DNA of 64,000 bases, taken from IMG/VR virus record IMGVR_UViG_3300021197_001931, positions 97,720-161,719 of that record; one strand, written 5' to 3'. Position 1 is the first letter of the stretch. Each line of letters starts with the position of its first letter. The notes under the pieces were generated by a model, which saw nothing but the letters and a program-made list of their open reading frames with translations, did not search any database and had not been told where the DNA came from. Below are positions 1 through 64,000 of the stretch, one piece after another. The position numbers were made by a program, and so were the translations under genes. This stretch comes from a virus.

Positions 1-267
1 GTTGAATGGAATGCGTATGGCACAGAATACTCAGACAATATAGGTGTCGATCAAAGGGTTGAAATAACTGTTCACTTTCACGAAAGAAGGTTGCAAGAGG
101 ATCAAAACATATACGTGAGAACTGGTGATTTTGTCCTCTATGGCGGAGTTTATTACGAATTAGTTGATTGGGCTGAACCTAGAAAAATATATGGCCAAGT
201 GGAACATAGCATTGAAATATCAGCAAAATGTGTAAGGGCTCGTCCTGGAGTGTTTAATGGCAGCTAA
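1..267 (+). CDS. 5'-truncated phage neck/head-closure-type protein
   Basis: Frame 1 is open from base 1 to TAA at 265-267 (..VHFHERRLQEDQNIYVRTGDFVLYG..); lies directly upstream of tail terminator and sheath. Confidence 0.5.
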   Translation, partial: VEWNAYGTEYSDNIGVDQRVEITVHFHERRLQEDQNIYVRTGDFVLYGGVYYELVDWAEPRKIYGQVEHSIEISAKCVRARPGVFNGS

Positions 268-1111
268 AATTAAAAAAATTATGCCCTCCACTCTGGAGAC
301 CATTGATAAAGCATTTTATGATTGGGTTGATGACAATTTAAATGTTTTCTCAACCACAAATGAAGGTTGGAAGAAGGTCCCTCTTATCTGGGTGTCGGCA
401 GAGAGATCCTTTCAGGTGAAAACCGATAAGGACCTAAGAGACGATTATGGCGTGTTAAAGCTTCCACTTATAACAATTGAGAGAAAATCTATTGTAAAGG
501 ACCCAAATAGAAAAGGAATCTATCAAGCAAATATACCACCCAAAAATGATCCCAAAGGTGGAGCGGTTGTGTTATCCACCAGGATTAATCAAACCAAGAC
601 GGGCGATTTTGCAAACGCAGATTCTTACAAAACAAAAGCTAGCTTTTCTTCCCAGGGAGATGGTTTTGGCCAACAGAATTTTAAATTTCAAAATAAAAAA
701 ATAGTATATGAAACTTTAACTATACCAGTGCCAACGTATGTAAATGTAACCTACTCTGTTATGCTTAAGGGTGAATACTTTCAACAAATAAATGAAATGC
801 TAACACCTTTTCTCGTAAAGACAGGCCAGATAAACAATTTCTTTATCACATCTGATGGGCACAAATTTGAAGGCTTTTTGCCTCAAGACTTTTCACAAAA
901 CAATAATGTCTCCAATCTTGGAGGTGATGAGAGAGTATTTGAGACAAAAATGGATATTAGGGTGCTTGGATATCTGTTGGGCGCAGACAATAATGATGAT
1001 CGCCCCAAGATAGCCGTTAGGGAAAATTTTGTAGAAGTCAAATTTCCTAGAGAACGTGTTATCTTGGGAGATATACCAACTACTGTTTCTGGTGCCTTTT
1101 ATCGAGAGTAA
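257..1111 (+). CDS. Tail terminator / sheath stabiliser (T4 gp15-like)
   Basis: Lies before the sheath; VPLIW..ER, LPLITIER, P.PTYVNVTYSV pattern typical of myovirus tail-completion proteins. Confidence 0.55.
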   Translation: MAAKIKKIMPSTLETIDKAFYDWVDDNLNVFSTTNEGWKKVPLIWVSAERSFQVKTDKDLRDDYGVLKLPLITIERKSIVKDPNRKGIYQANIPPKNDPKGGAVVLSTRINQTKTGDFANADSYKTKASFSSQGDGFGQQNFKFQNKKIVYETLTIPVPTYVNVTYSVMLKGEYFQQINEMLTPFLVKTGQINNFFITSDGHKFEGFLPQDFSQNNNVSNLGGDERVFETKMDIRVLGYLLGADNNDDRPKIAVRENFVEVKFPRERVILGDIPTTVSGAFYRE

Positions 1112-1136
1112 TTTTGGACTTTGCGCTCAAGAGTTA

Positions 1137-1143
1137 CTATTTA
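1137..1143 (+). promoter_or_regulatory. Candidate phage late promoter CTATTTA upstream of sheath
   Basis: The same CTA[AGT]TTA motif recurs upstream of tube (4165), chaperone (4783), tape measure (5963) and many accessory genes. Confidence 0.5.
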
Positions 1144-1205
1144 CTACGAGAACCACAAGTAATAATTACTAAGGTATACAAATTTGAGCAAGGAGAAATT
1201 AAATA

Positions 1206-4145
1206 ATGGCAAGTGGAGCTAGAAGATTTAAGTTCATTTCCCCTGGTGTTTATTTAAACGAGATTGATCGTTCACAATTGCCAGCAGAATCGACAGCCAT
1301 AGGCCCAGTCATCATTGGACGAACAAAGAGAGGCCCAGCAATGGTGCCCACAAAGGTCGCGTCTTTTGAAGAATTTGTGAGAGTCTTTGGTGAACCAGTA
1401 CCTGGTGCTGGCGGTGGAGACAACTGGAGAGAGGGCACTTTTGACGGCCCCACTTACGGCGCTTACGCTGCTCAAGCTTGGTTGAATTCAGGAGAAGCCC
1501 CTGTGACCATGATGCGCTTGCTTGGTACTCATCACGACGATCGCGTTACAGCTGGGTCCGCTGGTTGGGATGTTACAGGACAGCCAACGATGGAAAAAGG
1601 AAAGAATGGCGGAGCTTATGGGCTGTTCCTAGTCGACTCTGGGTCTCAGGCAACACATAACACTGGTACCTTGGCTGCTGTTTGGTATATGGAACAAGGG
1701 ACCTCAATGAGATTGAGTGGAAACTTTGTTGGCTTCAACAGACCAGTAGATGGCTCAGATGGCGGAGAGCTAGTTACTCATGGCGCCGGTACAGCTCTCA
1801 TGTTCAAGAGCAGCGGCGAAAAGGCAGAATTTGTTATGGAGGTTTTTAAAGATGGAACTCCCATTAGCAATGGCACCTTGTCAGAGAAAGTTTGCTTCAA
1901 CTTTGATAGAGATAGTGAAAAGTTTATTCGTAAAGTGTTCAACACGAACCCTTCCCAGACAAACTCTGATGTTGTAACCACTAGTAACAACCCAAACTAT
2001 TTTACTTACTGGTTGGGTGAAACATTTGAAGGGTTTGTTTCAACACAAGTCACGGGATCAACTAGCACCGCCACAGAGGCAGGAAATGTTCATGGTGTGC
2101 TTCTAGGATTAGAGGGGACAGCCGACGCCACACTAGAGTATGCAGATCACCAAATTACATTCCAAAACGCCGAAACTCCTTATTTTAGATCGCAAGATTT
2201 GGGAATCTTCTCTAACTTTGAATTAACAAATAATGTACAATTATTTAAACTCGTTGCTTTAGAATATGGCGAATGGGCAAATAGAAATATTAAAGTTTCA
2301 ATTGAGAATCTAAAGGCAGCCGATTATCCAGATGTTGATCCCTACGGAACATTCTCAGTTGTTCTTCGATCGGTTCGTGATCGTGATGAGAAAGTTAACG
2401 TGCTGGAGAGATTTGATAACGTAAACCTTAATCCCAATTCTGCTGACTATATCGCTAGAAGAATTGGAGATTCATATTTCACATGGAGCGACACAGACAG
2501 AAGGTTAAGGCAATTTGGAGCATATCCGAATAATTCTGATTATGTTCGTGTCGTTGTTCCTGAGAGTGTCGACGAAGGGGCCATAAATCCAGAGCTTCTT
2601 CCGTTTGGTTATACTGGGCCGCCTAGATTTAAAGGATTCTCCATTGGAAGTGGAAGTTCAATTCCGTTTGTTTTGGGAGAACACGGCGGCACCAGCCAAG
2701 CTCCAGTAAAGGGTGCAGCCACGATTGCTTTTAGTGGTTCTCAGAATGCTGAGCAGTTTGTCGGCGCTATCGCAGATAACGGTGGACAGCTGAGCGCTAG
2801 CTTCTTATTCCCCTCTATGAGACTCAGGAATAGTGCAAGCGATGGCTATCTAACAGACGAGACTGACGCCTACTTCGGTCTTCAAACTACAAGAAACGCA
2901 TCTAGCACGCTGTTTGACTTTAGCTATTATGATCTGACTAGAGCACTTCCAAAGGGCATTGATTCATTTACTGCCGGAACAGCCACTGATCACTCCTTCG
3001 GGTTTAGTATGGACGACGTAGTTTCTGGAACCTCTGGTTATCACTACGATTCAGGCTCAAGAAAGCGTGGCGAATCTTATACATCTCTAACTGGAAGGGG
3101 ATATAAAGACCTATTATCTGCTGGATATGATAGATTTACATCTCCAATGTTTGGTGGGTTTGATGGACTCGATGTGACGGAGAAAGAGCCTTTCAGAAAC
3201 ACTGGCCTATCAGGCAAAACAAGACTGAACAGCTACGCATATAACACCATTGAAAGAGCAATAGATTCTGTTGCTAGTCCCGAGTTTGTTGAGGCTAACA
3301 TAATGGCCATTCCTGGAATTTACAATTCTACCTTAACAGACCGTCTCATCAATACGTGTGAGGATAGAGGAGACGCTCTTGCAATTATCGACCTTGAGAA
3401 TGATTGGGTTCCCTTTACGGAAGGTACAGCCGCCGTATCAGCAAGGCTTCCCAATGTATCTAGCGCCATTACGAGCCTAAAGAGTAGAAGTTTAAACTCT
3501 AGCTATGGTTGCGCATTCTTCCCATGGCTCCAAGTCAAAGACACGGCGACAGGTCGCTTGATCAATTCCCCTCCCTCAGTCGCAGCCTTGGGAACCTTTG
3601 GAAGCTCTCAAGCGAGATCAGAGATTTGGTTTGCCCCAGCAGGGTTTACAAGAGGTGGACTTACTGATGGTGCTGCTGGTGTGCCGGTTACAAACGTAAA
3701 GCTCAGACTGACTTCAAAAGACAGGGATGATCTTTATGCGGTAAATATTAATCCGATTGCCACATTCCCGAATGAAGGTATTGTAATTTTCGGACAAAAG
3801 ACACTGCAAGCTTCTAGGTCTGCGTTAGATAGAATCAACGTGCGTCGTTTGATGATCTTTGTTAAGAAAGAGATTTCAAAGATTGCAAATGGTATTCTGT
3901 TTGAGCCTAATGTCCAGGCAACATGGGATCGTTTTACTGCTGCAGTAAACCCCTTCCTGGGCGACGTTAAGGCAAGATTTGGCCTCACAGACTTTAGGGT
4001 TGTTCTTGACACCACTACAACTACAGATGATCTAATCGATAGAAATATTCTATACGCGAAGATTTATCTCAAGCCAGCTCGTGCCATTGAGTTTATCGCG
4101 CTAGACTTTATTATCACAAGAACTGGTGCTTCATTTGATGACTAG
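1206..4145 (+). CDS. Contractile tail sheath protein
   Basis: N-terminal SPGVYLNEID; C-terminal WFAPAGFTRG, INPIATF..EGIVIFGQKT, RINVRRL, KPARAIEFIALDF. Confidence 0.95.
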   Translation: MASGARRFKFISPGVYLNEIDRSQLPAESTAIGPVIIGRTKRGPAMVPTKVASFEEFVRVFGEPVPGAGGGDNWREGTFDGPTYGAYAAQAWLNSGEAPVTMMRLLGTHHDDRVTAGSAGWDVTGQPTMEKGKNGGAYGLFLVDSGSQATHNTGTLAAVWYMEQGTSMRLSGNFVGFNRPVDGSDGGELVTHGAGTALMFKSSGEKAEFVMEVFKDGTPISNGTLSEKVCFNFDRDSEKFIRKVFNTNPSQTNSDVVTTSNNPNYFTYWLGETFEGFVSTQVTGSTSTATEAGNVHGVLLGLEGTADATLEYADHQITFQNAETPYFRSQDLGIFSNFELTNNVQLFKLVALEYGEWANRNIKVSIENLKAADYPDVDPYGTFSVVLRSVRDRDEKVNVLERFDNVNLNPNSADYIARRIGDSYFTWSDTDRRLRQFGAYPNNSDYVRVVVPESVDEGAINPELLPFGYTGPPRFKGFSIGSGSSIPFVLGEHGGTSQAPVKGAATIAFSGSQNAEQFVGAIADNGGQLSASFLFPSMRLRNSASDGYLTDETDAYFGLQTTRNASSTLFDFSYYDLTRALPKGIDSFTAGTATDHSFGFSMDDVVSGTSGYHYDSGSRKRGESYTSLTGRGYKDLLSAGYDRFTSPMFGGFDGLDVTEKEPFRNTGLSGKTRLNSYAYNTIERAIDSVASPEFVEANIMAIPGIYNSTLTDRLINTCEDRGDALAIIDLENDWVPFTEGTAAVSARLPNVSSAITSLKSRSLNSSYGCAFFPWLQVKDTATGRLINSPPSVAALGTFGSSQARSEIWFAPAGFTRGGLTDGAAGVPVTNVKLRLTSKDRDDLYAVNINPIATFPNEGIVIFGQKTLQASRSALDRINVRRLMIFVKKEISKIANGILFEPNVQATWDRFTAAVNPFLGDVKARFGLTDFRVVLDTTTTTDDLIDRNILYAKIYLKPARAIEFIALDFIITRTGASFDD

Positions 4146-4193
4146 AGAAAAACAATAGTTAATACTATTTAAACTGTAAGGAGAAAACAAGAG

Positions 4194-4790
4194 ATGCCAT
4201 TCTGGAGTTCTGGACAAGTTGAGCCAAAAAGACAATTTAGATTTTTAGTGAGTATTCCGAATATGGCCGATGCAGCGCAATTCTATGCTCGCAGCGTCAC
4301 TAAGCCTGGGTTTACTGTTACGCAAGCAAACCATAAATTTCTAAACCACACTTTCTACTATCCCGGTAAGGTTGAGTGGAACACAGTTACTGTTTCTTTG
4401 GTTGACCCAGTTAGCCCAGATGCAACAGGTGACATTCTCTCTATTCTTAGAAGAAGTGGCTACAATGTGCCCTCTAACTTAGATGCGACATCTGGTAATG
4501 AATCAATGTCTACGATTGGCAAGGGCAATGCAAACGCAGCTCTTGGCGAGGTCGTAATTCGTGCCTTAGATGAAGATGGCAATTTCCTAGAGGAGTGGAC
4601 TCTAAATAACCCATTTATTGTTGGGGTTAGTTTCAACAACTATGATTATAGCGCGGAAGAGCTTTCTACAGTTGATTTGGAAATTCGTTATGATTGGGCT
4701 TCTTACGTAATCCCAGACGGTCGTCCTCAATCTCCTGGAGCGAGTTCTCTTAGAAGAATCTTCACGCCAGATAATCCTTCACCTATTTAA
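4194..4790 (+). CDS. Tail tube protein (gp19-like)
   Basis: Follows sheath; EPKRQFRF, YYPGKVEW, EEWTL.NPF, LEIRYDWA. Confidence 0.85.
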   Translation: MPFWSSGQVEPKRQFRFLVSIPNMADAAQFYARSVTKPGFTVTQANHKFLNHTFYYPGKVEWNTVTVSLVDPVSPDATGDILSILRRSGYNVPSNLDATSGNESMSTIGKGNANAALGEVVIRALDEDGNFLEEWTLNNPFIVGVSFNNYDYSAEELSTVDLEIRYDWASYVIPDGRPQSPGASSLRRIFTPDNPSPI

Positions 4791-4861
4791 TATTGCGTAT
4801 ATTAGTATTTAAAAACCAAATTTTATTGATATATAATGCCATGTAAAGTACGAGGTATAAA

Positions 4862-5716
4862 TTGGCAAGAAACAATTCGGGGCGCACAAAAAGCGCTAAA
4901 CCTAAAAAAACAGTAGAACAAGAGGCCCCACCGCCTAAAACATCAGTATTAGATTTTGTGACGCCAACTGAATTTGTTGAGCTTCCAAGTAATGGTAGAT
5001 TTTACAATACATCTCACCCATTGCATCGCCAAGAAACAGTTGAAATTAGATTCATGACTGCAAAGGATGAAGATATTTTAACAAGCCAAACTCTTCTTCG
5101 CAAGGGCTTGGCTTTAGAAAAGTTTCTTCAAAATGTTTTAGTAAATAAATCAATTGACCCTTCAACCTTATTGGTGGGTGATAGAAACGCTATCCTAGTA
5201 GCTGCTAGAATCACAGGGTATGGGTCAAATTATGAAACAAACACGCCATGTCCATCTTGCGGGAACAAGGACATTTTTTCATTTAATTTAAATGACGGAT
5301 CAATTTATTCAGGTGATGACTTGGGCGATATGGAGATTCATGAAACGGATCACTATACTTTTACGACGACACTTCCTATGACAAAAGTTAACGCAGAATT
5401 TAGACTTTTAACTGGTGAAGATGAGTCATTTATTACTCGTAATAATGTTAGAAGAAAGAAAACTTCTGCCCTTGAAACAAGCCTAACCACTCAGATGGCT
5501 AGGTGTATTGTGTCTCTAAATGGTGACACAGATAGGTCTATTGTAAATCAGTTTGTTGAACTAATGCCGGCATTTGATTCACGTCATATAAGAAGCGCTA
5601 TCAAGAGAGTAACTCCAAACTTAGATTTAACACAAGCGTATAGGTGCTCAGAGTGTAATCATGAGCAAGAAATGGAGGTGCCGTTTACAACGGATTTCTT
5701 TTGGCCTAACAGATAA
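4862..5716 (+). CDS. Tail/baseplate assembly chaperone (T4 gp26-like) with two CxxC pairs
   Basis: VELPS.G.FY, MTAKDEDILT, GDRNAIL..AR..GYG, CPSC..CSEC, ends FFWP. Confidence 0.7.
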   Translation: MARNNSGRTKSAKPKKTVEQEAPPPKTSVLDFVTPTEFVELPSNGRFYNTSHPLHRQETVEIRFMTAKDEDILTSQTLLRKGLALEKFLQNVLVNKSIDPSTLLVGDRNAILVAARITGYGSNYETNTPCPSCGNKDIFSFNLNDGSIYSGDDLGDMEIHETDHYTFTTTLPMTKVNAEFRLLTGEDESFITRNNVRRKKTSALETSLTTQMARCIVSLNGDTDRSIVNQFVELMPAFDSRHIRSAIKRVTPNLDLTQAYRCSECNHEQEMEVPFTTDFFWPNR

Positions 5717-5918
5717 ATATATTGAAAATGTTTACGAGCAGTTTTTCTTTTTAATGTATCATGGTAAGTGGGATTTTCAACAATCCTATAATTTACCAGT
5801 TGGTTTGAGAGAATGGTTTACAAAAAGACTTCTAAAACAACTAGAAGACGAAAAAGAAGCAAGAGAAAATGCTTCAAGCAACAAAAAGACCCACACTATA
5901 CCATCTAACTTACCTTAA
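5661..5918 (+). CDS. Small tail assembly chaperone (probably a frameshift extension of the upstream ORF)
   Basis: Overlaps the previous ORF and has no RBS at its ATG; helical motif YEQFFFL.YHG.W...YNLP..LR.WF; sits just before tape measure. Confidence 0.6.
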   Translation: MSKKWRCRLQRISFGLTDKYIENVYEQFFFLMYHGKWDFQQSYNLPVGLREWFTKRLLKQLEDEKEARENASSNKKTHTIPSNLP

Positions 5919-5920
5919 CC

Positions 5921-5958
5921 ATAAAGCCGGGACACATGTTCTGGCTTTATTTTTATTT
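5921..5958 (+). terminator. Rho-independent terminator
   Basis: ATAAAGCCGG..CTGGCTTTAT stem followed by a T-rich run. Confidence 0.65.
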
Positions 5959-6014
5959 AAAACTAATTATTTAAGCAAAAGGGGTTAATAGACATACAGT
6001 CTAGAATATTTATT

Positions 6015-7877
6015 ATGGCCGATAGAAAAGAACAGTTAGAAAATCAAATTAAAGCCCTGAACGCCTCTAAAGAGCAGCTTAAAATCGAGGAGCGGCTGGC
6101 AGCCCAGCGTAAGGACTACGCTAGTGAAGCGGAAAAAATACTTGAACATCAACAAGAAGAGATAAAACTCTCACGAGCCAACATAGAGCTGAAGAAAGAG
6201 CAGAAAAAACTCAGTGCAGGGCTGCGCGCTTCCATGGAGGCAGACTTAGCAGATCAAATAAATAAATATGAGCAGATTAAGAAAACGCAACAGGATATAC
6301 AAAACATACAAAGCTCAACTGATGATCTTATGGGAAGCATTGCTTCAAAGATTGGTCTTTCCAACAAGGGTAGCGCTGAATTTTTAAAAAACATATTGGG
6401 AGCAAAAGATCAAACTCAAGCTCTTAAAATCGCCTGGGGTAGAGCGGCAGCAAATATTGGAAAGTTTGCAACAGCAGCTGGAGTTGCCGCTGCAAGCGTA
6501 ATGGCAATAGGCAAAGCGACAGCAGACGCTGTTGTAGAAATTGATCGAGTAAGGGCTGGTTTTGTTGGCGTTACTGCGGATACATCCGATGCGATGAAGA
6601 TGGCCGAGAGACTTACCTTTAGCAACCTGGAATTGGCGATATCTTTTGGAGAAATGTCAAAAGCTCAAGTGCAACTTAGAACGCAGTTCGCACAATTTGG
6701 ATTCCTATCCGATAGTGTTAGGGAGAGCGTAACTCTACAGGGTGCGCAATTACAAAAACTTGGTGTTGATGCGGGAACAACTGCAACAATCATGAACACT
6801 TTAACAATGTCTTTTGGTCAATCCGCGACTGAGGCTGCTGGGACTCAAAGGGAAATAATAGGTCTCGGCCAGGCCCTAAAAATACCTCCTGCGATTATCG
6901 CCCGTGATTTTGCACAAGCGCTGCCGCATTTAGCACAGTTTGGCAATCAGGCAGTTCGAGTTTTTGAGGAACTTAGTGTTGCGGCACGGCAAGCTGGCGT
7001 TTCAGTTTCAGACTTAACGGGAATATTTGGAGACCAGTTTAATACTTTTGAAGGTGCTGTAGGTGCGGCTGGACGCCTTAACCAAGCTCTTAGGTCAGAT
7101 GTGTTTAGTGGCATGGAATTGTTGATGGCGGATACCGCTGAAAGACAAAGGATGATAAAAGAGGGCTTAAGGTTATCCGGAGTAGAGTTCCAGAACCTAG
7201 AGAGATATGAGAAGTTATACATTGCGAATGCTATAGGAATCAGAGATGTAGCGCAGGCTGCGGCTATTTTGGGTGATTCTCAAGAACAAGTTGCCATGCG
7301 TATTGGCGATACTAGTTTCTCAATGACAGAAATGGAAGAGATGACCAAGAGTGCTACTGCGACCATGGATAAGCTACAATTTGTATTTATACAGCTAGCA
7401 GTTGCAGTTACCCCACTTGCTGACCTTTTTGCTGTTATAATTCAAGGGTTTTTGGATTTTGTCAATGTCATTCCTGGTGGCATGGGGACAATAGTTGCTC
7501 TGGTTGGTGCGCTTGCCGGATTTGCAACAGGAGGTCCAGTAGGAGCGGTAATTGGTATTGGATCTGCATTGTTAGGGGGTGCAGCTGCTACTGGTGTTGG
7601 GACAAGAGTTGGTGATGCACACTTTGGCCCAGGAGAAGTAAAGCAAATTGTTATGAATGACGGAAGCGTTGCCATTCCAAATAAAAATGATAGCATAAAC
7701 GCCGCAAAAGATCAACCTTTAGATATGATAAATGAGCTAAAAGAAATAAAAAATGCGATTCTTCAAAGCAATAATGGCGGGTCAAAGTTTGTATTAGAAA
7801 TTGAGGGAAGAGCATTTGACGCACCAGTAAAAAGAATAATTAAAGACACCACTCTTGGCCCTGCGGGTCTTTTTTAA
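6015..7877 (+). CDS. Tape measure protein
   Basis: Ala/Gly-rich helical protein, N-terminal coiled coil, hydrophobic Gly-rich C-terminal segment, canonical position. Confidence 0.75.
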   Translation: MADRKEQLENQIKALNASKEQLKIEERLAAQRKDYASEAEKILEHQQEEIKLSRANIELKKEQKKLSAGLRASMEADLADQINKYEQIKKTQQDIQNIQSSTDDLMGSIASKIGLSNKGSAEFLKNILGAKDQTQALKIAWGRAAANIGKFATAAGVAAASVMAIGKATADAVVEIDRVRAGFVGVTADTSDAMKMAERLTFSNLELAISFGEMSKAQVQLRTQFAQFGFLSDSVRESVTLQGAQLQKLGVDAGTTATIMNTLTMSFGQSATEAAGTQREIIGLGQALKIPPAIIARDFAQALPHLAQFGNQAVRVFEELSVAARQAGVSVSDLTGIFGDQFNTFEGAVGAAGRLNQALRSDVFSGMELLMADTAERQRMIKEGLRLSGVEFQNLERYEKLYIANAIGIRDVAQAAAILGDSQEQVAMRIGDTSFSMTEMEEMTKSATATMDKLQFVFIQLAVAVTPLADLFAVIIQGFLDFVNVIPGGMGTIVALVGALAGFATGGPVGAVIGIGSALLGGAAATGVGTRVGDAHFGPGEVKQIVMNDGSVAIPNKNDSINAAKDQPLDMINELKEIKNAILQSNNGGSKFVLEIEGRAFDAPVKRIIKDTTLGPAGLF

Positions 7878-7898
7878 AACTTTAGATTATATACTATT

Positions 7899-8792
7899 AT
7901 GGCAGAAACAATATTTAGCAATGGCGACAGTTCTGATAACTATGCAAACAAAAAAGCATTGTATCTTAGCTTTTTTCATTTAGCTAGCAAAAAAGAAGTT
8001 AATTTTAAGGCGTTCGTAACAAGCTATAGTGAGACACTGTCCACTGAGTGGAATCTAGAGCAAGTATTTGGACGCAATGATCCTATTGCTACTTTTAAAT
8101 CCACAGCAAGAAGAGTTTCTGTAAGCTGGGTCATTCCGGCTGCCTCTTTGGATGAGGCAAAAGTAAATTTAGGTAGATGTAATCTTTTATCCCAATTTAT
8201 GTATCCAGCCTATACTAACTTAGATGGAGACGCCTCAACTTTATCCAAACCTCCTTTGATGAGAATAAGATTTGCAAATTTAATAAAAAATTCTTCACTT
8301 GGTGATGATGCTGGTGCGAGGGTGTCTGGGCTCTTATCTGCGGTTAATGCGATAACAATTACTCCATCATTTGACGACACAAGTGGGTTTTTTGATCCTG
8401 GTCAGGGAAAACTTTTCCCTAAGTTGATAACCGTAAACTTGGACTTTACTGCGCTTCACGAGCATCAATTAGGATGGGGAACATCCTCTGGGTTTGAATC
8501 ACAAGAATTACAAGACTTTCCTTTTGGTAACGCAGTTGTACCTAGACCAGGCAATTCCCCAGAGGCTAGAGTGATCTCCCCAGCTGCGAATGGAGCTTCA
8601 AGTGGCGATGTGGATGATAGCGTGGCCCCTCCCAATGGAACACCGGCACAGCGCTCCAGTGAAGAATCAGAGAGAGTTAATGCAGAAACTGAAGAAGAGG
8701 CGCTTCTTCTAACTGACGGCGCCGGGGCCGGCGGTATGGCACAGCCAAGCGATAGGGGCTGGTTGCGACCTAGGTCTGGAACAACAGGGTAA
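7899..8792 (+). CDS. Baseplate tube-initiator protein (gp48/gp54/CIS-tube-like)
   Basis: W....VFGRNDPI.TF..T.R, YP.Y, PPLMRIRF motifs; follows tape measure. Confidence 0.6.
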   Translation: MAETIFSNGDSSDNYANKKALYLSFFHLASKKEVNFKAFVTSYSETLSTEWNLEQVFGRNDPIATFKSTARRVSVSWVIPAASLDEAKVNLGRCNLLSQFMYPAYTNLDGDASTLSKPPLMRIRFANLIKNSSLGDDAGARVSGLLSAVNAITITPSFDDTSGFFDPGQGKLFPKLITVNLDFTALHEHQLGWGTSSGFESQELQDFPFGNAVVPRPGNSPEARVISPAANGASSGDVDDSVAPPNGTPAQRSSEESERVNAETEEEALLLTDGAGAGGMAQPSDRGWLRPRSGTTG

Positions 8793-8798
8793 TATATA

Positions 8799-9137
8799 AT
8801 GTCTAGATATGCAAATGAAACTCCATTTTTAAACGATTCAGAATTTTACGAAGAATTCTTCAAGGAAAGAAACGTAAAATATATTAGACACTTTAGGAGT
8901 GGAAAAATACGCCACCCAACTATAAAAGAGAGAGCATCTCTTGAGAGAGTTAGGCATATCTGGAAAGTTGGGGATCGGTTTTATAAATTAGCTCACAGAT
9001 ATTATGGCGACCCATCCCTATGGTGGATTATTGCGTGGTTCAACTTAAGACCAACAGAGGGGCACTGTGAGACGGGAGATTTAATTAGAATCCCGTTGCC
9101 ACTAGATAGGGTTCTGGAAATGTTGAGGTATGAATAG
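8799..9137 (+). CDS. LysM/gpX-like baseplate protein
   Basis: HIWKVGDRFYKLAHRYYGDPSLWWIIAWFN..GDLIRIP. Confidence 0.8.
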   Translation: MSRYANETPFLNDSEFYEEFFKERNVKYIRHFRSGKIRHPTIKERASLERVRHIWKVGDRFYKLAHRYYGDPSLWWIIAWFNLRPTEGHCETGDLIRIPLPLDRVLEMLRYE

Positions 9138-12100
9138 ATGGCACATGAAGACGGACACGATGAAGCTGAACCACAAGGAGGCAACGTTGGCCTTAGATTG
9201 TCCGACGATCAGTGGATCGTAAACAATGGCTATTCAGCAGACTACACAGCAAACTCAATTCGTCAAAGTCTAATCAACAGCATTAATGAAGGCACAGCAA
9301 TTAGAAGGGGAGTTTTCATAACCTTGCAAGAGTGGTTTGATTCTGAGGTTAGGACGAACAATGCTCGGTCATGGTTTGCAAACGTATCAAATTTAAATAT
9401 AACAATAGGTGGATCTCCTGACTTTCGACTTGCATATAACGCGACTCAGGCCGTCAACAATGGAGACATAAGGCCATTCGTTGCGGCTGGTTTCTCTGCG
9501 AGGGCGACTGCAATTATAGCTTCAAATCCCGACTCCTCTTTTCGAAATGTAGCTAGAAATGGCTACGTCCACAATAGAATTAGAAATATATACACGTTTC
9601 CCAGCGGCCCAGTGCCTCGTGACATTGTGGAGCAAGTACAGGGAAATTTGCAACAATTTTACGCTGACTCCGAGTCAGAGGTTAAAACAAGAGAGCAGCT
9701 AGATGAATTTATAAGAACAAAGTTTGTAGCGATTCTTGAAACACTGGGGGCGCCTGGTGATATAAATCAAGATCAGCAAGATGCATATACCAGATGGGCC
9801 ACTGGTGATTCAACACTTACAACGACAGATAATTTTCAAGTTGCAATTCGAAATTATCTATATCAACAATTTGCATGGCTTTATTATACACTCAGGGCTC
9901 AACAATTTGTAGATCCATCTCTTGGAAACGACGGCACGCAATTAATGAGTGAAGTGTTGCTCGACATGGACCTGAATGGCCTTGCCGAAATATATAAAAA
10001 TGCCCGAATACGCGAGCTAGTCTCTGAGGCTCGTATTGATGCTACTGCAGATAATAGTATAGCCCAAGCTGCAGCGCGAGCGATTTTGGGCGACCAGGCT
10101 TTCGAGGACCTTACAGTAGTTGGACAACAGCTTGGCCTGATAGAAGAAGCAGAGACAGATGATATTGAAGAAACGTTAGAGGAGAATATAGAGGCACAAG
10201 TAGATAACACAAGAACAATACCTCCTGCGCAGTTGGCGCAACAAAGAAGGCTCGCAGAACAAGCATTTTTATTAGATTACTTAGACAGGTATGCCCTAAT
10301 CAATAAAAAAAGAGGCGAAAGATATGTTACCCCCGATGGGGATCCTCACTTCATTATGGTTCATGGTCCTACCGATACCATAGTAAATAAATTAATGTAT
10401 AACCCTGCTCTAGAAGAATTAGATTCAATCAAAACATCTGAGTTATCTGGCCTTGTACCAAAAATACGATTATACAAATCAAGTTACCTACCAACCGAAG
10501 ATTTTATTAGAGGTAGGGAAATAAGACACAACATACCTTTTAAAAGTTTTATAAATCCCCAAGAAATAGAAGACATGCTGACTTCAGATTTTGATAGGGG
10601 CCAGGGAGTTGGCATAAAGAGTTTTGAATGGCGTCTTGAGGGGCGAGATCCTTTTGCGGCCCGTAGGGATATATTTGCTAGGTTGACACTATTTTTTCAA
10701 ACTATGGATGAGTTTATAAAAACTCGAAATGCGCCAAATCCAAAGTTTGTTGATAATCAGCAAGATGTACCATTACAGGGCGGCGATGATCCATTTAGTT
10801 TTAGATATGTTGATTTAGTAAACATAGGAATGGCCCATCCTGAAAAGAATTTTATATGGGATCCAGACTATTACAAGATTGAGGCTGAAGTTGGTTGGCA
10901 CGACCCTGGTGACAGGGGAGACAGTAGCACTTTTTTAAGTGAGGGAACAAGAAACGCCATAAAAAACTCTACTATGGTTCTTCATTTGGCTGCATATGAC
11001 CACGAGATTGACATAAATGACGAAGGCAATGTAACTTTAACCATAGAATATCTCGCTTGGCAAGAGGGCGTTTATTTGGGCCCAGATTCCGATATTTTGT
11101 CAACCCCAGAAAGAAGAAGAGATAGACTCAGGTATGTCAAAATTTTAGCTGACAGGCAAAAAGGAAACTGCCCAGAACAATATATTGCAGATTTGCAGGA
11201 GGAATACAAGAAAAAAGTTAGAAGACAGAATACAGAGAGTTGGGGGAGGTTACTAAATGGATTATATGAAAACGATAGAATATTTTTTACGAAAGTAGAT
11301 ACAGACTTTTTGGATATTTACCTAAACGAGGGCCGTTCCGGTATTGTACAGCCAATGTTAGAAGAGCTTGGCCTGTCTACTCCTTTAGCTGAATTTGATC
11401 CGGCTGACCCCTCTAACACAGATGCGGCTGCTCCAGCATCCCAAGAAGAGTTGGAATCTAGGATGCCCGAGAGCGTAGATGGTGCTAATTTTGATGAAAA
11501 CGAGACTATTTTAGAGTCTTTAAAGGAGCTTCAATATACTCAAGATGACGAGAACTATCATTTACAATTTTTTTATTTTGGAGATCTGCTTCAAACTGCT
11601 CTAGAGGTTGTTCACTCTGACCAAACTCCCCAAGAGGACTCATATGGAGCGAGAAACAAGCTAAAAGAAAATATGAGAATTCTATTGGGCCCAATCAGCT
11701 ATGAATTAAACAGAAGAGTTACAGAAAGTGAGGCTCCAGAGAGTATAGCCTCTAAATACATACAAGAGTTAATATATGATATAAATCTTGCTGACATTCC
11801 TATATCTGTCCACTACTTTATTGATTGGTTTTTAACCAAGGTTGTCGCCCAAGAAAGAACAATATATCCCGTCCTGTCCTTCATCAGAGAGGTAACTAGT
11901 GACCTAATAGCTAACGCTATGAGAACACAAAGCGGAGCAGAGAGAAATGTAGCCAGACAAGAGCTACAGCTTAGAACAAATTTTTTTACTGCAGCTGGTT
12001 CTAGTAGAGGGCAGGAAGAGAAGCTGTTTCAATATCCATACTTAAATTCTGTCCCTAGCGGCGGTGGGGACTCAGTTTTTATAGAAGAGGACCCCTCTTC

Positions 12101-12755
12101 GGTCTTCACCAGGGTCAACCTGGCGGGCCCTGGTATAAATTTGCCAAGGCCAATACTTTCAAAGCCTCAAATAAATCAAAAATCCTATGATTATATGCTA
12201 GTTTACGCCATAAATACTGGGGCCACTGAAGACTTGGATGGTGATAGAGACAAAGACAGAGAAAGGGGAATTTACCATTTTGGCATAGGAAAACCATATG
12301 GCATAATTAAAAATATTAAATTCTCAAAAACAGATATTCCATTTTTAAGAGAAAGCAGGCTAGAGCAAGAGTTTTTAGGTCAATTGACTGGTCTAGCGGT
12401 TCTGGCGAACGTTTACAACGTTACTATAGAGTGCTACGGAACAACTATGTTCCACCCAGGCATGAAGATCTATGTCAACCCGCTTGGTCTATCTCCAAAG
12501 TTTGGCTCCCCAGTGCCCCGAAGTGGCAAATCGTCCCCCGCCAGCATTCTAGGAATTGGGGGATATCATGTCGTGACAAAAGTTCACTCCCGCATTGAGA
12601 GGGGCCTCTATGTAACTACGATAACTGCAATATGGGAGTCAGCGGGGGCTTCTTTGGCAGATTCGGGAACAAGTGTTGCTCAAATTGGTGAGGCTGATAT
12701 TGATTGTGTTACAACACGTAAAGAAATTAAATCACTATTGACTTCAATTTCTTAG
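9138..12755 (+). CDS. Large baseplate hub-like structural protein
   Basis: GVGIKSFEW and C-terminal YNVTIECYG...F.PGMKIYVNP..GGYHVVTKV.S resemble hub/late-control-D domains; position. Confidence 0.5.
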   Translation: MAHEDGHDEAEPQGGNVGLRLSDDQWIVNNGYSADYTANSIRQSLINSINEGTAIRRGVFITLQEWFDSEVRTNNARSWFANVSNLNITIGGSPDFRLAYNATQAVNNGDIRPFVAAGFSARATAIIASNPDSSFRNVARNGYVHNRIRNIYTFPSGPVPRDIVEQVQGNLQQFYADSESEVKTREQLDEFIRTKFVAILETLGAPGDINQDQQDAYTRWATGDSTLTTTDNFQVAIRNYLYQQFAWLYYTLRAQQFVDPSLGNDGTQLMSEVLLDMDLNGLAEIYKNARIRELVSEARIDATADNSIAQAAARAILGDQAFEDLTVVGQQLGLIEEAETDDIEETLEENIEAQVDNTRTIPPAQLAQQRRLAEQAFLLDYLDRYALINKKRGERYVTPDGDPHFIMVHGPTDTIVNKLMYNPALEELDSIKTSELSGLVPKIRLYKSSYLPTEDFIRGREIRHNIPFKSFINPQEIEDMLTSDFDRGQGVGIKSFEWRLEGRDPFAARRDIFARLTLFFQTMDEFIKTRNAPNPKFVDNQQDVPLQGGDDPFSFRYVDLVNIGMAHPEKNFIWDPDYYKIEAEVGWHDPGDRGDSSTFLSEGTRNAIKNSTMVLHLAAYDHEIDINDEGNVTLTIEYLAWQEGVYLGPDSDILSTPERRRDRLRYVKILADRQKGNCPEQYIADLQEEYKKKVRRQNTESWGRLLNGLYENDRIFFTKVDTDFLDIYLNEGRSGIVQPMLEELGLSTPLAEFDPADPSNTDAAAPASQEELESRMPESVDGANFDENETILESLKELQYTQDDENYHLQFFYFGDLLQTALEVVHSDQTPQEDSYGARNKLKENMRILLGPISYELNRRVTESEAPESIASKYIQELIYDINLADIPISVHYFIDWFLTKVVAQERTIYPVLSFIREVTSDLIANAMRTQSGAERNVARQELQLRTNFFTAAGSSRGQEEKLFQYPYLNSVPSGGGDSVFIEEDPSSVFTRVNLAGPGINLPRPILSKPQINQKSYDYMLVYAINTGATEDLDGDRDKDRERGIYHFGIGKPYGIIKNIKFSKTDIPFLRESRLEQEFLGQLTGLAVLANVYNVTIECYGTTMFHPGMKIYVNPLGLSPKFGSPVPRSGKSSPASILGIGGYHVVTKVHSRIERGLYVTTITAIWESAGASLADSGTSVAQIGEADIDCVTTRKEIKSLLTSIS

Positions 12756-12773
12756 TATGAAATAATTATTATA

Positions 12774-13991
12774 ATGGCTAACTTTCAAGGCAAAAACAAA
12801 CAAACTATAAAAAAGTTATTTTATGAAAGACTAAAATATTCATCACAAGCTTTTCCATCAAACGAAAGCCTAGTAGGAGTGATCAAAAACTTTCAATTTG
12901 CAGAAAGAGCAATGTATGGAAGAATGAATAAAGAACATATTGCAATTTCTTTAAATACGAGCGAAATGAAGAGCTTAAAAAGCACTAAAGACCCTAAAAA
13001 ACAAACTATGGTTGTAAATTTTGTTGCAGATGCTTTTGAAAACTTTATAATTGAATTTCAAAAAGCATCTATTTCTGGGAAACTAGACGCTGATGATCCT
13101 TACCTATTTGATGTCAAAGCCTATAGGGGCTTTATAGACCCAGTTAAGGGCTATCGAGATTACACTAGTAAAATTATTAATATTTTTAATACAAAGTTTT
13201 TAACAAAAGAGAGAAGAGAGACAATTAACGATTTTTCCTCTTTTTTTGTCTTATTTTCTTCATACTTGAGTGAGATCTCAGAATCGTTACCAATAACTTT
13301 TGGTTCATATATTACAAGCATTTATTCTGGAGCTTTAAACACGGGCCTAGCAATACATATTTCTGATTTAGATGCATCAAATGATTCTGTAAAAGAAGAA
13401 TTCATTAACAGCACTAATTTTCAATTCTATAAAGTGACTGCCGAAAAACATGGATTTTCAATAAACAAAAATGCCCCTTGGATTTTAACTGCCGACATAG
13501 CCAGCCCATCCATGCTAAGGTATTCATCCCGATACGGATTTGATAGCGAAGACTCTATACTGTCTGGCTATTATTACAAGGCCTACACGAAGGACATTGG
13601 AAATTTAAAAAGTCTGTTCTATAGGGCCTATAGCCTGTTAATTAGCGAAAAGCCTAAAAACATAAAAGTTAACGATTTTGGTATGAGAGATGTGACCTGT
13701 AGGGCCGAATTGTCCTTACAAGAATTTGGGGAAAGTTACCCTGACAGAAAATGGGTTGACTTTTACGTTGATATTAGATATGTTGAGCAACATAAACCTG
13801 TGAGTCTGGCTTTTATGAAAATCGTTAAACGAGAAGCAAAGTCGATACAAGCACTAAGTGGTACTGGGGCAGCTCAACAGTATATCAACACAGTAATCCG
13901 AGGATTTGACAATCACAAAGGCTCTTTTGCTCAAAAAGTTGCAAAACAGCAGTTCAAAAAAGATAAAAAAATAACTAAACCAACATATTAA
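12774..13991 (+). CDS. Hypothetical protein
   Basis: 405 aa ORF, no recognised motif. Confidence 0.6.
   Translation: MANFQGKNKQTIKKLFYERLKYSSQAFPSNESLVGVIKNFQFAERAMYGRMNKEHIAISLNTSEMKSLKSTKDPKKQTMVVNFVADAFENFIIEFQKASISGKLDADDPYLFDVKAYRGFIDPVKGYRDYTSKIINIFNTKFLTKERRETINDFSSFFVLFSSYLSEISESLPITFGSYITSIYSGALNTGLAIHISDLDASNDSVKEEFINSTNFQFYKVTAEKHGFSINKNAPWILTADIASPSMLRYSSRYGFDSEDSILSGYYYKAYTKDIGNLKSLFYRAYSLLISEKPKNIKVNDFGMRDVTCRAELSLQEFGESYPDRKWVDFYVDIRYVEQHKPVSLAFMKIVKREAKSIQALSGTGAAQQYINTVIRGFDNHKGSFAQKVAKQQFKKDKKITKPTY
13756..13784 (+). promoter_or_regulatory. Sigma-70 promoter inside the upstream CDS, facing the polA-like gene
   Basis: TTGACT-17-TATGTT. Confidence 0.4.
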
Positions 13992-15184
13992 TGATTTTCC
14001 AAACACTCGATAACAAAAGGGAGTGTGTCGGTGTATTTCTCAATGGAGAACTACATTTTGATAACGTTCCTGATAATCTTACTCGTACATGGTCTTATTC
14101 TTCGTTTCTAGAGGACTATGATGGTATCGAATATGCATTCCTGTATGCTAAGAGGCCCCTAGACGAGGCGTGCCCCAGACACTTGGGTGATGAGTGGGAT
14201 TCCATCAACAATCGCCTCAAAGCGTTTCTTACGGCCTTTAAGGAGTCTAAAATAGATTTGTCCAAAAACTGCTTTTTTGACCTAGTTCCCCAGAAGTTTC
14301 TAAAGCAATACTGCTCTGTTCGCAACAAGATTACTGAGTATGTGATAAACAATTATCACAAACCAGAAAACTACGATTTTTTGGTAAACCTAGCAAAAAT
14401 TACGCATGACATGAAGTTTAGGGATTTGAATATTGATAAAACTGAATTGCGTGACCTAATGCACGAGGAGAAAACTAGAAAATTTGCTTATAAGCTGGGT
14501 CACATCTCACATTCTTGCAATTATAATATTTTTGGAACAAAGACAGGCAGATTGACCACCAAGAAGAACAGTTTTCCTATACTTACAATGGATAAGAGAT
14601 ATAGAAAAATTATCAAGCCAACAAACGATTGGTTTGTATCTCTAGATTTTAATGGCGCTGAACTAAGAACTTTTCTAGCACTCGCAGGAATTAGCCAGCC
14701 AGATGTAGATGTACATGAGTGGAATCGCATCAATGCTTATAATGAAGTTGGTAGCCGGAAAGAGGTAAAGGAAAGGTTTTTTGCGTGGCTTTACAATATG
14801 GAATCCAAGGATTACCTTTCTCATAGAATTTACGGCAAAAGTAGAGAAAAGGTCATAGAAGAGTATTATCAAAACAACAGCATTACAAATCCCTTTGGCA
14901 GGTCTATTTCAGCAGACGATTATCATGCCATGAGTTATCTAATTCAAAGCACTTGTTCGGATGTTGTGCTGCGACAAATGATTAAGTTGAACAAATACTT
15001 GCAGGATAAGGATTCTTTTGTTGCATTTTGTGTGCATGATGAAGTAGTCTTGGACCTTACCGATGTTGAGTGTAAGCTAATCAATGTTTTGGTTGAATAT
15101 TTTACAAATACGCCTTTAGGAAATTTTAAAGTTAATGTAAACTATGGCAAGAATTATGGAGAAATGAGAGAATGGATTCAATAA
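13991..15184 (+). CDS. Family A DNA polymerase, polymerase domain only
   Basis: GTKTGRL, motif A LDFNGAELR, motif B K.RFFAWLY, LIQSTCSD, motif C VHDEV. Confidence 0.8.
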   Translation: MIFQTLDNKRECVGVFLNGELHFDNVPDNLTRTWSYSSFLEDYDGIEYAFLYAKRPLDEACPRHLGDEWDSINNRLKAFLTAFKESKIDLSKNCFFDLVPQKFLKQYCSVRNKITEYVINNYHKPENYDFLVNLAKITHDMKFRDLNIDKTELRDLMHEEKTRKFAYKLGHISHSCNYNIFGTKTGRLTTKKNSFPILTMDKRYRKIIKPTNDWFVSLDFNGAELRTFLALAGISQPDVDVHEWNRINAYNEVGSRKEVKERFFAWLYNMESKDYLSHRIYGKSREKVIEEYYQNNSITNPFGRSISADDYHAMSYLIQSTCSDVVLRQMIKLNKYLQDKDSFVAFCVHDEVVLDLTDVECKLINVLVEYFTNTPLGNFKVNVNYGKNYGEMREWIQ

Positions 15185-16005
15185 TCGGATTAGGTGCAGC
15201 GGGTTGTAGAATAGCTGATAAATTCTCTCAATACCCTCAATATGATATTTATAAGATGGATGTCGGCCTCAAAAGAACTCCAAGAACATATGGCATAAAA
15301 AAAGCCAGCACCCCCGAAGAGTTTGAGCAATCAATCGGCAGCCTTAAGAGATTCTTCAAGCCGTTACAGGGTGAAGTTTTATTTGTTGTTGGAGCTTCTG
15401 GCTTTGTTTCTGGTGCTTCTTTGAGGATTCTTGAACAAATAAAATCACACGACACTTCGATCTTGTGCGTTTGTTCAGACCCAGAATTACTAGGTGAGAT
15501 GGATAAGATGCAACAGCGCTTAACTATAAATGTGTTTCAGCAATATGCTAGATCTGGAGTTTTTAATAAAGTGGTGTTGGCCTACAACAATCAGCTTGAA
15601 GATATTTTGGGAGATATTCCAGTGATAGGCTTTTATGACAAGTTGAATGATTTACTTATTTCTACAATTAATATCATAAATGTGCTTGACCGCTCTGATA
15701 GTATTATGGATAATATTTCATCACCGCATGAGGTTAGTAGGCTGTGCACCTATGGAATCGTTGATTTTCAAACAGGGGAAGAGAAACTATTTTTTCCTGT
15801 TGACAGCGTTAGGGAAAAGGTCTATTATTATGCCATCAATGAGGAGAAATTAAGAGAGTCGAGCGATATTCGCAAGAAAATAATTTCTCAAGTTAAGGAG
15901 AATTCTGTTGACACGAAGGTATCATATGGAATATACTCTACTCAATACGAAGAAGACTACGTTTATTGCGTAGCATATTCTTCAACGATACAACAATTAG
16001 ATTAA
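15172..16005 (+). CDS. Tubulin/FtsZ-like (PhuZ/TubZ-like) protein with degenerate signature loop
   Basis: IIGLGAAGCRIAD N-terminal motif; GASGFVSG at the GGGTGSG position; YNNQL..YDKLN. Confidence 0.6.
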   Translation: MDSIIGLGAAGCRIADKFSQYPQYDIYKMDVGLKRTPRTYGIKKASTPEEFEQSIGSLKRFFKPLQGEVLFVVGASGFVSGASLRILEQIKSHDTSILCVCSDPELLGEMDKMQQRLTINVFQQYARSGVFNKVVLAYNNQLEDILGDIPVIGFYDKLNDLLISTINIINVLDRSDSIMDNISSPHEVSRLCTYGIVDFQTGEEKLFFPVDSVREKVYYYAINEEKLRESSDIRKKIISQVKENSVDTKVSYGIYSTQYEEDYVYCVAYSSTIQQLD

Positions 16006-16053
16006 CCAGAAGTTGGGGATATTTGCCCAATTTACTATACAAGGAGAAAAATA

Positions 16054-16809
16054 ATGGGAATCAATCTAGACAAAATGCGAGAGAAGCTTGCCGCAGTTCA
16101 GAACCGTGGTGATTCAAGTAAGAGTGCTTTCTGGCGTCCAGTGGACGGCGACCAGACTATTCGAATTATTCCAACAGAGGATGGAGACCCTTTCAAGGAG
16201 GTATATTTTCACTATAATGTAGCTAAGGGTGGAATTGTTTGTCCAAAGCGTAACTATGGTGATGACTGTCCGATTTGCGAGTTTGGATCAAAGCTGTGGC
16301 GTGAAGGGTCAGATAACAACGATGATGCTTCAAAGAGGATGGCAAAGAGCCTGTTTGCAAGGCAGCGATTCTTTAGCCCTGTAATGGTGCGAGGAGAAGA
16401 GCAAGAAGGTCCCCGATGGTGGGGCTATGGCAAGATGGCCTATGAGACACTTCTCAGCCTTGTTCTAAATCCTGATTATGGGGATATCACTGACCCAGAA
16501 GAAGGAACCGACCTTGTTCTTAGTTACGGCAAGCCACCTGGTGCTTCGTTCCCGCAAACAAAGATCCAGCCTCGACGTAGGACTTCTCTCATGATGGAAG
16601 ACGAAAACACAATTGCTGCAACTCTAAGCGCTATTCCGGACGTTGAACAGCTTTTTGAACGTAAGTCGACCCAAGAGGTCCAGGCGATACTTGACGAGTT
16701 TATGTCTAAGGACGTAGATGCGGAGGCCTCATCTTCGGAATCTGTTCACTATGGCAAGAACAGCGGAAATTCTGTTGATCAGGCATTTAAAGAGCTAATG
16801 AACGCATAG
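16054..16809 (+). CDS. Single-stranded DNA-binding protein (gp32-like)
   Basis: FWRP..G.QTIRIIP, PFKEVYFHY, CPK..GDDCPICE, DYGDITDP..GTD, acidic tail. Confidence 0.8.
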   Translation: MGINLDKMREKLAAVQNRGDSSKSAFWRPVDGDQTIRIIPTEDGDPFKEVYFHYNVAKGGIVCPKRNYGDDCPICEFGSKLWREGSDNNDDASKRMAKSLFARQRFFSPVMVRGEEQEGPRWWGYGKMAYETLLSLVLNPDYGDITDPEEGTDLVLSYGKPPGASFPQTKIQPRRRTSLMMEDENTIAATLSAIPDVEQLFERKSTQEVQAILDEFMSKDVDAEASSSESVHYGKNSGNSVDQAFKELMNA

Positions 16810-16860
16810 TTCAAACACATTTGACTTGGGGCCCAGAGGGCCCCTTGTCTTGGAGGGATA

Positions 16861-17976
16861 ATGGCAAGAGCGAGAAAAGTAAAAACTGGTAAGTTGTCAA
16901 TGGATGAGATGCGTGGCTTGATTAATAAGCAGGCTGGCTGCGAGGTGGCGTTTAATTTAAATGAGGATAATCCCACAGAGGTAGAGGAGTGGATCCCAAC
17001 TGGATCTAGGTGGCTTGATTCTATTGTTTGTCGAGGGCGTCTGGCAGGTATCCCGGTCGGTAAAGTAATTGAAATTGCCGGATTAGAGGCCACAGGCAAA
17101 TCATATATGGCTGCCCAGGTAGCAGCCAATGCTCAAAAGATGGGGATTGATGTTTTCTACTTTGATTCTGAATCAGCAATTGATCCAACTTTTCTAGTTC
17201 GATCAGGATGTGATCTGGACAATATGATGTATGTTCAGGCCTCATCAGTTGAGTTTGTGTTAGAAACCATAGAGATGCTCTTGTCGTCTAATGACAATAA
17301 GATGTTATTTATCTGGGACTCTTTAGCATTAACACCAGCTATTAGTGATATTGAGGGTGATTTTAATCCTCAATCTTCAATGGCCATGAAGGCTAGAATT
17401 TTGTCCAAAGGTATGGCCAAATTGACACAGCCGATTGCTAATTCGAAATCAACATTTCTTGTGCTTAACCAGCTAAAGTCAAACATTACTAGAGTGGCTG
17501 CTGAAGCTCTAACTACTCCATATGTTACTCCTGGTGGTAAGTCTATGATTTACGCCTACTCCCTTAGAATTTGGCTAACGGGCCGCAAAGCTAAGAAGAG
17601 TTTTGTAGTGGATGAGAATGGGTTTAGAGTCGGAAGTGAGGTAAAAGTAAAGTTAGAAAAATCAAGGTTTGGAACCCAAGGGAGACAGTGCACTTTCAAA
17701 ATTCTTTGGGGAGACGAGATTGGTATTCAGGATGATGAAAGTCTCTTTGAAGCTATTAAGTCTTCAAAGTACCTAGATCAACGTGGTGCCTGGTATGAGT
17801 TGGATATGGGCAACGATACCAAAGAAAAATTTCAATCATCAAAGTGGGTTGAACTTATGCAAAATGATTCGTTTAAGCAGAGAGTTCACAACATAATGGA
17901 TGAAGAGATTATTTTTAATTTTGAAAAACGAGAGGGAAGCGCAGAGGACTACTATAATATTGATCCCGAAGAGTAG
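16861..17976 (+). CDS. recA: RecA/UvsX recombinase
   Basis: IPTGS, Walker A GLEATGKS, YFDSE, IWDS, NQL, TPGG. Confidence 0.92.
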   Translation: MARARKVKTGKLSMDEMRGLINKQAGCEVAFNLNEDNPTEVEEWIPTGSRWLDSIVCRGRLAGIPVGKVIEIAGLEATGKSYMAAQVAANAQKMGIDVFYFDSESAIDPTFLVRSGCDLDNMMYVQASSVEFVLETIEMLLSSNDNKMLFIWDSLALTPAISDIEGDFNPQSSMAMKARILSKGMAKLTQPIANSKSTFLVLNQLKSNITRVAAEALTTPYVTPGGKSMIYAYSLRIWLTGRKAKKSFVVDENGFRVGSEVKVKLEKSRFGTQGRQCTFKILWGDEIGIQDDESLFEAIKSSKYLDQRGAWYELDMGNDTKEKFQSSKWVELMQNDSFKQRVHNIMDEEIIFNFEKREGSAEDYYNIDPEE

Positions 17977-17987
17977 TCTAAAAAGCG

Positions 17988-18037
17988 TTGACTTCACCCC
18001 CTCCTTGATGTATATTACATGCATATCAAGGAGGGGG
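17988..18037 (+). promoter_or_regulatory. Sigma-70 promoter nested in a 13-bp inverted repeat that covers the deaminase RBS
   Basis: TTGACT(17988)-17-TATATT(18011); arms CCCCCTCCTTGAT 17997-18009 and ATCAAGGAGGGGG 18025-18037. Confidence 0.7.
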
Positions 18038-18038
18038 C

Positions 18039-18434
18039 ATGGTTATTTCCGGCAGACACAAGAGACATATTAAGTTGGCCAAGAGGGTCGCATATCAGTC
18101 TGATTTCCACGAGTATCGTCATGGCGCAGTTCTGGTAAAGGGCAATCGTGTACTAAATACATCAGCAAACAAGAATAGCTATAAGCTATGGGGACAAAGG
18201 TTCCGCCACCGTGATTGTGGATACGCTACCCATCACGCAGAACTTGGATGTATTCTTGGCGTCGACAGGTCTATCACCCAAGGTGCAACAGTTTATGTAG
18301 CCCGTATCGGCAAGAAGGGGGAGTTTAGAATGTCTAAGCCCTGTTCGATGTGCGAATCAGCCATGAGACACGTAGGCATCAAAAAGGTTGTATACACTGT
18401 TGATGAAGAAGAGATTGGTTCCTTTAAGCTATGA
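18039..18434 (+). CDS. Cytidine/dCMP deaminase-family Zn protein
   Basis: HGAVLV, HAE, SKPCSMC, GIKKVVY. Confidence 0.85.
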   Translation: MVISGRHKRHIKLAKRVAYQSDFHEYRHGAVLVKGNRVLNTSANKNSYKLWGQRFRHRDCGYATHHAELGCILGVDRSITQGATVYVARIGKKGEFRMSKPCSMCESAMRHVGIKKVVYTVDEEEIGSFKL

Positions 18435-19387
18435 AGAGAGTTTTGATAATCGATGGCCTCAATTCTTATTATAGAGCTTATATTTGTGACCCCAGTGTTT
18501 CATCCCATGGCCAGCCTATAGGGGGTATAAAGGGGTTTATCAAAATTCTACAGAGAATGTGCCGCGAGGTAAAACCTGATAGAATTGTAATTTGTTGGGA
18601 TGGTCCTGGTGGGAGTAGAAAAAGGCGCACACAGAATAAAAACTATAAATCAGGAAGAAAGCCAATAAAGCTAAACAGAAATATACATGTTTTGTCTGTG
18701 GACGAAGAGCTAGAAAACAAAGTCTGGCAACAAACAGAGCTAGTAGACATGTTAAACGATATGCCGGTAATTCAACTTTTATTTCCAGAGGTTGAGGCTG
18801 ACGATATTATAAGCTGTGTTGCTCAGGCACCGGTGTTCTCAGGTTGGCAAAAAATCATTGTATCGTCCGATAAAGACTTTATTCAACTATGTGATGACGA
18901 TGTAATACTTTACAGGCCGTCACAAAAACAAATTTTAAATAAGCCAAGAATTATCGAGACTTACGGAATTCATCCAACTAATTTTGCCCTAGCTAGAGCT
19001 ATCGCAGGAGACCCTAGCGACAACATAAAGGGCGTGCAAGGCGTGGGTTTAACCACAGTATCAAAAAGATTTGTTTTTCTGAAAGAGGAAAAGTCTTTTA
19101 CTTTTAAAGACATATATGATTTTTGCGATGAAGTAGAGAAAAAACTTAAGGTTCATACGTCTATTTTAGAGAACAAAAAGGTAATAGAAAATAATTATAA
19201 ACTGATGCAGCTTTACTCTCCATCGATATCGGTCCAGAGTAGAAAAAAAGTAAATTATATACTTGAGAACGCAGACTTGTCTTTTAATAAAACAGCCATT
19301 ATGAAGACAATGTATGGAATAGGATTCGGCGAATTAAACTGGTCGGATCTTTCCACAACCTTAAGAAGAATTTCGGTTGAAAAGTAA
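18431..19387 (+). CDS. 5'-3' exonuclease / flap endonuclease (PolI N-terminal, T4 RNase H-like)
   Basis: LIIDG, YKSGR, EADDII, SSDKDF.QL, GDPSDNIKGV.GVG. Confidence 0.92.
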   Translation: MKRVLIIDGLNSYYRAYICDPSVSSHGQPIGGIKGFIKILQRMCREVKPDRIVICWDGPGGSRKRRTQNKNYKSGRKPIKLNRNIHVLSVDEELENKVWQQTELVDMLNDMPVIQLLFPEVEADDIISCVAQAPVFSGWQKIIVSSDKDFIQLCDDDVILYRPSQKQILNKPRIIETYGIHPTNFALARAIAGDPSDNIKGVQGVGLTTVSKRFVFLKEEKSFTFKDIYDFCDEVEKKLKVHTSILENKKVIENNYKLMQLYSPSISVQSRKKVNYILENADLSFNKTAIMKTMYGIGFGELNWSDLSTTLRRISVEK

Positions 19388-19421
19388 TAAATTTTGTGAC
19401 ATAGTATAAACAGGGGATCAA

Positions 19422-20804
19422 ATGAAGTTTAATGAGAAGGCCGATTTTAGTCGGTTTGGTAAGTCGTTTCAAGAAAGTTTGTGCCAACTTGTGTTGCAAG
19501 ATAGGCCGTTTGCGGATCAAATCTCTGAGGTCCTTGATTACAGCTTCTTTGAGCTGAAATACCTTCAGACATTCGTAAGAAAGATATTTTCTTATCGTAA
19601 CAAGTATGGGGTTCACCCTTCTAGTAAAATTATGATGACTATTTTGCGTTCTGACCTTGAGAACGAGACTGAGATAGTTCAAAAGCAAATTAGAGATTAT
19701 TTTGCTAGGATTTATGAACAGGAAATCCAAGACTCGGATTATATTAAAGATACCTCTCTAGAATTTTGTAAGAAGCAGAAACTTAAAGAGGCAATGCTTA
19801 AGTCTGTAGAACTGCTACAAAATTCTTCTTTTGAGGAGATTGCTAGTACAATCAACGAGGCCCTTCGTCTGGGGTCAGATAATAATTTTGGTTATGATTA
19901 TTTAAAAGACTTTGAGCAGAGATTCCTTTTTAAGGCACGAAACCCTATTGCTACTGGCTGGAAGGAAATGGATAATATCGTAAAAGATGGCCTTGGAAAG
20001 GGCGAGCTTGGTGTCGTAATCGCCCCTACTGGGGCTGGAAAGTCAATGGCCCTTGTTCATATTGGAGCCCAAGCAGTTAAGGCTGGCAAAACGGTCGTTT
20101 ACTATACTTTGGAGCTTCAAGACACTGTGGTTGGCACTAGATTTGATAGTTGCATAACCGGACTGCCGCTGAATGATCTCAGGCCGTTGAAGGAAGAAGT
20201 GTTTGAGATGGTAAAGGATCTGCCTGGCAAACTTATCATCAAGGAATATCCAACAAGGTCTGCGAGCACAAACACGCTAAAAACACACATTGAAAAGTTG
20301 AAGAATCGAGATATTCATGTAGACATGGTAATTGTAGATTACGCAGACCTTCTTCGACCAGTTAATATCCGAAAAGAAAGAAGGCACGAACTTGAGAATC
20401 TTTATGAAGATTTGCGAGGGATGGCACAAGAGTTTAAATTTTGTGTCTGGACAGCTTCACAAACAAATCGTTCTGGGTTAAACTCGGAAATCATCACAAT
20501 GGAGTCAATATCAGAGGCGTTCAACAAATGCTTTGTTGCAGACTTTATTTTCTCCATCTCTCGCACTATTCAAGACAAGGCAGTGAATGGGGGTAGAGTA
20601 TTTGTTGCTAAAAATAGAAATGGGCCAGATGGGATTGTTTTTCCGATATTCATGGATACATCAAATGTCTGCATTAAAGTTTTGCCTCAATTGGCAGAAG
20701 AAAACTTAAATGGAACAAACGCTCCATCATCAAAGGAACAATCGCAAGTTCTTTACGAAAAGTATAAGAAGTTCAAGAAGGGATCAAATGTAAATGTACA
20801 ATGA
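19422..20804 (+). CDS. dnaB: Replicative DnaB/gp41-like helicase
   Basis: APTGAGKS, YTLE, IVDYADL, WTASQTNR, KNRNG. Confidence 0.9.
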   Translation: MKFNEKADFSRFGKSFQESLCQLVLQDRPFADQISEVLDYSFFELKYLQTFVRKIFSYRNKYGVHPSSKIMMTILRSDLENETEIVQKQIRDYFARIYEQEIQDSDYIKDTSLEFCKKQKLKEAMLKSVELLQNSSFEEIASTINEALRLGSDNNFGYDYLKDFEQRFLFKARNPIATGWKEMDNIVKDGLGKGELGVVIAPTGAGKSMALVHIGAQAVKAGKTVVYYTLELQDTVVGTRFDSCITGLPLNDLRPLKEEVFEMVKDLPGKLIIKEYPTRSASTNTLKTHIEKLKNRDIHVDMVIVDYADLLRPVNIRKERRHELENLYEDLRGMAQEFKFCVWTASQTNRSGLNSEIITMESISEAFNKCFVADFIFSISRTIQDKAVNGGRVFVAKNRNGPDGIVFPIFMDTSNVCIKVLPQLAEENLNGTNAPSSKEQSQVLYEKYKKFKKGSNVNVQ

Positions 20805-23220
20805 AGAAGAAGTAAGAGAGAAAACTCTAGAATATTTTAATGGAGATGAGTTAGCCACTAATGTTTTTATGACAAAGTATTGTCTCAAAAACAAACAAAG
20901 CCAATTTACAGAGCTATCTCCTGACGACATGCACATTCGCATGGCAAAGGAGTTTTCTAGAATTGAAGAAAAATTTGGTGGCCCCTCCGCCCTCTCTTAT
21001 GATAAAATTTATGAACTCTTAAAGGGATTTAATAAAGTGGTTCCGCAAGGGTCGCCAATGATGGGTATTGGAAATAATCATGTTAATGTTTCTCTCTCAA
21101 ATTGTGTCGTGGTGGACAGCCCAGCTGATAACGTTTCTTCCATCATGGATGCTGGTAAGCACCTCGCCAATCTATTTAAACGGCGTTGTGGTGTTGGGCT
21201 TGACCTTTCTAATCTACGGCCACAAGACACTCCTGTCAATAACTCGGCTGGTACGACTACTGGCGCTTGGAGCTTTGCTGATTTCTATTCTTACGTTTGT
21301 CGTATGATTGGCCAGAATGGTCGCCGTGGAGCACTGATGATTAGTCTTGACGTGCGCCATCCTGATGTTTTTGAATTTATTAAAATGAAGCATGACCTTG
21401 CAAAGGTCACTGGGGCAAATGTATCTGTTCGCATTACTGACGACTTTATGAGGGCGGTGATGGAGGATGGTAATTACCACCTTCATTTCCCAGTGGGTTC
21501 GCCTAATCCAACATATACTACGATTGTTAAGGCAAAAGAGGTGTGGCAAGAAATTGTTGAGTCTGCAACAAAAACAGCAGAACCGGGTATCCTAATGTGG
21601 GACAACATAACAAAAAACCTACCAGCAGAAGCCTATGCTGACCAGGGCTTTAAAACCTTGACAACTAATCCGTGCGGAGAGATCCCTCTCTCGGCCTACG
21701 ATAGTTGCCGCCTTATTTCTGTAAATCTAAAAAACTTTGTAAGGGACCGATGGACGGACCACGCTACATTTGATTTTAAAGAATTTGCATCTATTGTCAG
21801 AAGTGCAATGAGATTGTCAGACGACCTTGTTGAACTAGAAATTGAAAAACTTAATAACATTTTAAACAAAGCTGACACACAAGATGAGAAAGATCTTTGG
21901 ACGAATCTGCTAAATGCATGCCAGAACGGTCGTCGCACGGGATTGGGTACTCACGGGCTTGCTGACGCTATTGCCAACTTGGGCTTTGCTTATGATTCAC
22001 CAGAGGCATTAGAGATCATTGATAAGATATATGAAACTTTAAAGATTAATGCTTACGGCGAAAGTGTGAATCTCTCTAAAGAAAGGGGCTCTTTCCCAAT
22101 TTTTGACTGGGATACAGAAAAGGATAATAATTTCATTTCCTCTCTCCCCGCCGAACTAAGAGAAGCTATTAAAGAATTTGGACGGAGAAATATTTCTATT
22201 TTGACCAATGCTCCTACTGGCAGTGTGTCAATCATGTCCCAAACAAGCTCCGGACTAGAGCCAGTATTTAGAAACTCTTATACTCGACGTCGAAAGCTCT
22301 CTCACAATGATACAAACGAGGTTGCCGACTTTGTTGATGAATTGGGAGATGGCTGGAAAGAATTTAAAGTGTTTCACCATAACGTAGCAGAATATTTAGC
22401 TGAGTTTGGACTATCTGACATCGATGTACCACCTTTCTTCACTGAGAGTGATGGAATTGATTGGCAACAGAGAGTAAATATCCAAGCAGTTATTCAGCGC
22501 CATATTGACCACTCGATTAGCTCCACTATTAATCTTCCAAAGGGAACTTCTCCTGATGTTGTTGCCGAGCTATATTTGGAGGGGTGGCGCCGTGGCTTAA
22601 AAGGAGTTACAGTTTATGTAGATGGTTCTCGCTCTGGCGTACTCGTTACTGAAACAGATGCAAAGCAAGAGGACTTTCCTCAACACAGCGCTCCTAAGAG
22701 GCCCAAAGAGCTTCCTTGTGATATTCACCACACAACTATCGGTGGCGAAAAATGGGTATTCCTAGTAGGGCTTTGGGAGGGAAAGCCGTATGAAGTTATG
22801 GGTGGATTGGCAAACTTGATTGAAATCCCAAGGAAATACAAGACTGGAACACTTGTCAAACATCCACGAAAAACAATGAATTCTGTATATGATTTGAAAT
22901 TTGGGGCAGACGAAGATGAAGTATTGATTAAAAATGTTGTAAAGGTTTTTGATAACCCTAACAATTCAATCTTCACTAGAATGATCTCACTATCGCTAAG
23001 ACACGGAGCAAAAATTAACTATGTTGTGGAGCAGCTTCAAAAAAATAGAGAAAGTGATATGTTTAGTTTTTCTAGATGTATTGCTCGTACTCTCAAGAAT
23101 TATATCAAGGATGGAGAACGGGCTTCTGAAAAGACTTGCCCCTCGTGTGGCTCCGAAGGATTGATCTATGTGGAGGGTTGTGCAACTTGCACCAGTTGCG
23201 GATATGCAAAATGTGGTTAA
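20794..23220 (+). CDS. nrdJ: Class II (adenosylcobalamin) ribonucleotide reductase
   Basis: SLSNC, GRRGA, TNPCGEIPL, APTGS, SSGLEP, LKG.TVY; C-terminal Zn ribbon; no beta subunit adjacent. Confidence 0.9.
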   Translation: MYNEEEVREKTLEYFNGDELATNVFMTKYCLKNKQSQFTELSPDDMHIRMAKEFSRIEEKFGGPSALSYDKIYELLKGFNKVVPQGSPMMGIGNNHVNVSLSNCVVVDSPADNVSSIMDAGKHLANLFKRRCGVGLDLSNLRPQDTPVNNSAGTTTGAWSFADFYSYVCRMIGQNGRRGALMISLDVRHPDVFEFIKMKHDLAKVTGANVSVRITDDFMRAVMEDGNYHLHFPVGSPNPTYTTIVKAKEVWQEIVESATKTAEPGILMWDNITKNLPAEAYADQGFKTLTTNPCGEIPLSAYDSCRLISVNLKNFVRDRWTDHATFDFKEFASIVRSAMRLSDDLVELEIEKLNNILNKADTQDEKDLWTNLLNACQNGRRTGLGTHGLADAIANLGFAYDSPEALEIIDKIYETLKINAYGESVNLSKERGSFPIFDWDTEKDNNFISSLPAELREAIKEFGRRNISILTNAPTGSVSIMSQTSSGLEPVFRNSYTRRRKLSHNDTNEVADFVDELGDGWKEFKVFHHNVAEYLAEFGLSDIDVPPFFTESDGIDWQQRVNIQAVIQRHIDHSISSTINLPKGTSPDVVAELYLEGWRRGLKGVTVYVDGSRSGVLVTETDAKQEDFPQHSAPKRPKELPCDIHHTTIGGEKWVFLVGLWEGKPYEVMGGLANLIEIPRKYKTGTLVKHPRKTMNSVYDLKFGADEDEVLIKNVVKVFDNPNNSIFTRMISLSLRHGAKINYVVEQLQKNRESDMFSFSRCIARTLKNYIKDGERASEKTCPSCGSEGLIYVEGCATCTSCGYAKCG

Positions 23221-23243
23221 GTTAGGCTAATCAATTTGCTATA

Positions 23244-23483
23244 ATGCGAGAGGAGAAGCAAATGAGATTTAATCACTTATTACCACGTCATCTTTCCGAG
23301 GGCCATTGCCCCGGAACAAAAAAAGTACATAGATGGAAGCCGGTGTCCATTACTGCCACGCAGGGGGACTATATGAGTGTCAGCTTTGTGTGCAGTAATT
23401 GCAAAGAAAGAGCTGCCAATTTTATAACCTGTGAGCAATATAAGATGCATGCAGAAAAACTAGAAAAGGAGTGTGAATTATAA
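23244..23483 (+). CDS. Small Cys-containing hypothetical protein
   Basis: CP..H..CSNC, possible Zn ligands. Confidence 0.5.
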   Translation: MREEKQMRFNHLLPRHLSEGHCPGTKKVHRWKPVSITATQGDYMSVSFVCSNCKERAANFITCEQYKMHAEKLEKECEL

Positions 23484-23764
23484 TGTTAGAGCCAAGAAAT
23501 CGTCATATTGTTGTTATTCCAAAAGAGGAACAAAACCAAGAGGAGGAGAGGGCAGTATTGTTACCTGAAAATTACCGTAAGCCACAGTCCGAACACACTG
23601 TTGTGTCCGTTGTTTCAGCAGCCCCTGATGTGTCCCAATTAGTAATGGCTGGCGATACTGTTGTTGTTGATAGGTCAATGCTAAAAGAGATCTCACTTGA
23701 CGGATCAACATACCATTTAATCCTAGAAAATTATATTCTTGGAATTGTTCAAGCAGAGGTATAA
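23483..23764 (+). CDS. groES: Co-chaperonin GroES-like
   Basis: LEPRNRHIVV, VVSVV, GDTVV, YHLILENYILG. Confidence 0.7.
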   Translation: MLEPRNRHIVVIPKEEQNQEEERAVLLPENYRKPQSEHTVVSVVSAAPDVSQLVMAGDTVVVDRSMLKEISLDGSTYHLILENYILGIVQAEV

Positions 23765-23925
23765 TGGCAAAGACAATTAAAGAACTAGCCGACTCAATCA
23801 GTAAGCGTGCAGTTATGTTGAGTGAGCCAAATAGGACTAGAAAGTCCCTTTGGCATCATAAAAATATGATTAAGCTAGAGATAAAAAAAATACAAGAAAT
23901 TATTAGTGCTACGGAGGATCAATGA
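23764..23925 (+). CDS. 53 aa hypothetical protein (below the ORF-track cutoff)
   Basis: MAKTIKELADSISKR..; RBS GAGGT; overlaps both neighbours at stop/start. Confidence 0.5.
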   Translation: MAKTIKELADSISKRAVMLSEPNRTRKSLWHHKNMIKLEIKKIQEIISATEDQ

Positions 23926-24644
23926 GTAAGAGTATTGAGCTTTTTGGTGATGGCATCGGAAAGGTTGAGTACGTTCAACATATGGGCGAGGACATCACAG
24001 TTGTTAATTCAGCAAGAGTTTCTTTTGGAAAACAAAAAGAATTTGTCGATGATAAAGATAAGAAGCTAATTAAGTATCTTATTAGGCACCGCCACACCTC
24101 AACTTTGGAGCATAACAGTGTCACTTTCCGTTTTTGCGTTCCTTTATTTATTCGTAGTCAGCACCACCGTCATCGCACTTGGTCGTATAATGAAATCTCC
24201 AGGCGATACACTGATGTCAACCTCAGCTTTTATGAACCATTGGCTTTCAGGACACAGCATAAGTCAAATCGACAAGCATCGAACGCAGAAGAACTAGTCG
24301 ATCCAGATATTTACCATTCTCACCCAGAGATGACTCATCCGGTAAAATCCTCTGCCTCAACCTTGGTGAAAAAGCATCACAAAGATGCTTTGGATTTGTT
24401 TGATAGCCTCCTTGCGTCTGGAGTTTGCCGAGAGCAAGCACGAGGGGTTTTGCCACAAAATCTATATACCGAATACTACGGCACGGTTAATCTTAGTAAT
24501 CTTTTAAAATTTATTGATTTACGAACTCACGACGGGGCACAGTGGGAAATACAACAGGTCGCTAAAGCGTGTCTGGAAATCGCCACTGACTTATGGCCAA
24601 TTACGGTGGGTGCATACAGAGAAATAAGGCATGCAGAGGATTAG
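23922..24644 (+). CDS. thyX: Flavin-dependent thymidylate synthase
   Basis: ARVSF, H.STLEH, RHRTWSYNEISRRY, EQARGVLP, AQWEI. Confidence 0.95.
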   Translation: MSKSIELFGDGIGKVEYVQHMGEDITVVNSARVSFGKQKEFVDDKDKKLIKYLIRHRHTSTLEHNSVTFRFCVPLFIRSQHHRHRTWSYNEISRRYTDVNLSFYEPLAFRTQHKSNRQASNAEELVDPDIYHSHPEMTHPVKSSASTLVKKHHKDALDLFDSLLASGVCREQARGVLPQNLYTEYYGTVNLSNLLKFIDLRTHDGAQWEIQQVAKACLEIATDLWPITVGAYREIRHAED

Positions 24645-25467
24645 GGATCATCTATATAAATTTGATGATTTGGTATTAGGCGGGACACTTCCTGCATTCC
24701 TGTATGCATATTGCAATAGCTTGCCGGTCCTATACGTTGATAAAAAAATTCCTCTTAGATTCGAAGTATCTAATAATAACATTTTTGACAACGTTGACAA
24801 GGTAGGCCTATGGAATAGGCTTGGGGCTTTCTTGTCTCTGGCTGGGCTGCTTCCCTTTTCTGATAAGCTAACTGGCTTTAGGATACTTGAAAAAAACTAT
24901 GCAGAAGCGTATACAGATTCTAGAAAGATAAAAATCTCATTTAATCGTCTTTTAATTTTTGATGAAGATAAAATACAGGGACTAGAATCGCCTGTATTTA
25001 AGGCAAAGAGAGAATATAAAGTTTATGATTGGCTGATTACAAGGGGAATGTCTAGGCACCAGACAGAGTTACTAGAGTCGGGTGACAACTTTGTTAAGCA
25101 GGTACTTTTCTACCCCTCAGAGAGAAAGGGCACGCAAAAGACAACTAGAGATATGGTTGCGGTGTCTTACTTAACAGAGGAGCAGATAAACGATTTGGAT
25201 TATTCAGAGAATTATGCTAGATTAAAAGCAAAGAACATGATGAAAGAGGCTGGCCTTCGTGGCTATTCAAATGGTTTTAGTAAAATAAAGCAGGCGACTC
25301 AGTATTATGCGATTGTATTAGAACACGACCGAAGAGAAGTAAAAACTGTAGGTAGGGACATTTATAAAAATACTGATACAATCCTTCACAATGTCTGCAA
25401 AGAAGAGGAGATAAACATTGAGTATGTAAGCTCCCAATTGCAAACAATTAATAGACGGCTATGTTAA
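24631..25467 (+). CDS. Hypothetical protein with Rossmann-like N-terminus
   Basis: FDDLVLGG.L.A..YA beta-alpha start. Confidence 0.45.
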   Translation: MQRIRDHLYKFDDLVLGGTLPAFLYAYCNSLPVLYVDKKIPLRFEVSNNNIFDNVDKVGLWNRLGAFLSLAGLLPFSDKLTGFRILEKNYAEAYTDSRKIKISFNRLLIFDEDKIQGLESPVFKAKREYKVYDWLITRGMSRHQTELLESGDNFVKQVLFYPSERKGTQKTTRDMVAVSYLTEEQINDLDYSENYARLKAKNMMKEAGLRGYSNGFSKIKQATQYYAIVLEHDRREVKTVGRDIYKNTDTILHNVCKEEEINIEYVSSQLQTINRRLC

Positions 25468-26333
25468 AAAATGGCCACCAACATCCAAACTTATTTCATT
25501 TAGCTGGGATTGTGCCTGTGGCATCCCAAAAAATGGATTTTGGAATGGATTGGTCTGATTGCCTTATGCCAATTGCACCAGACTTTACGGCTGTTGAGAA
25601 CGCTGTTCTAGAGTGTGCATGGGCTGGGTGCGAAACAATATGGATAATCTGCAATGATGACGTTTCTCCCCTGATAAGGTATCGAATAGGCGACTTTTTG
25701 ATGGATCCGGTCTATTTTAACAGATTTGATGTTCATCCTAGTGAAAATAAAAGAAGAATACCGGTTTTTTACGTTCCTATTCACAATAGAGACAGAGGAA
25801 GAAGAGATTGTTTGGCATGGAGCGTTATTCATGGAGCAGCTAGGTGTTTTTCTGTTTGTTCTAGATTAAGCAGTCAATTATCGCCGAGAAAATACTATGT
25901 ATCGTTTCCACATGGAATCTATAGGGCAGATTTTCTAAGATCGCATAGAAAATCAATATCATCACCCAAACCATTCTTTTTGGCTCACCAAGGAAACACA
26001 ATCAGGACGGGAGCCCAGCTTGGGTTCACTTTTGATGCTGATGACTGGAAAATATTTAGAGATGTGCTGAGACTTCGAAGAGACGATCTTATTAAAGCAG
26101 AGTTGTTGGAAAAAAAGAATGCTGCCTCCCAATTCACTCTTGACATGGTATTTAAAAACGGTAGAATTGAAGACGCCTTAGAAGCAGAAGTTCCTTGGTA
26201 CTATCCCATAGATTCTTGGGATATGTACTGCTCTTTTTTGGGATCAAAAGATAGAAAAGAGCTTGCACGACCAGGGCCACATATATTAAAATACAGAGAA
26301 TACAACCGGATTGGATACGAACCAGATGACTAA
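25461..26333 (+). CDS. Nucleotidyltransferase (GT-A/NTP_transferase)-like protein, divergent
   Basis: AGIVPVA..LMPIA....AVE.AV.ECA.AGCETIWII resembles sugar-phosphate nucleotidyltransferase N-termini. Confidence 0.5.
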   Translation: MLKNGHQHPNLFHLAGIVPVASQKMDFGMDWSDCLMPIAPDFTAVENAVLECAWAGCETIWIICNDDVSPLIRYRIGDFLMDPVYFNRFDVHPSENKRRIPVFYVPIHNRDRGRRDCLAWSVIHGAARCFSVCSRLSSQLSPRKYYVSFPHGIYRADFLRSHRKSISSPKPFFLAHQGNTIRTGAQLGFTFDADDWKIFRDVLRLRRDDLIKAELLEKKNAASQFTLDMVFKNGRIEDALEAEVPWYYPIDSWDMYCSFLGSKDRKELARPGPHILKYREYNRIGYEPDD

Positions 26334-29300
26334 CAGAGCCGAACCAGGGATTCCTTTTGTTGGCCTGCACGCACACAGTGTTGCAGGTTCAATTTTTGAT
26401 GGCCTAGGCTATCCTGATGAACATATGGAATTTGCTTATAAAAATGGAATGGATGCGCTAGCCCTTACAGACCATGGGAACATGAATGGCCTTTCTCATC
26501 AAGTTCTTCATGCAAAGAAGATGATGGAGGAGGGTAAAGACTTTAAGCCCATCTTTGGAATGGAGGCTTATTTTATTCCTTCAATCAGCGAATGGCGTGT
26601 AGAGTATGAGAGAGTGAAAGCTGAGAAGAAGACTAAGAAGAGTGACAGCGAAGTGTCTGGAGCGACCGTTGAGGATGAAGCTGCCTCCAAACGTGCCGTC
26701 AAGAGTGTCCTCAATCGTCGTCGCCATCTCGTGTTGTTGGCGCAAAACCAGAAAGGGTTGGAGAATCTATTTCTTCTCGTTTCAAACAGCTACAAGCCTG
26801 AAAACTTTTATCGCTATCCTCGTGTCGATTACGACCTACTAAACAAATATTCGGAGGGAATTATCGCTGCATCAGCGTGTCTTGGTGGCGTGTATGCTGG
26901 AAACTATTGGGCAAACCGAGATGAGGGCGAGGAGGCTGTCCTCAGCGCTATGCGCGAGACAACAAAGAAGATGGTCTCTATTTTTGGTGATCGTTGGTAT
27001 GGAGAGCTTCAATGGAACAATGTACCAGAACAACATGACCTAAACCAGTATATCATTAAGATGCATGAAGAGTTTGACATCCCCCTTATTTCAACGGCAG
27101 ATAGTCACTACCCCAACAGGGACGCCTGGAAAGACCGTGAGCTTTACAAGCGATTGGGCTGGCTAGGAAAGGGCCGACCGGAGTGGGCTTCTGATGGAGA
27201 GCTTCCCTTGAGCGTTGAAGAGATTGGATACGAACTATATCCCAAGAATGGCGATGAGATGTGGGAATCTTATAAGAAATATTCTAATCAAGTAGACGTT
27301 CAATATGATGATGATCTTGTGCGCAATTCAATTGTTGAGACATTTTTCATTGCTCACTCTCGCATCGATCGTTTTATGCCTGATACAACGGTCAGGCTGC
27401 CAGACTTTGTGGTTCCCGAAGACATATCAGAAGCCCAAGCAATACGCAAGATGTGCTTTGAGGGGCTACGTCGCCTTGGAAAGCAGGACGATGAGGAGTA
27501 CACTAGTCGCCTGAACATTGAGCTTGACGTTATTGACGACAGAGGATTCAGTAAATATTTCCTTACAATGAAGGCCATTGCTGATCGAGCTAACGAAAGC
27601 ATGCTTACAGGACCAGGCAGAGGTTCAGCTGCTGGGTCTTTGGTAGCTTATGCTCTAAATATAACTCAAGTTGACCCCCTCAAGTATGGGCTTCTCTTCT
27701 CTCGTTTCCTGCGCTCTGATGCCAAGGATTATCCTGATATTGATTATGATGTGGCTGAGCCAATGGCTCTTAAGGAAAAACTTGTGGAGGAGTGGGGAGA
27801 CACAACTGTAGTTCCTATTAGTAATTGGAATACCCTACAGCTTCGAAGTCTTGTTAAAGATATTAGTAAGCTTTACGAGATCCCTTTTACAGAAGTGAAT
27901 AAGGTCACGGGCAAGATGCTCTCTGAAGCAACCCCGCTTGCCAAGAAAGACCATGGAATTACAGCGGGTGTTTACAGTCCAACTTTTGAGGAAGTGAAGA
28001 AATACAGCAAAACACTTCAAGATTTTCTAACACAATACCCCAAAGTGGCCAGTCATATTGATGTGTTGTATGGCCAGGTTAGAAGTTGCAGCAGGCACGC
28101 TGGTGGTGTTGTAATTGCTGATAACCTAGATAGATACATGCCACTCATTAACAGCAAAGGAGTCCGACAGACTCCCTGGTCAGAGGGGCAGAATGTGCGC
28201 CACTTGGAGCCAATGGGCTTTATTAAGTTTGATATTCTAGGCCTATCGACACTAAGAATGATTGAGGGGGCCATTACACATATTCTAAAGCGTCACAAGG
28301 GAGTCAAAGAGCCTACCTTTGATGATGTGAAGGAATTTTATGATAAGCATTTGCACCCTGACACTATTGATTTAAACAATCAAGACGTATATAAGAATAT
28401 TTTTCACAAAGGAATGTGGGCAGGAGTCTTTCAATTTACAGAGGAGGGAGCACAAGACTTTTGTCAGAGAGCGCAGCCGACTAGTATTATCGACCTAGCT
28501 GCAATCACTTCCATTTATAGACCTGGCCCCTTGAGTGCTGGAGTAGACAAGTCATATGTCAAGGCAAAGGAAAACCCAAGAGATATCAGCTACATACATC
28601 CAATTGTGAAAGAACATACTAAAGAAACTTATGGGTTTCTAATCTTTCAAGAGCAGATTGCAATGCTTGCACACAAGCTTGGCAAGGATGTATCTCTCGA
28701 TGAAGGCAACCTACTAAGGAAAGTGCTTACCAAGAAAGGCACGGGCAAGGGAGCAAGGGCCAAGAAGAAGATTTATGATAAGTTCATTGCTGGCTGCGAA
28801 GAGAAGGGGATTAAGACCCATCTAGCAACGGAGCTTTGGCAGACCTTTGAATATTTCTCTGGCTATGGCTTTAACAAGTCGCACGCTGTTTCATATTGCT
28901 TCCTATCATATCAGTGTGCGTGGCTTCTAAATTATTATCCTGCAGAGTGGGTTGCAGCGTTTCTAGATAAGGAGCCTGAGACAAGGAAAGAGAAGGCTAT
29001 TAATATTGCCAAGAGCATTCACTTTGAAATTGAAGGCCTTAATATTAATACATCTGGAAAGGTCTGGGAGATCTCAGAGGACGGCAAAACATTGATCCAA
29101 CCTCTATCTTCTTGTAAGGGAATCGGAGATGCGGCTATAGAGCAAATCATAGGCAACAGGCCATATCAAGTTATCGAAGACTTTATCTTTAATGAAGACA
29201 TTGTATATTCAAAAGTAAACAAGAGGGTTATAGATATTTTGATTCGGTCGGGTACTCTTGACGGACTAATTGATGACAGATTCACAGGAGCAAAACACTT

Positions 29301-29760
29301 CTGGTCTGCCGTAGCTGTTGATCGCCCACGTAACCAGAAGAAGCTTGATGAGAATATTGAGACATATTATCCGGAGGGCGACTTCAACGATGAAGAAAAA
29401 ATTGAATATCTTGTAAGTTTAACTGGCGTATTTCCTATGGAACGTGTTATAACTGGTGAGGTTCTTAGGAAACTACAAGAGCTTCGTATTCCCCCACTTG
29501 GAGAATACGACCCAGACCTTCTAATTTCGTGGTTTATTCCTCGCAAGATTATTCCAAAGAAAACCAAGAAGGGTAAGGATTACTGGATTGTTGAATGTAT
29601 CGATGACACAAGCACAACCACTAGGGTTAGATGCTGGGGTGTTGACCCCAAGAGAGATAAGATACATCTAAATCATCCTTACATGGCCAAGCTTGACTAT
29701 AGTCCCGATTGGGGTTTCTCGACAAGGGCGGTTGGTAGAACTTTTAAGATGTTGGGGTAG
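26326..29760 (+). CDS. dnaE: DNA polymerase III alpha subunit (family C)
   Basis: PHP motifs HAHS, ALTDHG, DSHY; GRGSAAGSLVAY; PDIDYD; KFDILGL; YGFNKSHA. Confidence 0.96.
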   Translation: MTNRAEPGIPFVGLHAHSVAGSIFDGLGYPDEHMEFAYKNGMDALALTDHGNMNGLSHQVLHAKKMMEEGKDFKPIFGMEAYFIPSISEWRVEYERVKAEKKTKKSDSEVSGATVEDEAASKRAVKSVLNRRRHLVLLAQNQKGLENLFLLVSNSYKPENFYRYPRVDYDLLNKYSEGIIAASACLGGVYAGNYWANRDEGEEAVLSAMRETTKKMVSIFGDRWYGELQWNNVPEQHDLNQYIIKMHEEFDIPLISTADSHYPNRDAWKDRELYKRLGWLGKGRPEWASDGELPLSVEEIGYELYPKNGDEMWESYKKYSNQVDVQYDDDLVRNSIVETFFIAHSRIDRFMPDTTVRLPDFVVPEDISEAQAIRKMCFEGLRRLGKQDDEEYTSRLNIELDVIDDRGFSKYFLTMKAIADRANESMLTGPGRGSAAGSLVAYALNITQVDPLKYGLLFSRFLRSDAKDYPDIDYDVAEPMALKEKLVEEWGDTTVVPISNWNTLQLRSLVKDISKLYEIPFTEVNKVTGKMLSEATPLAKKDHGITAGVYSPTFEEVKKYSKTLQDFLTQYPKVASHIDVLYGQVRSCSRHAGGVVIADNLDRYMPLINSKGVRQTPWSEGQNVRHLEPMGFIKFDILGLSTLRMIEGAITHILKRHKGVKEPTFDDVKEFYDKHLHPDTIDLNNQDVYKNIFHKGMWAGVFQFTEEGAQDFCQRAQPTSIIDLAAITSIYRPGPLSAGVDKSYVKAKENPRDISYIHPIVKEHTKETYGFLIFQEQIAMLAHKLGKDVSLDEGNLLRKVLTKKGTGKGARAKKKIYDKFIAGCEEKGIKTHLATELWQTFEYFSGYGFNKSHAVSYCFLSYQCAWLLNYYPAEWVAAFLDKEPETRKEKAINIAKSIHFEIEGLNINTSGKVWEISEDGKTLIQPLSSCKGIGDAAIEQIIGNRPYQVIEDFIFNEDIVYSKVNKRVIDILIRSGTLDGLIDDRFTGAKHFWSAVAVDRPRNQKKLDENIETYYPEGDFNDEEKIEYLVSLTGVFPMERVITGEVLRKLQELRIPPLGEYDPDLLISWFIPRKIIPKKTKKGKDYWIVECIDDTSTTTRVRCWGVDPKRDKIHLNHPYMAKLDYSPDWGFSTRAVGRTFKMLG

Positions 29761-29762
29761 CA

Positions 29763-30341
29763 ATGAGTAAAATAAGAGAATTCATTATTGAAAGCAAGAA
29801 GCACGGAAAACATACTATACTGATTGATGAAGAGGACTGGGAGAAGGTTTCTCAGCACAAGTGGTGCATAGATGCTACGGCTAGGAGAAACAGTCGTGGA
29901 GGGTTTTACGCAAAGACCTCCATCCTACACCCAGACGGGGGGTGGTATGACAACCCAACTAGTGGTCGCGGACGCAGACGAACATCAATGTTCCTGCATC
30001 GCTTTCTGATGAATCCACCCCCAGGCTATATGGTCGACCATATAAACCATAATGGGCTGGACAACAGAAGGGAAAATCTACGTATTTGCACGCGGGTAGA
30101 GAACGGACGTAATAGACTTCCTTCAAAGAAGACCGCTTCTGGCTATAAAGGAGTTAGAAGAAACGGCAGCGATAATTGCTGGCAGGCTAAGATCAATATA
30201 GATAAAAAACAAACATATATAGGCTCCTTTGCAACGGCAGAGGAAGCAGCCTTAGCTTATGACAAAGTGGCGATTAAAGAGCACGGCGAATTCGCTTGTT
30301 TAAATTTCCCAGAAAAATATAACAGAAAGGAAAGCAAATGA
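29763..30341 (+). CDS. Free-standing HNH homing endonuclease with AP2 domain
   Basis: LHRFLM..VDHINHNGLDNRRENLR; SGYKGV..WQAKI..IGSFATAEEAALAYD. Confidence 0.92.
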   Translation: MSKIREFIIESKKHGKHTILIDEEDWEKVSQHKWCIDATARRNSRGGFYAKTSILHPDGGWYDNPTSGRGRRRTSMFLHRFLMNPPPGYMVDHINHNGLDNRRENLRICTRVENGRNRLPSKKTASGYKGVRRNGSDNCWQAKINIDKKQTYIGSFATAEEAALAYDKVAIKEHGEFACLNFPEKYNRKESK

Positions 30342-31330
30342 TAGCAGACATTATTGTAGATCTCCAATACGGAGATTGTGGAAAAGGCAAAGTAACTCAT
30401 ACTCTGCTGGAGAACGGGGATTACACACATTGTATTAGATACAATGGCGGACCAAATGCAGGACATACTATTTACCACAATGGGGAGAAGTTCGTAACTC
30501 ACTCCATTCCTGCTGGGGTCTTCTATGGAGTTAAGTCCATTATTGGCCCCGGCTGTGTTGTGAACTTACAACAGTTTTATAAAGAGATAGATGAACTAGA
30601 AAGTAAAGGAGTATTTTGTAAGGGCCTGGTGTTCATATCAAAAAACGCTCATATTATTACATCAGCACACCTATCTGAAGATTCTGGAGACAGTAAGATT
30701 GGTACAACCAAGCGTGGCAACGGCCCAGCGTACCGTGATAAATATGCGCGCAAGGGAGTTAGAGCGGAGGATGTCCCGGAACTAGAGTCTTACCTAGTCG
30801 ATGTCTACCAGGAGTTACATGATGGAAAATATGAAGCTGTCGCGCTCTTTGAGGGTGCTCAAGGGTTTGGTCTTGATATCGACTGGGGTGACTATCCTTA
30901 CGTTACTAGTAGCCACTGCACCACTGCGGGAGCTATGCTCAATGGTGTCCCACCCAGATCGGTAAGGCATGTTTGGGGAGTGGCCAAATGCTACGAGACA
31001 TATGTGGGCAATAAGAAGTTCGAAACTGCCGCCAAAATTTTTTCCCAAATCCGTGAAGTTGGGCAGGAATATGGTGCTACTACAGGACGACCAAGGCAGT
31101 GCAATTGGCTAAATATTGACCTTCTAAAGAAGGCAGCCAAGATTAACGGAGTTACAAACCTTGTAATCAACAAGATGGATGTTCTTCGTGAGGTCGGCGC
31201 TTGGACAGTTCGCAACGATAGTGGTGCCACTAGAAACGTGCAAGATGAAAACCTCTTTAGGCGTTTTCTCAAGTCGCAAATTCCTGACAATATTGCGGTT
31301 TATTTTTCGGAAAGCCCACATACCATTTGA
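30338..31330 (+). CDS. purA: Adenylosuccinate synthetase (compact form)
   Basis: QYGDCGKGK, GGPNAGHT, GTTKRG.GP, EGAQG, YPYVTSS, GATTGRPR, NKMDVL. Confidence 0.92.
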   Translation: MIADIIVDLQYGDCGKGKVTHTLLENGDYTHCIRYNGGPNAGHTIYHNGEKFVTHSIPAGVFYGVKSIIGPGCVVNLQQFYKEIDELESKGVFCKGLVFISKNAHIITSAHLSEDSGDSKIGTTKRGNGPAYRDKYARKGVRAEDVPELESYLVDVYQELHDGKYEAVALFEGAQGFGLDIDWGDYPYVTSSHCTTAGAMLNGVPPRSVRHVWGVAKCYETYVGNKKFETAAKIFSQIREVGQEYGATTGRPRQCNWLNIDLLKKAAKINGVTNLVINKMDVLREVGAWTVRNDSGATRNVQDENLFRRFLKSQIPDNIAVYFSESPHTI

Positions 31331-31355
31331 CATTGATAAGCAGATAAAATATAAT
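31327..31355 (+). promoter_or_regulatory. Consensus sigma-70 promoter
   Basis: TTGACA-17-TATAAT. Confidence 0.8.
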
Positions 31356-31373
31356 TCAAATTAAGGAGATGAA

Positions 31374-31667
31374 ATGACAATGACTACCGAATCTGTAGGA
31401 GAAGTGCAGCCTCGTTCCGAAGAGGAAAAGAAGGCTGAGAAGATGCTAGAGTATATTCGCTCTCTAAGGACCATCGAGGATGCGATGGAGCCCTATAAAG
31501 AGCAGAAGCGCGAGCTGCGCGCAGAGTTCAAGGAGCAGGGCTGGTTAACGTCCGACGAGATTAGCCTGACAACAAAGGCCTATCGAATGATGAAGGCCGA
31601 TGTTGATATTGATCAGTTTATCTCAATCTATGAAGGTCTTGCAACGAGCACTGGGAGGGTACAATGA
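31374..31667 (+). CDS. GapR/T4 DsbA-like small DNA-binding protein
   Basis: Helical pattern YI..L..IE.....KEQKREL..EFK..G resembles DUF2312. Confidence 0.5.
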   Translation: MTMTTESVGEVQPRSEEEKKAEKMLEYIRSLRTIEDAMEPYKEQKRELRAEFKEQGWLTSDEISLTTKAYRMMKADVDIDQFISIYEGLATSTGRVQ

Positions 31668-32122
31668 TTCTTGAATATGCGAGAATGCGCTATGAGGCAA
31701 AGCCTCCTACCCGTGCAAACCCAAGTGACGCTGGGCTAGACATTTACTTTAATCCGGAAAACCTTGAGTCGGTGACGATTCAACCTGGAGAAAGCGCGGT
31801 TCTTGAGACTGCCTATCGTTTCGGCGTGCCTCATGGATACATGCTGGAAGTAAAAAATAGGTCCGGACTGGCGTCCAAGCGGTCTCTGGTTGTGGGTGCT
31901 TGCGTTATTGATGCAGGCTATGATGGGGAAGTTCTGATCAACCTTCACAACATTGGTACAGAGCCCCAGGAGATTGAGGTTGGCACGAAAATTGCGCAAA
32001 TTGTCATGGTTCCTGTCGTTCACTTTCGGGCCATTGAAAGCCATGGTGGTGAACTATACAACTGGTATCCGATTGCAATGACTGAGCGTGGTGCTGGCGG
32101 GTTTGGTAGCACTGGGTCATGA
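31664..32122 (+). CDS. dut: Trimeric dUTPase
   Basis: DAGLD, RSGLA, VIDAGYDGE, KIAQ, RGAGGFGSTG. Confidence 0.95.
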   Translation: MILEYARMRYEAKPPTRANPSDAGLDIYFNPENLESVTIQPGESAVLETAYRFGVPHGYMLEVKNRSGLASKRSLVVGACVIDAGYDGEVLINLHNIGTEPQEIEVGTKIAQIVMVPVVHFRAIESHGGELYNWYPIAMTERGAGGFGSTGS

Positions 32123-32397
32123 ACCGTAAGCAAAGGCGAGCAGCCAAAAAGGAGTTGAAGAAGCAACATGGTGTTGAGGAGGAAATGGCTGAAAAGATAT
32201 TCCTCTTCAGCAAAATGCCTGATGAATGCTCTGCCTGCACGAAACCATTTGACAAGAAGGATAGAGAGATGGTAATGTCTTGGAGTGTCGTCGTTAGAAA
32301 TGATGACGAGACAGTTCGCCTTTATTGTCCCACTTGTTGGGAGACGGCACAAAAAGTTGTCGCTGATTTTCATGGAGTAAAAGATGAAGATGTATAA
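32119..32397 (+). CDS. Zn-finger hypothetical protein
   Basis: CSAC..CPTC. Confidence 0.55.
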   Translation: MNRKQRRAAKKELKKQHGVEEEMAEKIFLFSKMPDECSACTKPFDKKDREMVMSWSVVVRNDDETVRLYCPTCWETAQKVVADFHGVKDEDV

Positions 32398-33415
32398 AGA
32401 AGCACTAAGTTATGACGATGTTCTACTGGTTCCACAGTATTCAGATATTGAAAGTCGAAGAGAAGTCTCTCTTCAATCACAGCTTGGGCACTATATTCTG
32501 GAACTTCCGATTATTGCAAGCCCAATGGACACGATTGTTGAGGCAGAAATGGCTGCTGCGATGGCAGATCTTGGAGGACTTGGAATTATCCACAGATATA
32601 ATACAATTGAAGAGCAGGTTTCAATAGCGTCCAAGGCGGCCATGCAGGTAAATAATAATTCTGTTGGTGCTGCAATCCCGATTAGTGGAGATTTTATTGA
32701 GAGGGCTCAGGCGCTAATGCAAGTTGGTGTAAAGTTTATGTGCATCGATGTTGCACATGGGGACCACATCATGATGAAAACTGCGTTGGATGCTTTGAGG
32801 TCCAAGCTACCAGGCCATGTCCACATCATGGCTGGCAATGTTGCCACTCAAGAGGGGTATGAGAGACTTGTTGAGTGGGGCGCTGACTCTGTTCGTGTTG
32901 GAATCGGTGGAGGTTCTATCTGTTCTACTCGTATCCAAACCGGGCATGGTGTTCCAACACTTGCTTCCGTTATTGACTGTGCAAAGTCTCGCTACGCTGG
33001 AACTCATGCAATTATCGCTGATGGTGGTATTAAAACTAGTGGCGATATTGTAAAGGCAATTGGTGTTGGAGCTGACTTTGTTATGATCGGTTCTCTTTTC
33101 TCAGGCACAACTGAGACACCTGGCAAGATTCTTGTAAAAGAAGACGGCTCAAAGGTCAAGGAGTATCGGGGAATGGCCTCTCAGGCTGCACAGATGGCAT
33201 GGCGTGGTCGCACCTCTTCTCTCGAAGGTATTTCAACTTTTGTTCCATTCAAGGGCAAGGTAAAATATATTATCGATGATCTTGTTAATGGAATTCGAAG
33301 TGGGCTCTCTTATACTGGAAGTCGAAGTATCGAAGAGTTTCAGGCACGAGCCCATTTTATCCAACAGACGCAGGCTGGACAGTCTGAAAGCTCAACCCAT
33401 ATTCTTAAACGATGA
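32384..33415 (+). CDS. IMP dehydrogenase / GMP reductase family enzyme without CBS domains
   Basis: LSYDDVLLVP, SPMDT, IDVAHG, AGNVAT, GIGGGSICSTR, ADGGI, YRGMAS. Confidence 0.9.
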   Translation: MKMYKEALSYDDVLLVPQYSDIESRREVSLQSQLGHYILELPIIASPMDTIVEAEMAAAMADLGGLGIIHRYNTIEEQVSIASKAAMQVNNNSVGAAIPISGDFIERAQALMQVGVKFMCIDVAHGDHIMMKTALDALRSKLPGHVHIMAGNVATQEGYERLVEWGADSVRVGIGGGSICSTRIQTGHGVPTLASVIDCAKSRYAGTHAIIADGGIKTSGDIVKAIGVGADFVMIGSLFSGTTETPGKILVKEDGSKVKEYRGMASQAAQMAWRGRTSSLEGISTFVPFKGKVKYIIDDLVNGIRSGLSYTGSRSIEEFQARAHFIQQTQAGQSESSTHILKR

Positions 33416-33759
33416 CAAGTAAAAAGATGTCCAAGGAACATGATCGCAAGGTTGTATTTTATGATACAACTAAGCGTCATGCTGACCTAAGAATTAGATT
33501 GGACTATGACGGCTTTACACAATCTGAATTTTTTCGTGTGATGGTGACTGGGTATCTTGAAAAGGACCCAAGGATCACAGATTACATTCATGATTATAAG
33601 GCAGAGAAGAAACTATTTCGCAAACAGGGCAAAACTTCTCTTAGAAAAACAAAAGCCCTTTACGCAGAGGGAGAAGAGACTAAAAAGAAGTTTGGTCTCG
33701 ACGAAGATACAATAGAAAGTATCTTTGACTTACTAGAAGAGGAACACCCAGAATTATGA
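33412..33759 (+). CDS. Hypothetical protein (possibly ribbon-helix-helix-like)
   Basis: KVVFY..HADLRIRL...TQSEFFR. Confidence 0.45.
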   Translation: MTSKKMSKEHDRKVVFYDTTKRHADLRIRLDYDGFTQSEFFRVMVTGYLEKDPRITDYIHDYKAEKKLFRKQGKTSLRKTKALYAEGEETKKKFGLDEDTIESIFDLLEEEHPEL

Positions 33760-34010
33760 GAAGTTGTAAGGTTGCTACAATAATGAAAAACAAATCTTGT
33801 GATCAATGTGATTGCAGACTTTGGATTGATTATGAGGAGGATTTAAATTGCACATTGATAGCCGCAGAAAAAAACGGCCCAATGAATTTAAGAGAGGTTG
33901 CAGACAGGCTCGGAATTAGCTTTGTCAGAGTAAAGCAAATACAAGATGCAGCTATGCAGAAACTTAGCCTCAAAAAACAAAGTTTAAAGGCTTTTTGCAA
34001 GTTAAGTTGA
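33756..34010 (+). CDS. Stand-alone sigma-70 region 4 HTH protein with Cys-rich N-terminus
   Basis: MNLREVADRLGISFVRVKQIQDAAMQKL matches the region 4.2 consensus. Confidence 0.75.
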   Translation: MRSCKVATIMKNKSCDQCDCRLWIDYEEDLNCTLIAAEKNGPMNLREVADRLGISFVRVKQIQDAAMQKLSLKKQSLKAFCKLS

Positions 34011-34111
34011 TACTTATTGTATATAGACAGGCTTAAGTGACGACAAATAGTAACTTTTGTTTGCCAATATACTATTTACTGATTGAAACCTAAAATAGGA
34101 GAAAAAACATA

Positions 34112-34861
34112 ATGAGCAAAAACAATCTTTTAAATGAGGGAACCGTCCGCCGCTTCATGAAGCTTGCGAATGTTGACACCCTTACGGATACCTTTGTCGA
34201 AAAGATCAATGAGACGACCCAGGTTGATGAGAGTGAGACTATTGAAGAGGATGTCTTCGCACCTAACCACTACTGTGTTCATCACGGTGGCGTCCAGCAC
34301 GAGGGTGTAATTAAGACAGGTGAAGCCATAAATCACAACTATAACGAAGAGCTTGGTCGCGTAACCCACTATGATATGAAGCTTGAGGACGGCACTATTC
34401 TTGAGAATGTTGCTGCTGAAGACATTCAAGTTACTCAAGCCACTTTAGAGTCCCAGCACATGGGCCACAAAGCCAAGAGAGACGAAGAAGATGAGCCCAT
34501 GGAAGAAATGTATGGCATGCCTCCTGGCGATCGCGACGACGATGATGACATGGATGGTGACATGGATGTCGACGTTGAAGTCGAGGACGACGCTCCAGTT
34601 GGTGGCGGTGCCTCCTCTGTTGAAGACCTTGCCAGAGGCATTTTAGACACAATCCAGGACCTAGTGCCTGGACTTCTTGATGTCCAAGATGACGAAGAAG
34701 AGGTAGACATGGTTCCTGAGCCCGAAGAAGAAGCCCTTGAAGAGCCCGAGGAAGCCCTTGAGGAAGTTGACATTGTCGAGGATGAGGACCTAATTAACGA
34801 GGTTGCCAAGAGAGTTACAACACGTCTTGTAAAGAGTCTTGCTGCGCGCAAGAATAGCTAA
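34112..34861 (+). CDS. Acidic low-complexity protein, probable head scaffold/internal protein
   Basis: LLNE..VRRFMKLA leader, Glu/Asp-rich, EPEEALE repeats, CTATTTA at 34072. Confidence 0.5.
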   Translation: MSKNNLLNEGTVRRFMKLANVDTLTDTFVEKINETTQVDESETIEEDVFAPNHYCVHHGGVQHEGVIKTGEAINHNYNEELGRVTHYDMKLEDGTILENVAAEDIQVTQATLESQHMGHKAKRDEEDEPMEEMYGMPPGDRDDDDDMDGDMDVDVEVEDDAPVGGGASSVEDLARGILDTIQDLVPGLLDVQDDEEEVDMVPEPEEEALEEPEEALEEVDIVEDEDLINEVAKRVTTRLVKSLAARKNS

Positions 34862-34885
34862 ATAATATTTTAAGGTTTCAATTGC

Positions 34886-34926
34886 ACCGCTGCAAGATTT
34901 GTGTTAAAGTCTTGCAGCGGTTTTTA
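34886..34926 (+). terminator. Rho-independent terminator
   Basis: ACCGCTGCAAGA..TCTTGCAGCGGT followed by TTTT. Confidence 0.85.
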
Positions 34927-34937
34927 TTTGAGGTATA

Positions 34938-35345
34938 ATGGTTGATATAAATCTAGTTCTTTGCTTTCTTTCGTTTGTCGTGGGAATGCTCTTTCACAAA
35001 ATCTGCTCAGATACATTGGGCATGGGATATGTTGCACTCTTCATAAGGGTCGTTGAATTGGAAACATTGAAAATGTTACAAATTATTGCCAATGATGTAG
35101 AATTTATACAAGATAAGAAAATTAAGCTATTGAGAGAACTAGATACATCAGAGGAAGAAGTAAAATTTATCAAAGATATTGATAGACAAATGTTTGATTC
35201 CTGGAAAGAAAGTGTTATCATTCACTTCATCGCTGCCTATCCAGGTAAATACAGAAGACAAATAGAATTTACAAGCTGGCGAGGCGCTATGAAGCAACTG
35301 AAGTATATCGAGACACAACAAGCTAAAAAAAAACAATTTAACTAA
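34938..35345 (+). CDS. Hypothetical membrane-anchored protein
   Basis: N-terminal hydrophobic helix. Confidence 0.5.
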   Translation: MVDINLVLCFLSFVVGMLFHKICSDTLGMGYVALFIRVVELETLKMLQIIANDVEFIQDKKIKLLRELDTSEEEVKFIKDIDRQMFDSWKESVIIHFIAAYPGKYRRQIEFTSWRGAMKQLKYIETQQAKKKQFN

Positions 35346-36034
35346 TGGAGAAACAAATGTTTTCTAAAAAAGCAACCAAGAAAAAGGTCGAAGCGGAGGA
35401 GACTGAAGATGCGGTCTCCGAAAAAGAGTTAGAGGCACTACAACTTTTAATGGATTCTGCTTCTAGGGACAAATCTGACAATAGACTGATTGCACTGTTT
35501 GGCGATATAGACGAACCAAAGGCTGGGCAGCTTTGCTACAATCTTCATATTTTATCATCTGAAGTTTCTATAGCCCCAGAAGACCCTGAAGATCTGACGA
35601 AAGGTGTAGTGGCTACAGTAGACCCAATTCAACTAATGATCTGTAGCCCCGGTGGAAATGCCTCAGAAATGTTTGCGATATATGATAATATGAGATTAAT
35701 CAGAGAGGCATGTGATATTGAAACATTTGGCGTTGGAAAAGTCATGTCAGCTGGTGTTTTGCTTTTAGCAGCCGGAACGAAAGGTAAGAGAACAATTGGT
35801 AAAAACTGTAGAGTTATGATACACAGTGTGATCGGCGGGGTTCATGGTGGGTTTCACAATGTAGAGAATGAAATGGACGAGATTCGCTGGGTTCAAAGCC
35901 AATATATTAAAATGCTAGCTAGTGAAACAGATATGTCACAAGCACAGCTTAAGAAAATGCTTCAAAGAAAAGTGAATATTTATCTGTCAGCCGAAGAGGC
36001 AGTTGAACTGGGTATTGCAGATATCATTGTATAA
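35345..36034 (+). CDS. clpP: ClpP-family protease
   Basis: SPGG, VMSAG, GTKGKR, RVMIH, YLSAEEAVELGIAD. Confidence 0.88.
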   Translation: MEKQMFSKKATKKKVEAEETEDAVSEKELEALQLLMDSASRDKSDNRLIALFGDIDEPKAGQLCYNLHILSSEVSIAPEDPEDLTKGVVATVDPIQLMICSPGGNASEMFAIYDNMRLIREACDIETFGVGKVMSAGVLLLAAGTKGKRTIGKNCRVMIHSVIGGVHGGFHNVENEMDEIRWVQSQYIKMLASETDMSQAQLKKMLQRKVNIYLSAEEAVELGIADIIV

Positions 36035-36037
36035 AAT

Positions 36038-36397
36038 ATGAAAACTAAGTTACCCATTAAATATGTTCCAAAAGGATGGGGCTTTGAAAAATGGATTGTA
36101 AATAACGAGGAGTATTGTGGCAAACTACTCTATCTTGTTAAGGGAAAGAGGTGCTCGTGGCATTATCACACTCTTAAAGATGAAGTGTTTTATGTACAAT
36201 CTGGAAAAGTTATTGTTAAATATTCCGATGGGGACGACATTGATAATGTTGGCATACAAACTCTTGTCCCCGGTGACAATTTTCATGTTTACAGAGGATT
36301 AAGACACCAGCTCATAGCTCTACAGGACTCTGAGATTTTTGAGTTCTCCACTCAACACTTTGATAGCGATAGTCACAGAATTATAAAGGGAGACTAG
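36038..36397 (+). CDS. Cupin-domain protein
   Basis: KGWG.E, CSWHYH..KDE.FYV, RHQL. Confidence 0.8.
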   Translation: MKTKLPIKYVPKGWGFEKWIVNNEEYCGKLLYLVKGKRCSWHYHTLKDEVFYVQSGKVIVKYSDGDDIDNVGIQTLVPGDNFHVYRGLRHQLIALQDSEIFEFSTQHFDSDSHRIIKGD

Positions 36398-36398
36398 A

Positions 36399-37022
36399 AT
36401 GACAATAGTTAAGGGCCTTCAGGCCGAACTGATAAAAGATATCTATCGCAATACAATGTTGCGCAAGGGGTATGCGTTTTTTGATCGAAACAAGCCATAT
36501 AACTTAAATATTATTGGCGTTCGTCGTGTTGAAAACGCAATTCCTAATAAATTTGATGACACTTTAGTTGTTATCTACCGGGAGCGTGGTGAACAATGGA
36601 GTGTCTTTACGGCAGATATAACTACAGACCCAGGACAATATTGGCTAATGCACCCCACTAACGTGAATGGCACTGCAATTTTAGTCCCCAATCAATATCG
36701 TGGCGCTTATAAAAAAGGCTTACACCAGGGTAAATACGAAGCTCTCTGCCAGCGCGGGGGAAACGTCCAGGTCTATCGTGATGCTGACGGAGATCGCCGC
36801 CATGATATGGAAGATGATAAGATTGATACAGGCTTCTTTGGAATCAATATACACAAAGCGGGCCGAGCTTCTGTTCAAGTTGATAAGTGGAGTGCTGGGT
36901 GTCAGGTGTTTGCGCGAAGTGATGATTTCGCTACATTCATGGATCTCGTTGATGAAGGTGCCCAGAGGCATGGAGATTCGTTTACTTACACTCTGCTGTT
37001 AGAAACAGATTTTAATAACTAA
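36399..37022 (+). CDS. YkuD/L,D-transpeptidase-like cell-wall enzyme (candidate lysin)
   Basis: TTDPG, GINIH..WSAGCQV His/Cys motif. Confidence 0.6.
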   Translation: MTIVKGLQAELIKDIYRNTMLRKGYAFFDRNKPYNLNIIGVRRVENAIPNKFDDTLVVIYRERGEQWSVFTADITTDPGQYWLMHPTNVNGTAILVPNQYRGAYKKGLHQGKYEALCQRGGNVQVYRDADGDRRHDMEDDKIDTGFFGINIHKAGRASVQVDKWSAGCQVFARSDDFATFMDLVDEGAQRHGDSFTYTLLLETDFNN

Positions 37023-37048
37023 TTATATTACTGTAGGAAACCAGACTA

Positions 37049-37183
37049 GTGAGTCAAATAAATTTAAATAAACTTCTTGAAATGATTGAAGAAGTCATTG
37101 ATGATAGATTGTTGAATAAAAGAAATCAAGAATCAAAAAACAAAGGCAATAAAATTAAAAAAAGCAAGTTGCCTAAAAATTAA
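37049..37183 (+). CDS. 44 aa basic peptide with leader LNKLLEMIEEV
   Basis: GTG start, AGGA upstream, CTAATTA at 37019. Confidence 0.4.
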   Translation: MSQINLNKLLEMIEEVIDDRLLNKRNQESKNKGNKIKKSKLPKN

Positions 37184-37205
37184 GAGCAAATATTTAAAAA
37201 CTTGC

Positions 37206-37234
37206 TTGACAAAAATAAAAAAATATATTATTAT
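37206..37234 (+). promoter_or_regulatory. Sigma-70 promoter for groEL
   Basis: TTGACA-17-TATTAT. Confidence 0.7.
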
Positions 37235-37258
37235 TTAAAATAACAATGAGGAGTAAAT

Positions 37259-38830
37259 GTGACAAAGCATTATAATAGTGGTGCGTCTCTTAGCGATAAG
37301 ATTCTTAATGGCGTAAATATTTTAGCAGATAATGTGGCTTCAACTTTGGGGCCAAAGGGTAGGAACGTTATCTTACAAGAAGCTGGTGGTAATCCAGTTA
37401 TTACAAAGGATGGCGTAACCGTAGCACAATTTGTTACTTTAGAAGATCCTTTTGAAAATGCAGCAGCCGAGGTAATAAAGCAGGCAGCTTCACAAACAAA
37501 TTCAATGGCTGGAGATGGCACAACGACTGCCACAGTGTTAGCTAGAGAGATACTAAAAGAGTCTCAAAGATATATAACTTCTGGTGTGTCTCCGATTGAG
37601 CTTAAAAGGGGTATGGATTCGGCAGCTGCCTCTATTGTGGATACACTAAAAGAGATGTCTGAGGAAATTTCAAGTGTTGAGGAGGTGGCCAACATAGCTA
37701 CAATTTCTGCAAATAACGATAAAGCCATTGGAGATCTCATCGCCACAGCCGTAGATAAAGCTGGAAAAAATGGAGCTATAACTATTGAAGAGGCTCGTTC
37801 CCTAGAGACATCTTTAGATTTGGTAGAGGGTTTTAGATTTGATGCCGGATACGCTGCCACTGCGTTTATTAATGACGAGAGAAGGGGAGTTGTAAAATAT
37901 AGTGAAAGCCCCTTACTGTTGGTTACTGATTATAAGATTGACTCTGTTGAGCAGGTATTACCCATTTTGGAGTTAGTGGCACGGGAGTCTCGACCTTTCG
38001 TAATTGTCGCTGAGGAAATTGAAGGACAGGCGCTCGCTGCACTAATTATGAATGCAATGCGTGGGACAATGAAGATTGCCGCCATTAAGGCGCCTCGTTA
38101 TGGGGAGGAGCGCCGAGGTATACTTAAGGATCTTGCAACCTCTGTAGGCGCCTTCTTTGTGTCTCGTGAGAGCGGAGTTAAACTCAAGGATGTAAAACTT
38201 CAGCAGCTAGGTATCGCCAAGTCCATTGAGATTACCAAGAATGAAACAACTATAATGGGCGGAAAGGGAAAAACAAGTGAGATTGAGGAAAGGATTGGGG
38301 ATCTCAAAACAATGCTTGAGGGCACTGAATCAATCCATGATTGCGAGCGAATTCAAGAAAGAATTACGCGCCTCGCTAGTGGTATTGCAATTATTCGTGT
38401 CGGTGCATCTACTGAAGTTGAGATGATAGAAAAGAAGCATCGAATTGAAGACGCCCTCGAAGCTGTACGCTCTGCCCGCGAAGAAGGCATTGTCCCTGGC
38501 GGTGGCGTTGCTTTAATTAGAGCTATGGGCAAGACAGAGTTCGAGGTTGACAACGAAGACCAGGCAATAGGTGTAGATATCGTTAGGAAGGCCGTGTTTG
38601 GCCCCTTGAGACAAATGGCTCTTAATTGCGGCGAATCACCAGACATAATCCAGACGGTTGTAACAAACCTGGAAGAAAACCAAGGCTTTGATTTTAGAAA
38701 TCAAACAAGTTGTGATCTTGTTGAGAATGGCATAATTGACCCAGTTAAAGTAACACGGTGTGCTTTACAGAACGCGGTGTCTGCCGCTGGCACTTTAATT
38801 ACGACAAATTATGCAATCATAAAGTCTTAA
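37259..38830 (+). CDS. groEL: Chaperonin GroEL (no GGM tail)
   Basis: TLGPKGRNV, TKDGVTVA, GDGTTTATVLA, GIVPGGG, GIIDPVKV. Confidence 0.96.
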   Translation: MTKHYNSGASLSDKILNGVNILADNVASTLGPKGRNVILQEAGGNPVITKDGVTVAQFVTLEDPFENAAAEVIKQAASQTNSMAGDGTTTATVLAREILKESQRYITSGVSPIELKRGMDSAAASIVDTLKEMSEEISSVEEVANIATISANNDKAIGDLIATAVDKAGKNGAITIEEARSLETSLDLVEGFRFDAGYAATAFINDERRGVVKYSESPLLLVTDYKIDSVEQVLPILELVARESRPFVIVAEEIEGQALAALIMNAMRGTMKIAAIKAPRYGEERRGILKDLATSVGAFFVSRESGVKLKDVKLQQLGIAKSIEITKNETTIMGGKGKTSEIEERIGDLKTMLEGTESIHDCERIQERITRLASGIAIIRVGASTEVEMIEKKHRIEDALEAVRSAREEGIVPGGGVALIRAMGKTEFEVDNEDQAIGVDIVRKAVFGPLRQMALNCGESPDIIQTVVTNLEENQGFDFRNQTSCDLVENGIIDPVKVTRCALQNAVSAAGTLITTNYAIIKS

Positions 38831-38854
38831 CGAGTTATTGGACTAGTTATAGAT

Positions 38855-39127
38855 ATGGATCAGATAGACCAAGCAGCTCTCGCTACTCTTCATGGCAAGA
38901 TCGATCGATTAAATGATAATATCGACACGGTTAAAAAACAACAAGAAGAGATAGGCGAGCACATTTCTAAGATCAAAGAGGCTGTATATAACCCAGACTC
39001 AGGCCTCTATGCTCGATTAAGATCTTTAGAACAATGGAGGGATGCCACATCAAGAACCACTTGGTTTCTTGCAACTACGGTGGGGGCTCTGGTTTTAAAA
39101 ACAGTCTGGGATTTATTATTAACATAA
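38855..39127 (+). CDS. Coiled coil plus C-terminal TM protein (holin/XhlA-like)
   Basis: Heptad N-terminus, hydrophobic C-terminus, CTAGTTA at 38843. Confidence 0.4.
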   Translation: MDQIDQAALATLHGKIDRLNDNIDTVKKQQEEIGEHISKIKEAVYNPDSGLYARLRSLEQWRDATSRTTWFLATTVGALVLKTVWDLLLT

Positions 39128-39137
39128 GCGAGGTAAT

Positions 39138-39491
39138 ATGAAAGTAGGAATTTCTTACGCAGTAGAGCTAAGTGAGATTCCAGACGAGCTTCAGAAATTA
39201 ATTGAAGAGGTTCAGTGGGATCTTTCTGAAAAACTAAAACTCCTTGGTGAGCAGGTTGAAGTTGGTGATTTTACAACTGCATTCGATAACATTAAGAACA
39301 TGAGATACAATTTGCAAAGAACTGATACTAGACTTGAAGATTGCACAACCATCTTAACGGGATACCTAACGTTGCTTAAGAGGTTAGCTGATGAGGCCGA
39401 GGAAGAAGAGGCTAAAAAATTAGAGCTAGGATTGGGAGTTCGTCAATCCCGCCCAGGACCGGTAAGGATACGGGCAGAAGAGGAGCTATGA
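39138..39491 (+). CDS. Hypothetical helical protein
   Basis: ORF with GAGGT RBS. Confidence 0.5.
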   Translation: MKVGISYAVELSEIPDELQKLIEEVQWDLSEKLKLLGEQVEVGDFTTAFDNIKNMRYNLQRTDTRLEDCTTILTGYLTLLKRLADEAEEEEAKKLELGLGVRQSRPGPVRIRAEEEL

Positions 39492-39688
39492 TTAGTCACC
39501 AAACCGAGGTTGGAGACCTCGTCTATATTCCATCTCAAGTTCTCCTTACAAACTATAAAACGTTTATTAAAACAGATAAGCCCGTTAATGTGGTCTGTCT
39601 TGGGAAGAAAAACATAGAGGTTCAAGTTTTTTACAATGGCTCCTCTTGGTGGGTTAATAAAGAAAAAGTATATAACGTAAGGGAGTAA
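39488..39688 (+). CDS. SH3/KOW-like micro-protein
   Basis: EVGDLVYIP..VVCLG..VQVFY..WWV. Confidence 0.5.
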   Translation: MISHQTEVGDLVYIPSQVLLTNYKTFIKTDKPVNVVCLGKKNIEVQVFYNGSSWWVNKEKVYNVRE

Positions 39689-39689
39689 C

Positions 39690-39980
39690 ATGGTTATTAA
39701 ATTAGTAGAGGTTTCTGAAGAACTGGGAGTTGGCGCTCATAAGAAATATGTTTTGAGAGAAGTCTTTGTCAATCCAGAACATGTTATTTGTTTAAGACCA
39801 GATGAAATGGTCAAAAAAAAATTACTAGAAAACAAACTACCGTCTGAGCTAGACACTAGACAAGAATTCACTCGTATACAAATGGCCAGCGGCCATGGAG
39901 GCTTTAACATTACAGTTGTTGGTAACCCCTCAATTGTAGAGGAGAAGCTAAGACACAGTAGAAAAGTATTAAGAGGTTAG
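39690..39980 (+). CDS. Hypothetical protein
   Basis: LREVFVNPEHVICLR; good RBS. Confidence 0.5.
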   Translation: MVIKLVEVSEELGVGAHKKYVLREVFVNPEHVICLRPDEMVKKKLLENKLPSELDTRQEFTRIQMASGHGGFNITVVGNPSIVEEKLRHSRKVLRG

Positions 39981-39981
39981 A

Positions 39982-40281
39982 GTGAATAAATATTTTCACA
40001 TTTATGGCACCTTGGAGTGCCCGTATTGCCTTGAAGCAATCACAATATTAAACTCTTTGGGTCACGAGTATATTTTAACTATACTAGATCAAAGTAAAAC
40101 ATACACCGCATTGTTGAAAACGGCATATGCACATAATACTGTGCCAATTATACTTTACTGTGACGGCCTTGTTGAGGAGGAGTTTATTGGTGGTGCGAGT
40201 GAACTTATTGATTATCTGAAAAAAGATTACACAGAGAAAAAAAAGAAAAAAGATACTAAAGAGTTGACAGAGAAAGAATGA
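39982..40281 (+). CDS. Glutaredoxin
   Basis: CPYC, TVPII, FIGG. Confidence 0.85.
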   Translation: MNKYFHIYGTLECPYCLEAITILNSLGHEYILTILDQSKTYTALLKTAYAHNTVPIILYCDGLVEEEFIGGASELIDYLKKDYTEKKKKKDTKELTEKE

Positions 40282-40335
40282 TGAATATATTGTTTGTGTA
40301 GCCGGCTTTATGTTTAAAGAAAGGAAACACAAAAT

Positions 40336-40746
40336 ATGACTTTTGCCATTACATTACCAATTCACAGACCTAATAATTTTTATAATGCCCTGGATTCATT
40401 CTTTGATGATGTCTGGGCTGCACCTAAGCGAAAGAAAGTAGAGCCAATTAGTGCGATTTATAACGTCACTGAAGTTAAAAATGGTTACGATATTTCAATT
40501 GCTGCCCCTGGTCGAAAGAAAGAAGATTTTAAAATAAGCGTAGAGGATAATATCCTAGAGGTGTCATATGAGGCTCCGAAAGAATACGAAACTTCTCTAA
40601 TTCTATCATCTTTTAATAAGACTTGGAGGCTCCCAGAAAGCGCAGATGTGGAAGGTGTTGCTGGAAAGTACGAACAAGGAATTCTAACTCTTAACGTACC
40701 GGTCCCAGACATCGCACGAGTATCTCGTGAAATTGTTATTGAATAA
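40336..40746 (+). CDS. Small heat-shock protein Hsp20
   Basis: APG..KEDFKISV, F.KTW.LP, YEQGILTL.VP; promoter TTGACA at 40264. Confidence 0.9.
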   Translation: MTFAITLPIHRPNNFYNALDSFFDDVWAAPKRKKVEPISAIYNVTEVKNGYDISIAAPGRKKEDFKISVEDNILEVSYEAPKEYETSLILSSFNKTWRLPESADVEGVAGKYEQGILTLNVPVPDIARVSREIVIE

Positions 40747-40765
40747 TACCTGTAGTCACTTAATG

Positions 40766-40795
40766 CAAAAGGCGGCTTTGGTCGCCTTTTGTTGT
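40766..40795 (+). terminator. Rho-independent terminator
   Basis: CAAAAGGCGGC-TTTG-GTCGCCTTTTG. Confidence 0.75.
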
Positions 40796-40835
40796 TAACG
40801 GCAACTAATTATAGAATGCATTGGAGTTTTTGAAA

Positions 40836-41234
40836 ATGAATAGTGATTCAAAAATGGATATTGATATCATTGAGGAGATGGTTTTCCAAGAGGTGGAGGA
40901 TATTCTTTTAAAAGAAGTAGCCCAAGACCCAGGGTACGAATTAAAACTCTTTGTAACACCAGTTAGGTGCTCAATAAGCAAAACATTGGGAGGTGATAAG
41001 ACTGATACCTTTAATGAGATTAGAGGTATAGAAAGTGTCACTACAGTTTCGGACGTTTTGGGGACTGTTAGGGAAGATGATAGCAATTATTACTCCACCG
41101 TTTTAGTTAAGTTTGAACTTAGCAAGGGTGAGCAACCCAAAGATTTTAGGAGAAAAATTCTCATACCAACGTTGAAAAGAGTTAAGGGTTTGATTGTATA
41201 CAACGTTGGCGGTATCGACCAGGTTGCGAAGTAA
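40836..41234 (+). CDS. Hypothetical protein, candidate virion-internal
   Basis: Leader IIEEMV..EVEDILLKE; NEIRGIESVTTV; CTAATTA at 40805. Confidence 0.5.
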   Translation: MNSDSKMDIDIIEEMVFQEVEDILLKEVAQDPGYELKLFVTPVRCSISKTLGGDKTDTFNEIRGIESVTTVSDVLGTVREDDSNYYSTVLVKFELSKGEQPKDFRRKILIPTLKRVKGLIVYNVGGIDQVAK

Positions 41235-41503
41235 TGTCTAATGTGGTGGTGGGCCCAGACCATTGGTTTGATCGATATATACCCCCTCGTATCACGAGGG
41301 GGTCAATCGTTGAATTTGGAACAGATCCCGATACGGGTGTTGCCTTTCCAAGCTTTGATGTAACCATGATGGTGCTTGATGTGTATACAGATAATGAGGT
41401 TGGTGCTATAATGGCCAAGATTGCTATCTCCCCAGACAACAACCCGGATTATGTTGAAGAACAAGTAATCCCAATTGAATATCTTGAACTAGTAGAACAA
41501 TAA
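41234..41503 (+). CDS. SH3/KOW-like micro-protein
   Basis: ITRGSIVEF..MVLDV..AKIAI..IPIEYLELVE. Confidence 0.45.
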   Translation: MSNVVVGPDHWFDRYIPPRITRGSIVEFGTDPDTGVAFPSFDVTMMVLDVYTDNEVGAIMAKIAISPDNNPDYVEEQVIPIEYLELVEQ

Positions 41504-41513
41504 AGGAGAATCT

Positions 41514-42143
41514 ATGAAAAAGTTTATCGTTATCGCAGCGAGTGTGTTGCTGACGTTTTTATTAGTACGTGAGGCCCATGCCCAGAGCACACCCCACAAT
41601 TACACATATTACACAAATTCTGACAGCTATGTCTGTGCTGTCCGTGCGCCCTTTGGCGAGGTTCACATAATCCATTCACGCCCGGTTACAGTCCACACTT
41701 GTCGCGACCATTATCGGTTTTTCTTTAATAACGACTATCCCACCAAGTTATTTCATGTTGCAAACGGTATTTATTATGCCCACTGGGACAATTGGCTGCA
41801 GTACAACACACACTATCTAAATGTAAATCGACTTGTGCCCCGACGCTACTACAACTATTACCCACACCCACAGCCCCGTATTACATTTGAATGGGATGGC
41901 AGAATTCTTCCTCGTACAACAATCAGGACCTATAACTATAATCCGCCTGTAAGGCGATACACGCAGCCTCAGCGTCCGCGAAGGTCGGTGGTCACCTATG
42001 GTTCGACGCGAACCACTGCGCCCCCTCAAGAAAGGCGCACGGTACGTACTGAGACTACAACTCGCCGAAGGACAACAACTTCTAGTAACAACAATAATCG
42101 TCGCCGAAGTCGCGATGGGAACCGAGAGAGACGCCGTAGATAA
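41514..42143 (+). CDS. Secreted Tyr/His/Arg-rich low-complexity protein
   Basis: Signal peptide ending AHA; Arg/Thr-rich tail. Confidence 0.55.
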   Translation: MKKFIVIAASVLLTFLLVREAHAQSTPHNYTYYTNSDSYVCAVRAPFGEVHIIHSRPVTVHTCRDHYRFFFNNDYPTKLFHVANGIYYAHWDNWLQYNTHYLNVNRLVPRRYYNYYPHPQPRITFEWDGRILPRTTIRTYNYNPPVRRYTQPQRPRRSVVTYGSTRTTAPPQERRTVRTETTTRRRTTTSSNNNNRRRSRDGNRERRRR

Positions 42144-42550
42144 TGCAACTAATTTCTACTCACTTTGTTAAAACAGGTAACGTAGGATATCATGGTAATC
42201 TTTTTGGCGGAACTTTATTAAGTTGGCTTGACGAGGCAGGAGCTGCATTTGCTGCAGAAAAGTGTGGCTCTCCTCGGATGGTCACAGTTAAAATTGCAGA
42301 AGTCATATTTAAAAAGCCTTGCCGTCCTGGACAGATTATTAAAATCTATGGTAAGGTAATGCGTTATGGTAACACTTCCATCACCATGAAACTAGAAGCG
42401 AGACGCCACAGCCCATACAATGCGTCTCAGAAAGTTGTCTGTACAACTGATATGACCTTTGTGAGAATTGACGGTGATGGGGAAGCTGTTCCCATTAACG
42501 AACTAATTAAGAAAGAGTTTAGGGAACAACACGATGAAAGTATTGCTTGA
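42143..42550 (+). CDS. Acyl-CoA thioesterase (HotDog fold)
   Basis: HGNLFGG.LLSWLDEAG, FKKP...G, GNTSI, TFVRID..G. Confidence 0.88.
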   Translation: MQLISTHFVKTGNVGYHGNLFGGTLLSWLDEAGAAFAAEKCGSPRMVTVKIAEVIFKKPCRPGQIIKIYGKVMRYGNTSITMKLEARRHSPYNASQKVVCTTDMTFVRIDGDGEAVPINELIKKEFREQHDESIA

Positions 42551-43043
42551 AAACTGGCGACAGTTTTTAAACGAGAATAAAAAACCTTTATTTAAAAAAG
42601 CTAAGATTAAGAGATATATAGATTTAGGATTATTCGCAGAAGCGGAGAAAGAAGAGAGAGAAATGCTAGGAGCTGTTGTTATTATATTCGATAGAGAGGG
42701 GAGAGTTCTTATTCTCAAACGAACAGAAGAGATGGAGTGGATGCCGCTCAAGTGGGGACTGCCTGGCGGCGGTATAGACGAGGGTGAGAAACCAATTGAA
42801 GCTGCCATTCGCGAAGTCAAAGAGGAGACAACACTTGACATTGGCAATCCTATAGAATTTCATATCTCAGACATGAATGTAGTTTACTTCACAACTACAA
42901 AATATAGTGGCGAAGTAGAGATAGACTTTGAACATTTAGATTTTGCTTGGGTTTATCCGGAAGAATTAACTAATTATGATGTGATACCAGGCTTGGAGAA
43001 CATGATCTCTAGAGCAAAAGAAGTATTAAGAATGTATGCGTGA
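42534..43043 (+). CDS. NUDIX hydrolase with N-terminal leader MKVLLENWRQFLNE
   Basis: Nudix box LPGGGIDEGEKPIEAAIREVKEETTL. Confidence 0.9.
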   Translation: MKVLLENWRQFLNENKKPLFKKAKIKRYIDLGLFAEAEKEEREMLGAVVIIFDREGRVLILKRTEEMEWMPLKWGLPGGGIDEGEKPIEAAIREVKEETTLDIGNPIEFHISDMNVVYFTTTKYSGEVEIDFEHLDFAWVYPEELTNYDVIPGLENMISRAKEVLRMYA

Positions 43044-43455
43044 CGTATTTAAACTATTTGAAGGCTGGAGAAGATATCGAAAAGGTGACCAATATGATGT
43101 GGGAATGGACCCTCTTTATGGGCCACCGCCTTTGATAAATGATGTTGTTGATTGCTGGGTTCATGAGAACGTTAGATTTTATACCGACTTCAATAATGCA
43201 AATGGGATTGCATATCACGTCATGCTTCCAACTAAAGATCTTGAGTTTCATATTGAAAGAGGAACCAACAAGACGGACTTTCATTTTTTGTCCCAACAGC
43301 TTGTTCAAGAGGGCACGCCAATGAGTGCGGTAAGAATTGATGTAGGAAAGAATGGGAAAGCTATAATTGATAGAGACGCCGAAATAGTTATGGCAGCAAA
43401 GCACGTTGGCCTGGAACAATTACCTGTCATATTTTATTTCCACAAGGAGGTTTAA
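43036..43455 (+). CDS. Hypothetical protein, ParB/Srx-like C-terminus
   Basis: VRIDVGKNGKAII...MAAKHVGLEQLPV. Confidence 0.4.
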   Translation: MRDVFKLFEGWRRYRKGDQYDVGMDPLYGPPPLINDVVDCWVHENVRFYTDFNNANGIAYHVMLPTKDLEFHIERGTNKTDFHFLSQQLVQEGTPMSAVRIDVGKNGKAIIDRDAEIVMAAKHVGLEQLPVIFYFHKEV

Positions 43456-43456
43456 G

Positions 43457-43735
43457 ATGAAGTTAACTGAGGCTGCGCTAAAAGATATGATAATTGAAGA
43501 ATTATCAAAATCTGACAAAAGTCAAATAAAAAAAATGATTTCCTCCGAAGTTGAATCTTTTGAAAAAAGATTTAAAAAATCATTAGGGCCCGTTGTGGAA
43601 AAAGAATTAAAAAAGCTATTAAAAACCAAAGGTATAAAAGCAGATGTTGCTGATATTTCAAAAAGGATTTTAAAGAAACTATACAAGGATCTCGCCTTCC
43701 AGCACCCATATATCATTGACAGAATTAAGTTATAA
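43457..43735 (+). CDS. Lys-rich helical protein with leader MKLTEAALKDMIIEEL
   Basis: AAGGAGG RBS before ATG 43457. Confidence 0.55.
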   Translation: MKLTEAALKDMIIEELSKSDKSQIKKMISSEVESFEKRFKKSLGPVVEKELKKLLKTKGIKADVADISKRILKKLYKDLAFQHPYIIDRIKL

Positions 43736-43782
43736 GAGAGATTTCTGTTTCTGACCCCTAGTTAAAATAGGGGGGTTGGTAA

Positions 43783-44538
43783 ATGGAGAATTTATCACGC
43801 AAAAGGACATTCATCGAGTTCGTAATGAGCTTGGTGATGTCCTTTTTTGTTATTACGTCAGCGAGTTGCACTGGGCCTTTGGAGGTTAACCTTCCGAGTC
43901 CTGCGCAAGAAACGTCTGATGAGCTTACATTCCGCGAGGCATTTGACCGTCTAAGTAACGTTAGCGATCGCGCCCGCGCTGCAGCAGTAAAGGTTGTCAA
44001 CATTGGAGAAGACTTCCAGGCTCAAGGGTCTGGAACATTGTTCCGAGTTGATGGTCAGTTTATTGTAATCACTGCTGCTCACGTTGTGCAAAATGCACAA
44101 TCAGTTATCATCACAACACCGGATGGTCTTGGCTATTTCGGTACACCTTTGATGACTAACCACGAATTGGATTACGCTATCCTATTGGTGCCTGAGATTG
44201 CAGAGCGAACACCACTTCGTCTGCGTCCTCTTCAGGAGGCGCATATGCGAGTTGGTGCTCACGTCACCTACACGGGTTTCCCGAATGGTCACAACCTGCT
44301 TTCAATCAGCGGAGAGATCTCTGGAATGGCACGCGGGGAGCATCTGATTATGCACAGCTACGCTTGGCCAGGGTCTTCCGGGTCTTGCGTCTTTGACAAC
44401 CAAGGTCGCCTTGTTGGTGTCCTAAGAGCAGTTGATGTGGGACAAGCCATCTTGCCACAGATAATTGAAGATATTGTCTGGATTGTACCAGCATGGAGGA
44501 TCGATTTCAGCGCTCTGCACGCTCTATTGCAGAAGTAA
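43783..44538 (+). CDS. Exported trypsin-like serine protease
   Basis: Signal/TM segment, GSG, ITAAHVV, DYAIL, PGSSGS. Confidence 0.88.
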   Translation: MENLSRKRTFIEFVMSLVMSFFVITSASCTGPLEVNLPSPAQETSDELTFREAFDRLSNVSDRARAAAVKVVNIGEDFQAQGSGTLFRVDGQFIVITAAHVVQNAQSVIITTPDGLGYFGTPLMTNHELDYAILLVPEIAERTPLRLRPLQEAHMRVGAHVTYTGFPNGHNLLSISGEISGMARGEHLIMHSYAWPGSSGSCVFDNQGRLVGVLRAVDVGQAILPQIIEDIVWIVPAWRIDFSALHALLQK

Positions 44539-44558
44539 TAATACTGGGGGGTATTACA

Positions 44559-45542
44559 ATGGATAAGGTTTGGAAGATTAATTGGGTGCTATTCGGCGTA
44601 GCTATGGGAATTATGGCTGCCATTATGATAGGTCTTACAGGATGTGACACTTATTATTTACACGATGTTCACGATGATGAGCCGCGTGACCCGAAGCCAC
44701 ACTACGTTTACGTTCCAGGCGATCCTGTTGACGCTGATGTCTGGGTTGATTCCTTCACACAGCCTCAGCCTTTTGATGGCATTGACATCGTATGGGTCAT
44801 TGATAAGAGCTGCTCTATGCATGATGACGAAGAGCAAGTCCTTTCTGGCATTGACACCATGATGAATGCCCTCCCTGCCGGTGGGTCCTGGCGTTTGAAC
44901 ATGATTGGGATAACGCCAGCCCACGCCCGAGCATCAACTGAGTTCCCGCTCGTCCCTGGCGACGATGCTGGTGATGCGCTCACTATGTATGAAAACATTC
45001 CTGAGTCAACAACAGAGCAGGGCTTCCTAGCCATCCATGACTATATGACAGACAACCCATACTCTGCTACGTGGATGCGACGTGACGCCGCGCTGCTGGT
45101 CGTCTTTGTGTCAGATGAGGAGGAGCAAAGTCAAAACTTCTTCCCAGATCCGCTAGACTTTATTGATTGGTACGAAGACCAAAGAGATAATGTATATCTC
45201 GCCAGCATCATTCACGATAAGCCGGGACCAAGTTATGTGGGCGGTTGCCTCTATAGCGTCAGAGACTTCGGAGAGCGCTACCTAACAGCCACGAATGAGT
45301 TAGGTGGGGTGGTGATAGATATTTGTACCACAGATTGGGCCACCGGTGTCTCAGAGGCCTCCTCAAGTATTCAACCTTATGAGCGCTGGCCACTCACTCG
45401 TGTGCCGCTTGATACGACGATCGTCGTTTTCGTTGATGGTATTCTATTTAACGACTGGATGTACAATCCCATGGATAATGCGGTGGAGTTTCTAACTCTA
45501 CCCCCAGGGGGATCTCTTGTGGAGATCGGGTACACCTACTAG
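44559..45542 (+). CDS. vWA-domain lipoprotein
   Basis: LTGC lipobox, DIVWVIDKSCSM MIDAS, VVFVSDEEEQS. Confidence 0.75.
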   Translation: MDKVWKINWVLFGVAMGIMAAIMIGLTGCDTYYLHDVHDDEPRDPKPHYVYVPGDPVDADVWVDSFTQPQPFDGIDIVWVIDKSCSMHDDEEQVLSGIDTMMNALPAGGSWRLNMIGITPAHARASTEFPLVPGDDAGDALTMYENIPESTTEQGFLAIHDYMTDNPYSATWMRRDAALLVVFVSDEEEQSQNFFPDPLDFIDWYEDQRDNVYLASIIHDKPGPSYVGGCLYSVRDFGERYLTATNELGGVVIDICTTDWATGVSEASSSIQPYERWPLTRVPLDTTIVVFVDGILFNDWMYNPMDNAVEFLTLPPGGSLVEIGYTY

Positions 45543-45644
45543 GGGGGTTTATGAATGGCGCAGCTTATGATACGCACGGCAGCTTTAAGTTTGGTAGGGT
45601 ATACATTATGGTTCCTAGCAAGCTTCATACCTTAGAGTATAACG

Positions 45645-45935
45645 ATGGAAGCCCCAAAGCCCAAATACAAAGTTGGCACTTTATTTTCTTGTGTTCCCCG
45701 CGTTATACCAAGTGACCATTTCTCGTTCGCGATGATATTAAAGCGGCAGGTCATGGAAATAAAAGGTGGCGATTGGTCTTTTGGACCACAGTGGTATTAT
45801 GATTTGGTACTATTTAGTGAAGAAACCCATAGAGTTGTCGAGACAGATCTTGACGAATTGATAAAAACTGGTATCATGACCATAATTTCAGAGGGACACG
45901 ATGAGCTACAAGAAACAATTGAAAAAAAGAATTAA
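45645..45935 (+). CDS. SH3/KOW-like micro-protein
   Basis: YKVGTLF..AMIL..YYDLV..TIIS. Confidence 0.45.
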   Translation: MEAPKPKYKVGTLFSCVPRVIPSDHFSFAMILKRQVMEIKGGDWSFGPQWYYDLVLFSEETHRVVETDLDELIKTGIMTIISEGHDELQETIEKKN

Positions 45936-46084
45936 AAACTTTTATCCAAATATAAAAATTGGTAAGATAACTCTTCACGGGGTTTCTTATAAAATAATTA
46001 TTAAAAGCCCAGTTAGCAATATGAGACAATTGGAGCAAGAACTTAGAGAGAGCCTCTCCATGCCAGGCCTTTGTTTGGTTAGTC

Positions 46085-46408
46085 ATGGATAGTGAAATTA
46101 TAGAGGAAGAGTCTTCTGAAGAAGACCTTAAACCAAAGCCGCCCCCACCTCTTGCACCAAGAGGCATAAAGACCTTCACAGTTTGTCGCCAAGCAGATGA
46201 GACTGGTATTTCAGGGACTGGTGTTGTGATTGAGGGGGCTATTTTTGCCACGGGACAGGCCATTGTTCACTGGCTCTATCCTCCCCCTCGCGGCGGCATA
46301 GCAATCTTTGATTCTCTAAACGACTTTCTAAAGGTTCATGTTCTGCCCCATAAAGAAAATAAAACCATCATAACGTTTGAAGATGGTGAACAACAAGTTT
46401 ATGACTAA
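46085..46408 (+). CDS. Conserved-looking phage hypothetical protein
   Basis: F...R..DETGISGTGVVIEG..F..G...VHW. Confidence 0.6.
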   Translation: MDSEIIEEESSEEDLKPKPPPPLAPRGIKTFTVCRQADETGISGTGVVIEGAIFATGQAIVHWLYPPPRGGIAIFDSLNDFLKVHVLPHKENKTIITFEDGEQQVYD

Positions 46409-46415
46409 TTAACAT

Positions 46416-47411
46416 ATGATGCTTAAAAAATGGAAAGCCTTTGTAAACGAAGGCGTCAAAGTAAAAATACGTGGTTATGTTCGTCCCGCTGATCAGTTTC
46501 ATACTTTGGGTGTTTGGGAAAAAAATATAAATGAAATGCTCGCCTTGCAGACCAGAGGAATGTCTGTGAGAGGGGCGAAATTAACAATAAATCCGGAACA
46601 ACCCGTGGCCTCCAATAGATGGTTGAAATTGATTGATCACTTCTTTGGCTACTTGCTAGAGGTCGAAACTGATCGGTTCGGGCTAACAGAAAAGAATGTT
46701 CTTGACTTCATAGAGGATTTGATCAATCATAGATTTTGGTCTATCAAGAAACAATATGAAAATTATTTTCCTGATATAGATTCATTGAAGTTTGGTTTTC
46801 TATATTCTCGTGGAGACATAGAGCCATACGTAATGATCGATCAAGAGTTTACAGAACAATTCTATGGCTCTACAAATAATATCAAAACTGTTAAGCACTT
46901 TACAACTGGCCAAGGCCTGAAAAGAATCCTTGAGTCAATAGAAAATGAAGAAGATTTTGACATTTCGACCTTTACGGTTGTCGCCTCTCCCTTTTTCAGA
47001 GATGAATCTAATGTCATAGTTACCTTAGATGCAAATGTTCGGGCTGCTTTTAGAAGCGACATAAAGTCATTGGCCCTAGACAACGGCAGGAGGGCTGCCA
47101 ATCTACATAGATTAGATTATCCTGGTGAGGAAACTAATATTTGTCCTAATTTGAATTTATGTGATGGCGAACTTAAAACTTCTTTGTGGAATGAAATAAT
47201 TGCGACACCTGTAAAAGTAAAAGAGGTGGATGCCCCTGGTGAAGATATATTGCAAGAAGTAGAAGAATATCAAAAAAAAGTTAAAGCTAAACACTCCAAG
47301 ATGAAACGCCGTTTGATAGGCAAAGGCGGTGCCAAAAATGTCCCTCCCTATAACAAAAAACCTTCATTCAAGAGGAGCAAGAGTGCTCCTGGGCCTTTTG
47401 CTGGATCTTAA
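46416..47411 (+). CDS. Hypothetical protein, candidate virion-internal, possible ADP-ribosyltransferase-like core
   Basis: Leader KKWKAFVNE, CTAATTA at 46405; HFTT..ISTFT..WNE; basic tail. Confidence 0.45.
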   Translation: MMLKKWKAFVNEGVKVKIRGYVRPADQFHTLGVWEKNINEMLALQTRGMSVRGAKLTINPEQPVASNRWLKLIDHFFGYLLEVETDRFGLTEKNVLDFIEDLINHRFWSIKKQYENYFPDIDSLKFGFLYSRGDIEPYVMIDQEFTEQFYGSTNNIKTVKHFTTGQGLKRILESIENEEDFDISTFTVVASPFFRDESNVIVTLDANVRAAFRSDIKSLALDNGRRAANLHRLDYPGEETNICPNLNLCDGELKTSLWNEIIATPVKVKEVDAPGEDILQEVEEYQKKVKAKHSKMKRRLIGKGGAKNVPPYNKKPSFKRSKSAPGPFAGS

Positions 47412-47644
47412 TGACAAAGCATGTTACAATAACTTCATATTCAGCGGATGACTTGGAATGGAACTCTGCAGAAGATTATAGACTAGCGAAGGAGAGACAT
47501 GGCAAAGAACCGATTTATTTCATCTATGAAAGGTCTTGGGCAACGCATAATGTATACGCAAACGTACCAGACCTTTATTCGGAAAGCGGAGGATATAGTA
47601 TTGTCAGGCGTGAGTTCAGGCCTGACGATGCTCTGTATTTATAA
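47411..47644 (+). CDS. Hypothetical protein
   Basis: TAATG overlaps on both sides. Confidence 0.45.
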   Translation: MTKHVTITSYSADDLEWNSAEDYRLAKERHGKEPIYFIYERSWATHNVYANVPDLYSESGGYSIVRREFRPDDALYL

Positions 47645-49124
47645 TGATAGAAGAAGTGAACATGAGCGTTGGAGATTTGGTGGTCGCAATTGAAGCTGCC
47701 TTTGAGGGCGATACTCCCCTGAGTGTTGGGACCACCGGAATTGTAAAGAGAATTGAACAGGGGGGCGCTTTTAACCCTCAAGTTTTAGTATATTGGTCAA
47801 GGTATGGATACCAGAGTTGGGAACACCCCGATTCAGTTAAAGTTGTAAGTTCTACAAAAAAATAATATTTTGATTTTTTGACTCCCTAGTTATTATTGGG
47901 GGCCAATATGTGAGAAGCGCACTAAACATCGCTGGACAGACATTCATAATCAGCGGTTTTGTGTTTTTTTTACTTGCAATTCCTTTATATTACATATACC
48001 CTCCTTTATATACAAATGGAGAGGAACATGTATCTAACTTATTATCCATAAGCAGTTTTGGTTTGTTTTGGACATTCTTTGGTACTTATCCTATGTTTTT
48101 ATCTGTCGCTGTAAAACAAATAAACATAGGCGACTTGGTTAAGTGGGATAAGGAAGTCTTGATTGAGTCAGAATTAGAGGAAGTGTCTGTTGGTATCGTG
48201 GTCGACAAAGATGAAGATGTGCCCATAGGATGGTTTGATGAAGAAGGAGAGAGGCAGACCGTATCAAAATATAAAGTATTTTGGCAAGACTTACACGGTT
48301 GCGGTTGGCATTGGGAAGACGATATTACGCACTACGAGAAAGATAATACAGGTGACTAATAAAAAGTTAAATATAACTCCCACTGAATGGGATCTAGAGT
48401 GGGCCAATTCACTAGGGCCAGGCACAAATATTCGCCCACAGTGCGAAGACTACGAATATCAATTTGATATTGGGGATTTAGTAAAACTAGCGCCTGGCTT
48501 CTCACAGGGGATTGTTAAAACCGGGGATGTTGGAATGGTAACAAAAAAAATTGTTATGTATTGTAGTCAAGTTAAAACTGATGGTCCTGCGTATAAAATA
48601 GCATGGCAAAGAGAAAAAACAAAACCGAGTGACATTAGGGAGTTTAAGCTTGTGCCAGCGAAAAAAAAATGATATAAGACCAGGAGACTTAGTAAGACAC
48701 ATAAGCGACGAATCATGCAATGATTTCGGATTAGGTGTTGTAACTAGTGTCTTTACTATTTCCGCCTCATCGCCATGGGTCGCCAAAGTTTCATGGCAGC
48801 TCTCACCTAAAGTGGTGGTTTATCCTAGCGAGCTTTTTACTTTTGAAGGGCTCGTTGTTGTAAGTTGTCAAAAGTAAAGTATAATTAATTTAAGGCATAT
48901 AATTAATAATGAGAATTAAAATTGGAGATTTAGTAAAATCAAACCACGACAATTCTCACCTACTTGACGTAGGGATCGTAATCGATATAAGGAAGGAGAA
49001 GCGTTTGCCAACTAAGATAAAAATCTATTGGCAAAGATCTAAACTGTGTTCTCCCTGGTTGCGTCCTGGACTTTTTAAAAGAGTGAAGCAAGAAACCCTT
49101 CCCGATGGGGGGCGGGCTCCTTAA
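47644..49124 (+). other. Cluster of five SH3/KOW-like ORFs (47644-47865, 47910-48359 with TM, about 48352-48672, 48629-48877, 48909-49124)
   Basis: Each has [IVP]GDLV, G[IMV]V and V.W-type strands. Confidence 0.6.
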
Positions 49125-49404
49125 GAATTCTTGCCTATGTTTTGTGTTTTAAATAAGCAGTTACGTTGGTAGGTGAGTGCAAGAGTTAGCCCCCCATCCC
49201 ATTATGAGTTTCATACATTCAGGCCAAGATATACGCGACAGAGACAAGATACCTGGAAAGTATTTTGGAAAACATTGGCTTGCCGGCTTGCTGTTCTGGC
49301 TTCAATGCCAATTTATTTGGAAATGCGAATATATTAGGGTTGAATTTTTATTTGAGTACGTTTATTATATAAGGGATGAACAAGCACTGGAGCAAATCTG
49401 TACT

Positions 49405-49689
49405 ATGACTATTGACGTAAGTGAGAATCTACCCATCAAAGAAGCCTGCGAAGCAATGGAGGACTACTTAGATGATTGTAAAATTGACAATGAATATGAT
49501 GTATTCTATAAAGGAGACCCAGCTGGTCTTCGCATTCGTGTTCGGATAGAACGCTATGACGACGACACTCGCGAAGACATAAAGCCATATATCTATCCAT
49601 TCAAGAAGTTCCACGGGTATGACATTGTGATCCTGCATGTCCCCAACGGATATATTGAAGCATTTCCAAAGGACAGGGAGTTGTCATAA
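49405..49689 (+). CDS. Hypothetical protein (start uncertain; frame open from 49177)
   Basis: GGAG upstream of ATG 49405; TAATG overlap with next gene. Confidence 0.45.
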   Translation: MTIDVSENLPIKEACEAMEDYLDDCKIDNEYDVFYKGDPAGLRIRVRIERYDDDTREDIKPYIYPFKKFHGYDIVILHVPNGYIEAFPKDRELS

Positions 49690-50207
49690 TGAATATCTTC
49701 GCTATTGAGCAGGATGAGCAAGGTAACATCGATTGGTCTGCTTCGGCCAAGGCCCAAGATAATTATCGAGTGGTCAAAATGATTCTAGAGTCTTGCCAGA
49801 TGATGTGCACAGCAATTAACATGCAGCACGATGAGCAAGTAACGCCGTATAGAAATGTTCATGCGAAGCACCCATCAACATTGTGGGTTAGAGAGTCTTC
49901 GTCTAATTTTGAATACCTTGTCGAACATACTCTGGCAATGCTGGAGGAATACACAGAAAGGTTTGGAAAGACTCACAAATGTGCTGGTGTGCTAGAAAAG
50001 ATACTTGATGTGTACGACGAGTCACTGTTTCCAAAACAAGAACAGACCAAGCTACCATTGTGTATGCCACAAGAATTTAAATCAGATAATATTGTAGATT
50101 CATATCGACGATTCTATGCAAGCAAGCCTCGTATTCGATACCCTGAAAACAAGATACCTACATGGTTTACAAGGTATAGGGGAGATATCCCTTTCCAGGT
50201 TGTTTAA
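49689..50207 (+). CDS. Pyrimidine-dimer DNA glycosylase (DenV-like family)
   Basis: MNIF, VVKMILESCQM, H.KHPSTLW, EYTERFGK.H, P.CMP, YRRFY. Confidence 0.7.
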   Translation: MNIFAIEQDEQGNIDWSASAKAQDNYRVVKMILESCQMMCTAINMQHDEQVTPYRNVHAKHPSTLWVRESSSNFEYLVEHTLAMLEEYTERFGKTHKCAGVLEKILDVYDESLFPKQEQTKLPLCMPQEFKSDNIVDSYRRFYASKPRIRYPENKIPTWFTRYRGDIPFQVV

Positions 50208-50289
50208 ATGGAATTTAATGTAGTAGTATTAATAATCATATTGTTTTGGTTATGGACTGCACTATTTTAATATAGGGAGAGTTTTTGCT

Positions 50290-50457
50290 GTGAACGTATC
50301 AAGAGACGAACTACAGACCTTGTGTGATGAGTTGGACCGCATGTATAATTTGATGCGCGAGGACTATGATAATGCCGACTATGACCTACTTCGTGTAAAG
50401 ATGCTCGGCTTCTGGAGGGAGTTAAAGTTTTATCTTGACAGCCTTGATACCCTTTGA
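50290..50457 (+). CDS. 55 aa hypothetical protein
   Basis: GGGAG RBS, GTG start; contains the next promoter in its 3' end. Confidence 0.4.
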   Translation: MNVSRDELQTLCDELDRMYNLMREDYDNADYDLLRVKMLGFWRELKFYLDSLDTL

Positions 50458-50478
50458 TATTATGTAGGTGCTTTGTGA

Positions 50479-50706
50479 ATGGACTTAAAGGTTGGTGATT
50501 TAGTTCGCCGTTACAAGTTTGATTGCGTGGAGGGACCAAGGGCCCCTCTTGTAGGAATAATCATAAGGATAGTAGACCAGGCCCCATACCACCGAATGAT
50601 TCATGTTTTGTTTGGTGATAGAATTAGGCGCTATAGTGAGTGTTATGGCGCACAAACCTCCCTAAAGGTGATAAGTGAAACCCATAGAGACCAAGAGGCT
50701 GTGTAA
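50479..50706 (+). CDS. SH3/KOW-like micro-protein
   Basis: LKVGDLVRR..GIII..IHVLF..LKVIS. Confidence 0.6.
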   Translation: MDLKVGDLVRRYKFDCVEGPRAPLVGIIIRIVDQAPYHRMIHVLFGDRIRRYSECYGAQTSLKVISETHRDQEAV

Positions 50707-51040
50707 GAAGTGTAATACTTTCTATGACATAGAAATGTTTCCTGTCAACAACACTTTCCCTGACAGGGTTCTTCGAAAGCACACCTGCAAGAAATGCCGC
50801 TCACACCAGGCAAAGGTGAGAAGGAAGCTGCATAAAGAGAATAAAAGGCCACGCACAATTACTTGTCCTATATGCGGAACACACACTGATAAGCCGGTGC
50901 TTGACCACAATCACACGACAGACAAATTTAGAGGCTGGGTTTGCAATGATTGCAATAATGCTCTTGGCAAATTCAAGGATGACGTGTATACTCTAAAGAA
51001 AGCGATTCGATATCTACAAATAAATAATGGGGGCTCATAG
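50675..51040 (+). CDS. Endonuclease VII-family (His-Me) nuclease
   Basis: CPICG..DHNH.T.KFRGWVCNDCNNALG..DD....AIRYL plus N-terminal CxxC pairs. Confidence 0.85.
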   Translation: MKPIETKRLCKKCNTFYDIEMFPVNNTFPDRVLRKHTCKKCRSHQAKVRRKLHKENKRPRTITCPICGTHTDKPVLDHNHTTDKFRGWVCNDCNNALGKFKDDVYTLKKAIRYLQINNGGS

Positions 51041-51106
51041 CTCAATGGTTAGAGCAGTCCGCTCATAACGGATTGGTTGCAGGTTCAAATCCTGCTGAGC
51101 CTACCA
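51031..51106 (+). tRNA. tRNA with CAT anticodon, most likely tRNA-Ile2 (lysidine); CCA encoded
   Basis: Acceptor GGGCTCA/TGAGCCT, D arm TAGCTCAATGGTTAGAGC, anticodon arm GTCCG-CTCATAA-CGGAT, T loop GGTTCAAATCC. Confidence 0.9.
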
Positions 51107-51167
51107 AAAACTTCTTGACAAATTTAAAAAGATTTGATACTATATAAACAATCAAAAAGGAAAACAA

Positions 51168-51362
51168 ATGCCTCTCATATGCGTTCTAATTCTATTCGTG
51201 ACCCCCTTCTCAATCTTGCTCGCAGGGCTCAATCCCCTCATCAGTGAAGGAGCCCGATTGCTCATCTGGGACCTTTGGCTTGAAAAGGGTATCCCGCTAA
51301 ATATTGGACTAAGTTTTGGCCTCATCATGGGCGCAGAGCTACAAAAGGCTTTTCAAAAATAG
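51168..51362 (+). CDS. Small membrane protein
   Basis: Own promoter and RBS; two hydrophobic segments. Confidence 0.5.
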   Translation: MPLICVLILFVTPFSILLAGLNPLISEGARLLIWDLWLEKGIPLNIGLSFGLIMGAELQKAFQK

Positions 51363-51411
51363 TTCTTGACATTTCCAAATCATTGGGATACAATACAAAA
51401 CAATCAAATGT

Positions 51412-51485
51412 GGACCCATAGCTCAATTAGGCAGAGCATCGGACTCTTAATCCGCAGGTTGAAGGTTCGATTCCTTCTGGGTTCA
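51412..51485 (+). tRNA. tRNA-Lys(CTT), CCA not encoded
   Basis: Acceptor GGACCCA/TGGGTTC, anticodon loop CTCTTAA, T loop GGTTCGATTCC; promoter at 51366. Confidence 0.9.
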
Positions 51486-51515
51486 CTCATTTAAACAAAA
51501 GAAAAGGAAATATAA

Positions 51516-51803
51516 ATGAAGCTTATTAATAATCTAATCGTGCTGCCACTAATTATTGGCCTCGTGAGCTGCCCCATGGCATGCTCTACAGTGTCGCCAG
51601 ATGACGATGACAGTGCAGAAGGAGATGACGATGACAGTGCCGATGAGACTGGAGACGACGACGATAGTGCGATGGCTTCTATGGGAGACGCTCGTATCTT
51701 TGTTGAACGTAATTGCGACGACATGCGTGATAATGATCGCGATGAGTACACCGATTGTGCAGACCCAGACTGCAGCGAGGCGCCAGACTGCAACGGATTT
51801 TAA
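51516..51803 (+). CDS. Exported/lipoprotein with DDDDSA repeats and CDD..DND.D..TDC.D.DC motif
   Basis: Hydrophobic leader with Cys; acidic Ca-binding-like repeats. Confidence 0.65.
   Translation: MKLINNLIVLPLIIGLVSCPMACSTVSPDDDDSAEGDDDDSADETGDDDDSAMASMGDARIFVERNCDDMRDNDRDEYTDCADPDCSEAPDCNGF
51599..51670 (+). repeat. Three imperfect GA(T/C)GACGA(T/C)GA(C/T)AGTGC repeats encoding DDDDSA
   Basis: Visible directly in the sequence. Confidence 0.8.
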
Positions 51804-51868
51804 TTTTTCTGCTTGACAGCAGAAAAGATACTTGATATTATATATTCAACAAATGAAAGGAAAACAAA

Positions 51869-52069
51869 ATGTCAATTCGTGAAAACAACTATTCAACTCG
51901 TAACATGAGCTTCTCAGTCCGACAGGGGGACAATTCAAAGCGTGCAGGGGTCAACCGCTTCACTCTTACAACCTCCTCTGAAGATTGGCAAAGCCCCACT
52001 GCTACGGTGAATATGACTATCCGAGAGGCGCGCTCACTGCAGCGCTTCCTCAATCAGACTCTTTCATAG
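51869..52069 (+). CDS. Small hypothetical protein
   Basis: Own promoter (51813) and AAGGA RBS. Confidence 0.55.
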   Translation: MSIRENNYSTRNMSFSVRQGDNSKRAGVNRFTLTTSSEDWQSPTATVNMTIREARSLQRFLNQTLS

Positions 52070-52204
52070 GGCTTCCTATGGAGGGCGACCAGAGCCATTT
52101 GGCTCTAATCAGTGCTTATAAAATTCTTTTATAACCTTCCTATGAGTTTGGATTTATAAGCTATGTCCCGCAGGGAGGCACGGGGTTACAGGTGCCTCTT
52201 TCCC
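52060..52204 (+). ncRNA. Candidate structured RNA / leader with four consecutive hairpins upstream of lysW
   Basis: Stems at 52060-52085, 52091-52106, 52114-52161 and 52172-52201. Confidence 0.35.
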
Positions 52205-52218
52205 TAGAAAGGTATAAA

Positions 52219-52392
52219 ATGTCAATGGTTCCAGAGTGCCCAGTATGCGGTGCATTAGTCATAATTAATATTGATAATGAGGTGGGGGAACTTATTGATT
52301 GCGAGGAGTGTGAAAGTATGCTAGAAATTCTCTGCATCGACCCCCCGCAGATTGATGAGGCCCCGGAGGAGGAGGAAGATTGGGGTGAGTGA
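52219..52392 (+). CDS. lysW: LysW/ArgW-type amino-group carrier protein
   Basis: CPVCG..GELIDCEEC..LE..APEEEEDWGE; Zn ribbon plus the diagnostic C-terminal EDWGE. Confidence 0.9.
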   Translation: MSMVPECPVCGALVIINIDNEVGELIDCEECESMLEILCIDPPQIDEAPEEEEDWGE

Positions 52393-52435
52393 TAAAATAT
52401 AATGTTTTAACCTAGTTACGATTAGGAGAGCAAAG

Positions 52436-52531
52436 ATGAGGAATAAGGAGCTATGGGCGACATTGCTATCTTTTGCAGTGCTCTCGTTTATGGCGGGGAT
52501 GGTGGCGGGATTAGTCCTCTCTTATCTTTAG
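52436..52531 (+). CDS. 31 aa single-TM peptide
   Basis: AGGAG RBS; MRNKELWATLLSFAVLSFMAGMVAGLVLSYL; CTAGTTA at 52412. Confidence 0.45.
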   Translation: MRNKELWATLLSFAVLSFMAGMVAGLVLSYL

Positions 52532-52546
52532 TATCTATATACTTAC

Positions 52547-53014
52547 ATGGATTACGCAGTCGGGGATTTGTTGAGAGAAGACAAATCTTCTTGGAGTGAC
52601 CTTGCTAATCCTTACTCTTGGAGAGACTATGGGGTGGGGATTATACTAAGTATCGACAAGAAAAAGCAAATAGCTAAGGTTTATTGGTTTGAGGTTGGGG
52701 TAGCATCTATATACAAATTTAGAAACATGGACATGTACCTTGAAGTAATATCTACTGCTAAGTAAATTATTCTTTTGACTTCTCTGTTAACTATATTATA
52801 TGTTTAATGGAGACATGAAATGAATTATCAACCAATACAAAATGGAACAAAAGTAATAGTACATACCATGTTGGAGTCTCGACCTGGGATCATTATGCAT
52901 TCTATCAACATGATGTACAAGATAAAGCTTGACAACGGGAGGGTCGGTTGGTACGGTAGGTACGAGATCGACCCAGACAGGAGTGAAATATGGCGCAGTG
53001 CAAGAAATGCCTAG
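52547..53014 (+). other. Two SH3/KOW-like micro-proteins (52547-52765, 52820-53014)
   Basis: AVGDLL..GVGIIL..AKVYW..LEVIS; NGTKV..PGII..YKIKL. Confidence 0.55.
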
Positions 53015-53187
53015 ACTTCTATTCAGATAAGAGAGAAGCAATTGGATATGACACTTGTTTGCAATGTGGCAGCACCGATTCCGCACGAGAGATTGTTAGA
53101 CGAACACGATGTGTAGCCCCTGCCTTTAACAAGGGTGCGTATCAGTATGTGACTTCTTCTGCGGCTGCAAAGGATGTTGGGAGATAA
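52990..53187 (+). CDS. C4 zinc-finger protein (TraR/DksA-finger-like spacing)
   Basis: CKKC..R.AIG..TCLQC..NKGAYQYV. Confidence 0.55.
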   Translation: MAQCKKCLDFYSDKREAIGYDTCLQCGSTDSAREIVRRTRCVAPAFNKGAYQYVTSSAAAKDVGR

Positions 53188-53416
53188 TATGTTGGATGAT
53201 GCACTTTTGAAAGAAGCGCTGATGCTTCTTCGAGAAGACCCTCCAGAGAGAGGAGACGTTGTATATCATTGTGAGGAGCCAGATGTTCTTGGCCTCGTTG
53301 TCGATGTTAGGGACCCAGGCATTTGGAACAAAGCAGAGATTGTTTGGGAAGGCTCAAACGTTTCTGAATGGCTTTTCACAAAGTGCCTGAAGGTTCTTGA
53401 CAAGGTAGACAACTGA
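53174..53416 (+). CDS. SH3/KOW-like micro-protein
   Basis: RGDVV..GLVVDV..AEIVW..LKVLD. Confidence 0.55.
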   Translation: MLGDNMLDDALLKEALMLLREDPPERGDVVYHCEEPDVLGLVVDVRDPGIWNKAEIVWEGSNVSEWLFTKCLKVLDKVDN

Positions 53417-53623
53417 TTGCGATACTTAAAAGTAACCGCCTATGATAAAGATGCAGGACAACTGTTAGTTGTTTATGTTGAAACTGACCGTGACGACGAG
53501 CGCACCATTAAAATACTACAGGAGATTCATCCTGAATGGGAGGCAATAAATCTTAGGCCAGTAGAAACTTCTTGACTTCTTAAATTCTTTGCGCTATTCT
53601 GTATTCAGAAAGTGGAGGAAGCA

Positions 53624-55184
53624 ATGAAGGTAGGCGACCTAGTGAGGTGCAAAGTGTCTAAAGACCCGAATACAGTGGGAGTGGTTGTCGCCATCATCAG
53701 CGAACCACGCTCAATCGCAGGTTCGCGTGTAGAAGTTATGACGAAGGGTGAAATCCATCAGTGGTCGCCAACGCGATTGGAGGTGCTCAGTGCAGTTTGA
53801 AGTAGGTGATTTGGTTAGGTATTGTTGCAAGTCCAACCATGAAACATACATTGGTATCATTAGCGACCCCGACACCGTAACGTGGTTTTGCGATGGTATA
53901 AAGGAGAACGTGGACAACTATGCGGAATTCCCCTTGGAAGTGATTAGTAAGAATAATCCTTGACTTCTCAGCGGCCTTCCGCTAGACTGTATTCAGAAAG
54001 TGGAGGAAACGATGCAGTTCAAGCCCGGTGATATGGTTCTATTCAAAATGTCTGGCAACGTTGCCATCATTATTCGCAAGGGTGTGAATATGCCAGGGCA
54101 GTCCAACAATGATTGGGTGCTGTGGTCTAACCTACCATACAAGAACAAATACACCAATATATCCGACGCGCGACTGAAGATGCAGGACGTGGAGGTGTTC
54201 AGTGCAAGTAGGTGATTTGGTTATCGTAAAGCTCCCTAGCGTTGTAGAATACCTCGCCATCATCGTTCGTCCCAGCTTCACGCCCTCTGGCAGTGCTCTT
54301 GCTCGCTCTGTTGATGGCAGGTACCCTGGCATGGAGCACTGGGTTGCTCCCTGGAGTTCGGAGGTAATCAGTGGAAGTCGGTGATTTAGTCTTCATGCAC
54401 AATGTAGAGAACTTGGGTATCATTGTTAATAAGAGTTTTAAAGGAATGAAAAGTGTTGACAGCACTGACACATATCAAGTAAAGTGGTTTTACACATTGG
54501 CTGATGACTTCACAGGGTACAAAGGCGCAGGCAATTGGTACTACGAGCATCACATTGGTTCATTAAACGCATATCTAGCAGTGAGGTAACAATGATATAC
54601 CCAGCATTCCGCAAGCGAGGCGAAGAGGTCCAAGTCGGTGACTTGGTGACACACACATCAGACGGCGCCCTCCTCGGCGCTGGCTTGGTAACGCAGGTCT
54701 ACTCTGATATTGACCTAATCAAGGTGCTCTGGAGCAATGGCAACAGAATCGGAGGGTGTAGCCGCCCTTTCTTGAAGGTGCTCAATGAGGGTGGGTAGTC
54801 TAGTAACGTGGAATGATAGCTGCAGGATGGAGCCCGATGTTGGCATACTTTTGGAGACAGCGGAAATTCCATATGAAGATGAGGAGGGCATTGTCATGGC
54901 CTACGATGGCGCACTTGTGATGTGGTCGCAGGCGGCACGCACAGAGTGGGCTCATATCTTAGACGTGGAGGTGGTTAGTGACTCCGGGCAAGCTATATAA
55001 GATTACATATCCAACGGCGAAGATGCTGGTCTCCTCCAGTGACGTTGCAAGAAACAAGTACCTAGGCAGGCCCGTTATGTATCTAGGTCCTCACTTTGAT
55101 GGGGTCGGGCATAGACTGTTGCTCAACGGCAATGTCATAAGCGTTGACCCAGCATTTATTGAATTCTTAGAAGAAATCCCTTGA
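53624..55184 (+). other. Tandem array of eight SH3/KOW-like micro-genes: 53624-53800, 53790-53963, 54012-54215, 54202-54384, 54371-54589, 54592-54798, 54785-55000, 54978-55184
   Basis: Shared [VP]G[DSK][LM][VY] start and mostly (E/K)V[LIFV](S/N) end; starts assigned from GGAGG/AAGG RBS positions. Confidence 0.75.
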
Positions 55185-55242
55185 CCAATTAAATTTTCCT
55201 TGCTATAGTTTAAACACAATCAACAAAGACCTGGAGAGACCA

Positions 55243-56025
55243 ATGGGTTCTTTACCAAATCAAAACGAATGTTCGTATTGTTACAACGCTGGGCACAATA
55301 AGACTACGTGCCCCGTCCGCAAGAAAAGAGTCGAAAAGATAAGGCTCACAGACCCTGAGAACTTGCAGGTCCGTTCGTATGACCATGACCAAGCTTCTCT
55401 CAAGGAAAGTCGAAAGCGTGCTGTTCGCAATCGCAAGTGCTCATTCTGTGAACGACCTGGGCACAATCGTAGGGGATGCCCTTCTCTCAAGGCTGCAAAG
55501 CAAGCTTGCTATGAGGCCAATCGAAGCTTCCGCCCGGTGTTGCTCGAATATATGACACGCATTGGCCTCGCACCAGGGGCGTTGATGGTCCGTTCCGAGA
55601 GTGAATATAATTACGATACTAGGCAGTATGTCTGGCAGAACAAGCACTACATTGTCAAAGGTATCAATTGGGAACTCCTTAACTTTAATTTTGCTGAGGA
55701 GTACGATAACCGCTGCCATATCGACGTGATGTGTATGGCGACTGGTCGAAATATGTCAATGGCCTTGACAAGTGAGCTTGGTTACGATAGACTTCTTTCA
55801 CAGTTTAAGGAGACAGGTGAAGTCAAGAACGGCATTGTAATCAGCCCTGGTCCGATGGCACCCAAGCCGCCGGAAGGATGGCTAAAGTCAACGCCTTCTT
55901 GGTCTAACTTTAATTATCGTTTTAAAGATAAGGAATGGACGATTGATTCATTCGCAAACGGTTACCAGTTCGCCAATGCAGCGGCAACAAAGACCTGGAG
56001 AGAGTTTACACAAAATGACTTCTAA
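55243..56025 (+). CDS. Double CCHC zinc-knuckle protein
   Basis: CSYCYNAGHNKTTC and CSFCERPGHNRRGC. Confidence 0.7.
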   Translation: MGSLPNQNECSYCYNAGHNKTTCPVRKKRVEKIRLTDPENLQVRSYDHDQASLKESRKRAVRNRKCSFCERPGHNRRGCPSLKAAKQACYEANRSFRPVLLEYMTRIGLAPGALMVRSESEYNYDTRQYVWQNKHYIVKGINWELLNFNFAEEYDNRCHIDVMCMATGRNMSMALTSELGYDRLLSQFKETGEVKNGIVISPGPMAPKPPEGWLKSTPSWSNFNYRFKDKEWTIDSFANGYQFANAAATKTWREFTQNDF

Positions 56026-56749
56026 TGAAGACCTTTATGAATTGAGTTCAGAACAGCTACTGGAGCTTGCTCGCGCCAGGTTTGAAGCTGGCAAGCACAG
56101 TGTCAATGACAATGAGGCCAGCATCTGGAAGGACCACATTGATTGTTTTGAAAGGGATATTGAAAAGGATAATATTTATTACTGGAAGTCCGAGAGGATG
56201 CGAGAAGTTTGTGGACATTTCTCTCCTGATAAGGTAAAGTATCGAGCGGAGTTTCCAAGCAAGTTTGTTGGTGAAAGAGCAGCCATGTATCGTGCTGCAT
56301 GCAAGCATTATCGACTGAGTGGCTACTATCGCCACATCACCAACGAGACACCTAAAGAGTTTCTTGATGGCGATGATGAGGCCTACACTCCATCACCATT
56401 TCATTTTGAACAGTTGACACAGAATAAATATTTCCCTAAGATATGGGCATCTCAACAGTCGGAGCCCAAGTATGCGCCAGGAGATTTTATCTGCTTCCGA
56501 GCAGAGAGTGCTCTTCCCTTGGAGAATCCACTAATCACCATGATTCCTTGGACACAGCGTGACAACATGTATCGTATGAAGCAGTTCGCTGGAAAGGCTG
56601 GGTTCGTGCTGGAGGTATCTCCAGTGCAACCCAAGAGCGCAGCAAAGAATTCAAAGATTTATAAGATTCTTCTTGCCGGCAAGACTGTTCCGATGTATGT
56701 TGAGGAGCGTCACATCAAGAAGGGCAGGTTGCCCAAGAAGAATAAATGA
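56015..56749 (+). CDS. Hypothetical protein with C-terminal SH3/KOW-like domain
   Basis: PKYAPGDFI..GFVLEV..YKILL..VEERHIKK. Confidence 0.55.
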   Translation: MTSNEDLYELSSEQLLELARARFEAGKHSVNDNEASIWKDHIDCFERDIEKDNIYYWKSERMREVCGHFSPDKVKYRAEFPSKFVGERAAMYRAACKHYRLSGYYRHITNETPKEFLDGDDEAYTPSPFHFEQLTQNKYFPKIWASQQSEPKYAPGDFICFRAESALPLENPLITMIPWTQRDNMYRMKQFAGKAGFVLEVSPVQPKSAAKNSKIYKILLAGKTVPMYVEERHIKKGRLPKKNK

Positions 56750-56943
56750 GAGACGTAACCCCAGGAGATCTAGTTCAAAGTAGGTTCAGCAAAGGTGTTG
56801 GGCTTGTGTTACAAGTAGAGCCAATAGAGTATGAGGAAGAGTTCGGCGCCTCTTGGATAATAATTCTTTGGGCAGGCCAGCAAGAGGTAGTATGGGTCGA
56901 ACGGGATTGCATTAAACTAATCAACAGAGCAGAAATAAATTAA
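56746..56943 (+). CDS. SH3/KOW-like micro-protein
   Basis: PGDLV..GVGLVL..IILW..IKLIN. Confidence 0.6.
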   Translation: MRDVTPGDLVQSRFSKGVGLVLQVEPIEYEEEFGASWIIILWAGQQEVVWVERDCIKLINRAEIN

Positions 56944-57014
56944 TTTTAACACTTGACAGCCTAGTTACTTTTAGGTATAAATAGACCACAACCAACCACC
57001 AAGAGGTGTTTACA

Positions 57015-58088
57015 ATGGCAGTTGATTTCAAGACCTTTCTTAACGTAGTTCCCTTCGTTACTTCTGTAAACAAGCCTGTCCTTCTTCGCGGACGACATGG
57101 CATCGGCAAGTCCCAGGTCGTCTACCAGTACGCTGAGAGTGTTGACCTGCCTGTGGTCGAACGACGTGCTTCACAGATGACCGAGGGTGATTTGATTGGT
57201 CTCCCTAGTATCGATGGGGACCGCACTAACTGGAACCCACCAAACTGGTTCAAGACTGCATGTGAACAGCCTGTGGTGCTCTTCCTCGATGAGGTTGACC
57301 GCGCTACTATCGAGGTTCGACAAGGCATCTTCGAGCTTACTGACAGTCGCAAGCTGAATGGCCACACCTTGCATGATGACACCCTTATCTTCGCCGCCAT
57401 CAATGGTGGTGAGCATGGTGCCCAGTACCAGGTTGGTGACATGGACCCTGCGGAGCTTGACCGATGGACCGTCTTCGATGTAGAGCCCAGTGTAGAGGAC
57501 TGGCTTGACTGGGCCAATGACAACGTGTCAACTATGGTCTGGGACTTTGTTAATCAGAACCGCCAGCACCTTGAGCATGCCGATGAGTTCGAACCGAACA
57601 AGGTGTATCCCTCGCGTCGTTCCTGGCATCGCTTTGATGAGTGTCTGCAAGCCAGCCACTTGCTTGACAGTGATGACAGTCCCGCTTCTATCTACAGCCT
57701 CGCTACAGCGTTCGTTGGGTTCGAAGCAGCCGTCGCCTTTCAGGATTTTATTGCCAACTATGACCGCCAAGTATCCGTAGAGAATCTTCTTGACGAGGGC
57801 AGGATGGATATGGTAGAAGACTTTGGCATCAATGAGCATACCGCTATGATTGATAAGCTGGAGGCAGCGCAAGTCTTTGAGACTGAGCTATCTGAGGAAC
57901 GAGTGCAGAACCTTGCAGACTACATCGTCATGCTCCCAAGTGAGGTGGCCATGAAGCTTTGGACCCTGCTTGGCAACGGCCCCTTGGATAACACAGTGGC
58001 AGTCCACCGTGCAGAGTCCAGGGGTGGTAAGAAGGTGAGCGCCTACCTTGTAGAGATTCTGGGTGACTCCGAGAAGGACGGAAATTAA
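57015..58088 (+). CDS. MoxR-like AAA+ ATPase
   Basis: GRHGIGKS, DLIGLP, LFLDEVDRA, AAIN, MDPAELDRW, PSRRSW. Confidence 0.88.
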   Translation: MAVDFKTFLNVVPFVTSVNKPVLLRGRHGIGKSQVVYQYAESVDLPVVERRASQMTEGDLIGLPSIDGDRTNWNPPNWFKTACEQPVVLFLDEVDRATIEVRQGIFELTDSRKLNGHTLHDDTLIFAAINGGEHGAQYQVGDMDPAELDRWTVFDVEPSVEDWLDWANDNVSTMVWDFVNQNRQHLEHADEFEPNKVYPSRRSWHRFDECLQASHLLDSDDSPASIYSLATAFVGFEAAVAFQDFIANYDRQVSVENLLDEGRMDMVEDFGINEHTAMIDKLEAAQVFETELSEERVQNLADYIVMLPSEVAMKLWTLLGNGPLDNTVAVHRAESRGGKKVSAYLVEILGDSEKDGN

Positions 58089-58142
58089 TTCTTGACAACG
58101 GGCAAAGGCACTGATAGTATTAGTCCAACATTGGGAGATGAC

Positions 58143-59381
58143 ATGACAGAAACGTCCAACCCACAAGACACCCCGCAGGATGCTCCTGCAAGTGACTTCA
58201 ACCTGAACATGCACACCGCTCGCCTACTGATGAATGAGCCGTTCTTTGCGGGGATTTCAAGGCGAGTCGATAAGCGGCCAAACCGGTCTATTCCGACAGC
58301 CGGTGTGCGTGTCAACCCTGAGACATGTCAGTTTGAATTGTTGTACAATCCAGACTTCTTTGCTAAGCTTCCAGACATTCAGAAGCTTGGAGTTCTCAAG
58401 CATGAGTTCTATCACCTAGTGTTTGACCATGTGACCGGACGCAACCCTTCCCCACCTGGGGAAGATGGCAAGCCTGGTGAGTTCTCCAAGCTATGGAACT
58501 ATGCCACTGACTTGGCTATCAACAGCCACATCAGAGGAGAGCTTCCAGATATGTGTCTGATGCCTGGTGAGAAAGACTTTGCAGACTACCCTGTTGGCCA
58601 GAGTGCTGAGTGGTACTTCGAGCGACTGAAGAAGGACCCCCCACCACAAGGTGGTGGCTCTGGGGGGGACGGAGAAGGAGACGGAGACCAGTTCGATGAC
58701 CATTCTGGCTGGGATGATGTCCCCAACGATGTCAAGGAGATTGCAAAGCAGCGTCTCAAGGATGTCATGCGTAAGGCAGCAGACGAGGCCAACAAGTCAA
58801 ACAACTGGGGCTCTGTCTCACAGGAGGTGAAGCAGGAAATTATCAAGAGCTTGAATTCTTCTGTTGACTGGCGGAAGGTTTTGCGCTACTTTATTAAGAC
58901 CTCGCAGCGAGCCGACCGAGCTTCAACGCAACGTCGCCTCAACAGGAGGTTCCCCTATATCCACCCAGGTCGCAAGACCAGAAGGCAGGCCAGTATTGCT
59001 ATCTCGATTGACCAGTCTGGTTCGGTATCTGATGAGATGCTGCAGGCCTTCTTTGCCGAGCTTAACACCTTGGCTGGCCTCGCTACCTTCACGGTCATCC
59101 CCTTCGATAGTGACGTGGCATATGATGATATCTACGTCTGGAAGAAGGGCGACAGGAAGCAGTGGACACGAGTTCGTTATGGTGGCACTGATTTCAACCC
59201 ACCTACCAAGTACGTGAATGAGAATAGCTTCGATGGACACATTGTTCTCACTGACCTGTGTGCCCCAAAGCCTATCGCTAGTAAGTGCCAGCGTATGTGG
59301 ATGACTACACGGTACTACGCAGAGCGACCCTACTTTTCTACCAATGAACGAATTATTGCTATTGACACCGATGGCAGGTAA
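58143..59381 (+). CDS. HExxH metallopeptidase-like plus VWA domain protein (DUF2201 type)
   Basis: LKHEFYHL, WNYATDLAIN, DDHSGW, IDQSGSVS, GGTDF, LTD. Confidence 0.85.
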   Translation: MTETSNPQDTPQDAPASDFNLNMHTARLLMNEPFFAGISRRVDKRPNRSIPTAGVRVNPETCQFELLYNPDFFAKLPDIQKLGVLKHEFYHLVFDHVTGRNPSPPGEDGKPGEFSKLWNYATDLAINSHIRGELPDMCLMPGEKDFADYPVGQSAEWYFERLKKDPPPQGGGSGGDGEGDGDQFDDHSGWDDVPNDVKEIAKQRLKDVMRKAADEANKSNNWGSVSQEVKQEIIKSLNSSVDWRKVLRYFIKTSQRADRASTQRRLNRRFPYIHPGRKTRRQASIAISIDQSGSVSDEMLQAFFAELNTLAGLATFTVIPFDSDVAYDDIYVWKKGDRKQWTRVRYGGTDFNPPTKYVNENSFDGHIVLTDLCAPKPIASKCQRMWMTTRYYAERPYFSTNERIIAIDTDGR

Positions 59382-59421
59382 GTGATATAAATACAAACAC
59401 CCTGACAAAAGAGGTAAAGAC

Positions 59422-59628
59422 ATGAACCGCAACGATATACACACTGGCAAGCCCATAGACGCCCGCGTTGGCTCCATCGTGCGATGGACGCACCCGAGGA
59501 GTTTGACGAACGGGATTGTCATAGCAGTGAGGGAAAGCGGACATAGCGCACATATCCACTGGTTTGACCATGAGGGGCATGGCTTCTATCCGCTTGACCA
59601 CAAGCTCCTCAAGCTGGTTTCAAAATAA
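59422..59628 (+). CDS. SH3/KOW-like micro-protein
   Basis: RVGSIVRW..GIVI..AHIHW..LKLVS. Confidence 0.6.
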   Translation: MNRNDIHTGKPIDARVGSIVRWTHPRSLTNGIVIAVRESGHSAHIHWFDHEGHGFYPLDHKLLKLVSK

Positions 59629-59684
59629 TTCTTGACTTCTCAGAGCCCTTGTGCCATAATATATTCAGAAAGTGAGGAGACGAA

Positions 59685-60215
59685 ATGCCGAATTGGTGTG
59701 ATAATACAATTAATATTAGAGGGCCAGTTGACCTCATAAGCAAGCTCTGGGAGGATGCACAAGTCGCAAGCCAAGGAGACTTTGGACTACTCCAAGCAAT
59801 GGTTCCGATGCCTGCAGAGCTGAATGATACAAAAGGTTTGGGTGATGGCCCCAACTGGTATGACTGGCGTGTAGATAATTGGGGAACTAAGTGGGATATT
59901 GATGCCGACGACCTAGAGCTTGTTGATAACGAGAACGGCACTGCAGTGATTACCGGCTGTTTCCGCTCAGCATGGGCACCACCCGTCAGAGCATACGAGA
60001 ATTTCTTTGACATGATGACCGACTGCTCCATCGATGCTTCCTATCACGAGCCAGGCATGGACTTCGCTGGCTACTGGAGTGATGGCAACGAAGAGCATCT
60101 CGATGGACTTCGGGACGAGTATGAGCTACCAGAAGCCGAGCGCTCGCCTCTGTTTAATCGACTTGATGAACAGTATGACCTGTGTGAAGCATTCGCTATG
60201 TGGGACGAAGAATAA
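59685..60215 (+). CDS. DUF1281/YubB ferredoxin-like protein
   Basis: MPNWCDN, WYDWRVDNWGTKWD, F.SAWAPP, EPGMDFAG. Confidence 0.8.
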   Translation: MPNWCDNTINIRGPVDLISKLWEDAQVASQGDFGLLQAMVPMPAELNDTKGLGDGPNWYDWRVDNWGTKWDIDADDLELVDNENGTAVITGCFRSAWAPPVRAYENFFDMMTDCSIDASYHEPGMDFAGYWSDGNEEHLDGLRDEYELPEAERSPLFNRLDEQYDLCEAFAMWDEE

Positions 60216-60273
60216 TCCTTGACAACCCAAACAACCTTTGTTAATATGATTGCAGAAAGTCGGAGGAAACGAC

Positions 60274-60642
60274 ATGGCTTATCTTCACAAGAACGACCTT
60301 GTTATTATCAGGACTGGCACAGGTGAGACAATCCAGTCTCGTGTCGTAGACATCAGCTTCCGTAGGTATCGAAAGAAGGTGCGTGACCGCAAGACTGGCA
60401 AGGAGAAGATGGTCACAAAGGCCATGCCCTATGCAGTGTGCAACGTGTTCCTTGGAGCTAAGGTTGGAACAGAGTTCCTCATCCCAGGCTACAAGCTTCG
60501 CAATGAGGAGAAGAATAGCGAGAAGTTGTTGGTCCTTAAGGACGAGTATGCTACTGAGTTCGATGATGGGTTCAATTTGTGGGTCGCTAAGATGCTGGCC
60601 GAGAGCAAGCAGAAGCGAGAGAAGAAGCAAAATAAGTCTTGA
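60274..60642 (+). CDS. Basic hypothetical protein
   Basis: Own promoter (60219) and GGAGG RBS. Confidence 0.55.
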   Translation: MAYLHKNDLVIIRTGTGETIQSRVVDISFRRYRKKVRDRKTGKEKMVTKAMPYAVCNVFLGAKVGTEFLIPGYKLRNEEKNSEKLLVLKDEYATEFDDGFNLWVAKMLAESKQKREKKQNKS

Positions 60643-60691
60643 CACTCCAAACAATCCCTGCTAATATGATTGCAGAAAGTGAGGGAGCGAC

Positions 60692-60907
60692 ATGACCAGA
60701 GAAGAAGCAAACAAAGTTCGCATCGGTTCCTTGGTGCAGTACACTCACATTGGGAGGTGGGCGACGGACATCGCCTACGGCCTCGTGACAAGCGAGACGG
60801 TCTGCTATAACGAGGGGAACATGTATGCAGACGTTCACTGGTTCGATGGAACCTCTCACGGGGTACACCCTCTTCTCAATTCAAACATTTCTCTAATTAA
60901 TGCTTGA
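60692..60907 (+). CDS. SH3/KOW-like micro-protein
   Basis: RIGSLV..YGLVT..ADVHW..ISLIN. Confidence 0.6.
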   Translation: MTREEANKVRIGSLVQYTHIGRWATDIAYGLVTSETVCYNEGNMYADVHWFDGTSHGVHPLLNSNISLINA

Positions 60908-60918
60908 CAGGAGCCAGG

Positions 60919-61152
60919 ATGAAGACTATCATTCATGTAAATCAGCACGTCATTAAGCGTAACAGAAAGAATAATACTAACGAGCCGTGTCTAACGGTCA
61001 AGACTTACAAGGACAACAGGTACACATCGGATGCTATCATCCGAGACGAAGCTGGTCGAGAGATTGCTCGTGTAGTATACCGCCCTCAGAATCCACTGAG
61101 CTGTGGGGCGCATTGTTGGATTGAAACTAAATTTAAGGTTGACACCGAGTAA
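60919..61152 (+). CDS. Conserved-looking phage hypothetical protein
   Basis: IHVNQH.I..N, YRP..PLSCGA.CWIET. Confidence 0.6.
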   Translation: MKTIIHVNQHVIKRNRKNNTNEPCLTVKTYKDNRYTSDAIIRDEAGREIARVVYRPQNPLSCGAHCWIETKFKVDTE

Positions 61153-61376
61153 TGCCACATATAGGATACAACAAGAATCCCCATCTCACCCTAGAGGTTG
61201 GGGAGCTTGTGACCCCAAGGAGAGGAGAACCATACAGGAAGAAGAAGCAGATAGGCACAGTCATTGGCCTGGACGATGAGCATGTGACAATTCATTGGCA
61301 CAACCCTACAGAGGGCAATGCAGTGCGGAACAAAATAGCTCTGCACATTGCAGAGAAAATACTTGACAACCCTTAG
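61152..61376 (+). CDS. SH3/KOW-like micro-protein
   Basis: EVGELV..IGTVI..VTIHW. Confidence 0.5.
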   Translation: MPHIGYNKNPHLTLEVGELVTPRRGEPYRKKKQIGTVIGLDDEHVTIHWHNPTEGNAVRNKIALHIAEKILDNP

Positions 61377-61416
61377 TCGCTTTGATAGTATAGATAAAGC
61401 AAAGTGAGGTGGCACG

Positions 61417-63896
61417 ATGGATGAGCGAGTGAAGGTTTTGTTTCTTGAGAGAGATTATTTTATTCTTAGGGAGGGCTTGCAGAAGCTTGACACCATCATT
61501 CGCAATGTAGAGACCCACTATGGCGTAATCCTGGGTGGGGAAGAAATTAAGTATCAGCTAAATAAAATGCTTGACTCCACATCGCAAAGAAGCTATTGTG
61601 AAGACAAGAAGACAAAGGAGAGGGTCGCTGACCTGACAGACCTGATGCAAGGGTTCAATAACTACGGGGGGTAGCATGATTAGAGACTTCGACGGAGGTG
61701 CCACTACTCCAAGGCGACGTGCAAAGGAATTGTGCTATGAACTGCTCGTTGCCTTCTCAGAGGAGTGGAGCGAGTGTATAGATGAAGAAACAGACGCCCC
61801 CCTTTGTGAAGGAAACACCGATAGAGAGAAGAGAGAGATAGACTCGCAACTATCGAGAATTGCTGAACAATTTAGAAAGTATCACAATATTTAATTTTAT
61901 TCTTGACACCTCCATCCAACAGTGTAATAATGATTGCACAAACAACGGAGAGCGACATGAAGATTCAAACGCCCCAAGAGCAGATGAACCTAGTCAATTC
62001 AGTTATGATTATTGAAGGGAGCGTTCCCGCAGAGCGTGAAGAGCAGATAGCAGCCTGGCAGCACCTGATTGACACTGGTGCTATCTGGCCAGTCAGTGAA
62101 GGGCATCGGTATGGCAGGGGTGCTATGTCTCTCATCGAGCAGGGTCTCTGTGAAGGGCCGGTGAAGGCATGAACAGCGTTGCTATTCCTGTGAGGAAGTT
62201 GCCCACCCGATTCCTATGTCATCGACCCGAGTCTGGGGGCTGGGCCCATATTACCAGCGATGGGAACGGGGAAGACGAGGTTTGTCTTTCCGAGGAGCAG
62301 ATTGTTTCTTCATTGACAGTGGCACTGCGTGACCTACGAGATGCACAACAAAGAGTAGATGGTCTGAGAATGTTTGTCCGCAAGCTTGGACTTGACGAGG
62401 AAGGTGATACCTGATATGTTCTTTCTCGATAAGGTGATGCAGTTGGGAATGTCCCAGCAGGCAGTTCTAGTTCTTGCCCTGCAATACATAAGGCATCTAG
62501 GTGAGGAGTACGAAGTTGATACAGAGGAAGGTTTTCTACGAAAGCTGAAGAGCATTGCAGATTATTCTTGACATGCCCAGAAAGCCCTGGTAGAGTAAGC
62601 CCAGAAATCGAGGAGGCCACATGAGCTATATCGAAGACTATGACGAAACGATTGCTGTCCTTGCCAATGAGACATGGTGGGAGAGCAAAGATAATAACAC
62701 AGACCTTGACTCGCTTGTAAGCAATGCAGCGGATAGATACACGTCTGTATGGGGCGATGCTGAGACTGTCATGCGCTTCACAGAGAATCCAGAAGCCCTG
62801 TGGAATGTGGTGGGCCAGCTGAACCCTGAGCAGGCCGATAGCTACAGGAGTGTCATTCGGACCATCGCATTCTACGCCCTTCGCCAGGATGTGTTCGATG
62901 TCATCTCGAAGAAGGAGCCCACATGGGAGAAGGAGTGGCAGGATAAGAATCATGCAGGCTTGACATTCGATGACTACTATGACATCATCACTGGGTATGG
63001 TATTCCTAACAGTAACAACGAGACACCTGACAGTGTTGTGGAGACCCTGCGTGGCGATGGGTTCGTGAAGTCAGAAGAAGACTACTACAACGCATACGAA
63101 GCAGCCCGTGACTTGAAAGATGATGGGGCATACTAAAATAATCCTTGACAACCTGAAAACAACCTGATAGAGTACAAACACAAACTGAGGAGGCCAATCA
63201 TGGCAAAGCGAAACACCGGACAGTTCACTTCTACTATCTATATTGACAACAACAACTACGACCGTCTCGCCTCTGGAGAGATGGACCTTCGAACAGGCCA
63301 GTGGGTCAAGTTCGCATGGTGTAGCAACCGCTCCCGCTATGTCGGCAGCAGGCATGGTATCATCTATGCTGCACACTATCCCAACACTTCCAACGAGCGA
63401 GTGCGTGGCATGGCCGATTCTTTCAGGGACGATGATAGGTCAGAGCGCCGTCGTCGTCGTGGAGTTGTTATCTCCTAGAAATTTCTCTTGACATTCCCAG
63501 CGGACTCCGCCATAATGATTGCACAAGTTGAGGAGAGCACATGAAGCAAAGATTCATTGTGACAGGTGTAGAGCGCATGAACGGACGTCGGTTTGTAATT
63601 GGACCGACAGATGAGTTCCATGCAATGTGTATCAATCTATGGCGGGGCTCCGTATGGGAAGTCATTGACGGCAAGCGCAAGCTAGTCAAGAGGGTATGGA
63701 ACGTATGACAAAGAAGCACTTCATCGCAATAGCAAACATAGTCAAGGCACAGGACCTCACATACGACCAGCGTGAGCAGTTGTCGCTCGACTTGGCAAAC
63801 TATTTTAGGAAAGAGAATTCAAGGTTTGACATCCAAAGGTTTGTGAATGCTTGCCGCAAGAGCGCCTTTGTTGATTTAGCGCCAGGCATAGAATAA
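61417..63896 (+). other. Run of small early-type hypothetical genes: 61417-61674, 61676-61894, 61957-62172, 62169-62414, about 62416-62571, 62621-63136, 63200-63478, 63541-63708, 63705-63896
   Basis: Most are preceded by their own promoter and a GGAG/GAGG RBS; the last carries MTKKHF..IA..N.RFD..RF..AC. Confidence 0.6.
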
Positions 63897-64000
63897 AATA
63901 AAACTTGACGCCAGAAATTTTCTCACTTATAGTATGTTCACAACGTCGAAGGAGACAGCATGTATCAGCTCTTGACCTTTCACCAGTGGATGAGGGAAGT

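What the first reader, a model, noticed from the sequence alone, without database searches (positions are those of the whole stretch)
51031..52392. Orphan phage LysW in a lysine-themed island with tRNA-Lys and tRNA-Ile2
Seen: a clear LysW (two CxxC, terminal EDWGE) with no LysX/ArgX ATP-grasp ligase or LysZYJK in the window, within 1.4 kb of tRNA-Lys(CTT) and a CAT tRNA. Known: LysW carries aminoadipate or glutamate on its C-terminal Glu in Lys/Arg synthesis, related carriers serve natural-product pathways, and tRNA-Ile2 needs lysine for lysidine. I do not recall LysW as a described phage gene. Inference: it boosts a carrier-limited host pathway, or acts as a decoy for a host ATP-grasp ligase.
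Basis: partly seen in the sequence, partly recalled or inferred. Interest (0 to 1): 0.75.

Follow-up and report, generated by a model that had tools for sequence, protein, structure and literature searches.

The report
Orphan LysW carrier gene in phage
A widespread uncultured marine phage carries a well-conserved copy of LysW, the small protein on which some microbes build lysine or arginine, but none of the enzymes that use it. It most likely plugs into the host's pathway, a kind of phage metabolic gene that has not been studied.

Summary
Window 52219-52392 (+) encodes a 57-aa LysW-family amino-group carrier protein. It has two CxxC knuckles, 18 acidic and no basic residues, and a C-terminal EDWGE. 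It passes the TIGR01206 and Pfam cut-offs, aligns end to end with Thermus LysW, and its model matches only LysW structures.

The window is the end of a 161.7-kb viral contig from a myovirus-like marine phage. No LysX/ArgX or LysZ/Y/J homologue lies on that contig or on two related contigs. In cells, 67 of 72 lysW loci have lysX within 6 kb.

The gene is not debris:
- It sits at the same place in three diverged phage lineages (100, 85 and 56% identity) and in about ten metagenome clusters.
- All copies keep the four Cys and EDWGE.
- dN/dS is 0.04-0.12, and the phage copies form one clade.

More distant relatives, including a 98%-complete genome, lack it.

The "lysine-themed island" reading is not supported. 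The tRNAs belong to a codon-supplementing tRNA cluster.

A boost to a host pathway is the best reading (about 0.45). A decoy role cannot be excluded. The host is unknown.

New here: a roughly 150-nt leader upstream of lysW that is more conserved than the neighbouring genes. Earlier scan notes hold no phage LysW.

The parts
51031..51106 (+). tRNA with anticodon CAT, probably tRNA-Ile2 (lysidine type). It is part of the phage tRNA cluster and is not functionally tied to lysW.
   Evidence: Found by ARAGORN and by Rfam tRNA at 73.5 bits. Its best E. coli match is annotated tRNA-Ile, 77.6% over 76 nt. It is 92% identical to the CAT tRNA of L002 and L084.
51412..51486 (+). tRNA-Lys(CTT), a codon-supplementing tRNA.
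   Evidence: Found by ARAGORN and by Rfam at 68.8 bits. It is present in L002 and L084. AAG makes up 42% of the phage's Lys codons.
51516..51803 (+). 95-aa acidic predicted lipoprotein. It has a signal peptide with an LVSC lipobox, DDDDSA repeats and a Cys-rich C-terminus. It is the upstream neighbour of lysW (or of orf66) in all three phage lineages.
   Evidence: ORF. It has syntenic homologues in L002 (79%) and L084 (51%). No Pfam or PHROG family matches it.
51813..51841 (+). Sigma-70-type promoter (TTGACA-17-TATTAT with an extended -10 TG) that most likely drives orf66 and lysW.
   Evidence: Scores 11 of 12 in the promoter scan. It is conserved across haplotypes. No promoter-like site lies between it and lysW.
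51869..52069 (+). orf66, a 66-aa basic protein (pI about 11) upstream of lysW in the same apparent transcription unit. It is an ORFan restricted to this phage clade.
   Evidence: Substitutions fall with a period of three bases. The protein is 91-100% identical across haplotypes. Only two 90%-identity clusters exist among 5.8 billion proteins. It is absent from L084.
52070..52218 (+). Conserved 149-nt leader between orf66 and lysW. It is a candidate structured cis-regulatory RNA whose last hairpin covers the lysW Shine-Dalgarno sequence.
   Evidence: It is 90.6% identical to L002, against 69-86% for the neighbouring CDSs. Variable positions are enriched in predicted unpaired sites (12 of 29 fall in paired sites, against 66% of positions paired; P = 0.0026). 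No covariation was seen. The MFE z-score is -0.97. No Rfam family matches.
52219..52392 (+). lysW: a LysW-family amino-group carrier protein, 57 aa from the ATG at 52219. The family match starts at the Met encoded at 52225.
   Evidence: See for family membership. All four Cys and EDWGE are kept in all phage copies. dN/dS is 0.04-0.12. The phage copies are monophyletic at 95/86 support.
52436..52531 (+). 31-aa single-pass membrane ORF immediately downstream of lysW.
   Evidence: ORF. It is conserved in L002 (84%) and L084 (61%).

Best explanation
The gene encodes a working LysW-type amino-group carrier protein that an uncultured marine tailed phage expresses early, from a host-type promoter. 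The phage carries no ligase of its own. The carrier is therefore most likely loaded on its C-terminal Glu by the host's LysX/ArgX ATP-grasp ligase, with alpha-aminoadipate or glutamate, and then passed along the host LysZ-LysY-LysJ-LysK enzymes. Extra carrier would sustain or raise flux to lysine and/or ornithine and arginine while host gene expression is being shut down. It would be an auxiliary metabolic gene of the carrier-protein type.

Shown: family membership, fold, intact zinc site and tail, purifying selection, retention in one phage lineage, and absence of partner genes on the available phage DNA.

Inferred: loading by a host ligase, the direction of the effect (boost), and that the host has the pathway at all.
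For: - Membership: TIGR01206 above its cut-off, PF21344, a full-length alignment to Thermus and Thermococcus LysW, and a model that matches only LysW chains taken from complexes with LysZ, LysY, LysX and ArgX.
- The EDWGE tail is the element read by the GSWGR motif of LysX/ArgX (PMC10433800). It is invariant in phage copies that are only 56% identical overall. Of 70 cellular LysX neighbours, 66 carry G[ST]WG[RK].
- dN/dS is 0.04-0.12, with dS up to 1.3.
- The gene is orthologous across the phage lineage. Its divergence (56%) matches that of its syntenic neighbours (44-61%), and the phage copies form one clade.
- It lies among genes with sigma-70-type promoters.
- The phage carries many other metabolic genes: RNR, a PurA-like and an IMPDH/GMPR-like enzyme, dUTPase and GroEL.
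- In cells, lysW almost always sits next to lysX. The family's only known function therefore runs through that ligase.
Against: - The host is unknown, so nothing shows that a LysX/ArgX pathway is present in it.
- No cellular LysW exceeds about 60-62% identity, so there is no recent host donor to point to.
- The same conserved features would be needed by a decoy.
- More distant relatives, including a 98%-complete genome, do without the gene.
- CheckV estimates that 28% of the genome is unseen.
- All phage copies carry Met where cellular LysWs have Glu in the xELE strand after the second knuckle. The meaning of this change is unknown.
Confidence: 0.45

Rival explanations
1. Decoy or competitive inhibitor. 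The phage LysW binds the host LysX/ArgX, or later enzymes of the pathway, but is a poor or dead-end substrate. This shuts down host lysine or arginine synthesis, or diverts glutamate, 2-oxoglutarate and ATP to phage needs.
For: - It is an orphan with no enzymes of its own.
- It is very acidic (18 D/E, no K/R), like many phage inhibitor proteins.
- The phage clade shares a Glu-to-Met change in the strand after the second knuckle.
- Between near-identical phages, lysW is a local patch of divergence: 89% nt identity against 99-100% in the flanks.
Against: - Blocking amino-acid supply during a lytic cycle has no obvious benefit.
- The divergent patch has dN/dS of about 0.12, which looks like allele exchange rather than an arms race.
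- Every feature needed for full carrier function is retained.
Confidence: 0.2
2. Carrier for a phage-specific pathway. The ligase and tailoring enzymes would lie in the unseen part of the genome or belong to unrecognised families, and would make a modified amino acid or amine. This would resemble the LysW-like carriers of Streptomyces secondary metabolism.
For: - The contig is estimated at 72% complete.
- Most neighbouring genes have no family.
- lysW has its own conserved leader and a co-transcribed ORFan that is restricted to this clade and highly conserved.
Against: - No ATP-grasp enzyme of any tested family lies in 161.7 kb, nor in the L002 and L084 contigs.
- No homologue of any gene flanking cellular lysW was found.
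- Carrier pathways are normally clustered with the carrier.
Confidence: 0.12
3. A repurposed zinc ribbon with no carrier role, for example an anti-restriction or other host-takeover protein that merely descends from LysW.
For: - It gives weak hits to Lar restriction-alleviation models (PF14354 E 0.002; TIGR03655 E 0.01).
- It sits in an early-gene region full of small host-takeover-like ORFs.
Against: - The EDWGE tail and the APEEEE linker are invariant across phage copies that are 56% identical, which a non-carrier role would not require.
- The Lar hits are far below their cut-offs, while the lysW equivalog passes its own.
- It has no PADLOC hit.
Confidence: 0.08

Closest known systems
LysW of Thermus thermophilus (PDB 3WWL, 3WWN, 5EIO), the alpha-aminoadipate carrier of the AAA lysine pathway
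   Same: Same length, four zinc-binding Cys, an acidic globular domain, an APEExEDWGE tail ending in Glu, and the same fold. Sequence identity is 47-49% over the full length.
   Different: The phage gene is on a phage, has no lysX/Z/Y/J/K nearby, belongs to its own phage clade, has Met in place of the Glu of the xELE strand, and is preceded by a conserved leader and an ORFan.
LysW/ArgW of Sulfolobus, Thermococcus and haloarchaea, a common carrier for lysine and arginine (ornithine) synthesis (PDB 3VPB, 5K2M; PMC10433800)
   Same: A zinc ribbon plus the EDWGE tail that the GSWGR motif of LysX/ArgX reads. Structural matches have TM 0.68-0.71.
   Different: The archaeal model NF041070 scores 40.8 bits, below its cut-off of 75. 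The phage copy groups with bacterial LysWs.
Bacterial lysW-lysX-lysY-(amidotransferase-like)-lysZ-lysJ operons of Ignavibacteriota/Bacteroidota, gammaproteobacterial MAGs, Acidobacteriota and Gemmatimonadota
   Same: These are the nearest cellular sequences, at 52-60% identity. They share a weakly supported group with the phage clade in the tree.
   Different: In cells the carrier is nearly always adjacent to the ligase (67 of 72 loci). The phage gene stands alone.
Phage auxiliary metabolic genes that encode small carrier or shuttle proteins, such as ferredoxin, plastocyanin, thioredoxin/glutaredoxin and acyl carrier protein (from general knowledge)
   Same: A small host-pathway protein carried without the pathway's enzymes, presumed to plug into host machinery.
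   Different: No LysW-type amino-group carrier has been analysed in a phage. The only mention found is a label on a haloarchaeal-virus genome map (bioRxiv 10.1101/2025.02.15.638363).

Membership tests
LysW/ArgW amino-group carrier proteins (TIGR01206; Pfam PF21344) | A protein of about 54 residues with a zinc ribbon made of two CxxC knuckles | tested here: met
   CPVC and CEEC are present. PF21344 scores 35.3 bits against a cut-off of 27. The AF2 model (pLDDT 88.9) matches only LysW chains at E < 0.01.
LysW/ArgW amino-group carrier proteins (TIGR01206; Pfam PF21344) | A C-terminal EDWGE motif ending in the Glu that carries the substrate | tested here: met
   The protein ends ...APEEEEDWGE. The motif is invariant in all 31 aligned relatives and in every phage copy. 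The motif definition comes from PMC10433800.
LysW/ArgW amino-group carrier proteins (TIGR01206; Pfam PF21344) | A whole-protein score above the curated equivalog cut-off | tested here: met
   TIGR01206 scores 54.4 bits against 53.2, a narrow pass, and 53.4 bits in the genome search. The archaeal model NF041070 scores 40.8 against 75, which is not met.
LysW/ArgW amino-group carrier proteins (TIGR01206; Pfam PF21344) | Genomic association with a LysX/ArgX ATP-grasp ligase and LysZ/Y/J/K | tested here: not met
   None was found on the 161.7-kb contig or on two related contigs. In cells, 67 of 72 loci have lysX within 6 kb. The contig is estimated at 72% complete, and the host genome is unknown.
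LysW/ArgW amino-group carrier proteins (TIGR01206; Pfam PF21344) | Covalent loading of aminoadipate or glutamate on the terminal Glu by LysX/ArgX, and processing by LysZ/Y/J/K | not testable with these tools
   This needs biochemistry or genetic complementation.
Phage auxiliary metabolic gene | A homologue of a cellular metabolic gene embedded in phage DNA, conserved among related phages and under purifying selection | tested here: met
   It is flanked by phage genes in at least three independent viral contigs and many metagenome contigs. dN/dS is 0.04-0.12. The phage clade is monophyletic.
tRNA-Ile2 (CAU anticodon modified to lysidine) | A CAT anticodon, a body resembling tRNA-Ile2 rather than elongator or initiator tRNA-Met, and modification by TilS | tested here: inconclusive
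   The best E. coli match is annotated tRNA-Ile, at 77.6% over the full length. G27-U43 and C4-G69 are present, and the anticodon stem is not of initiator type (read). The genome also has tRNA-Ile(TAT). The modification cannot be tested here.
Known riboswitch or leader RNA families (Rfam 15) | A match of the lysW leader to a curated covariance model | tested here: not met
   Nothing above noise was found in 51800-52240 at E <= 10, nor in 50500-53000 at E <= 1.

The most novel reading that the evidence does not exclude
The phage LysW may not be a simple helper. It could be a phage tool that captures the host LysX/ArgX-type ATP-grasp ligase, either as a decoy or to build a phage-specific product on the carrier. 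Its synthesis could be gated by a new ligand-sensing leader RNA (window 52070-52218) that hides the lysW ribosome-binding site.
Probability: 0.2. Interest if true: 0.8.

Novelty: new member of a known kind. Interest (0 to 1): 0.55.

Why it matters
LysW-type carrier proteins are known from cellular lysine and arginine synthesis and from a few natural-product pathways. A phage-borne orphan copy, conserved under selection, would add amino-group carrier proteins to the small set of carrier or shuttle proteins that phages use to steer host metabolism.

It would also point to lysine, arginine or ornithine supply as a bottleneck in infections of an as yet unknown marine host. The protein is tiny and easy to make, and it has clear assays: a mass shift on loading, and complementation of a lysW mutant. 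Boost versus decoy is therefore directly testable.

The conserved leader in front of the gene is a candidate new regulatory RNA attached to a phage metabolic gene.

Tried and rejected
**Host inference.** It failed by every route tried.
- There is no psbA on the contig.
- The phage tmRNA is the one-piece type. Its tag, ANNSNYSELALAA, matches none of four candidate lineages that have lysW.
- The nearest GroEL relatives are unnamed metagenome proteins.
- The nearest cultured phages are distant: Bacteroides DAC and Flavobacterium immuto phages for GroEL (about 44%), and Microcystis Mel-JY01 and Flavobacterium immuto for the tail sheath. For DnaE they are Bacillus and Streptomyces phages at about 30%.
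- A survey found lysW in 26 of 167 sampled Bacteroidota genomes, but gave no taxon names.

**Other phage LysWs.** GenBank phages gave none. PHROGs has no family. Two scans of IMG/VR found only this lineage. The scans depend on sequence patterns and can miss divergent copies.

**The leader.** It has no Rfam family, no second copy in the genome, no other IMG/VR contig beyond L002, no covariation and an unremarkable folding energy.

**orf66 with LysW.** One complex prediction gave no verdict and counts neither way.

**Neighbouring genes.** PADLOC, PHROGs and Pfam gave nothing useful for orf66, the lipoprotein or the small membrane ORFs.

**PurZ idea.** I considered whether the PurA-like gene marks a 2-aminoadenine genome. 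It scores better as PurA (284 bits) than as PurZ (141 bits, cut-off 300), so I dropped the idea.

**The 178-kb contig.** The rest of this near-identical phage contig (L085) is not held and could not be searched for lysX.
Full report
**What is there.** Window 52192-52392 (+) holds an ORF whose last 55-57 residues read MSMVPECPVCG...CEECES...APEEEEDWGE. Several independent tests place it in the LysW family:
- It passes NCBI's lysW equivalog model TIGR01206, narrowly (54.4 bits against 53.2).
- It passes Pfam's Zn_ribbon_LysW (35.3 bits against 27).
- It aligns from first to last residue with Thermus thermophilus LysW (3WWL, E 2.4e-11) and with Thermococcus LysW (5K2M).
- An AlphaFold2 model built on 31 relatives has pLDDT 88.9. 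Its six best PDB matches are all LysW chains, taken from complexes with LysZ, LysY, LysX/ArgX and ArgX. The next match has E about 1.
- The protein has 18 acidic and no basic residues.

The literature defines the family by the zinc-binding Cys residues and by the EDWGE tail. The terminal Glu of that tail carries the substrate, and the GSWGR motif of LysX/ArgX reads the tail (PMC10433800). All of these features are present.

**The genome.** The window is the last 64 kb of a 161,719-bp IMG/VR viral contig that CheckV rates 72% complete.
- It encodes a contractile-tail sheath, a DnaB helicase, ribonucleotide reductase, a DnaE-type polymerase and GroEL.
- It also carries a tmRNA and seven tRNAs.
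- Identical or near-identical LysW proteins occur on dozens of marine metagenome contigs, including Tara Oceans samples and a deep-chlorophyll-maximum sample.

The tmRNA and the sigma-70-type promoters indicate a bacterial host.

**Orphan status.**
- Three ATP-grasp models (RimK, rimK_fam, ATP-grasp_4) find nothing on the contig.
- I took every ORF flanking 80 cellular lysW loci and ran them against the phage by tblastn. These flanks demonstrably hold lysX, lysY, lysZ and lysJ. Only an unrelated IMP-dehydrogenase-like gene matched.
- An HMM built from 70 LysX sequences, searched against all stop-to-stop frames, gave a best E of 0.49.
- The two related IMG/VR contigs also lack RimK-type genes.

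By contrast, 67 of 72 cellular lysW loci have lysX within 6 kb, and in 47 of 66 it starts directly downstream. The orphan state is therefore unusual for this family. The caveat is that part of the phage genome is unseen.

**Is it a working gene?** Yes.
- The gene sits at the same place in three diverged phage lineages: the window and L085 (89% aa), L002 (85%) and L084 (56%). The neighbours are the same in each.
- Its divergence from L084 (56%) matches that of the adjacent genes (44-61%). This indicates vertical descent rather than repeated capture.
- In a tree with 72 cellular LysWs, the four phage sequences form one clade (95/86 support). That clade lies inside a weakly supported group with Ignavibacteriota/Bacteroidota, gammaproteobacterial MAGs, Acidobacteriota and Gemmatimonadota. 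It does not group with Chloroflexota, Deinococcota or archaea.
- No cellular sequence exceeds about 60-62% identity, so the gene is an old resident of the phage lineage.
- dN/dS is 0.08 against L002 (dS 1.25), 0.12 against L085, and 0.04 between L002 and L085.
- All four Cys and the whole APEE(E/D)EDWGE tail are kept in every phage copy.

More distant relatives share the nearby 172-aa gene but not this neighbourhood, and they have no lysW. One of them is a 98%-complete 178.6-kb genome. LysW is thus an accessory gene of one sub-lineage.

**Local anatomy.** The region is a run of small genes, each behind a strong sigma-70-type promoter. An earlier scan note had described this architecture.
- lysW has no promoter of its own. 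The nearest lies at 51813-51841, ahead of orf66, a 66-aa basic ORFan.
- orf66 is 91-100% conserved, shows substitutions with a period of three bases, and exists only in this clade.
- Between orf66 and lysW lie 149 nt that are more conserved than any neighbouring coding sequence: 90.6% against L002, compared with 69-86%.
- Across six distinct sequence versions from nine contigs, the changes in this stretch fall mainly in predicted loops (P = 0.0026).
- The last predicted hairpin (CUUUC-N4-GAAAG) covers the lysW Shine-Dalgarno sequence.
- Against a structured RNA: there is no covariation, no unusual folding energy and no Rfam match.

A structured regulatory leader is therefore a hypothesis, not a finding. 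L084 lacks both orf66 and the leader; there lysW abuts the acidic lipoprotein gene.

Between the window and the otherwise 99-100% identical L085, lysW is a local patch of divergence (89% nt identity). Its low dN/dS suggests exchange of alleles rather than positive selection.

**The "lysine theme".** This part of the reading does not hold.
- The CAT tRNA is plausibly tRNA-Ile2. Its best E. coli match is tRNA-Ile.
- However, the cluster also contains tRNA-Gln in L002 and L084. In the window, an endonuclease VII gene sits at that position.
- In L084, about 2.5 kb holding a likely restriction-modification pair, a small membrane ORF and an HNH gene lies between the CAT tRNA and tRNA-Lys.
- The phage has five further tRNAs elsewhere, including tRNA-Ile(TAT).
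- Its codon use (AUA 35% of Ile, AGA 42% of Arg, ACA 39% of Thr, AAG 42% of Lys) fits ordinary codon supplementation.

**Mechanism.** The only known function of this family is to be loaded on the terminal Glu by LysX/ArgX and then carried through LysZ, LysY, LysJ and LysK. Every element needed for that is under selection in the phage copy, and the phage has no ligase. The simplest reading is that the host's enzymes use it, which would make it a carrier-type auxiliary metabolic gene that keeps lysine and/or ornithine-arginine synthesis going. I put this at about 0.45.

The rivals are:
- a decoy that titrates the host ligase (about 0.2);
- a carrier for a phage-specific pathway encoded in the unseen part of the genome (about 0.12);
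- a repurposed zinc ribbon with no carrier role (about 0.08).

The decoy would need the same conserved features, so sequence alone cannot separate it from the boost. All phage copies share a Glu-to-Met change in the strand after the second knuckle. This is the one clade-specific difference I can point to, and its meaning is unknown.

**What could not be settled.** The host is unknown; the routes tried are listed under Tried and rejected. Without the host, the presence of a LysX/ArgX pathway in infected cells is an assumption.

**Novelty.** IMG annotation pipelines already label these genes "alpha-aminoadipate carrier protein LysW", so the name is in databases. I found no paper that analyses a phage LysW. 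The only mention is a label in a figure legend for a (nano)haloarchaeal virus map. PHROGs has no family and GenBank phages give no hit. Among 2.9 million IMG/VR contigs, canonical-tail LysWs turned up only in this lineage. Earlier notes of this scan contain LysW-like carriers in Patescibacteria and a Glu-Glu-tail phenomenon in another phage, but no phage LysW.

I class it as a new member of a known protein family in a new, orphan, phage-borne setting. It is moderately interesting and readily testable.

Noticed in passing
window 52070-52218: The 149-nt stretch between orf66 and lysW is more conserved than any flanking CDS (90.6% against L002). Variation is concentrated in predicted loops, and the last hairpin hides the lysW Shine-Dalgarno sequence. 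There is no Rfam family and no covariation. It is a candidate new cis-regulatory RNA.
   Followed up: partly
window 51869-52069: orf66 is a 66-aa basic protein (pI about 11) that is 91-100% conserved and found only in this phage clade (two clusters among 5.8 billion proteins). It appears to be co-transcribed with the very acidic LysW and is absent from L084.
   Followed up: partly
window 51516-51803: A 95-aa predicted lipoprotein with an LVSC lipobox, three DDDDSA-type repeats and a Cys- and Asp-rich C-terminus (CDDMRDNDRDEYTDCADPDCSEAPDC). It is conserved upstream of lysW in all three phage lineages and has no known family.
   Followed up: no
window 50675-51040: An endonuclease VII gene (Pfam E 7.6e-15) overlaps the first bases of the CAT tRNA. 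It occupies the position where L002 and L084 carry tRNA-Gln, which looks like replacement by a mobile endonuclease.
   Followed up: no
genome G000:C1:4054-4390 (outside the window; locus L093 255-591): A phage-encoded one-piece tmRNA (Rfam 112 bits) with tag ANNSNYSELALAA. It sits next to tRNA-Ile(TAT), Arg(TCT), Leu(CAA), Asn and Thr(TGT). The phage therefore carries two tRNAs that could read AUA.
   Followed up: partly
window 52286-52360, compared with L085: lysW is a local patch of divergence (73-83% nt identity) between two phages that are otherwise 99-100% identical over the flanks. Similar patches lie in the SH3-like gene at 52640-52730 and in the ORF at 52850-52925. This suggests allele exchange within the population.
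   Followed up: partly
L084 5152-6695 and 7081-7533: The related phage has a 213-aa protein, a 301-aa DNA methyltransferase-like protein and a 150-aa HNH-type protein inserted within the tRNA cluster. None of them is present in the window.
   Followed up: no
cellular loci L003, L010, L013, L016, L054 and others: In 19 bacterial lysW operons of the group nearest the phage, a roughly 215-aa protein starting MCRLL... and containing HGWGCA (amidotransferase-like) sits between lysY and lysZ.
   Followed up: no
protein P0028 (Bdellovibrionales MAG): A LysW homologue with the full EDWGE tail but none of the four zinc-binding cysteines.
   Followed up: no
window 30338-31330 and 32384-33415: A short (330-aa) PurA-like adenylosuccinate synthase scores better as PurA (284 bits) than as PurZ (141 bits, cut-off 300). 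A 343-aa IMPDH/GMP-reductase-family protein without CBS domains lies about 1 kb away.
   Followed up: partly
viral record G008 (IMGVR_UViG_3300030329_005082, locus L117): This distant relative is 178.6 kb and rated 98% complete. The true genome size of this phage family may therefore be nearer 180 kb than the roughly 225 kb implied by the 72% estimate for this contig.
   Followed up: no
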